A stretch of 63,852 nucleotides of DNA, filler included, from Syncephalis fuscata S228 (GCA_025786725.1; 7 parts of 7 records of this genome joined end to end with filler, not necessarily neighbours in it), one strand, 5' to 3'; shown: positions 1-63,852, counted from the first letter of the whole stretch. Numbers and translations: made by a program. Notes: a model not told the origin generated them from the sequence alone.

Positions 1-514
1 CCAATGATCTCATAGCAAATGGTCTTTAGTAACATATAAATAGTTTTATTGCTATTTCACCAATAGTATTAATAAATAGACAGTATAATTATGCTAATTA
101 TACAATTAGTCTATTGGCTTTATTATCAATTGCTTTATTATTTGGCATAGTATTTCCATGACTTATGTTCAACACTGTCGTTTTTAGTAAAAAATGACAT
201 TAATTACTAGATATTGGCTGCAATAATAGATGTTGTTTATTGTGTGCATAATAGTGTGTGCATAATATTTCAATGTGTTGCAAAATAGAAATATTATGTT
301 CAAAAGTAGTACAATGGTTGCACACGACAATGGGATGCTGCCAGTCTTGCATGACGTCTGCAGTGTCCTGAGCGCAATGTTCTTTGTCTCAACGCATGTT
401 ACGTTTTAAACTGTTGTGCTTTCTGCCTTCGTTTTCTTACTTTGTTTTTCGCTTTCGTTTGTGCTTTCGTTTTGTGTTTTGTTCTCAATATCCCTCTTGT
501 CAATAACTTTACAA

Positions 515-2852
515 ATGGTCACCAAATCAATTAAGCCACCCTGTAAGTCAGCGTGTATCAACTATAGCATGATTTGTACAAATAGTTATTGATACCATTT
601 AACTATTCGTATAGCCACTATCTCAGGCAAAACATGTTTGATTTGCTATGATTCCATTAAAATCTGTAATTTTAATGGAACAATTATAAAGAAAAAAAAT
701 GAAGCACCGACTGGCACAGTATTAGACTGCGGCCATGGATATTGTTTTGGCTGCTTTGTCAAACACTTACAATCACTTATTACAGCTGCTGTCTGTAAAT
801 TCCCAGTTAAATGTCCCTATCCTGATTGTGTACAGGTGATATCCGACGATATGGCAAAGCAGCTTCTTTCGCCCGCGGAATATCGTCGCTGGCACCAAAG
901 AAAAGTCGAGAGCGATCCAAAGTGCATTGTAAGTGCATCGACCTTAATTCTGGCAACTAATAGTTAATTTGCCGTAAAGATGTTTTGCCCAAACAAACGA
1001 TGCAGCCACACTATATGGACTGTAATTGACGGCAATCCGCAGCCTTCTCCAGCTAAATGTCCAGAGTGCAAGCTGATACTATGTCTGCGCTGCAAAACAG
1101 AGCATCACAAAGGTATGTCAATCTGCCACACTAAACAACTGTTTTAATAGTACAGTTGATAGGTATGAGCTGCGGTGAATATGCCAATCTTCCAAAAGCA
1201 GAAAAATATAAAGAAGACTGGGACACGTTAAAGCTTGCCGGCCCAAATCGATGGCGACACTGTCCGATATGTAACGCCTTAGTTGAGCGGAATACTGGCT
1301 GTAAGAAGATGACCTGCACTTGTACTGCTCAATTGTAAGAAGCTTGAAATACATCTAAATTTAACTATTTCTAACATCAACCAATAGCTGCTTTGGTTGT
1401 GGCACAGTATGGACTAAGAAAAAAAACTCCAAAAGCTGCTGTGCACTTCAAAATCATGATTTAGACCGTGGCATAATGGTTCAAGCATCCAATACTTCTA
1501 ATGCTCAGACCAGCAGTGATAAACGTAAATTCAGTATTGCTGTTCTCGTGAGCGGTAGATTTCTTCAAGGCAGTAAGAACACTTGGTTCCGCACCATGGC
1601 ACTTCAAAAACGATGTGGCTATTGTGATCAAAAATTTAAATCTTTGGATGCGTTGCATGCCCATTTGGAAGAAACTCGGAAACATACCACGTATATTTGT
1701 TGCGAGCAACTATTTTCAAGTTCAAGCACGTACAATGCACACGTAAAGACACATGAAAAAGCCAAACCACCCACATCAACTGTAAATACTGCTCCTGCTT
1801 CAATTTCTGTAAATAGCACAGATCCAAAGGTGCCACTTCCTGCTACAAAGTCTACAGCAAGCACCAGCAAAGAAGTAAAAACTTTAGCGCCATCTAAAAG
1901 CCCATCAGCTAAGAAACCAGCATTGGTCAATCGTAAAGAGGTAGCCAGCGTTGATATTAAAGTGCTGTTGAATGATAAGGAGAGGAGTTTTAAAGATTCA
2001 GCTTGGCTGGCATTATCCGAAAAAGGGAAGTGCTGCCCATATTGCCAACGCAAATTCAAGAATCCAGCAGCTCTGCATGAACATTTGATAAAATTTACCA
2101 AACATGAAGTATATATTTGCTGTAAATCGCTTTTTCCCAATGCTTCAGCATTGAAATTACATAAGGAATCTCATACATTAGCATCCAATCTACCGTCAAA
2201 TAAACCTTCAACTCAACAAAAGACGCCATCAAACTCAGTTTGCACTCCTACACCATCATCTATTTCAAAATCAGATATTGCTAAACCGAATTTGCCTAAA
2301 CCAACATCATCTACTTCAAACGATACTTCTACTAAGCAGCAAGTACCCACCAATTCCAAGCCAGCTGCAATTGAAACTCATGTCTGTTGTGGACGCATTT
2401 TTAGCACATCAGCAGCAAAAAATGAACATATACAAAACTCGCGTCGTCATCAATCAACATTAAAACAGGACTTACACATTCGCTCTGAGCCGCACAAAGC
2501 ATCGTCATCTGCTTTAGCCGATACTTCTGCTAAACAGTCAATATCTATTAATTTACAGGCATTAGCATTTAAACCCTATTATTGTTGTGGACGTACCTTC
2601 AACACATTGGTAGCAAAGCGCGAACATATACTAACTTCATGTTATTATGATACCATAATGATTCAAAAATTACCTGCTTGTGAACAACAAATTTTAAAAG
2701 ATTTACTAAAGTCTGATGATATAGTAAACTCAATAACGTCGCCACTGGCATTTTCAGCACCAAAAGCAACTAAATCTGGTTGGTCGGGTGGAATGCGGTT
2801 TGTTTTTTTTAGTATTTTTTTGGCTTCTATTTTTATTTGGATTAGAAAATAG
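515..2852 (+). CDS. RBR (RING1-IBR-RING2) E3 ubiquitin ligase fused to six C2H2-like zinc fingers and a C-terminal transmembrane anchor; 5 exons
   Basis: ATG at 515; GT-AG introns at ~543-614, 929-980, 1113-1161, 1335-1387. RING1 CLIC...CGHGYCFGC...CPYPDC; IBR CPNKRC...CPEC...CLRC...H; RING2 CPIC...GCKKMTCTC...FCFGC. The last exon runs in frame (1389 to 1476 = 87 nt, no stop) into ORF 1476-2852, which carries the fingers and ends MRFVFFSIFLASIFIWIRK. Confidence 0.85.
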
Positions 2853-3315
2853 CTATTATTGTTATAGTCTTAGTTTAAGGCATTCTTTTTTTATCATATA
2901 TGACACTTTAGTAAAGCTATAGTTAAATTTATATGATAAATACAACACTATTTTATAAGTATGCACAGAGCTGTACTTTATTGATGCAAATAACTGTCTA
3001 TATAGTATTTGCTAATATCAATGGTTTAAATTAATTGGTTGTATGATTGCTGTCAAATGCTTGATAGAATTCAATATTGTGTAATATAATTGATTATAGG
3101 CTATTTGGAAATCAGGTGCTTTATAATTATACTATCATCTCCATTGCACTGATAATATATAATCAGTATATAATATTTTTAACAATCGTAAAATAACGTT
3201 TTATTTAATAAATTGTGTAACATGTTGCTACGAACACTAAATATAATAATTTGATTACATGATTGAATTATATACATATTACCATATTTGGTAATTGTCA
3301 TTAATTTGACATATA

Positions 3316-3325
3316 GTCACGTGAC
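3316..3325. promoter_or_regulatory. Palindromic E-box GTCACGTGAC (bHLH, Cbf1-type site)
   Basis: Perfect 10-bp palindrome, second CACGTG at ~3362; similar TCACGTG sites at ~16492 and ~22878 (upstream of sphingosine kinase). Function not demonstrated. Confidence 0.3.
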
Positions 3326-3912
3326 TTAGTCAGGTACAGCGCTTGTGTAGCTTTTACTTAGCACGTGGCTAGTATCCCAATTAACAGAATAAGTAAATAA
3401 GTCAGAACCTTTACAGGGGGCCTGCCAGCTTTATTTAATATCTAATACAGAACATGGGTACTAATTTACTTTAAGCAACTTAATACCCATATACAACACC
3501 GAAAGGAAGAAACGAACAAGTTCTTCCTTCACAAATATCTCTTAACTTTAGCTTATTTTAGTATAAAAAAGCACATAATTTTAGCATTTTAAATAAACAT
3601 TATCAGTTACTTCAGCTCATTTTTCTTAAGTTTTATTACAAATATTATTTAGCTTACTATTTTCTAAACTAATATAATCAATAATTACTCAAGAAATTTA
3701 GTAGCTTATAAACCATTGCAGGTCCAGTAAGCAACAAGGTAACAATGTATAAAACAGCTAACTAATTAATACAATAGAATAAAGTGAAGGGCAATAATTT
3801 ATTATAAAATGGGCAAATTATGTATGTGTATACATAGAGAGCGTGTGCCAACAGATATTTGAGTATATATACAGAGTAATATTCAAATATTCTTATTTCT
3901 AGACTCACAACA

Positions 3913-4682
3913 ACGTAAAACAAAGCAAATTACTTGATATTCTGCACAAGTATACATACAACATATAGATAGCCATTGGTAAAGTATACCGCAATTGTAT
4001 TATAAGCTGATATCATGGTTGCAATAATACACTAATAAATGTACAAAAATAGCAGTTTTTTACAGATCATGGCTTACATAACTAAAATACAGCAAAATGG
4101 TTGCTGGATTCGAGTTCTCCGTGCTTAGTTATACAGACTGGTATGGTTTACAGAACAATGATTTTTGCAACAAAAGTTAGTCAAAAATGCAATTTACGTA
4201 AATATCATTGAGAAGCAATTAAAGTTTGATGGTTTTAAAGATTTTAATATTAAAAGTGAAAATTGGTATAAAGTAAATTTAAAGCATGCTACAGCTAAAA
4301 ACAAGCATAATAGCAAATTAGTATACAAAAATATCAATGCACAGTAGCAATCTATGCTATTGATATACATATAACAGATTTTGGTTAACTAATTTACACG
4401 TAAATTGCATTTTTGACTCTTTTGTTGCAAAAATCATTGTTCTGTAAATCAACCCAGTCTGTATAACTAAGCACGGATAACTCGAATCCAGCAACCATTT
4501 TGCTGTATTTTAGTTATGTAAGCCATGATCTGTAAAAAACTGCTATTTTTGTACATTTGTTAGTGTATTATTGCAACCATGATATCAGCTTATAATACAA
4601 TTGCGGTACACTTTACCAATGGCTACCTATATGTTGTATGTATACTTGTGCAGAATATCAAGCAATTTGCTTTATTTTATGT
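3913..4682. repeat. Long inverted repeat (foldback / MITE-like), ~287-bp arms and ~198-bp spacer
   Basis: 3913-4199 is the reverse complement of 4398-4682 with scattered substitutions. Confidence 0.9.
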
Positions 4683-6022
4683 AAAATCATAATAACTACT
4701 ATTGGTTTTTAATTTGGACTCACTGAATTACACCACTAAATTACATAAGTTATATTTTTAAAACATTGACACGATAGTTTCCCATTTTATATTTGTAAAC
4801 TAGCGCTCTATTTACATTCAAAACGTTACAACTATACTAGCCTATTTTTCAGCGGTCATAACTATTAGAAGTAAAAATATACTATTTTACAACAGCCATA
4901 TTGCTACTATCTTGCTACTATGCCCATACTGCTATGAGAATGTGTCTAATAAACACAGCATGTGCCTAAACAGTTTGTTAAGATTACATGTAGATATTCA
5001 TAATAATAATAAATACATTAATTAGCAGCACTAATTACTAACAATAAACAACTATTAAATAGTATAGCCGGTAAGTATTTGTTCGTTGTAAACATACGAA
5101 CAGTTGCATAAAGTGATATGCTGTGTTGATGATGAAATAATACAACCATTCAGGCTTTATTATTGGTTATGTTTAATATAAAATGATAACTTTATTTAAT
5201 ATCAGCAAAGTATATTCATTTCTAGTTCCATTTATTTTCTTTAATTCTATACAAATTGTTCAATCTATTATGGCTAAGCCGTAGTAATTAATGGCCAATA
5301 ATAAATGTTTATTATCAAATTAATATTGACTAGCCAACACAGCTATATTACTTTTATTAAAATATTGTTAATAAATTGATTTAAATAAAAAATATAACAT
5401 ACTATTTGATTTCTTTGAAACATTTGAAGCCGATTATCGTTATTGTTGTTGTTGGCCATATGTAAAAAGATTGATCGAATATTAATAGAAGCCATATGAT
5501 TGCAATTCCATATCGTTCTGTATTTGTTGTTGTTGCATCTATGTACAGCATGGATTATTGCATCTAAATGATCTATTCTATTTTCTAATATTCTACTGTT
5601 GCATTTTGGGCATATTTGTAATGTAAGATCAAGATTAATATAATTATTATAAATGTCGTTTATTAAACAGCCACTTCCTCTATAGCCAATCTGACTAAAT
5701 AAATGGCATTTGAACAATTAATATCATAATGACAATGTATATATATTAAGCAATAATAAAGATAACTAATTGATTACGTTATTATACTGACAATTACACA
5801 TGAATTAATTAATGTTGGATGCAATATTATACATGTTATAGTAATGAATAGTGTTTAATTGTAATTAAAAGTATTAAGAAAAAGGGAGTCAAATAAGTAA
5901 ATAGAAATGTTAAAGTAAAAGCAAAATAGCTCTCTAGTTCTAATCAATTTATTTATTGCTGTGGTTGTGATATATAAAATAATAAGTCATAATGAAAGGA
6001 TACAAAAAATTTAAAGCTTCAA

Positions 6023-9000
6023 TTAATTTCGCAATGCATAGTCATAGCGGCCCACAAGTTTTACTAGCTCTTTCCCTGTAAATACCATGGATCGTGAAGC
6101 TTGTTCATCTGTTACGGGCAGCAATAATCGTGCCAGATGTGTAGCCAGTGAACGATCCCGCGTTGGTCTACCTGGTCGGTCGGCCTCGCCCACCGGCGCA
6201 TTGGCCGGTAGAGTACGATCTCTTTGCTCACGAATAGCTCGAGCTCGTTCTTCAATCATCGTACACCACGCCGATTGTCGGTCTCGTGATTCAACGCTAA
6301 ATGAAAGTTTAACGGCTCTTCCTTGTCCCACGGCAACATCTCGCCAATGGCCAAGATCAAGGCGTGGTGCAGTTGCCGCTAATGGTAAATCGTCATCTTC
6401 ATCGCCACTATTCGCTTCCTGATGTGTACGTGATTGTGGCTGAAGTGATTTGCTGCCGTTTAATCCATTAGCTGGTGTTGGCAGTATCGCTTTTGATCCA
6501 GCTTGCTTCTTTAAGTCATAGCCATCTTGATTCGATGTCTGGGGTTGACGAAATACCGCAATTGGTAAATCTTCAAGTGAAAAAAAGGTTGATTCACATC
6601 GAATTCGGAATGCCCAACGCATAAACGACCTTTCAACTGATAGTGTACGCGGCGGAATAGGTGAGTAGCGTGAAGCATTCGGTCCCATCAATTCAAAGGC
6701 AATTACACAACGGCCTACCGAAACACCTGTCAATGTGATACGTGCTTCACGATCTGCGGTAAATTCAACAATATCACTTGATGACCGTAGGCCATTTTCA
6801 GCCACCACACACAATTGCAAGTGTGGATCAGGATACGGCAACTGGATAACAATCTCTGGACTGGGTACCCGTACTGTAACACGTAATGGAAATGTGCCAA
6901 CTGAAATCCATAATCGACCACTAGGATCAGTATCCTCTTCTTTGTCTAATGGTGCGGGTGTAGATGTTAAAACATTGGGTACTAATGACTCAGTGCCATC
7001 ATCTAATCGTATTGGACGGATCCATGTTGCTTCAAATGTATGGCGTAATAATAAATCAGGAATAAATAATGAATGCCCGTCATCTTCACGATGATTTGCA
7101 AATGTGCATTTAAATAGCTGGCAGAAATCATCCAGTCGTGTAGTTGCTGTAGCTGTATCGGTAGTTGATACTGTCGCTATTTTTTGACTAGCCATTAATA
7201 CAGTGTGTAGAAGAGCTATAGCAGCTCGACGACCTAGTCTATAATCTGGATTGGCTGTACGCCATCGATCGGCAATCATAACAATACAACGAGTACGGGC
7301 CTCTGGATCTTCATTTACTGCTTCGGCCGGTCTATGTAGCTCCCATGTTCCATTGGATTCGCCTATATTGTCCGTATTATTAGCATCAAGACGTAAGGTA
7401 GAGCCAGATGCAGTCGGTAATAACATATGACCAGCAACTAGACGTAGTAAATCAGGTAGCGGAATACCACGAGCTGGCAAACGCTCCATAAAAGCCGCAA
7501 ATGCCGGTGTATTTTCTGGCCTAGATATTAATAGACCCACTTTGCGTCTATCCAATCCACGTGTACGCAGTAGAAATCCAGCTACACTAGCAGCATCTCG
7601 TCGGAGCAAATTCTTTTTTATAAGTTGATGTATAGCTCGGTATGGATGTGCGGTAAATTGTTGTACGGCTTTACGGACTTCTGGGTCTAGTAGTTTTGAT
7701 AGATCAGGTGGTGACATTGCTTCTTCCCGCATTAATGCCATGCTTACATCGCCCAATGGAATAATGGCTCGACATTGAAAACGGCAATCTAAATTACACG
7801 CGTCTAATTGCTGGCCTTCAGGAAGAATTGGTTTAACAATTATTAATAAATCAGGGAATAAGAAAAGCATTCTATCTTTAACAGTACGCGATGTAATAAC
7901 TTGTAGAACTGGACCAAAGCGTAATAAACGCCGTTTATGTGTATCGCTCATTTCTTCGCCAGCTGGTCGATGTTGCGGCGATAGCGGACTTTTTAATGGT
8001 TCGTGTAAGCCATCTGGATCTTCAAGATCTATATAATTTGCTGTTGATACGGGCTTTGTCTTTGATACAGATGACGAAACACCTCGTACACTATCCTCGC
8101 TACCACGACGAACATTATTTATTTTGCCAAATTGTGTATTGTTGGTCGGTGCCAATCGTTCAAGTGATCTAGAGACACGTTTACGCGCTATCGCAGCTGG
8201 TTTTAAATGCTTTCTAGTAGGTGAACGACCACGTGAATCAGCTTGTTTGCCGCTTCGATTCGCTTTTGATCGCATTTCTTGTTGCGTATTCAATGCGGTT
8301 CCAACTGACAGGCCTAATTGTTGCACTTTTATTAATAGTAATATTAAATATACCTATTCTATTTATATACTTACCTTCCTTTTTACTATTGCCATTATTA
8401 TTAATGCTAACATTACTTGCATTATTTATAGTATTATTAGCATTATTTTGCAATTTAGATAGTGGCGGTGTAGGAGTCGATGATGCTTTGACCACCTTTT
8501 CAGCACTATTAGCACATGCATTAGTAGGCTGACGAGCTAATGGCCGTTGAGAGGTACGTTCATCAGGCGTTTTTGATCGCGACACCATAGGTGTTATATT
8601 TTGATGCTGTACAGTGGATAGATTTGGTGCTGATGGATTTCGGCTATGATTTAGCCCAGTAGTTGGTACACTAAGCATTGGATTTGCTCGAGTGTTGGCT
8701 GCCTGGGCATATGTTTTTGAACTTTTAGATAGATTACTAAACGATTGGCTGCCATTAACAGAAGTACTGGATGATAAAGCAAATGGTAATCCACGCTGTG
8801 ATAAATACAACTCCTCCTCTGGACTAGCAGAGAAATTGGTTGCAGCAAGTGGCTGTTTTTTAGCTAAAGAATTGCCATCTTGAAGTGGCTGTAGAAATGA
8901 TGAAAAAGATGTACTAGTTAAATCAAGAGGTGGAATATACGCAGGATCTGTGTATGATCGATCAGGTACAGTATTTGATGCTGCCAAGTGACAGATTGGC

Positions 9001-10211
9001 ACTAGTCCAGGTGGGTCCTGTGGCTGTGATGCGGGTAATGGCGGCATTGACTTCTCCTTTGTTCCATCAATGTGATAAGTGGGTACTGGTGATGTAGATG
9101 CCATGCGAGGTGGTGTCCTAGTGATGTATGTATCGCCTTTGCTGCGTGTTTCATGCTGTCTATGAACACCATGCTGCATAATAGAGGCTAATTCTTTGCG
9201 TGCACCTCCTAGTGATCCATTTGACAAATTGGCATATCTATCCGTCAAGACTGGCTGATTAATATCTTGCAACTCTGGCATGGATGGTGATTTAGCCATT
9301 GTATCTTGTAGCTCATCTTCATTTTTGATATAAACTGCATCAATGGCCGTACGCGGAACTCGACGGCTTTGTTCACGCGTACGACTAGAAGGAGCAGTTG
9401 GTGATCGAGTAATATCATTAATAACTCCTGTATCTTTTGGCGGTACGCCTCCAGCCATCGCGGGACTTGTAACTGATCGACGAACTGTAGCACCGGCCTG
9501 TGTGCGTTTATACATTGAAGTAGACGGCATTTGTGATTGTGCTATAGATAGCTCGGGCGCAACTTTGGTCAATATGCTGGCCCATTTTTCAGGAGAACCG
9601 CTTAATAGACCGGCTTGGCAGTCCTCTTCTTCATCTGTGTCCAATTCAAAGCTTTCAACTGCCTCGCCAAATCCCCAGCCAGTAAAAGAGCCTAAAGCTG
9701 ATGGACCCGTCCCTATTGTGCCGGCAATACGAGTACTCCACATAGCCAATGGACTGGCCGTTGATCGCATTACCTCTATTCCTCCACGTGCCGTAATATA
9801 GTCCACAGCACTAAGTGGTTGTTCAAATGGCGTACGCGGACTAGTTTCACACGGCAATGCCTCGTGATTCGGTATAGGTATAGAGCCGGCCCCGCCGTCA
9901 GTGTTCATATGTAATCGTAGCGGCTTTCTGTCATGAGTGTCTGCCAAAAGTCCTCCATTTTGGGGTGATAAGCCCGCCTTATCTTTAACTGCATCTTTTG
10001 GCTTAAATTGGGTAGAACCACCAGTAAGACGCGGTTGTGAATGTGGTGGCCTTGGGCTTAGTGTTGTTTTAGAGTCGATATTTAGTCTGGAAGATGTGGC
10101 TTCAGCCCCGCAAACGCCATTAGCTGTAGACGGTGCGTCGGTCAACGTTGCGGATGCATTGGCGATAACTGCTGTATTTGCCGTGTGCGCTCGAGGCCGC
10201 GGCGTCGTCAT
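6023..10211 (-). CDS. Large protein (~1380 aa) with a disordered N-terminus, split PH domain and degenerate Sec7-like domain; 2 exons
   Basis: ORFs 8238-10256 and 6023-8326 join in frame via a 49-nt GTAAGT...AG intron (8374-8326); first ATG at 10211 (MTTPRPRA). PH strands RRLLRFGPVLQV...DRMLFLFPDLLIIVK; Sec7-like KAVQQFTAHPYRAIHQLI...VAGFLLRTRGLDRRKVGLLIS; PH C-terminal strand and helix LSFSVESRDRQSAWCTMI. Confidence 0.8.
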
Positions 10212-13200
10212 CTCACCGTTAAAAGCTTTAGCAAATACTGGGCACTTGGTACACACAACGGTGCGCTATGCCAGTGTTTCAAGAATTTAAAAAGAAATTC
10301 CAGTGAAATACGATAGGCCAAAACCAGCAATACTATCGTAAATAGATAAGCTGGCTATTCCTTGAATTCCCCGTATATGTGTGTATGTATGAATGTATTT
10401 ATACTAACCTAGTTTGATAGCTATTCATAAAGCGAGACGATCAGCTCCGGACGGAATAGATAGCCCGTACAAAGCATAGGCCGAGAAAACACTAACAACG
10501 CTATTCTTATACAAGTCCGCAGGAATTCAGTCAAAAAAAACCTCAACAAACAACAGAACGCAAATTAAAATGCTTGAATGCTATTATCCCAAAACACCGC
10601 GCGACGTATGCGTACGCAGGTGTGCTTAATGATGGCTGATGAAAAAGCAGCTGCGAAATAGTCGGCAATCAAAGATGAAGGTGCAGTGAGAAAGGAAAGA
10701 GGGGCAAAAAAATACAAGAAAGTCAGGGGAAACGCACTTGTACACACACACGCGCGCACCTGTTGTAGATACCATCAAAATGTTGGTGTTAAACATAAAG
10801 CAAGATGGCTCATAAAAACAAAGAATAAGGCAAGGATATTCTTAGTTGGTCTGGGCCTGCTGCAGATCATTGAATTCTGCCGCTGCTGCAACTATTTCTG
10901 TTGATGCCTTTTATTTATACGTGCTGTCGGTGAAACGCAGTCAAGACCCAGTAAAGTGTAAATATAGCAAAGCTATTAATAAAAAGTACTATTTAAGCTA
11001 TTGGTCAGGAATTGCATCTGATAAAGCAGAAATTATTTATAAATTCCCTTAACGGTATTGATAAATAATAAAAGGAATTTAATAAATGGAAGATAATTGA
11101 AATTATGATTATAGTAACAAGCACGATAATTGTTTCATTCATTTAATTGTTCATCCATTAAAATGCATTGTTACAGTTCCTTAGACAAAGTTGTAACAAA
11201 AACAATTAAACAACAAGCTAGCCTTGTAGTAGTCTATATTACTGGTTACTTTTAATATGTCGATAGATAACTAAGCCAATAATTTATTTAACAATTGAAA
11301 TATTAAAGTTAGTTTAAATAGGTTTTTTATCTAATTACAGTTATCATTATTAAGGTGATACAGTACACTCTAGGGCAATTCTGACAATTAAACTAAAATA
11401 TAATGAAGATAAAAAAGTCAACTACCTACTTAAAATACCGTAAACAGCTGTTTTATATCATGTATTATTTATTTATTTTAGTTACTAACAATTACTATAA
11501 TAAAGAATAAAAGATAAAAATTGTATATGTGATTAAAGTCATACATGCTGTTGTTGAATTATATAACATTTAATGTTTAAATAGTGAGCTGATAAATACG
11601 TTTTAATTAAGCAACATTTCAGCTAACGCTTAGAAATAAAGTTATAATTAATTGGATAAAATAGCAAATATAACAACATTTTACCATATTATCCATACAA
11701 TACCTTTATTGAATGAGCCTTACTTTTATTTATCTAAAGTCAATCATTAAATATTATATTTATTTACTCAAATAATAAAGTTGATCTGATAATAAGCAAG
11801 ACCCGTGCTGATTTTGGTTATTCAAGTTACAGAATCCCAGCAATAGTGAACAAAACAATGTTTATTATTTTATATTTGCTTTAGTTAGATTTTAGATTAT
11901 TTTTGTATTAAAGCCGTCGTCTTATAGTCTATGCACTGTTAAACAGATATAGTGTTTTTTTGACTAGCGTTACTTTTATATTTTTATCTACCAATTGCAT
12001 TGTGTAATTATAAATTGTATTGCGGTGGCAGAGTTTTTCATCGCCACCTCGTATAATGGTTACTGTTGGATTAATATGATACACTATTATACTCGCTTCT
12101 TTTCTCATTTTCTAATAACAGTTTTATTTGCATTGTAATTAATGCAAACATTAACTAATAATATAGATAATTTTAAGATAACAAAAATGCAACAATAAAA
12201 TGATTTGTATTCATAGTTATCATTAGTATTTCATATTACATTTATTGGTATGGATCATGTGTTTTGCTGGCACATCTCTCAAGTTATATAGTCACATGAT
12301 ATAATCATGTGATGGCAATTGCAGTATCACAGATATGCATGTTTGAGTATATTGCAGTTACAATAATTGGATAGCTTATCAGCCTATACGATTATAAAGA
12401 GTCTTTGTAACCTGTTATAGACTTTGGGCAATAAAGGCATTAACAAATGGCTGTAGAACCCGGTAGTTTTATAACTATGCAAGTACGTATAGCTATTACA
12501 AACAGTGCACTCCCAGTGTATCCACCTAAATATTTGTTTATGCCAATAGTTTGCAAGGAGCCATAGGCAAAGCAAGAGTCGGATCAAAACAATGCCATGT
12601 CTTGGTTACATTAAAATGATGTGATTAGATGGATATGACTTGATTGTAGTACAGACCCGTGTTAGCCAGCAGGTATGGTATTACCTTCATTTACAAAACA
12701 CACAGTCGTACCCGTATCAAAAGCACGCACTCGGTTTTAATTAGCCATTACCATTTTTTTCAAAAAATACGGTAAGCCATATGCAATAACTATTATTTGT
12801 GTAATATTACAATCATATGACTTTATTAATTGCATCCTAAAATTGCTGGTGCCGTGTCATTTTTTCATTATGCGTTCCAAGCATTTGCTTAAACAATAGA
12901 ATGTGTAACAGAAGACTCGTGACATTGTGAAATAGAAAATGACATGGCTAAGGCCAATACTGTGTGGATTGGGGATGTCGTTCTACCATTGTGATGATGA
13001 TGAGACGGCTGATAATGGAATGGCGTGCCCACTACAGGACAGTAGTGGTCTTGAAACTACAATAAATGTGATTGCGTGGTGCGCAGTCTCAATGATGAAA
13101 TATGAGAAAAGTAAACAAGCTCGTGCATGTAGGAAGGTAGTCGTGTCACCATGCTGAGCAATAGATCGTCAGCGCTTAACACTCCAGCAACTACAAAAGA

Positions 13201-13376
13201 GCGCGTTTTGTCGCTCCAACATCAGTTTGACAATTAAATCATTTACGCTATCTCTTCGAACAATCCACTCTTAACAAACATCACGTTACTTTCATCGCGC
13301 TTTATTTTTGTTTGCTTTCGATTTCACGCTTAACGTTAACTATCCACGCCAATCGTAGCAACACCCCGATACGCCT

Positions 13377-13377
<1 letters not shown>

Positions 13378-13410
<33 letters not shown>

Positions 13411-13411
13411 C
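13378..13411 (+). repeat. (CAA)n microsatellite upstream of the aminopeptidase
   Basis: About 11 consecutive CAA/ACA units. Confidence 0.9.
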
Positions 13412-13546
13412 ATCTATCCTAGTCACCAACACAACAACAGCGTTTATTGCTTCATTCACACAAGCCTGTTTATTTTATTTGCAACTTTCCGTTTGATTTT
13501 GTCACTGTCACTTTTGGTGTTATTCTATCTTTCCACTTTTATCATC

Positions 13547-14767
13547 ATGTATTCCGGATACGCCATCCTTGCTGCCTGCGCCTTAATGGCCGCCGTTGGA
13601 GTACACGCCGCTCCCGCCGATCCAGCTGCTGCCAAGCAATTTGCTGCATTGCCATTTGCACCAAGTAAATTCTCTCCTGAAGGTTTCCCACTCAATGAAA
13701 AGGGTGACGAGTTTCATTTGATTCAAAAAGATGCCAACCAAGCTCCAGTCTGGATGCCAGAGTCGCAAGTATGGGATCTTAAGAAGAAGGATAGTGAATT
13801 CATGGATGTTACCTTTCAGCCTAATTTGGCTGACAAGGCAGAAGAAACACGTCGTTCCCAGGTTCGCAAAGGCTCCAACCTGGTTGCAGAGCCAGCAGGC
13901 ACACTAACACACACGAAGGAAGCTAAACCCATCGTCGACAGTTGTAATACTACCTTAATGAAATCAGCTTTAGGCAAGCTAGTAACATTCAAAAATCGCT
14001 ACTATCGCTCTCCCACCGGTACAGAATCGGCCAACTGGTTGTTCGGCACTGTCCAAGGTTTGGCAAAAAACGCCAAGGACGGCGTTAAGATTAACGTAAC
14101 CCAATTCAAGCATCGGTTTAACCAACCTTCCGTCATTGCACGAATTGAAGGCGAGGCTGGCCAGGTTGAAACCGTCATTGTTGGCGCGCATCAAGACTCA
14201 ATTAATGGAGACAATCCACTTAACGGGGTTGCGCCCGGTGCTGATGACGATGGCTCCGGCACTGTGTCGATTCTTGAGGCATTCCGCGCCATAGTTGACT
14301 CTGGATTCAAGCCAAAGCGCCCAATTGAATTCCATTGGTATGCTGGTGAGGAGGCAGGTCTACTTGGATCACAAGACGTTGCCGCCAGCTATCAAAGAGC
14401 CGGTCGTAAGGTAGCCGGCATGTTGCAAATGGACATGACCGGCACTCCAGCCAACGGTCGTCCCAACGAAATTGGTATGATTTCCGATAACGTCAATTCG
14501 GACCTTACGCAAACGGTCGAGAAACTTGTCGGTCAGTTTGTACCAGATGTTACAAGCAAGCGATTCCGTTGTGGCTATGGCTGCTCTGACCACGCCTCAT
14601 GGACCAAGGCTGGCTACAAGAGCGCATTCCCATTCGAATCGGCCGGCTTGCATGACAACGACAACATCCACACAATAGAAGACACCATCGAAAAGGTCAG
14701 CTTTGATCATGCCGTTCGATTCAGCAAGATTGCTGTTGGCTTTGCTGTCGAATTATCGCTTCAATAA
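13547..14767 (+). CDS. LAP1: Secreted leucine aminopeptidase, peptidase family M28 (M28E-like), intronless
   Basis: Signal peptide MYSGYAILAACALMAAVGVHA; zinc-ligand motifs GAHQDS, GADDDGSG, AGEEAGLLGS, QMDMTG, CGYGCSDHASW, IHT. Confidence 0.95.
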   Translation: MYSGYAILAACALMAAVGVHAAPADPAAAKQFAALPFAPSKFSPEGFPLNEKGDEFHLIQKDANQAPVWMPESQVWDLKKKDSEFMDVTFQPNLADKAEETRRSQVRKGSNLVAEPAGTLTHTKEAKPIVDSCNTTLMKSALGKLVTFKNRYYRSPTGTESANWLFGTVQGLAKNAKDGVKINVTQFKHRFNQPSVIARIEGEAGQVETVIVGAHQDSINGDNPLNGVAPGADDDGSGTVSILEAFRAIVDSGFKPKRPIEFHWYAGEEAGLLGSQDVAASYQRAGRKVAGMLQMDMTGTPANGRPNEIGMISDNVNSDLTQTVEKLVGQFVPDVTSKRFRCGYGCSDHASWTKAGYKSAFPFESAGLHDNDNIHTIEDTIEKVSFDHAVRFSKIAVGFAVELSLQ

Positions 14768-15084
14768 TCATGTTATTGGCAATCTGCTAATCTAATTATT
14801 AATAATGATGTTACGAATAGTATTAATGAATAAATATAATCAATTTAAATGACAATCAACTACTTATCACCACCATTAGTAGCAATTATCTATTTACTAT
14901 TACTCAATTTCATAATTGTATACAATGCGTGTCGGTTAACATCATTATGAACAATTTATTAGCAATTCATTATCAATGTAATTATAATTTGGTGTGTCAA
15001 TTGACTAAACTTGATAATAATTGCGCAATTGAACTAGACTTTTGTTCTATTGAAGATGAAGCCAGACGGTAAGTTTTATTTATG

Positions 15085-15430
15085 ATCAAAATACTCATTA
15101 TCGTAGATTCATTATGCGGTACACATATATCCTCTATCCATATGTATCATTCCTATTTCATTCCACACTACTATATATCATTCTATGACATACTAGACAC
15201 ATTCTATTGTTTATATGCTCCAATATACTTCATTCGCTCCACTCATTACGTTATACACACTGTAACTTTAACATTATTTTATATACTTTCCCACTGTACA
15301 TTTGTCATTCTATATACTATTCTATAATCGTATAGCCTTCCTGCATCCAAAGCTGGTCTTATTTTTGTTCTAGCTTTATTATTTATAAGTGTCGGCTAAT
15401 TCCGCTCATTGATCATGCCTATATGCTCAA
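15085..15430 (+). repeat. Diverged copy of dispersed repeat family A
   Basis: Shares collinear blocks (aaatactcat, atactagacacattct, actgtaactttaaca, atttttgttctagctttattatttataa, cattgatcatgc) with 42495-42845. Confidence 0.65.
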
Positions 15431-16266
15431 TAACTTTAACATGGCTAATCGTCGTTCAATATTGTATATTCATTCTACTATTTATCGTTTTTTATACAAC
15501 CGTGCACTTTCTATCTAGCTAAGCCAGCGTTAGTGCCATTATAACAATGCTATTTGAACTCATCTCTACATAGCACAGACTATATGCACCACGCTTATTT
15601 GTTTTCCTTTCCTTTCCGTTACTTTACCCATCACACTCTTTCTTTCTATTTCTTATTTACACTTGCAATCTGTATTCTTTATTCATCTTACAATCATAAT
15701 CGTAAGTAGACCTCACTATATGCAAGTCACACTTGAGTATATCTTCCCTTTCTTCGTATCATCATGCTTGCTTTGTTGTTATTGTCCCAATGAACATTAT
15801 TTCATTGGTTGAATACACATTCTGTATGTATGCTAGTCATCTACACTATATGTCTTTCCAATGCTGCCCACACATATCGTTTAATGCACTGCGTTGCTCT
15901 ACCATTTGCTACAGCTATCGGCTAGTATTTATATTCTATAACTATAGATAGATTGCACTACACTACTTTTTATTGTTTTTGTTGTTGTGTAACTACTGAC
16001 TCCTTGCTATGAATATTTATTGCATTGTGTTGATAACAATAGTAGCTATAGTAGTAGTAACTATACTAGTAGATTACATGCATATACTGTGATCATTATC
16101 ATATACCTATTTTTTATACGTATAGTATCCATAGTGATTGTTATTTTTGTGCGCAGTGTCTTATTTTACATTTGATGCAATATCGGGATGACCATATAGC
16201 AATATCTGCAATGTATTTACGTAAATCGAAAATTTTGAATCCGACTTAAAAAACTGCCTTCACTTC

Positions 16267-16385
16267 AACTACGTTCATTGCGCCTAGAAAGCACCGGATC
16301 CCGTCCGATCTCCGAAGTTAAGTTAGGCCGCGCTTCTGTAGTACTGCGGTGGGGGACCACGCGGGAATGAGAAGTAATGTAGTTT
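16267..16385 (+). rRNA. 5S rRNA: 5S ribosomal RNA gene, dispersed (not in an rDNA unit)
   Basis: 119 nt. Helix I AACTACGTT/AATGTAGTT; conserved GAAAGCACCGGATCCCGTCCGATCTCCGAAGTTAAG, AGTACT and GGGGACCACGCGGGAA motifs; helices II-V can be paired by eye. Confidence 0.97.
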
Positions 16386-16391
16386 CAGTAT

Positions 16392-16462
16392 GCGTAGTTG
16401 GTTTAGTGGTATAATTACCGCCTGCCACGCGGTAGACCGGGGTTCGATTCCCCGACTACGCA
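16392..16462 (+). tRNA. tRNA-Gly(GCC), intronless
   Basis: Acceptor stem GCGTAGT/ACTACGC plus discriminator A; D-arm TGGTTTAGTGGTATAAT; anticodon arm ACCGC-CT-GCC-AC-GCGGT; T-arm CGGGGTTCGATTCCCCG. Confidence 0.97.
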
Positions 16463-16466
16463 ATCC

Positions 16467-16476
16467 TTTTGCTTTT
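16467..16476 (+). terminator. Pol III terminator (TTTT-GC-TTTT) after tRNA-Gly
   Basis: First runs of four or more T downstream of the 5S start. Confidence 0.6.
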
Positions 16477-17271
16477 GCTGCGACTGATAGGTCACGTGAT
16501 CTAAATACTGAATAACAAGCGTAAAATATAGAAAGTGAGGCTATATACTAAAGGTAATTGCTAGTGCAAGATATAGAGCAGCCGCGTGTAAAAAAGCGTA
16601 GATATCTGTTTTAAAGTGACAAGGGAACTATCCAGCGCGTATATATTTAGAAATAGAAGTAAAAAGACACATGTTTATTTAATGATACAATGCACTTTAA
16701 GTAGCTTGTATGCTATTAAAATAGCGAAAAGAAATACTAATTGTCTGGGTAATTATATGGCCATTTTAGATAGCCATGTGGCCACAATCAATTGGACTGT
16801 AAATGCTTGTTTATTGTCTACCATCTCCGATTGTATATGAGTTCTAATTGCAGCACTAATTGTAAAGTACTATATATAGTCTTTGTTGTAAAATCGTTTA
16901 TTCATCAACATGACAAACGTTGTGAATGGAGTCTAGATCGGTTGTTATAATGACAATCATCGGTCTAAAAATATATTTACAAGCAAATTCAATGGAACTG
17001 CCAACCAATTAGCACTATTATGCTAATAGTCATAGTTTATGATTGTAAATTATGCTAAATCAACAATAAAAATTATAATTAGGGCAATATGATATAAGCC
17101 GTGCGACAATGCAATACATGTTTAGCACTGTTACAATAATTAGTGATATAGAACTAGTCTTGTTTATTATATATAGAGCATTGTAAATATGTAAATCTGG
17201 AGGTTCACACATTAAGCATTCTTCTTCTAATTGAACCTATCAACACCTTTATCAGCACAATTATTATCAAT

Positions 17272-17424
17272 ATGAAGCTTTTTACTACTACCATTTGCAC
17301 ATTTGCTTTGGCGTTTGTTGCTGGCGCAACTATGATTGCTGCCAGACCATTCTCAATGCATCATGGGCCTAATGAATCAAAAGCAACTGTGACCATAAAA
17401 CAGACTAATAGACCTTGTCATTAA
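17272..17424 (+). CDS. 50-aa small secreted peptide (below ORF-track cutoff)
   Basis: MKLFTTTICTFALAFVAGATMIAA-RPFSMHHGPNESKATVTIKQTNRPCH*; typical signal peptide; TATATA at ~17168 upstream and AATAAA downstream. Confidence 0.7.
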   Translation: MKLFTTTICTFALAFVAGATMIAARPFSMHHGPNESKATVTIKQTNRPCH

Positions 17425-18645
17425 TTTTAAACGCATTTTACATCCAAATTGAAAGATCAGCAGTAATCAAGCGTCCCAGCTTGAGTATACCAAGTATTAG
17501 TGCGATATTCAATTTATCCATTGTATTGTCAATAATATTTTAATTGATTTTATACAACAAATAAACTGGATTTACAATAAACCAGATTACATTTACTATA
17601 TCTATCATCTATACTAGTTAAAGAAAAAAATAAAATGCGTTATTAGTTATTTTTGTTGTATTTATTGCCGTTTGAATAGTATTTTGTTATAAATATTTGG
17701 TTTTAAAATATGACAAAAATGTTGCAATTTTCATAGCGTGCTTATTGCTTGAAATTAAACTGCAACATATCAATTTGCAAATTAATGAATAGCAATGAGT
17801 AAACTGAATTGTTTATAATAATTATAGAATTAGCCGAAAATAGCAGAGCTGATAGCATCACCATTTTCGAGTTAAAATATATACACTAAATGAGATATAG
17901 CCTAAATTATTTGTTTAAACCACGCAAGCAAAAATGTAATGCAGCGACAAATCAAGCGCGTAATACAGTTTGAGCAATAGGCCAAAACTAGCATCCTATT
18001 TGTATGTACAATTTATTAAATTACAAATCAAGCATCGTTAAAGCTACTACTTGATTCGCATTGAAATTAAGGTGTTCTCAAGTTACAGTTCTTTATAGTT
18101 ACTACAAACTTATAGCAAAAAATTATGATTAAATATCTTTACCTTGTGTTAGCAGTTTTAAATAACATAGCTGTAAAGTTAGATATTCAGAATGTTTAAA
18201 TTGCTGCAAATTGCTCTATATCTTTTTTATTTTTTTTCACAAAATTTTATATACTTTGCCACATGGCTATTTGCTAAAAAAAATCGCATTACAAATATGG
18301 CAATGACAACGTGTTAGTGAAACAACGCTGTATTTCAAATTCAGAATCTAAGTTTTTCCGTAATGTTTGTATACCATTTCAGGCCCACTGCCATTTAATT
18401 GTATCTCCGATCTATACTAGATCTAACAAATGACTGTCACGCCCGGCGCATAGCTATGAGCATACTGATTTTTGCGATAACCAGCTTGTTATAAAACGCA
18501 GTGCAAATTTAAGCAATTTCTCGCGTTTTTTACTTTTGAATCTTATCTCCAATAACGTTATCGTCAAAACTACATCATTTTAAGCCTCTTACGAATATCA
18601 TTTTAAAGCAATTCCTTATTTTCTAGACAAGTTAAAATCGTTGCA

Positions 18646-19744
18646 ATGATATTTCACAACACATTTACAACTGCTACGGTTGCTATCGTATTTTTGCTTG
18701 TATCAAAAATCCAGAATAATCCTGATGCACAGCCAATTATAACTCAGAAACAAATATCAACTGAATCGATTGGTATGGAAGGAAGTAAGCTGTGCTGTGT
18801 TGTTTAAAATAACATATTAGCTAAATTAAATCAATAGATGGTGGCTACTTTTTTGGATATTATATGCGTATAGGCGGAATATTTGGAGATAAGAATCTAA
18901 GAGCTACGGGGCCTGTTTACAAATCAAATCGAAATGTTAACCACTATCAAGCAATGGGTGAAATATTTGGTTTAGCCAAAGAAGATAACAAAAAAGTTAA
19001 AATCATATGTGGCCCTAAAGCCCAAACTATCGATTCGATTAAAGACGACGGAGAATGGTACATTTCTGACAAAGAGTTTTTGTTTTATCAGGTATTGTCT
19101 AATCATGAGTTTAACATAGTAGTTAACATAATTTATGATAGAAATGCTCAGAGGAAGGCTCTAAACGGCCAGGAAACAAGCCACTATTACGAAATCTTGG
19201 ATGTAATATTATTAAAACCTACGACACCAACAAAAATCATATTTGCTATTTAGCTGAATTTATTGAACCTAGTGGTTATACGCTTAGTTCACCATTGCTC
19301 AACCAACTCATTACAATGAAACATGGCGCTTTCAATACTGTGTATAAGCAATTTTCACAAAGTATGTGTTCCATAAATTATTGTAACATACTTATAAGTT
19401 TGTGAAATAGGTATCAGGCTTGCAAAAAAGCTAGGATTTCTTTATACAATAGATAAAGAATGTAAGTTTGTAATTATATCACTATATTATAGCTTAAAAA
19501 TTTATTAGGCGTGAGGATACACAATAATTTCGATGTTGCAATGGATTGCTTTAACGATTTAGATCTCGTTAAGCTTTTATCTAAAACAGAGCACGATGAA
19601 AGAATTATGTTTTACAATGCTGGTATTTATGATTTTTTCCGGGGAGTTACTCTCACTACTAAGCTTAGTAAAGAAGATCAAGATAGAATGCACAAAAATT
19701 ATATTGAACCTTTATTGGTGCCTGGAGTGGAGTTTTTAAATTAA
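18646..19744 (+). CDS. Secreted kinase-fold-like (pseudokinase) protein; 4 exons with one apparent frameshift at ~19235
   Basis: Hydrophobic N-terminus MIFHNTFTTATVAIVFLLVS; introns ~18785-18837, 19362-19410, 19462-19508; remote kinase-like order KVKIIC...EFLFYQVL...HICYLAEFIEPSGYTL...YKQFSQ-GIRLAKKLGFLY...VRIHNNFDVAMDCF. Confidence 0.55.
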
Positions 19745-20041
19745 CAAAAAAGCTTTATTTAAGGCATGTTAAAAAATGGTAACAATAAAGCTCAGCTGAT
19801 CAGATGCGTCTGAATTCGTTGGGCAAATGGCTATGCAGTTTATACGTTTTATAAACGGATTAGAGACAGTTTTTACAAATTAAATAAATAAGCCTTGCTT
19901 TACATTTGTTATTAACACAAAACAGTTTAAAATTAAACATGATCGACATGTAATAGTATTCTTATTCCATTATTATGCATTTAATAGTTAGTATAAAATG
20001 AGTCAAAAAATATAATTTAAATAGCAAGATCCACAAAAACC

Positions 20042-20141
20042 NNNNNNNNNNNNNNNNNNNNNNNNNNNNNNNNNNNNNNNNNNNNTTAATTAATTAANNN
20101 NNNNNNNNNNNNNNNNNNNNNNNNNNNNNNNNNNNNNNNNN
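20042..20141. other. Artificial contig-joining spacer N44-TTAATTAATTAA-N44; identical at 40904-41003, 50650-50749, 56000-56099, 60987-61086 and 62436-62535
   Basis: Six identical 100-nt blocks whose 12-mer puts stop codons in all six frames. Confidence 0.97.
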
Positions 20142-22483
20142 ATTCTAAAAAAATTTCCTTTTTTTTTCTTGTTTTATAAAATAAATACACTGCTTTTCAC
20201 TTTTATTTAGAAAAATACATTGTTTTAAACTTTATGTAATAAATTATTTTTTAAGTTTATTATAATAAATTTAATAAATAAAAATAAATTGTTCTTTGCT
20301 TTTATTTATCGAGATACGCCGTTTTGAAAAACCTATCGCAATGTCTACCAAACTATTTAAAAAAGCTATATTTAACAGCATTGAAGAACTGAGGATTGCT
20401 GTTGACGAGTTTAAGCTTGTTAACGGTTGCAATTTAAGAGGAAAAATAGTGATTCAACAAGATTACAGCTTATTTGCCCTCATGAAGACCATTTTAGCAA
20501 CAAATGTCAGTTTGTTTTGACTGCCAGAAAGCAGAAAACTGGCTTAGTAAAGATTGTTCAATGCAATCTTGAGCATTTTAATGACTGTCCATATAACACG
20601 GGTAATGGTACTATTAAGTCTATTGCTAAATATATTACGAATGATGTTGCTACATTCTCAATTGTAAAACCAAAAGATGTACAAAGAAAATTATTAAAGT
20701 AGGTACATATTTGATTATTTAATATACACTAACAACTGTAATAGTTCAACAGGAGTTGATATTTTTTATTACAAAGCTTGGTCCGCCCTTAATTCGATGA
20801 AAAAGAATGATATTAACAGCAATATCAATTCTTTTTCATTTATTAAAGATTACCTTATCAAATTCGAACATTTTAATCCGGGTTCTGTTCAGCACTTCTC
20901 GCAGAACCAGTCTGGTAACTTTGAAAGGGCATTTTTATGTCCTTCATCAGCTATTAAAGCTTACCAGTATACTCGTAAAGTACTGGTAATTGATGGCTGC
21001 CATTTAAGATCTTCTTATGGCGGTGTTGCTCTTACTGCAGTTGTTAAAGATGGAAATAACAATATTTTCCCTTTGGCTGTTGCTATAGTATCTCATGAAA
21101 ATGAAAACAACTGGGTTTATTTTCTTAAACATCTATCAGACTCAATACCTAATTAAGAGAAAAAAATCAAGTCATCATTAGCGACAGAGATAAAGGAATA
21201 GAGTCTTCGATAAGGACTGTATTTCCCTTGGCACACCACTCTGCATGTGTTGCTCATATCGAAAGAAACATCAATGCTGAATTTAAAACAAAGCTTAATG
21301 GTTTAATATGGAAAGCTGCAAAAGCTTTAACTAGTAAAGAATTTGATGGTATTTATATTTATTTAAATTACATTCAAAGTACTAATTTATTTTCTAGATT
21401 CAATGAAAGTGATACGGTCATTAAATGAGCCAGCTTATAACAAGCTAATAGGCTCAGCAAAAAACTGGGCTAGATCATCTTTTAAATGGCCAAGATTTGG
21501 TTGCGTTACTTCAAATTCATCAGAGTCATTGAACTCATGGATGAACGACCTTCGGAACAAATCCCATTATCAATTTTTTACTGGATTTGTCGCCAAAGTT
21601 GGAACTTTGTTGAATAAGCGTAGAATTAAGTATTCACAAGCTCAAGGATTGTTAACTAATAATAGCTATTTATTGTATAAATCAACATTAACTGACGCTA
21701 ATAATTATATAATTGACGATTATTCTGATACCAAATTTCAAGTTAAAGATATCAAGTCTGGTATTGTCAGAACAGTAGATTTAACTGCAAAAACCTGCAC
21801 ATGTGGATACTGGGAAGAGATGAAGTTTGTTTGTAGTCATGTGGCAATAATTTTGAAGAATCTTAAGCTCTTATTAGATGATTTTATTGATAAATCTTAC
21901 ACCATTGATTATCTAAAAAAGTATATGCTCTAGAAATTTGTCCGGTTGAAATGGAATCAATTACTGCAGGAATTTGTGTTTGCCACCGAAATAACGAAGA
22001 AAGCCGGTAGACCAAAAGTTAAAAGAATTAGATCTTGTGGTGAAGCTTTGGAAGCCTCTCAGCGATATGCTTGTCGCAATTGTAGCTCAAAAGGACACAA
22101 TACAAGAACATGCTCTGTAAACACTAGCATTAGTAACGCTGAAACAAACACTTTTATTGAAGAACAAATACAAACTACTAGTGAAACGGCTATCAAAAAA
22201 AGAAAGCGTGTTATTAAAGAATGTTTAATTTGTGGTGAACGCCATTACAAGAAAACGAAGTGTGGGGTAAATAAAAAATGATTTTATTTATTAAATTTAT
22301 TTAATAAACTTAAAAAATAATTTGTTATGGTAAAGTTTAAAAACAATGTATTTTTCTAAATAAAAGTGAAAAGCAGTGTATTTATTTTATAAAACAAGAA
22401 AAAAAAGGAAATTTTTTTTAGAATTTAAAAAAGAGTATTTCTGTAATTAAAACCGAGAAACGGTGTATTTTCCAAAATTGCCC
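20142..22483 (+). mobile_element. Mutator/MULE DNA transposon with long TIRs; left end truncated by gap
   Basis: 20142-20285 is the reverse complement of ~22281-22424; right TIR continues to ...CGGTGTATTTTCCAAAATTGCCC; transposase lies between. Confidence 0.92.
20341..22281 (+). pseudogene. MULE transposase with SWIM finger and zinc knuckle, disrupted
   Basis: DDE residues in IDGCHL, ISDRDKG and NSSESLN; CVAH motif; SWIM CTCGYWEEMKFVCSH; knuckle CRNCSSKGHNTRTC; in-frame stop at 21154-21156 and several frameshifts. Confidence 0.88.
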
Positions 22484-22650
22484 TAATAAATTTAATAAGT
22501 TTAAAAGGAATTTATTATGGCAAAATTTAAAACAACGTATTTTTCTAAATAAAATTTAAAAACAGTGTATTTATCTTATATGTATCAAATTTTTTAAAAG
22601 TGCATTTTTGCAATTAAAATTAAAAAACGGTGTATTTTCAAAAATTTTCT
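22484..22650 (+). mobile_element. Older MULE TIR remnant abutting the younger element
   Basis: Diverged second copy of the right TIR ending CGGTGTATTTTCAAAAATTTTCT. Confidence 0.75.
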
Positions 22651-23072
22651 TTGTTATATGATATAACTTTATACTTCAATATATGGTGATGTTTAGAATG
22701 ATGCGCTTCAAAGGGTAGAGCTATTAATTACTTGTTGATATGTAGGCCTCAAATAACTATTTTTGATTAACAATCTCGTGTTTGTAAAATAGGCCGAGTT
22801 TCCGAAAAGCAAGTATTTATATGTGCCTCCTTAATCGTTACAGTCAACAAAATTTCTGAATGGCCCAGGCACCAGTCTCACGTGTGTAACACTCATATAT
22901 AACCACATGATAAGTTTCCTTGACTGACTTGTCCATCAACCCCTTTATAAACAATATTCCTGGTCGCTTCCCACGTATTTTCTTTGTTAGGTTTCAACTT
23001 ATCAGTTATTCGTACAAGTTTTTGTTAGTTTTTAGGCAATCATACTTTTTAATATAAATTAATTTTTAAAAT

Positions 23073-25420
23073 ATGACCGGTGACAATAAGGTTATGAATG
23101 AATTTACAGCAATGGAAGGGTCGACTTTTACCGAAGTCAAGCCAAGTCATTCAGACAGTAAAGATATTATAAACACGAGTCAAGACACAGTTTCAATCGG
23201 CTCTGATGAATTTACTGTCAATAATAGCAGCGATGATATCAGCAATACGTGCAGTGGCGATAGTCGTGTGCTTCACCAGCAAGAAGGTGTGAATAGCTGG
23301 TGGAAAGGTGGAGGTAGTCGTTATTTGGCTGGCACGCTGCAGCTGGCACGGGAAACGATGTCAACGTACGATAAAACCAGCAAACGAACAGCAGCGTTTT
23401 TAATTTGGTCGCATTGTACAAGCCCAACCGATACTAAATCAATTTCACGCTCGAGTATTTTACGGCTGCGACGGGCCTTAACAATGAAGAAGAAATCAAA
23501 AGGTATTTATTAATTATTTAAATTTGATTAATTATTTGACACATATTATTTTTACGCTATTAGATAATCGAGTAATTCGGGTGCCGTTAGAAAGATGCTA
23601 TGCCGTTCATCGTACATCGTTGTCGATTCTATCGGAGGGTATCAAGGATCATCGGTTGTCGATGGTGGTGGCAGCAATTTATTTTCAGCCTTGGCAGCTC
23701 TTAAGCATATTGCACCAATCGAAGGATTGAACGATGCTGATCAATTTGCAGAGAAGCTCAAAATAACAACTCGGCAACTTGAGGCGGAAAGGGAGAATAG
23801 ATCCGAGGAAGCAAAGAGTGGACAATATTTGGTTACAGTATTCGGTGTAGAACAAACTGGATTGAAATCACGTCTTAGAGCATGGACATTTGCATTTTTT
23901 AGTGATGTTATGGCCGATGCTTGGACAATGTGGCTGCGACAAGAGATTTACGGGCCAAAAGGTAAGCAAATAAATAATCTAGTATTCTATTTTTATTGAT
24001 ATAGTTTATTAATCTTCTTGATCTAGGCTTACCACCTCGATCACATATATTGGCGATTCTTAATCCATTCGGCGGTACACGTAGTGCTAAACATATTTAC
24101 CAACAAATAGTTGAGCCTATGATGAAACTGTCTGGCGTTAATGTTACATTACTTGGTAAGTGAATAATAGAATAGAACAATTAACACTAGAACTGTCGAT
24201 GCTAATGCTGACCATTATAGAAACGAAGCGGGCTAAACACGCAACTGAGTTTGTACGGGAATTAGATTTGAATCAATATGATGGATTAGTATCTGTTAGT
24301 GGTGATGGGCTGTATCATGAGATTGTGGTAAGTTACAGCAATACAAATTGTGATGACAAAATTGTGACAGCTTTTTATTAGAATGGATTATTATCACGAG
24401 AAGATTGGAAAAAGGCATGTCAGTTTCCTATTGGTATTATTCCAGCCGGTATGTACTTCCCAATATAAATTATGCACATATTAACATTATTGGACTCGAT
24501 TGATATAGGATCTGGAAATGCTATGGCAGTTTCAGTCGATCAACCTACACCGGAACTTGCCACTACATCGGCCATCTGTGGTAAGTTTATTTAGCATTTC
24601 TATTTTATTGCGATTCTAATTGTATGTTATACTAGGACAAGTACGTCCTATGGATATTATGGCAATTACATCACTGGAGCGCCAAGAGGTCTTTTATGCT
24701 CATGAAATGGTTACATGGTCGCTAGTAGCCGACATTGACATTGAAGCGGATCGTTTCCGATGGGCCGGTCCAGTTCGATTTACAATGTCGGGTTTATGGC
24801 GTATTATTAGCCTTCGACGATACAAAGCACGTATACACTATCTATTAGACGAAAAAGACCCATCAGCCAGTAAACTATCCAAGTCTGTGGAAAAAGTTGA
24901 AGAAGAAAAAGATCCACAAGTACTTGATGCTAGTGTACCCAGCTCACGACACGGTCCTTCGCTTAAGTATACACAATTCTGTCAAGGACAAACAGATCCA
25001 TCCTCATTAGCGCTACCCAAGCATTGGCAGTCTTACGAGGGACCAATTGCCCACTTTATAGCAAGTTCTTTGCCATGGATCAGCGCCGATGCCTATGTTG
25101 CTCCGACAGCCGGCATTAGTTCAGGCCATATTGATCTTATTTGGATGGCCGAGCCAGATCATGGACTACAGCTCATACCGCTTCTAACGGACAATGGCCG
25201 AGGCGAGTATTTGAAATCACCACATGCCCGATGGCATCAAGTGCGCGCCATGATTTTAGAGCCGTTGGGACGAGTGCGTGACGCCAACCTACGAGGTATT
25301 ATGGATGTTGATGGTGAAGTCGTGCCTTGTGAAGCATTGGCCGTTGAATGTCTACCAGGACTGGCTCGTATGATGGTGCCTAACTGGCTAGATGAAGCTC
25401 AAGTAGCGCGCCGAGTGTAA
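23073..25420 (+). CDS. Sphingosine / long-chain-base kinase (LCB4/LCB5-like, DAGK-type catalytic domain); ~7 exons
   Basis: Motifs LAILNPFGG, ETKRAKHA, SVSGDGLYHEIV-NGL, IGIIPA-GSGNAMA, ADIDIEADRFRWAGPVRF and DVDGE across GT-AG introns. Confidence 0.92.
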
Positions 25421-25569
25421 ATAACTAATCATTATCTTACCAATCTTTTCTTTATAATTTCACTATTTTTTTAGTAAACAAAACAATTTAATCTAAATGT
25501 ACTTGAATGGCAATAGTGTGCAGTTATTATTAAAATGCTTTATTTATCATCATTTATATGGTATTAGCT

Positions 25570-37658: not shown

Positions 37659-40600
37659 ATGTCTGACGAGGAAGAAGCACCAAGCAGTCGGCTACCATGG
37701 GGCCTGACTAAAGAGGGCGTAAAGCCGGGCACGATAAAGGTTTGCCGATTCGATTTATAGCGTTCTACTTAACAACTACTTATCGATTCATCAATGCGAT
37801 GCGTGGATGCACGCCTGTGCAGCAAATAGCGGCTAAGAAGATGCAGACGTTTAAGATCGGTGTACAGAAGAAGACACCCTTCCAGAAACGAAAAGAGGAA
37901 GAGGAATTGAAGCGTAGAGTAAGCAGGAATGCGCCTGTAACACTATTATATGTACTGAGTCCAGTTAACAAATAGAAAGCGGAAGAAGAGGCAGCCGAGG
38001 TATATAAAGAATTTGTAGCCTCATTCGAAGATGATGAGCCAGGAATGAAAGCATTTGTCAGGGCAGGCACTATGGGCTCAAGCGGTCAGTAACTAGCACT
38101 GTATCAGTTAATTGTGTAGTCATTGATTGCTATACTGTTATGGTTATTGTCTATTAATTAGATAAGTCGAGCGATACTAAAGCAGAATCACGTTCAGCTT
38201 ATCGTCCACAACCATTTGTTAAAGCGGGTCAGAAATCCACATCTACTATTTCTACACCACAACAATTGAATAATACGGTAACAAAGTCTAACAGACCAAC
38301 AACAACGACTACAATTCGTAAACCGTTAAATCCACTAATGCTACTAGCTGTACACCAAAAGCCCCAAAACGCCCAGTAATAACTACTCCTGGACAGCGCC
38401 ACAATCCTTTTGCAGAGGACGATGATAGTAGTGACGATGAAAGTGCCAAAGTATGCTATTATAGCCGTTAAAGTATTTGATACTTACATTATTACAGCTA
38501 AAAGCCAATGAAGCCAATGAGAAAAAGCGTAATCTAGACATCTTTATGCAAAATCTGAAACGGTAAGCACATATCAATCTAGTAGTCAGTAGATTTTATA
38601 ATTTAGTAAATTAAGTGATCACGAGACACACGAGAAACGATTGCAACAAAAACGACAAGCTATTGGCGATTATGGTACGTTGTTATGAACTAAAAATTTG
38701 TATAATAATATGGCAATGATATGATAAAGATGGAGCACGTCCATCATTTACAGTACAAGCAGGTGGGCTATTGGCAACACTTTAAATCACTACTAGCACA
38801 CACTTATCATCTATTAGCGTTTGAAGATAAGCAAGGCTCACACGATCTAGGCGATCCAACGACAACGAATATATTCGTATCTAATATTCCAAACGGTGTA
38901 AGTAATTGCACGTAGCTGTATACTATAATTAATTATTGAGTCGTTAATTAGGCGGATGAACTATTGCTATGTAAGCATTTTGGACGATATGGACCTATTG
39001 GCAGTGTAAAGATTATGTGGCCTCGACCATATGACGAACGAAGCGGTAAAGGTTCAAGTAGATTGAGTGGCTTTGTAGCATTTATGTATCGAGAACATGC
39101 CGCACAAGCATTAAAGAATCTGGATGGCTCAATACTTCTTAATAATCAATTAAGATGTGTCTGGGGCAAGGCAGTGCCTTTACCATCAAAGCCATTCTAT
39201 GGTAAGTGAATTATTGGCAATAATAAATAAAGTGGTATATTTACTATAGTTATATCAATCATATTAGTACCATCGGCATCAAGTGGTGCAAACTCAACTA
39301 GTCGTTCATTTTCCAGTCGATTATCAGGTAAAATAATACACTTATAAATACAATATATAATACATATATATATATTATTCATATATAGACGATAGCATGT
39401 CAAGTTCACGTCATAAAGTAAGTTATAAGTATATATACATCTTATTTATTCCTTAAATGTAGGAATTACAGGAAATAGTAGTGGAACAGCCAACAAATCG
39501 TGAAGTACTTTATATTATTCATCGTACTGTAGAAAGAATAACTCGATATGGTCCACAGTTTGAGGTAAGTAATACACCAAGTATTAGATCTATTAATGTT
39601 TATTATATAGGCAACTATTATAGATCGAGAACAAGATAATCCAAAATTTAGATTTTTATATGATCATCGAGTAAGTAAAATAGCTGGTGGAATACAAGTA
39701 ATGCTTATTAAATAATAAATATCTAGTCACCAGATCACACCTATTATCGGTGGCGGTTATTCACTACGTTAAACGGCGATAATACAAGTCAATGGCGTGA
39801 AGAGTTACTGGAAATGTTTGATGATGACATTATATGGATTCCTCCTGAAATACATTCACACTTTGAAGTAAGTCTATCTAATTAAATAGAATTATATGCA
39901 ATGACTATAGCTATCATACAATAGGATGATGACGATGACGATGACGACGATGGTAGTGATACTGAACACCGACATAGAACGGCTTATAACTCAGATGTTG
40001 AATATGAAAGGGAAAGAGAAGAACTGCCAAAAGGACAGTTGGGACCAATAGCCAAACGCCGTTTAAATAAAATGATTCGTATATATTCTGAAGGAGATAT
40101 GGCAATTTAGAAATACGAGAACGTATTGGAGAATTTGCCCTTGATCACACAGATGATACAAAGAGTGTAAGTAGATATGAAATATATTTATATCTAGTAA
40201 CTAACTCATAAATATATTTTATATACTAGGTGGTTGATATTGTTATTCAGTCTTTATTACTAAAAGATATACCATATCCTGTCAAAGTTATTCGATTTGA
40301 ATTAATCAGTGAGTTACTGGTTAGAAGTGGTCAACCAGCACCGGGTGCATGGAAGATACGATCAAGGTAAATTACACCATAAATATAGTATATCGTATTA
40401 ATTAACACTATAACAATGATAGTTTTGAAGCACGATTGCCCGAATTATTTACTCATTTGGGTCAAGTATCTAGTAGTATTGGATCACGTTTAAAGGCTGA
40501 AAACTATAAAGTAATTGAAATTAATTTAATAATATTAATATATATATTTATACTATAATATAAACAGCGGCAAATATTTGATCATTTCCGGTTATGGGAG

Positions 40601-41032
40601 GGCCAGTCACTATTTACGCATGAGCAATTAAATAGACTAGCTGATTGTTTTGACGGTATTGACCGTACAGCAGATAGTACACCTATTGTGGAGGTACAAA
40701 CCGAACCAGTTCAACCGGTTAAACGGGCTGGTTTCCGTCCTATTGGTAGTGTGGTATCCGATACGTCTGCCAATGAGCCAGCACCAACACCAAAATTAAT
40801 AGAGAGTACAGAGGACAGTATAGATGGTGAACCATTAATGGATACAACGATTAATGACACTAATGAAGATGATTTAAATGGTGAACCAATGGAATTAAAT
40901 GACNNNNNNNNNNNNNNNNNNNNNNNNNNNNNNNNNNNNNNNNNNNNTTAATTAATTAANNNNNNNNNNNNNNNNNNNNNNNNNNNNNNNNNNNNNNNNN
41001 NNNTGATAGATAGTGCTATGATGCAAATATAA
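37659..41032 (+). CDS. U2SURP: U2 snRNP-associated SURP motif protein (SR140): RRM + SURP + CID; many exons; 3' end crosses a gap
   Basis: GSHDLGDPTTTNIFVSN, FGRYGPIGSVKIMWPR, GFVAFM, WGKAV, IIHRTVERITRYGPQFE, DNPKFRFLY, HTYYRWRLF and acidic DGEPM repeats. Confidence 0.9.
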
Positions 41033-41052
41033 ATGACATTTGTGATTAATAG

Positions 41053-41097
<45 letters not shown>

Positions 41098-41215
41098 TGT
41101 TAATTAACATAATAGTCTAATGCACCTTATTATAATTTGAATAGTAAACAAATCATCACATTGTTTATTGTGTGTATTTATTATTTCCATCAAAAAGGAT
41201 GGTAGCTATTTGTAT

Positions 41216-42006
41216 TTACAAAACACGGCCAGGAGGACGGTTTTTAATTTCATCTCGTTCGGCTTTAATCTACGTTGGTAATTTAAAAAATGTGTTTTTT
41301 TTTTGTTAGCTATCCTGGTCTGTGTCTGTCTGCGTGTGTGTGTTGTCCACCCTCGTCACTGCATTATTGAACTATTTGTGCAGCTTTTTCTCAGAATTTA
41401 GTTCTCTTACATTGGCCTCGGCCTCAGTAGCCATTGATTCACTCCAATGACCAGTTGATTTCTCCAAAACAGCTGGACCTTCATCCATTATTTCATCCAT
41501 AAATAGCTTATCGATGGATTCAACTTGCATAGTCGAAAATGATTTTGATGGTGCTTGATCAGCCTTGATCTAATAAATAATAGCCGTCGCTTATTAGCTA
41601 CAATGTAAGCGATAATATCACCATAATGGCTTACCTCAGCCTCTGACTCTGAGGCCAATGTCTCGCTCCAACCAGGTGCCATATGGTGATAAGTATCAAC
41701 TTTTTTTTCTAATTAAGTGACCGTTGATTATTGCTATTAGTTGTAGTTAAGTAGTTATAGTACTAATGGTCGGCTTACCGTTTCGTTGAAGCTTTAATTC
41801 GCGTTCAATAATTTCAGGATCGTTATCGCTCATATGACTAAATGTCGTTGTTGGTTGTTGGTTGGCTCTTGTTAATAGTTAACAGTGTTATGTAGTACTT
41901 GCCTGCCAAGAGGACCATACCGTATGGTTGAAGGTAGTATCAATGTACGCCGTTGCACCATTCTTAACGCGGTGCGCATACCAGAAGCACGTAGTAGAGA
42001 AGTCAT
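41216..42006 (-). CDS. Small probably mitochondrial protein with two WSExxA[ST]ExEAx(I/V)KA[DE] motifs; multi-exon
   Basis: Arg-rich presequence MTSLLRASGMRTALRMVQRRTL; APGWSETLASESEAE-IKADQ and GHWSESMATEAEAN-IKAER across GT-AG introns. Confidence 0.65.
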
Positions 42007-42253
42007 TGCTGATTATGAATATTGACAAAAGAATGATGATTAATCTACGGTTTTCTATGTATCTCAATATTTATTAAAATTGAGAATTTATATGAAACAT
42101 GTTTTTACTAATTGATTTACTGATATCGTATGAAACCGACTGTTTTAGTTGTGACATCATTGTTTTAGCGCTCATAATATGGCGAATAAGATCTAGAGAT
42201 GATTTCATATATACTCAATTACTCAAATTGTATGAATTATTACGTAAATATTG

Positions 42254-43417
42254 ATTAAATAAAACTACATCTTTCTATCGCAACTATCAAAATGACAATT
42301 AACACATTTAACATAAATACAGCCATACTATCTACTTTAGCAATAATATTAATGATTCAGTTATGCTATTATTATTTCACAATATTAAACAGTCTATTAT
42401 CATTTATTATTTGCTTTGATGGTTAAATGACTAATATTTAATAACATTCAATCTATTAAACATGATGTTGGATGATGAGTGACATCAATCATCAAATACT
42501 CATCAGCATAGATTTATTATCCAGTATGCATATACTCAGTACGCATATATACTCTATTCACCTATATCATTTTTATTTCACTTCACACTACTATATACCG
42601 TTATATGATATACTAGACACATTCTAATTATTATATGCGGCAATAAACTTTACTCTCTCCGCTCATCACACTATATGCACTGTAACTTTAACACCACTTT
42701 TATGATTTCTTACGTATATTTATTACTTCATATGTCATTCTATACTCGCCTATTCTTCCTTTATCCAATGCTACTTTTATTTTTGTTCTAGCTTTATTAT
42801 TTATAAAGTTCGACTAATGTCGGCCATTGATCATGCATATATGCTTAGTAACTATACCACTGCTGTCCATACTTTTTAATTTGTATATTATTTTATTATC
42901 CAGTAAATACGCGCTAGCTATTACCGTTGTGTGTTTGGTTCTAGCACCATTATCAGTAAAAATCGATTTATTGCACCTAGTTTGCTCACTGAGCTATATT
43001 GGTATAACAAATAATATGAAGTTATGTTTTATTAAGATTATTTATAAATAAATTAGATCATGCCAATTAGTTATGATTTAATGATAATCAAGCAAAGTAA
43101 CGAATATATATATAGTAATAACACATACTGTGATGATATATGCATACTGGATAATAAATCTATGCTGATGAGTATTTGATGATTGATGTCACTCATCATC
43201 CAACATCATGTTTAATAGATTGGATGTTATTAAATATTAGTCATTTAACCATCAAAGCAAATAATAAATGATAATAGACTGTTTAATATTGTGAAATAAT
43301 AATAGCATAACTGAATCATTAATATTATTGCTAAAGTAGATAGTATGGCTGTATTTATGTTAAATGTGTTAATTGTCATTTTGATAGTTGCGATAGAAAG
43401 ATGTAGTTTTATTTAAT
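42254..43417. repeat. Long near-perfect inverted repeat, ~281-bp arms and ~600-bp spacer, overlapping repeat family A
   Basis: 42254-42534 is the reverse complement of 43137-43417 with about one mismatch. Confidence 0.92.
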
Positions 43418-46400
43418 AAAAAAGAAATGTATATTAATATTAATACAAACCAAATTATCAAAAGCCATATTATACTCATATTCTTGCTGCATATAAGCAT
43501 TCCTTGAATCCATACCTATTGACAACAAAATGAGTAAATTGTACGTGCAAATCAATTGTGCAATAATGCTTGATAAAGTAATTGCATTAAATTAAGTAAT
43601 TTAGGACAGTCATTATCTATAATTGCAAACTACAGAGGCGTTTCGACGCATAAACACCGCACCTCAATCGCTCATTATGCACGTTGAAAGACGATAGAAT
43701 TCTCAAACGCTCATACTCGATTTAGGATACAATGAAATCTTAGCGCACTAGCAACAACGCCTTTAGACTAATAGAAATACAATTACTCAAGCAAACTGTG
43801 CTAATACTACCCTCATGCTGCATAATTATAAAGGCTAATGTTTAAGTTATTTATAAACAATCTTATGCGCTTTTATGCATCATCAAGCTAGTAGCAGCTG
43901 TTTAAACAACACACATCCATAGCATACACACCCACGATATGTGCCTAATAATGGACATATATCATAATTATTTTATAATAAATATCATTGCCACTATAGC
44001 TCTATACTACAACTTCATATGTTGTTAAAATATCTGCTTGTCCCGTTTTCGGCAAATAAACCTACATGGCCTGCAAATAAACTGCTACGGCATTGCATAG
44101 CATAAAATGCTTTATCCAACCTTGACTGCAAATCTTTGTTGATGTGCCATAGGCCATAGGTGACACATTGCTCAAGGATGGTCAATGAATCATTCAATTT
44201 TATTCTCATGATTGTATTTCATAGCATCATTACTCTTGTACTACTTTAATTCTCACCGTTGCCTCTGCCACCTAGACTATCAATAAACAATAGAAGAAAA
44301 ATAAGAATAGCAAAGCAAAGCGGTGGTAGTACCAAATGACATAGGCTTGAATAAACGCCGATCTTTGACTGACCCCTGCTTTGCTTAACATGAGTACATT
44401 AACATTGATGTCTAGCAATACACGTGGTCGTACCACAGGCATAAATTCCCACCACAGACGATGCGTAGTATTTTTTAGTATTGTTGTTATTGTTGTAGCG
44501 TAACAATCACTGTATTCGTTTCGGTATCATTATACAACGAAAAGAAAGATAGCAATAGCCATCATATTAGTCATAGTCATGGATGTTATCATTAGTTGTG
44601 CCGCACCGAAGATCCATTCCAGCGAAGGAAGGAGATGGCCATAGCTTTGCCATCATACTCTACTGTTCTTATCATTATCACCATGCTTTCTATCTGTCTA
44701 TCTTTTCACTTGCTATCATCATTAGCATAGATGAAACAACACCTATACGCAATGACGAGCTAACTTGAACTATGATGGCGGCCATTGAATTGCCGCAACA
44801 TGCAAAGTCAACTAGTCCGACACTGCTCATATCTTTATGATCATTGGCTACATGTTTATTTCTATTAAACTATGCTTTTTATTACTATTATTACTACTAA
44901 CACTATGACACTATTATTCCATCGATAATAGTGATAATATTTACTTTAATATAAATAAACTGCATACTCCTGTATCCATTTCCTTGGATTTATTACTTAA
45001 TTTTAAATATTCACATAATGATGTCATTTTATTATATTAAATAAAATACCTTGCCTTAAAGACCGTAAAGCCGAAAATAATGTTCCGTTACCAATACTAT
45101 TAATATTCGCATACCGGGTTTCCGCACGGGAATAATTGTCCATGTTTTACTTTGTGCATCCTGTTTAACATAGCCCCTTACTTTCTCTCTCTCTTTTTCT
45201 TCCTCTCTCACACACCCCTGCAAACGGCACTGTCGGTACGCGTGCGCGCAGGTATGCAGCAAATGGTCTGCCAACGTTACCCCGCGTACTATTCGCTACA
45301 TTAGCTGCATGTTGACAATCTATTTCTTCCCAGCCTTTTACTGGCTTTAATAATGGTAAAGATAGATAAAAGATAGATAGCCTAATCCACCTATTCATCG
45401 TTACGGTGTTTCACCATCGGGAAAGAAATTATACATAGCTATCTTCTCTAATTCTTTTTGTCTCTATGACGTGATGCTGTTTAAGGTATAATCACTGCGT
45501 CGGCCAATTAGTCGGCCATGAAATCCACGAATAAAGTTAACGAATATTACCATTGCCGAACGCATCTTTAGCTTGTGTTCTGTAGCGAAGATTCCATGCA
45601 ATGGCCTTTTGCTTAATTCAGTAAAAAACGATTGGGTGACTGCACACACCGACACACGCACACACAAATTCGCTGTCTCGTATGGCTCGGGTTATCGATA
45701 GTCCTCCAGTATAGACTATCCTCTAATGACGACGAGTAAAAATGAGTATTTCTATATTCATGCAAAGTGAAACGCGTGGCCGCCTTTCATTTTTGGCTCT
45801 ATTCTTTTATATAGAGTAGGTGGGCTTAAATGAATGACGAATTTCTGCCTACTTTCCTTAATAGGTAAAAATAGCGATATAACCGGTTAGGTAGCCGACC
45901 ATCTATCCATTTTACACTATTCGGCGTATACTATTTTTGAATAGTAACGGCATCTTTACCATACGCTGCCATTCATGATTAAACTGTTTTGAACCGTGTC
46001 AACGCACACCGTCTTTTGGTCAGTAAGCCGCAGCTGCGGCTCCTATGATGCTCATTCACACCGCATACCTCCTTTTCCCTAACCAATAGCGCGTCCTTTC
46101 TCTACACGCTGCTTTTACTTATGCTGACTTCTCCCATCCATGCTGGCCTTGGTTTAATCCTAGGTATCTTTTGGGCGTGCGCAAAGCTTATAAGAAGCTA
46201 ATCCTCGGGATGCATCCATAGTCTTGCCAACACTTGTTTCTCTTTCATTCAATCCACCTATTGATACAGTTTATTGGATTATTATTAGCCTTCATTATTG
46301 TCGTGGTGACTGCTACTCACTCTTTCTTTTCACTCTTATCCTTATTGCGACAACCACTTGCCATATTGGTTTTACATTTTTGCCTTTGTTGAGTGTGCAT

Positions 46401-48362
46401 CACATTTGCTTGCCTTGTTGTCGCTATCTTTTTTGCTGTCGCCTCTTGTGTTACATTGATTACAATTTTATTGGTACAGGTGTATCTGCAGGCCGATTTC
46501 CTACCACACAACTTACAATTTTGCTTCTACTTTTTGCACGCGTGCGCGTTTCTTGCCTATTCTTCATTCTTTCTTATCTTGTTGCTATTTTTAACTCTTC
46601 TGCAAGTAAATCAACGGCATCAGCAAAGTCATTGTTGCTCCAAAATCAAGCGCTATCATCAAGACATTAGCCACGTCATACACGGTACAAGTGTCTCCAC
46701 GCGCTTGCTATTTCTCATACGCATTCTCGTGTGCTTAATTGCTTCTCACCTGCTGCTTCGCCACCCTTGATTCACTAGAAAACCGGTCATAACGGCCCCA
46801 TTTTCTTGTTTTACACTACACGACGTGTGTCTGGCCATATTATCGCTTATTGCCACTTAAGCGTGTTGTAGCACTGAAGGAGTCATTAACCAAAATCTTG
46901 GCCATTGGTGAATAAGTACATTAACGTGTGTGTAACACGGTGCCGTGCCATAAGACAAGTTTTCGAGTCGAAGACGCAGCGGACACAGACAGATACAGAC
47001 ACATACAGAAAGCCGTCCCTTTCATTAATAGACAGATAAACAAGACGTTTATTTAAAAGCACAATTGGTGGTAGCATAACATCAATTTTACTTTACAAGT
47101 TTATTACTATTGCTGCTACAAGTACTATTACTAATAGTACCACCACCACCACTACTAGTACTACTCTATACATTTCAAGTCAGGTGGTCATTAACACCGC
47201 TTGCACGGCGTTGACTTTTTGTATTACCAAGACCAAGGTAAGTAGCCATATCCACTCTTCCTCGCACACACAGACATCAGTGCTACTGTTTTTTCGTTTA
47301 TACTCCGACTTGCACGCACTATTTGCTCTGTATCCCCAACGCACCGACCACTTTGGCCTTTGGAAACACGGGAGCAGAACAGTGCTTGGGTGGCATCCAA
47401 TTATGGATGTTGGCCTTCTAAAGTCGCTTTTATCACCACGACTACTGTTACTGCTGTGTACACATACGCATGTCCTTCTATATTTGTTGTTTGTCGTCCT
47501 CTTTTCACCGTTGTGTACTTCTTTTTTGCACCACGCGTCCAATATGGAACCTTTCGTTTCAAAGGCTCTTTTGGACGGTGTCATACATGGCCCTTAACAC
47601 GCAAGGGAAAGTGCACTATTATTCGCCCGAGTCCGAGTACGCACCATGCTGTCCATTCCTTTTTGCTCTAGCCATTCTATGAAATCTATTTTCCGATTCG
47701 TCAGTTCGTCGCCATGCTTCCTTGCTTGCCTTTTACAGTTCAGGGTTTATCCTCTCTTTTCTCCATCCAGTGATGGCGTGTCTTGTGCATGGGTTCACTT
47801 TACTTTAGCCTGCCTTCCTTCCTTCCTTCCAAGGTCGTTGTGGTGGCCGTGCTCTGATTTTATCTCCGGCCAGAGCATGCTGCGTACCCATGATTCAGAA
47901 TGGCCAACTATTTTCGACCATCCAAGAATGGCATGTGTGCAGCTACCCGTCTTCCATTTCTATATATATGTATATACGTGTAGCGAGCGGACATTAACTT
48001 AAACACTCCTTCTACTTTGGTTGCCACGCGCGCGCGCGATTGTGTATTCATTTATTCTACGTTCTCACTCACACACAACTGTACGCATTGCTTGGTTCAA
48101 TTGCGATTGATGCTTTTCCCATTAAGCTCGTTTGATATTGTTTTACTTTAAGCAATAGATTATCTACAATCTAACGCCTTTACCTTATTCCAACGCCTAT
48201 TCTCCCTTGCTACTGTTTCATTACACGTTAAATCGGTCAACCTACTAACTCACTATTATACGATCGGTTACTACTATTGTTTTTAGTCTTTATTTTATTT
48301 GCTTGGCAGTTGTATTAGGATTACTACAACTGTCTTTATCGCCATAGCAGCTATTGTTCAAT

Positions 48363-50129
48363 ATGTCTGCCAACCATATGACACCGCCTTCTAAGCTAGA
48401 AGTGACACCCTCATCCGACTGGCAAGGTGTTAAGCTTGAATGGCCTGCTCTACCGTCCGCTGAATTAATCAACGGCTGTGCTGCTTGGTCGACAGCCACA
48501 ACTGATCTCGGCCTTCATGGCTTCCCTGCTGATATGACCTCTATGGCAATGGCCCCAACGCCAGATGCATCGGAGTTAAACTGGTCCCCCGCACCAGTAA
48601 CACCGTCGGCCGAGCAAGTCCTTGACTTTAAGTGGAATAATGTTGATTTTAATGGCCAAGATGCAGCATTAGGCATTTGGCTGCTTAACTTTATCGGCGA
48701 CCAGACGGCATCCATTGATAGCATTAATGAGATTTATCATAAGCTTCAAATCCTAGCCATCCGTCTTTAATGGCAGCCACACCACCCGTGTCATTCGCTT
48801 CACGGTGCGGCCGAGTCAATGCTACTTGGATGCGCGACAACATCCACGTCACCAATGATGACGCCTACCATAGCGTCATCACCATCCATCGCCACTGAGC
48901 AGCGTATGCCAGATAGTGAGCCTTTGGTCAGTGTTATGCAAAGGCTAAGTGTGCAGCCGGAATCAGCCGGTGCCATAACACCATCTTCGCCTTCGCTGTC
49001 ATCAGCTTCGCCCTCTACGCATTTAGCGCTTGAAATGGCGCGTGCCGCAGTGATGGCTCAATTCCAATCAACCTCAGCCGCCAGCTCGGCACCACTTGAA
49101 GCACCAACGCCATTGCACTCAGTTATCGATTCACCAATGGCCAATACCAATATGATGCAGCGCAGCAGCAGCGGCAGCAGCAGCCACAACAGCCATTCTA
49201 CCCATTAGCATTGTTCCTGCTGATGGTAGTCATCTACCAATTGCTCGACCTGGTTCACCATCTTGCCATAGGTCGTATTGGCTGCTACCATGGCCGTTCC
49301 CTCCTCCATGGCATCTGCTTCGATGGCTATGTCGCTCCAATCGGTAAACGCACCTGTTGCCGTGGCTTTGAATCATCCAAATGGTGTTGAAATGCCGGGT
49401 CTACGTCTGCAGCCTGTGCCAATTCACCCAGCTACTGCTGCAGCCGCATATCATCCAATGACCATCAACTCATCACTGGCTCCTCATGGACATGCACTAC
49501 AATCAGGAACGTCGCCTTTTGGCGTGTCACCACTCACCATTGATATGGCAAGTTTATCCGGATCCTTTCATGCAACGCCGTTGCCTTACACGACAACAGC
49601 AACGGCAACAGCAACGACTGCTAACGCCAATACTGGTACGACGACACTGGTTTCGTCTATTGCAACGAATGGTACACGTCGCGATGCCAATCATCGACCA
49701 TTCGTTTGCCAAGAGTGCCAAAAACGTTTTGCACGTCCATCAGCTCTTCGACTTCATATGCGTACGCATAGCGGTGAACGCCCGCACGCTTGCACACACG
49801 CTGGCTGTGGTCGACGCTTTTCAGTGCAAAGTAATTTGACGCGTCATCTTCGCCTTCATGCACGCCGTGGTGGCTTCTCCCCACGTGAAACGCGTCGATC
49901 TGGCTCCCAAGGTGCAGCAACACCTACTATTCGGGAAAGTATCATTCCCAGTCGCCATTGCCATACATTAATACCAAGCCGCATGGCATCACAGCCCTTG
50001 GAAATTATTGCCACAACAAATGATACAAATGGCAACAACAACAACAATAGCCATCATGTTAATACAGCAGCTGCTACAAGCTATGTTGAAGGATTAGCGG
50101 CTATTTTCAACCAGAATCCATTTGTTTAA
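48363..50129 (+). CDS. C2H2 zinc-finger transcription factor, FlbC-like; frame breaks at ~48740-48790 and ~49200-49270
   Basis: CQECQKRFARPSALRLHMRTHSGERPHACTHAGCGRRFSVQSNLTRHLRLH matches the FlbC-type finger pair; upstream Ser/Pro/Ala-rich ORFs are contiguous in different frames. Confidence 0.8.
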
Positions 50130-50749
50130 TCGATGGATTAATACGTACAACATACCGGTTATTATCCATTTGTTTAGGATGTGCTGTGGATCATCAATCT
50201 ATCACAGTGCATCCATTTCCTCTTTGTATTACTGTTTTCACTTTTTTGCATCTTATAAACTTTGGAATGAGTTTGTATATTTTGGCACTTAAATTCTTAC
50301 TGTGTTTACGATAAATATCGTATTACATATCTTCTTGATCATTATTTCATTCATATTTCTTCTTTTTGATTACAATGTGTTTTATTTCGATAGCACTTGT
50401 ACATCAATACATACATACATAAATACATAACTACTCATAGATAGACTGCACTATAATTGCCGCTGTTAAATCTACTCTCGCTCTCTCTCTCTCCCTTCTT
50501 TCCTTCCTTCTTTCATTTTCGACTTCTCTTCTTTTTCGTTGGTTTTCCATCGTCAGATTAAATTAAGCAGCCGCCTATATTAACAACGTTCCTGCGAATT
50601 ATCTTATCCTGTCGATGTGTCGCCGCTGTTAGTAAGAAAAAAAGCAGTTNNNNNNNNNNNNNNNNNNNNNNNNNNNNNNNNNNNNNNNNNNNNTTAATTA
50701 ATTAANNNNNNNNNNNNNNNNNNNNNNNNNNNNNNNNNNNNNNNNNNNN

Positions 50750-51420
50750 AACCGTTGATGTACATAGTCAAACAAATTGGACTCGTAAGAAATACCTTTT
50801 ATACATATATGTTTAGCATATTGTTTATGCTAATAAATAAATCTACCTTCTAAAATGTTCATTGTCTCAAAATGCACATTAGGCGGTATAATCGCTTTTG
50901 GTTGTATTGCCGATATATCAATGCCAAAAACCTGACACTCAGGAAACTCTGATGCCATTTCCTAGATTGCCAATTGGTCACAGCGGATATTGATGAAATA
51001 TCGATCTATTAGCAATAAAACCACTATTTTCTTATTTATTTACCATGACCCATATACCAGTACCGGTACCAATGTCAATCATCTTTTGCGGATGATTGAG
51101 TTTACAGACATGATTACCATTAAGAGAGTATCTTATCATAAAATGCTGCAAATCAAGGCTAAACGTCAGAATGATAAACAGTTTGTCAAAAACATATATT
51201 TCTTACTATACATATCTAGTACCTACCGATCCACTTCGTTTAAATCATTGGGTAAAGGGTAAGGCACATCTTTTTCGCCGTGAAAGCGCCGTCCTTTCTC
51301 GTATACAAAGCAGTCGGATTTGGACCGTTGTCGACCGGATCCGCTGCCTTGTGAATTTTTTCCATTGGTGCTAGAACTCCTTTGGCTCCCGCGTCTGGGA
51401 AGACTTATATTAATGCCCAT
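50750..51420 (-). CDS. LaeA-like SAM-dependent methyltransferase, 3' part lost in gap
   Basis: GRRFH...YPLPNDLNEVDR-LDLQH...MIDIGTGTGIWVM-EMASEFPECQVFGIDIS...PPNVHF...FDYVHQR after splicing. Confidence 0.9.
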
Positions 51421-52441
51421 TGTTTAACACGGTTTATATAACTAATAGCTAAACAAGAGCAACACAACACAGCCTAGCACAAAGAAGAATAAACAACTGT
51501 AACTACTGAGCAAATGTACAATACAGTAGCTGGTTATGAGCAAACTATAATAGGATACTTAGAGAGCAAACAGAAAGCAAGGAGAAAAGCTGATACTGAT
51601 ACTCGACTTAGTGTTGTCCTGATCTTATACCAGTCAAGGTGCTGTATATTTCAGGAGAAGCACAGGTGAAAAAATCAATCATATACGCCAATATTGACCT
51701 TTCTAGTTTTATAAATGACCTTTATTTGGAAATTTTGTGTCATTGATGTATTTGCTGCTTCCTTATCCTGTTTGTCTACAAACACACATCTGCCGAATGC
51801 AGTAATAAACAGGTTTTTGCCGCCTTGTTTCTCGTGCTACCGCCACGATGGACGTGCTGTCTTCGAATCAGATGCCGTTGATTCGATAATTATGGTAAAA
51901 AAGCAACTTAGCTGGAATATCACAGACTGGATTAGCACAAAGGATCCACGCGACAGCATTAAACAAACAGCTATAATGGCAGTAATGCTTATTGACTTGA
52001 CAAGGCATGCTAATCTGTAATAATTACCGGTTAATGCCCGAAGAACCCCGAGAATAGCACGTTATCACTCATCATTGCCGATTCCTTTTTTCAATGGCGT
52101 AAAAGCAGACTTACGTTAACTGGAAGCATATAGCAGATGCACGTGGTGTAGCGGTTAATACCATGCTAAAGAAAAACAAAGATAAAATTTAATTTTATAT
52201 TATTAAACCGATTATCCTTTCATTAATTTTGAATACATAGTTTATACAAGAAGCCATGGCACTACTACACAACATTTTGTTTTTTTAATTTTCAAAGTAT
52301 GCGAGCACTGACATTTACTAATGGAATCAAATAAAATGTGATGATCGCATGGCATATTGCATGCCATACAAAATTATTAGACAGGTAATCAACTATTTAG
52401 AGTGCTTTGGGGGGGGGTCAAATGACTAAATTTAATAACAT

Positions 52442-52528
52442 TTGGATTTGGATTTGGATTTATTAGCTTGAGTGAGACAACGGTTTGTAGGACCTAACCG
52501 CGCATTTGCAGCATTTGCCTGCCACCCC
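52442..52528 (-). mobile_element. 87-bp 5'-truncated non-LTR retroposon-like insertion with a 16-bp target-site duplication
   Basis: CTAAATTTAATAACAT is duplicated at 52426-52441 and 52529-52544; on the minus strand the insert ends AATAAATCCAAATCCAAATCCAA. Confidence 0.7.
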
Positions 52529-52949
52529 CTAAATTTAATAACATCCAATCTATTAAACATGATGATGGATGGTGAGTGACATCAATCATCAAATACTCGT
52601 CATCATAGATCCATTATCCAGTATGCATATATCTCTATCTACCTATATCATTCTATAATATTGTAAATTTGGTGCACTGTTGTTAATTTTACAACAATGG
52701 TTTAATTGTAATTGGATAAGGCACCAAAATAAAGAATAAAATCAAAGTTGGAGTAGAGTCAAGGTTAATATGATACTAATACTAATGTTTTTATTATTTG
52801 TTATGAATGTGAAGTACTTATACTGTAAAATAGGGATTATGGATACGAGCGGACTTAATATTACTTTCCCATTAATAATGATTAATATTACTTGGGAAAA
52901 AGAGTCGGGGTAAGTTCCGGGTGTTACATGCCCCTCTTCTAAGACGCGC

Positions 52950-53770
52950 CTAGTCCTCTATAGCGTCAGGAAAAGCATCAAAGGTGTGAGCCGGTTTCAG
53001 ACGGTCACGATGAACCTTACGAAGTTGACCTTTAATCTTAATCGTATAGACGGCTGGGGTGTGTCTAGCAATAATAGTGCGCGGTCCGTCCCACTTAGGT
53101 AGTAATTTATAATGCTTTAACATCAGGTATACGAGGGAATATTGTGTCGACTTGTAAAGCTTCAGTCGTTGTTTTAACCTTCTTCTTTCGAACTGGTGCA
53201 TAAGTACCTTTTTCTGGGTGTATTTGTGCATCCAAGAATTCAGTTAATTCCTCATAAGTAATGTCGACCTTGCAATTGCCTAGTTTGTCGCTAATATCGT
53301 AAGTATCACTGCCTTTCGGTCGGCGTGTCTCTAACAATTGTACTAGCTTCTGTAACTTGGCTGAAAATTTGGGTCGATTAGACTTGTTATTTACAGTCCT
53401 TTTATCGATCGTTGTTGCTGCATTGTCGTCTTCCATTTCTGCATCTTCTACGATCGACGATGATGTGGTAGATTGAATAGGTGTAGTAATCGGATCCGCT
53501 TCTGGTATAATTTCTTCTGGCGGTTCTGATATTGATACGACCTTAGGTAGGTGGTTAATTGGAGTGGTTGATATCGTTGGTGGGGTATCAACCGGGACTT
53601 CTTCATTTATTGACTGGGTATGAGCACGTCGTTGATTACGCGTTTTAATGTATGGCGTATCTCGATTATTGATTGATTTGACGCGCTTCTCTGCGGCTAA
53701 CGCTAGCTCGTCTGTAGGTTCTTTAGGTAATACCACGACTTGACCTTCAGCATGGGCCGCGGTTACCGAA
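52950..53770 (-). pseudogene. pol: Pol remnant: pre-protease region joined by deletion to the integrase C-terminal end
   Basis: ORF 53107-53736 continues gag in the -1 frame; KLLPKWDGP...YTI...KVHRDRLKP is the GPY/F-type integrase tail. Confidence 0.75.
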
Positions 53771-55069
53771 AATCCTTCCTCTGCTTACATTCGGCCCAGT
53801 TATGTGGATCGGCACTGCCACAAGTACGACACTTTCTGGGTGAGTAGTCACGTGCGACTAATGGTTTTTTGTCCAACGTAGTAGTAAGTTCACCTATTTG
53901 TTGAGTCATTTTACTAATTTGTTCTTCCAGTCGACTAATCTTGGTGTCGGTCGATTGTACAGTTGCTGGTTCATGTTTGACTAGTTGTTGCCAGTTATAG
54001 TTAGGTCGCATGCGTGGTGTATTATCAGTTCGTTGACTATTTGCTTGGTTCTGGTATACAGGAATAGTCGATCTGGTTGGTATACAACGATTTGCTTCTA
54101 GTCGTGACGCTGTCCTGATTCGACTTTCTAGCGTAATCGATTCGAGTGGTTGCATCATTTCGTAGTCGCGTAATGACACTTCCAGATCTTGTGACAGTCC
54201 TCGCATAAAAATGTCACTAATAGTCTCATCTGTTACTTCACGGCTATATCGAACTTTTCTAGCTATATCTTGAAGTCGTAAGGCGAATATATCTACACTC
54301 TCGTTGGGTTGTTGTTTGCCTTCCATTAAGCATCGGTGCCAAATAGCAACGATATCTGCTGTAAAATAAGCCTTGAGAAATTCATTATAAAACGTTGCAG
54401 GTCCGGAGTCGCGTAGTCCACGACCTTTGCGCCAATGCGTGACTTTTGGTTTGATAGCTTTCCACCAGAGCTTAGCTTGTCCATCCAGATAACTACCGAC
54501 CGTATTTAACCTGGCTTCGTGCGACCAACCATTCCTTTCTGCACATTCGTCGTACTGTTCCAGCCATGCAATGGCGTCTTCAGTCAATAATGATCCTGCA
54601 AACCGAACGATTGTCTTATCGTAACGTTGGTTTGCAAACCAGGACATTTGGCTAGACTGCATATTAGCCCATGGGTTTACTCCATCGAACGATTCGAGGA
54701 TTCTACCTGAGTCTTGCGTAGTAACTACCGGGTGAGCACCCGTAGCCTGTGACAAGTCAGGGATTCCATTAATCGGTTCGTGAGTGAGCCGGGGTTATCT
54801 GCGTTTGTTTGCCATTGTTCCGGATGGTCATTATTGCCTGGAGTTGCCTCTGACACAGTTGGTGATTGCTCAACGGTTGGCATCTGGTCATGATTGTTGC
54901 GCGCGATGTCGGCTAGGCGAAGTCTTTCCTGTGGAGATAATGATAAGAGGAGACTCATGGTCTCGCGTATCGACTGATCCGACCATCCATTGCTCTCGGA
55001 AACCGATTGCCATTGTGGTGTAGGGTGGGATGCTTCTTGTGTAGACCACACGTTGGTTGAATCGTCCAT
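53763..55069 (-). CDS. gag: Retrotransposon Gag (capsid + zinc knuckle); one frame break near 54750
   Basis: DAIAWLEQYDECAERNGW, YLDGQAKLWW, KQQPNESVDIFALRL (major homology region) and CRTCGSADPHNWAEC. Confidence 0.88.
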
Positions 55070-55134
55070 TTTGCGATATTGTTAAGGGGGCAATCTTTCG
55101 ATATCGTTTAATGAGTATTGTTAAATGAATAATA

Positions 55135-55673
55135 TACCAATATCCAACAGTAATATTGATAATGAAATGTAGTAAATGTACCAATATCAACAATAATATT
55201 GATAGTAAAGAAAGTAGTATACCAATATTAAATACACAATATTGATAATAAAGAAAGTAAATGTACCAATATCAAACAATAATATTGATAGTAAGGAAGT
55301 AATATACCAATATTAAATAAATAATATTGATAATGAAATGTAAATGTACCAATATCAAACAATAATATTGATAGTAAAGAAGTAATGTACCAATATTAAA
55401 TAAATAATATTGATAATGAGGAAAGTAATATACCAATATCAAACAGTAATATTGATAATAAAGAAAGTAAATGTACCAATATCAAACAATAATATTGATA
55501 GTAAAGAAGTAATATACCAATATTAAATAAATAATATTGATAATGAGGAAGTACTATACCAATATTAAATACACAATATTGATAATAAAGAAAGTAATAT
55601 ACCAATATCAAACAGTAATATTGATAATAAAGAAAGTAGTATACCAATATTAAATAAATAATATTGATAATAA
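55135..55673. repeat. Tandem array of ~13 x ~42-bp units in the retrotransposon 5' leader
   Basis: Unit ACCAATAT(C/T)AAA(C/T)AATAATATTGATA(A/G)TAAAGAAAGTAAT with internal CAATAT/ATATTG dyad. Confidence 0.92.
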
Positions 55674-56531
55674 GGAAACGCTGTACTAGTAATAGTCTTA
55701 AAGCGTAGGAGAACGTTGGTCCTCTATTGTGCTCGCCAATGTAAATTTGGTGCACTGTTGTTAATTTTACAACAATGGTTTAATTGTAATTGGATAAGGC
55801 ACCAAAATAAAGAATAAAATCAAAGTTGGAGTAGAGTCAAGGTTAATATGATACTAATACTAATGTTTTTATTATTTGTTATGAATGTGAAGTACTTATA
55901 CTGTAAAATAGGGATTATGGATACGAGCGGACTTAATATTACTTTCCCATTAATAATGATTAATATTACTTGGGAAAAAAGAGTCGGGGTAAGTTCCGGN
56001 NNNNNNNNNNNNNNNNNNNNNNNNNNNNNNNNNNNNNNNNNNNTTAATTAATTAANNNNNNNNNNNNNNNNNNNNNNNNNNNNNNNNNNNNNNNNNNNNA
56101 ATGCTGTCAAGTGTGGTGGATGAGAAAGAGGAACGTGTGACGCAAATCGTGTGCTATGCGATCGGCAGTCTGTTTTTATAGTGTGGGTGCAAGTGCTGAT
56201 GTAATATGAATAAACAATTATTATGATTGGTACCAATTGACTTGTTTGACAGCACTCGCCCAGTCAAACTAAACGTTTATTTTATTGAATAATCATTTTC
56301 ATTAAATTATCAAATCATTAGATTATATTATGATTTGGGTGTCAAATGACTATATTGATAACATTCGCGTAGTTGAACTGCACATTCAATGTATTGAACA
56401 TGATGGTGGATGGTAAGTGACGTCAATCATCAAATACTCATTGCTGTAAATGTATTGTCCAATATGCATATATCCTCTATTTACTTGCATTATTCACATT
56501 CTGTTTATGCTGTACACTTTTATATATATAA

Positions 56532-58133
56532 TGTCGTTGTACATCGTTATACAGTATATTGACCACACTCTATCGATTGGCGTTGTCCATTTGACCATAG
56601 CTTTATAGTTGAATTGGTCACTCATTACACTCATTTTGCTAATTACCATATTACGCAGTCACAATTGGACACACTAAAATATTAATAGTAAATTAACGAA
56701 AAAATATACAGCAAATCCGATTGGTTCTGCGTACTCAGACGACAATTCTGGTTATAATGGATCAATAAAATGCGATGTGTAAATATTTATTGTTTTTATT
56801 CAGAATTGTATATGCATATCATAGCAATATTGGTCAAATATTGGTAAAAATAATAAGTATACAAATAAATTTGTTTATTTATTGCTATAATTTGTTTATT
56901 ATGATATTGTGTTGATTGGTGTATGGTATACTGGCTACTGGGGGTCAATTCGGCCTATTCTAGTGCAGTCATTGCAGTCATTGCAGTAATTTCAGCTAAT
57001 GACCAGTCAGTATGGTTCTTGCAGGTCATTACTCGTAGTTCAGCTACCGTATTTTGTTTGTTTTGTTGTTTTACGTAGTTTACGCATCACTCGCTTCCCC
57101 AGCGTTGTTTTTACGTATTTATCTATGTAATGGTCACTTTACTCGTTGTATTTTACTCATATTGGCCTCAATCTGCACAGCACATTGCCACAGCACTACT
57201 GCTTGAGTGGCACCTTCCTAATATGAAGCCATTAGCGTGACCGTTTTTCGAACTCCAATACTAGGTCCCGTAGTGGTAGAACCCTTTTGTGAGGGCACTT
57301 GAAATGGCCATAGTGGTACACTGTAACTTATCACTGTAAATTTGACGTTGTATACCATATGTGTTTTATTTTATAGCGTGTTGTTGTATATTGTTATACA
57401 GTATAATGGCCACGCTCTATCGATTGGCGCTGTCCATTTTACGCTAGCTTTATAGTTGAAACTGGCCATTCCTTACACTCAGTTCGCTAATTACCATATT
57501 ACGCAGTCACAATTGGACACACTAAAAAATTAATAGTAAATTAACGAAAAAATATACAGCAAATCCGATTGGTTCTGCGTACTCAGACGACAATTCTGGT
57601 TATAATAAGCCAATAAAATCGATGTGTAAATATTTATTGTTTTTATTCAGAATTGTATATGCATATCATAGCAATATTGGTCAAATATTGGTAAAAATAA
57701 TAAGTATACAAATAAATTTGTTTATTTATTGCTATAATTTGTTTATTATGATAGTGTGTTGATTGTGTATGGTATACTGGCTACTGGGGGTCAATTCGGC
57801 CTATTCTAGTGCAGTCATTGCAGTCATTGCAGTAATTTCAGCTAATGACCAGTCAGTATGGTTCTTGCAGGTCATTACTCGTAGTTCAGCTACCGTATTT
57901 TGTTTGTTTTGTTTGTTTTACGTAGTTTACGCATCACTCGCTTCCCCTGCGTTGTTTTTACGTATTTATCTATGTAATGGTCACTTTACTCGTTGTATTT
58001 TACTCATATTGGCCTCAATCTGCACAGCACATTGCCACAGCACTACTGCTTGAGTGGCACCTTCCTAATATGAAGCCATTAGCGTGACCGTTTTTCGAAC
58101 TCCAATACTAGGTCCCGTAGTGGTAGAACCCTT
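56532..58133 (+). repeat. Tandem duplication, period ~847 bp
   Basis: 56532-57287 closely matches 57379-58133; both end CTAGGTCCCGTAGTGGTAGAACCCTTT. Confidence 0.9.
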
Positions 58134-58449
58134 TGTTGTTTCTCTCTTCTCTTGTTGTTGTCTTTGTTGTTGTTCTATTGTCGTTGTTATTGTTGTTTTC
58201 TAACTCGCTATCGCTCGTATATTTGTTCTGTAGGTTCTTGTTCATTTTCTTTCATTTTTCATTTTTGTCTTATTTTTCTTATTTTAGCCCTATTTTATCA
58301 AGCCCTATCTTAATTAGCCCTAAATAATTGTCAAAAATATTTTTAAAAAATAAAAAAATTCGTTGTCTGTTTTATTGTTGTTTCTTAATCTCCTGTTCAT
58401 TCTGTTTCTTTGTCACCTACTCTCATGTCATTTGAACCATTATTTATCG

Positions 58450-58890
58450 AGTTATTCCATTATTTAGTCATTTATTCTATTATTTAGTCATTTATTCACT
58501 TATTTAGTCATTTATTCAATTGTTTAGTCCTTTATTCAATTGTTTAGTCATTTATTCAATTGTTTAGTCCTTTATTCAATTGTTTAGTCATTTATTCAAT
58601 TGTTTAGTCATTTATTCAATTGTTTAGTCATTTATTCAATTGTTTAGTCATTTATTCACTTATTTAGTCATTTATTCAATTATTTAGTCATTTATTCAAT
58701 TATTTAGTCAATTCTTCAATTATTTAGTCAGTTATTCAATTATTTAGTCCCTTATTCAATTATTTAGTCCTTATTCAATTATTTAGTCAGTTATTCAGTT
58801 GTTTAGTCTATTATTCAATTCTTTAGTCACTTAGTCAATTATTTATTCAGTTATTTAGTCAATTATGCCATTATTCAAATACTTAGTCAA
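58450..58890 (+). repeat. 20-bp minisatellite (TTTATTCAATTGTTTAGTCA)n
   Basis: About 20 copies, near-perfect in the centre and degenerate at the edges. Confidence 0.93.
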
Positions 58891-59609
58891 TTATTCATGT
58901 ATTTGCTACTTTATTAACTCAAATTGTCCACTAGTACAACTCTGTCAATACACAAGCTATCACTATGAAATACATTGCATATTATTGCCTAATTACTGCT
59001 GTATCTGTCTATGTCAATGTATATACAATATCGTGTAAATTTGTGCTATTCTATTTAACTTACAAAGTACGCGTATATTGGCCTATTTATCCGTTAATTT
59101 GCTTTATTTAGTCAATTATTTGGCCACTTGTACCATTTATTGTATAAACTACTTATTATATTATGCATATAGGCTATTGATAATTAACTTGGTCAATTAT
59201 TCCGTTGTTTAGTCCATTATTCAGTTAGTTAGTTTACTGGGCAAATATCGGCTAATTATTGCCATTTTTACTCAAATATTGAGTAGATTGGCCCACTAGT
59301 AAAAGTCCGTCAATATACAAGCTAGTACATTCAAATAACTTGCAAAACATTGCTTAGTTGATGCTGTATCTATGTATATAAACATATATATACTTTGGTG
59401 GAAATGTGGTAAAATAAAAAATAAAAATTGGTGGGACAGGCTACCTATGCTCCGTTTGTCATTTAATCAATTAGTTATTCTGTCTGTCTGTCTGTCTGTC
59501 AATTATTCCATTATTTAGTGTGTCTGTCTATCTGTCATTTAATTGCTTACTCAATCCGTTAGTTGACCAGTCTGTCAATCTGTCAACCATTCTGTTATTT
59601 AGTCTATTG

Positions 59610-62435
59610 TTCAATCATTTATGCATTGGTTGTCTAATTCTTATATTGTTGATTATTAATGTCAACGAATTAGTCGAGTCGTTAGTCTGTAATATTGTAG
59701 TCAATTAGTTGGTCAATTATGCCAACTAGTTAGTCAATATTGGTCAATTAGTTGGTCAATTAGTTGTCGTTTATTCAATTAGTTGATCATTTAGTTGGTC
59801 AGTGCTCAATTAGTTGCTTATTTAGTTATTCAATTTGTCCGTAATTAGTCAATCACTCATTCATTCAATTAATTCCATATTTATTTGTTCCATTATTCAA
59901 TTAGTATATGTCTGTCAATATATTTCTAGAACATATATTAAATTCAAATATTGTTTAGTTAATGCTACATCTGTTTATATAAACGTACATAATCTTATGG
60001 TAATGAGTGCTAAATTCTATTCTTCAATATGTGAGTGTCAATCTACCGATGAATAATCATATATGTGAGGTAATAATTAATATATCATTGCATGTTGTAA
60101 GCACTATAACATACTGACGTGAATGAGTCGTGTATATTGCTTCCTACAATTAATATGAATATACACACGATATCATACAATGATATATGTAAATAATGGA
60201 TGTATGCATATTGAGTATATGCACACTGGATATATGCTTACTGGATAATAATTACATTAATGCTATTTTCTATTTTATTTATTATCATCCATTATCATGT
60301 TCAGTACATTAAATGCTTTTAAATATTGCCATTTGATCTGCTGATCATACTATAAGCATCATTAATTGTTTAATCATAGTTAGTATGTGCAACATATACT
60401 AATTGTATAATCTTTATTGTACAATTCACTTGATTAGATACAATAAACTATATTGTATTGATTTTTTGATTGAGATGCAAAAGTATAAACCTTTGCATCT
60501 ACTTATTTAGTAGCTATGTGCTTTTATTTAATGCTTTGCTCGGATATTGTTTGGTAATATCAAGTAATAATCCTTGGATATTACCAATAAATTATATATT
60601 ATTAATTGATCCAATATCTTTTTTAATCTTGCTGTTAATTGATAGCAATAGTATTAATTAATCTTGATGATGTCACATCAAGTACTTGTGAAGTTGCTAT
60701 TGTTGCTATTGTTGCTATTGTTGCTATTGTTGTGATGGTATACCGCCGTTTATTGGTGACAGTATACCACCACATACAAATTATGATGGATACTGCTACA
60801 ACTGCTTTATCACATTACTTACTTACTTAAAATGGCGATTAGTGTGTTAGCGGCCGGCTACCTACAATTCTAAACAATAAATACAATGTTAGTACGTTAG
60901 TAGACAATTGTCTTGAATTGTATTGCATATTTGTTTTTAGTGTGCTAGCGGCCGGCTATGTATAATAATAATACTAATACGTCTATNNNNNNNNNNNNNN
61001 NNNNNNNNNNNNNNNNNNNNNNNNNNNNNNTTAATTAATTAANNNNNNNNNNNNNNNNNNNNNNNNNNNNNNNNNNNNNNNNNNNNTAAAGCAGTTGTAG
61101 CAGTATCCATCATAATTTGTATGTGGTGGTATACCGCCACCAATAAACGGTGGTATACCATCACAACAATAGCAACAATAGCAACAATAGCAACTTCACA
61201 AGTACTTGATGTGACATCATCAAGACTAATTGATACTATTGCTATCAATTAACAGCAAGATTAAAAAAGAATATTGGATCAATTAATAATATATTATTTA
61301 TTGGTAATATCCAAGGATTAGTAATTGATATTACCAAACAATATCCAAGCAAAGCATTAAATAAAAGCACATAGCTACTAAATAAGTAGATGCAAAGCTT
61401 TATACTTTTGCATCTCAATCAACAAAATCAATACAATATAGTTTATTGTATTTAATCAAGTGAATTGTGACAATAAATATTATACAATTAGTATGTGTTG
61501 CACATACTAACTAATGATTAAACAATTTAACAATGCTTATAGTATGATCAGCAGATCAAAGGCAATATTTAAAAGCATTTAACGTACTGAACATGATAAT
61601 GGATGATGAATAAATAAAATAGAAAATAGACATTAATGTAGAAGTATTATCCAGTAAGCATATATCCAGTGTGCATATACTTAATATGCATACATCCAGT
61701 ATTTACATATATCATTGTATGATATCGTGTGTATATCATATTAATTGTAGGAAGCAATATACACGACTCATTCATGTCAGTATGTTATAGTGCTTATAAC
61801 ATGCAATGATTTATATTAATTATTACCTCACATATATGATGTATTGCATCGGTAGATTGACATTCATATATTGAATAATAGAATTTAGCACTCATTACCA
61901 TAAAAGTTATGTACGTTTATATACACAGATGTAACATTAACTAAACAATATTTTGCAATTTAATTATTGATATAGGACATATATTGACAGACATATACTA
62001 ATTGAATAATGGAACAAATAAAGAAGGAATTAATTGAATAAATGAGTGATTGACTAATTGACGGACAAATTGAATAACTAAATAAGCAACTAATTTACCA
62101 ACTGCCCAACTAAATGATCAACTAATTGAATAAACGACTAACTAAATGAACAACTAATTTCCCAACTAATTTCCAACTATTGACTAACTAGTTGGCATAA
62201 TTTCCAACTAATTGACTAACAATATTACAGACTAACGACTCGACTAATTCGTAGACATTAATAATCAACAATATAAGAAGTAGACAACCAATTGCATAAA
62301 TGATTGAACAATATACGGTTAAAGTGAACACTGTCACCACCAAAATGAACATTAACAATGAATAACTTGATAAATAATGGCTCAAATGACATGAGAGTAG
62401 GTGACAATGAAACAGAATGAACAGGAGATGAAGAA
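59610..62435. repeat. Two diverged copies of a >1.2-kb repeat in inverted orientation on either side of a gap
   Basis: 61087-62310 is the diverged reverse complement of ~59610-60809; 62360-62435 matches the reverse complement of ~58385-58460; includes (GTTGCTATT)n. Confidence 0.85.
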
Positions 62436-62545
62436 NNNNNNNNNNNNNNNNNNNNNNNNNNNNNNNNNNNNNNNNNNNNTTAATTAATTAANNNNNNNNN
62501 NNNNNNNNNNNNNNNNNNNNNNNNNNNNNNNNNNNTCTTGATAGG

Positions 62546-63852
62546 TAGCTAAATCAGTGCCGGCAAATTCACAAGACTTTGCATTAACAAAACAGGAGCG
62601 AGTCCACGTTCGGCCGTCCAGCGCGTTGTTGGATTTGGATCAAGTAAGCCGGCGGCCACTTCCATTGCTTGCCACACCACTTTGGGAATCGTTGTATCGC
62701 GGAATGGATTATTTAACGACTCAATGAGTTCGGCACGTGCCCGTTCTAGCGTGTCCATTGTGGCAATAGAGCTGCCTAAACAACGAACAGTGGTGCAGTC
62801 CTCTGGCAGATACGGTACAAGTGCAAGGGCAAATACAACACCGCTGAGAAAAAGTCACAGCTACGGCCATCGCGCATTGGTTGTTGTTGAGGCTGGCGAC
62901 GTCGATCATCATAATCTGTCGCAGGTACTGAACCAATAGATCTGACTAGTAGAATATCCAAGTCATCGTCATTGTTATCCTGCGTCGAGCAAGATAAACC
63001 AAGTAGTTCAGGTGCTATAAAGCCTGCTGTACCACAAGGACGAATACCAGAGGAGCAGCCAGCTCGTGGACCATTGGCCGGCACATCTCTAGCTAGACCA
63101 AAATCAATCAACACTAAATCACCAGCTGCATCTTGAAGCATATTCGCTGGATTAATATCCAAATGAACTAGACCACGCTGATGTACATGGTATAATGCTG
63201 AAAGCATTTGACGCAATAGTCTGGCCAAATCAATCAAATCGTGTTCGGCCCAGTTAAGTGGACGTAGACGTGGCAAAATAAACACCCGTCTACTTTGATC
63301 ATCAAGGAATGTATCAATCAACTGGACAACATTCTCTACACCGGCCACTCGATCAAATGCAGCCAGTTCACGCACGGCCAAATAAGTATCGGCGACTGTT
63401 TTGAACGTTACCGGAAGACAATCGGCAGCCCGCACACCAAATTCCACTACAGATAATAAATTATCGTATTTACGACACCGATCATTGACTAAATAGCCAG
63501 TTGTGCTTGCGATGGGTAATGCTCACAAGGTGCATGATAAATATAGTCAGGGTGGCGTTGTCGATGACGTACCATTAATTGCATTTGTTGTTTTAGTACT
63601 GACGTAGATGCAGGAAATTTATGTTCAGATTCTGGTGAGTTGACATTGTCCATTGAACAGTCTAGATCATCATCAGCGTCATCATCAGTTTCATGGCTTG
63701 TTTTAACTGAAGAAGCGGCAGTCAATGAACTTGTAAATGACTGTCCTCCTGCCGTTGATATTGCTGTATCGCTTGTATCATTACCGTCATCTACTTCGTC
63801 ATCTACTTCGTCTTCTTCTGCTACGCCATTAACGATGATAGATGGTTTCTTA
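62546..63852 (-). CDS. Divergent Ser/Thr protein kinase, 5' end outside window, with frame breaks
   Basis: AVREL, NVVQLIDTF, GLVHLDINPANML, LIDFGLA, GTAGFIAPE, DFFSA-GVVF and LLDPNPTTRWTA; acidic N-terminal region. Confidence 0.85.

Follow-up and report, generated by a model that had tools for sequence, protein, structure and literature searches.

[quoted passage not shown] Pol III genes are, in the textbook picture, single-gene units, and the locus that raises this question was met in Syncephalis fuscata S228, a mycoparasitic fungus that belongs to Zoopagomycota and whose assembly comprises 29.4 Mb in 371 contigs (GCA_025786725.1). The whole stretch of DNA that was analysed, termed the window throughout, has 63,852 nucleotides, filler included. 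The initial annotation, made from the sequence alone, read the locus as a 5S gene ending in TTT, the hexanucleotide CAGTAT and a same-strand tRNA-Gly(GCC) gene, and cmscan, ARAGORN and the sequence itself reproduce this description exactly (Table 1). The sequence of the 5S gene recurs unchanged in 11 other copies of the genome, and its identity to all 22 exceeds 98%; the gene ends with ...GTAGTTT, the T3 lying at 16383-16385, and carries no Pol III terminator. The tRNA gene possesses the cloverleaf, the A and B boxes and the anticodon, and a T4 run starts 5 nt past its end. It was also claimed that the first run of four or more T is placed only after the tRNA, and that the unit lies among protein genes, not in rDNA. 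Both statements hold, since T≥4 is absent throughout 16267-16462, the earliest such run past the 5S start being 16467-16470, and the unit is located outside rDNA, 1.5 kb downstream of the gene of an M28 aminopeptidase (about 13547-14767), the product of which shows 100% identity to an aminopeptidase recorded for Syncephalis fuscata. A repeat of ~500 bp at 15000-15500, considered as a possible spreading element, was set aside as a genome-wide transposable element that is not specific to 5S loci.

Table 1. Features of the 5S-tRNA locus, in positions of the window.
Feature	Position	Strand	Basis or description
5S upstream flank	16107-16266	+	70% A+T at -50..-11; homologous in 20/22 units, irrespective of the tRNA that follows
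5S rRNA gene	16267-16385	+	Rfam cmscan RF00001 5S_rRNA, 106.2 bits, full model 1-120
Spacer CAGTAT, 6 nt	16386-16391	+	Sequence; unpaired in MFE fold
tRNA-Gly(GCC) gene	16392-16462	+	RF00005, 65.7 bits (cmscan); ARAGORN call Gly, anticodon GCC
Double Pol III terminator TTTTGCTTTT	16467-16476	+	T4 at 16467-70 and T4 at 16473-76

The question whether this pairing is peculiar to one locus can be answered with the whole assembly, in which 22 copies of the 5S gene were found by covariance-model search and, separately, by DNA search. They are dispersed over ~19 contigs with unique flanks; since the assembly contains near-identical (allelic or duplicate) contig pairs, e.g., C80/C317 and C336/C339, the 22 copies correspond to about 13 distinct loci. 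Each of the 22 is followed by a same-strand tRNA gene 6-9 nt downstream (counted from ...GTAGTT), and the spacer is specific to the type of tRNA across the units. The initial annotation had named a one-off juxtaposition, with normal terminators at all other 5S copies, as the case that would speak against its reading, and had proposed that spacing, order and isotype be tabulated genome-wide. The tabulation gives linkage in 22/22 copies with five isotypes and a normal terminator in 0/22, so that the one-off case falls away and, as all the copies share the arrangement, the pairing in the window is not due to chance. When the genome was searched at the DNA level with the tRNAs themselves, all 7 detected copies of Gly-GCC, all 5 of Asp-GTC, all 4 of Ile-AAT and all 3 of Glu-CTC were 5S-linked, as were 3 of the 4 identical copies of Lys-CTT; every detected copy is thus linked for four of the five partners. 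No source of 5S rRNA or of four major tRNA species was detected besides these units; hence both genes of the unit must be functional. The copies are 98-100% identical, full-length and without an A-tail, and their flanks are syntenic across species, which does not correspond to the traits of 5S- or tRNA-derived SINEs or of retroposed copies, such as degeneracy and an A-rich or LINE-derived tail. In the rDNA (contigs C187 and C202), 5.8 kb of spacer is assembled and is devoid of 5S genes.

Where, then, could transcription of such units stop? From the first base of the 5S gene to the last of the tRNA, no run of T≥4 occurs in any of the 22 units; of the 5S genes, 15 end with TTT, 4 with TTC and 3 with TTA; the T-run terminator of its own, a trait of eukaryotic type-1 5S genes, is therefore missing from the S. 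fuscata units. In all of them T4-6 is present at 1-5 nt past the tRNA, and another T-run follows after 10-33 nt, usually in the context TTTTGC, and the free tRNA genes of S. fuscata use the same terminator style (T4-6 followed by GC). A control set was obtained by scanning metagenome contigs for a conserved motif of the 5S 3′ domain, which yielded 84 5S units, 75 of them with enough flank. The scan had been tried as a source of relatives; the only tight pair in it, from a marine contig (L123), is also the only one of the 75 with a close same-strand tRNA and retains a T4 terminator of the 5S gene, and the set was used as a control instead. In all 75 units T≥4 is present at 10-24 nt past the motif, i.e., at the 5S 3′ end. 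As 75/75 controls are terminated vs 0/22 units, it is a real and lineage-specific feature of S. fuscata that all its copies have lost the terminator, and since the controls keep T≥4 and the free tRNA genes use T4-6, the species has ordinary terminators.

The sequence context of the promoters differs between the free and the 5S-linked tRNA genes. Among the 16 distinct upstream flanks of free tRNA genes that were examined, the region -50..-11 contains 76% A+T, and TATA-like or W8 elements, often GGAAYATATA, are present in 16/16. The same region of the 5S-linked tRNAs consists of GC-rich 5S sequence with 44% A+T, and no TATA-like or W8 element was found in the 11 distinct flanks of linked tRNAs. 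The sole free copy of Lys-CTT (L035) has an AT-rich flank and provides a control within one isoacceptor. Nevertheless, the A and B boxes of the linked tRNAs are perfect. In front of the 5S genes the flank has 70% A+T and is presumed to be the landing region of TFIIIB. In the window it contains the palindrome TTTACGTAAA at 16216-16225, and an alignment of the 22 upstream flanks showed this palindrome and the blocks AAATTACGAA and GCAAAAAACTGCC to be conserved in 20/22 units. The flanks reach a column identity of 0.72-0.83 over the 40 nt next to the 5S gene, vs 0.5-0.7 further out. These motifs are absent in the flanks of S. plumigaleata and S. pseudoplumigaleata; as the module of ~640 bp is homologous throughout and the sister species are devoid of the motifs, the three were taken as paralogous similarity and not as proven promoter elements.

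Since the 5S gene leads, we infer that its type-1 (TFIIIA) promoter must drive the unit. A check for TFIIIA had been advised with the initial reading, and a candidate gene is present (L058, contig C317, about 562-564 kb); it has 6 exons and encodes at least nine C2H2 fingers. Its exons were searched one by one against PDB. The best match of the exon with fingers 4-5 (1238-1435) was Xenopus TFIIIA, 1tf6 residues 107-160 (E = 3e-19), the next PDB match reaching only 2e-12, and the exon with fingers 2-3 (1002-1214) matched 1tf6 residues 41-95, collinear with the former. On these collinear matches it is very likely that S. fuscata encodes a TFIIIA orthologue, as a unit driven by the 5S promoter requires.

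The arrangement is not confined to S. fuscata, as the 5S-first order holds in this fungus and in sister species and two of the loci are syntenic. Next to the M28 orthologue of S. pseudoplumigaleata (L054) the order is 5S, CACAGTCA, tRNA-Gly(GCC) and TTTTGC...TTTTGC, and at the M28 locus of S. plumigaleata (L053) it is 5S(GTAGTTTT), CAACAT, tRNA-Gly(GCC) and TTTTTGCTTTTGC. The latter 5S gene ends in T4 (GTAGTTTT), which may be a leaky terminator that stops part of the transcripts there. Adjoining EB1, S. plumigaleata (L176) carries 5S(GTAGTTT), CAACAA, tRNA-Ile(AAT) and TTTTTTGC, in synteny with the EB1 locus of S. fuscata (L014). The Syncephalis species with syntenic units diverge by about 20% in the neighbouring proteins. 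A fourth sample, run X19 (organism E), gave a contig of 210 nt that is 94% alike and reads 5S, AACAAAA, tRNA-Gly and TTTTTGCTTTTT. The 5S sequences are uniform within a species and differ between species, and in an alignment of those of three species, inspected by eye, changes were seen on both strands of helices, e.g., CTTCT/AGAAG vs CCCC/GGG. Such paired changes between species, together with identity within a species, would be expected of functional 5S genes that evolve in concert. At the loci examined in Thamnocephalis (L055, L177) and Piptocephalis (L185) no 5S-tRNA unit was found: a free tRNA-Ile(AAT) without 5S lies near EB1 in Thamnocephalis (L177) and in a metagenomic relative (L178), and the Piptocephalis locus has neither a 5S nor a tRNA gene. 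With a free tRNA-Ile in one genus and neither gene at the locus of the other, the comparison of sequences implies that the fusion may be restricted to Syncephalis or its near kin.

Public RNA data were consulted as assembled Logan contigs of the runs, not as reads. Run X1 (organism A) is RNA, because its contigs skip GT..AG introns; the M28 gene is covered to a depth of about 5000, intergenic DNA to about 20. A contig of this run, 16357-16799 (depth 41), spans the junction between the 5S and the tRNA and continues for 320 nt past both T4 runs, and GT..AG joints from 15701 to 16770, 16880, 17152 and 18609 place the unit inside an intron of a plus-strand Pol II transcript. As the bridging contig passes the terminators and sits in a Pol II intron, it is not diagnostic of a Pol III precursor and may represent pre-mRNA or DNA carry-over; none of the RNA contigs represents a Pol III precursor with defined ends. 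Only a single 5S sequence, without variant letters, appears in the RNA contigs of X1. Run X2, made from soil RNA, contains 52-nt contigs that consist of 5S positions 16355-16384 or 16355-16385 and 21-22 non-templated A. These ends indicate that processed 5S RNA stops at ...GUAGUU(U), without bases of the spacer.

How, then, could both RNAs be produced? It is quite likely that the unit is a 5S-led dicistronic Pol III gene which is processed by RNase P and occurs at about 13 dispersed loci. The dicistronic reading was put forward in the initial annotation, and all its predictions that can be tested on sequence (terminators, flanks, synteny, TFIIIA candidate and two-domain fold) were borne out. 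According to this model, TFIIIA would bind the internal control region of the 5S gene and bring TFIIIC, and then TFIIIB, to the AT-rich flank upstream. Pol III would initiate at the 5S 5′ end and, meeting no T≥4, would read through the spacer of 6-9 nt and the tRNA, to halt at the T4-6 run 1-5 nt past the tRNA, the second T-run serving as a back-up. From this we infer a single transcript, the 5S moiety of which would be freed by RNase P cleavage at the tRNA 5′ end with a 3′ trailer of 6-9 nt. In the window the spacer CAGTAT would double as the 5S 3′ trailer and the 5′ leader of the pre-tRNA. The minimum free energy (MFE) fold of the 205-nt RNA (-72.1 kcal/mol, z = -2.1) comprises two separate domains, the 5S three-way junction and the cloverleaf, with a linker of 6 unpaired nt between them, which makes this modelled RNA a plausible RNase P substrate. 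An exonuclease of the Rex1 type would then trim the 5S trailer in the 3′–5′ direction to ...GUAGUU(U), and the tRNA 3′ end would be matured, with CCA added, in the usual way. In yeast, the natural trailer of 5S RNA, of about the same length, is removed by Rex1.

Three other explanations have to be weighed against the dicistronic gene, and the one that we consider unlikely, yet the least so of the three, regards the partners as tightly packed independent genes. The 5S transcript would then end at T2-3, by non-canonical termination or by trimming of a short read-through, and the tRNA would be self-started, TFIIIC on its A and B boxes putting TFIIIB on the 3′ half of the 5S gene. Initiation within this half is conceivable, as the A and B boxes are perfect and the internal promoters of the tRNAs are canonical (65.7 bits); however, the would-be TFIIIB site contains 44% A+T and no TATA-like element, vs 16/16 of the free flanks, and a factor bound there is expected to clash sterically with TFIIIA and TFIIIC on the internal control region of the 5S gene. 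In addition, only the upstream promoter is active in vivo in the known tandem tRNA-tRNA and tRNA-5S genes (PMC2566860). As for termination, TTT stands at the 5S end of 15/22 units and T4 in one copy of S. plumigaleata, 5S RNA 3′ ends at UU/UUU would also result from termination at this site, and the RNA contigs give no proof of a dicistronic Pol III transcript. Yet seven units end with TTC or TTA and lack any T3, all 75 control 5S genes possess T≥4, and the free tRNA genes of S. fuscata itself use T4-6.

Less probable still is that the arrangement is a by-product of spread, in which a module of ~640 bp of upstream sequence with the 5S gene was copied or recombined in front of tRNAs, by mobile-element-like copying or ectopic recombination, and has no transcriptional meaning. 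The homology pattern does support module copying as the origin of the units, judging from their alignment: the ~640 bp upstream are homologous among units with different tRNAs and are found at 5S loci only, the homology from unit to unit does not go beyond the 3′ end of the 5S gene, about 1 kb upstream is 94-98% identical among L005 (Ile), L015 (Asp) and L019 (Lys), and fragments of transposable elements lie further upstream. Spread accounts, however, for the origin and not for the loss of the terminator in every copy, nor for four tRNAs without a free copy; the tRNAs and 5S genes are intact and identical among copies, two loci are syntenic across species, and an unsystematic look revealed neither poly-A tails nor obvious direct repeats flanking the units. 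We give the least credence to an assembly artefact, or to a functional 5S family elsewhere (an unassembled array or the rDNA spacer) beside which these copies would be minor. The 371 contigs do include allelic or duplicate pairs, 22 copies are few for fungal 5S, and the assembly leaves the rDNA repeat open, so that normally terminated 5S genes could be hidden in the unassembled part. Against this, the unit is found in three assemblies made independently from other species, as well as on ~19 contigs of S. fuscata whose flanks are unique, the RNA contigs of X1 carry only this 5S sequence, and the 5.8 kb of rDNA spacer that is assembled has no 5S.

If the units are 5S-led dicistronic genes, the consequences reach beyond the single locus. 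A TFIIIA-dependent type-1 promoter could drive a second gene, and the maturation of the 5S 3′ end could pass to the tRNA-processing machinery. The whole 5S supply of the assembled genome would be made 1:1 with tRNA from these units, which would also provide tRNA-Gly(GCC), Asp(GTC), Ile(AAU), Glu(CUC) and most of Lys(CUU), and in this way the supply of 5S would be hard-wired to the most used tRNAs (Gly, Asp, Glu, Lys, Ile). The broader proposition is held with somewhat less confidence than the dicistronic gene itself, although we regard it as probable: the whole 5S family would have been turned into 5S-led Pol III operons, with the TFIIIA promoter as the sole driver of five major tRNAs, a 5S 3′ end that depends on RNase P and a fixed 1:1 stoichiometry. 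These would be the first natural Pol III polycistrons with a leader other than tRNA, independent of those of Yarrowia and Trichomonascus, yet converging on almost the same partners.

The closest known systems are found in yeasts. Yarrowia lipolytica possesses 48 tRNA-5S fusions with a spacing of 4-7 nt, which are driven by the tRNA promoter without TFIIIA, and the partners are Gly-GCC, Asp-GTC, Glu-CTC, Gln, Thr and Lys-CTT-Glu-CTC (PMC2566860). In Trichomonascus vanleenenianus all 5S genes are fused to tRNAs at 1-3 bp, and TFIIIA is kept (PMC13130702). As in both yeasts, the 5S and tRNA genes of Syncephalis lie on the same strand a few nucleotides apart, with no internal T≥4 and with a distal terminator, and the 5S genes are dispersed outside rDNA. 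As in Trichomonascus, all the (assembled) 5S genes are linked and a (candidate) TFIIIA is retained; as in Yarrowia, the partners include Gly-GCC, Asp-GTC, Glu-CTC and Lys-CTT, to which Syncephalis adds Ile-AAT. The order, however, is opposite: the units of the yeasts are led by tRNA and driven by its A and B boxes, TFIIIA being dispensable, whereas in Syncephalis the 5S gene leads. Consequently, the tRNA of Syncephalis would depend on the 5S promoter, the reverse of the dependence in Yarrowia and Trichomonascus, and where the 5S of the yeasts would be released by cleavage at the 3′ end of the tRNA, RNase P and not RNase Z would separate the two RNAs in Syncephalis. Because of the reversed order, the units fall outside the strict definition of the Yarrowia type (tRNA leader, TFIIIA-independent), and since the lineages differ (Zoopagomycota vs Saccharomycotina), the Syncephalis fusion is of independent origin. 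The nearly identical set of partners in Yarrowia, despite the opposite order and the other lineage, suggests that there is a selective reason for the pairing; possible reasons are that the partner tRNAs are intron-less, have high copy numbers and serve major codons. In all dicistronic Pol III genes known to Acker et al. (2008) the leader was a tRNA (PMC2566860). According to the initial annotation the order 5S then tRNA is not known to have been described in fungi, and in agreement with it no natural 5S-first case was found in full-text searches of an open-access library.

Other tandem genes share single features with the Syncephalis units. Tandem tRNA-tRNA genes (Ser-Met of S. pombe, Arg-Asp of S. 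cerevisiae) and the tRNA-snoRNA genes of plants likewise have no terminator between the genes, and their products are separated by RNase P and RNase Z; they differ in that a tRNA with a type-2 promoter leads in every case and 5S genes take no part. The same order of 5S then tRNA, in one transcript, is met in bacterial rrn operons with a distal tRNA (E. coli rrnC and rrnH, 5S-tRNA-Asp), where RNase P helps to set the ends and the output of tRNA is coupled to that of rRNA (PMC5179076). These operons are transcribed by bacterial RNA polymerase as a 16S-23S-5S precursor and the arrangement is not homologous, whereas that of Syncephalis belongs to nuclear Pol III. The design with 5S in front has also been built artificially: engineered 5S rRNA-tRNA-sgRNA cassettes express Cas9 guides in Rhodotorula toruloides and Humicola insolens, and in the view of their designers the guide is set free by RNase P and RNase Z (PMC8858515, PMC8542335). 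Like the Syncephalis units, the cassettes fuse a terminator-less 5S to a tRNA, and by analogy they lend indirect support to the view that a 5S-first design is workable in fungi. The cassettes are artificial and the Syncephalis genes are native, and the latter would thus represent a natural template for the 5S-tRNA guide-RNA cassettes that are used empirically in fungal CRISPR.

The 5S–tRNA units of S. fuscata that carry different tRNAs are homologous upstream of the 5S gene, and this homology stops at the 5S 3′ end. The upstream module shared by these units (Table) was found, within the S. fuscata genome, at 5S loci only. In three of the units, L005 (tRNA-Ile), L015 (tRNA-Asp) and L019 (tRNA-Lys), the upstream ~1 kb is 94–98% identical despite the unlike tRNAs, which implies that recombination or conversion took place recently, its breakpoint lying inside the 5S gene or directly after it. 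Further upstream of the unit in the window lies a genome-wide repeat, whose copies frequently occur as inverted pairs with 3–6 kb between the partners (e.g., C157:29462–29960 on the + strand with 35151–35649 on the − strand), and which probably represents a transposon bounded by long terminal inverted repeats. Pieces of this repeat are also present upstream of several further 5S units.

Two short motifs flank the unit. The perfect palindrome TTTACGTAAA (window 16216–16225, ~45 nt 5′ of the 5S gene), which is similar to a bZIP-type site, is present in 20 of the 22 S. fuscata units. The Gly units are followed, at a distance of ~25–35 nt, by GGTCACGTGAYC, a CACGTG motif (window 16489–16498). Some free tRNA genes (L032, L044) also have CACGTG nearby. 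At the loci of the sister species, S. plumigaleata and S. pseudoplumigaleata, the palindrome is not kept, and neither is CACGTG, except for one occurrence ~55 nt downstream in S. pseudoplumigaleata.

The unit is also intronic: an alternatively spliced + strand Pol II transcript (window 15701–19300) runs across it, since the assembled RNA contigs of public run X1 contain GT..AG joints from window 15701 to 16770, 16880, 17152 and 18609, as well as introns at 18785–18837 and 19090–19139.

The flanks of the 5S loci recur in contig pairs (C80/C317, C336/C339, C100/C235, C120/C223, C2/C58, C4/C113, C142/C350 and C68/C79) that are 96–100% identical over the alignable stretches, C4/C113 and C68/C79 aligning over one flank only. 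The assembly thus contains allelic or duplicated contigs, and copy counts exceed the true number of loci. In the lower-scoring tRNA-Gly copy L022, single nucleotides are missing at two places in the 5S gene and at one in the tRNA D-arm. Its partner L016 is intact. L022 is either a decaying copy or the product of sequencing errors in a short contig. No 5S gene was found on the two rDNA contigs, on which the repeat unit is unclosed in the assembly; their spacer contains internal repeats with 24–48-bp offsets at ~7800–8240. In the candidate TFIIIA gene, two exons gave collinear matches to Xenopus TFIIIA, namely to fingers 2–3 and fingers 4–5.

Table. Location of loci and sequence features considered in the analysis
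Feature	Location	Strand	Source	Description
Repeat, ~500 bp	window 15000–15500		S. fuscata	Genome-wide; dozens of copies, 75–83% identity
5S upstream module, ~640 bp	window 15630–16266 and matching stretch in L001–L022		S. fuscata	Homologous across units with unlike tRNAs
5S–tRNA-Gly copy L022	G000:C142:7950–8142		S. fuscata	88.9 bits vs 106
Candidate TFIIIA gene	G000:C317:562000–563900 (L058 506–2369)	+	S. fuscata	At least 9 C2H2 fingers, ~6 short exons
rDNA contigs, two, near-identical	G000:C187, G000:C202 (L181–L184)		S. fuscata	18S-5.8S-28S and 4.6 kb spacer
tRNA-Ile(AAT) close to EB1 gene	L177 2028–2101		Thamnocephalis sphaerospora	Without upstream 5S
tRNA-Ile(AAT) close to EB1 gene	L178 299–372		Metagenome	Without upstream 5S
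5S, then tRNA-Arg(ACG), then tRNA-Ser(CGA)	Ga0163179_10101467 (L123) 1–324		Marine metagenome, unrelated eukaryote

Because the tRNA-Ile(AAT) genes near EB1 in T. sphaerospora and in metagenome locus L178 have no 5S gene upstream, it is suggested that the 5S–tRNA fusion is younger than the Syncephalis/Thamnocephalis split, or at minimum non-universal in Zoopagales. A different arrangement is seen in the marine metagenome contig, where the 5S gene ends in a T4 terminator and tRNA-Arg(ACG) starts ~13 nt later, followed by tRNA-Ser(CGA); unlike the Syncephalis units, these closely packed Pol III genes include a 5S gene that has kept its own terminator.
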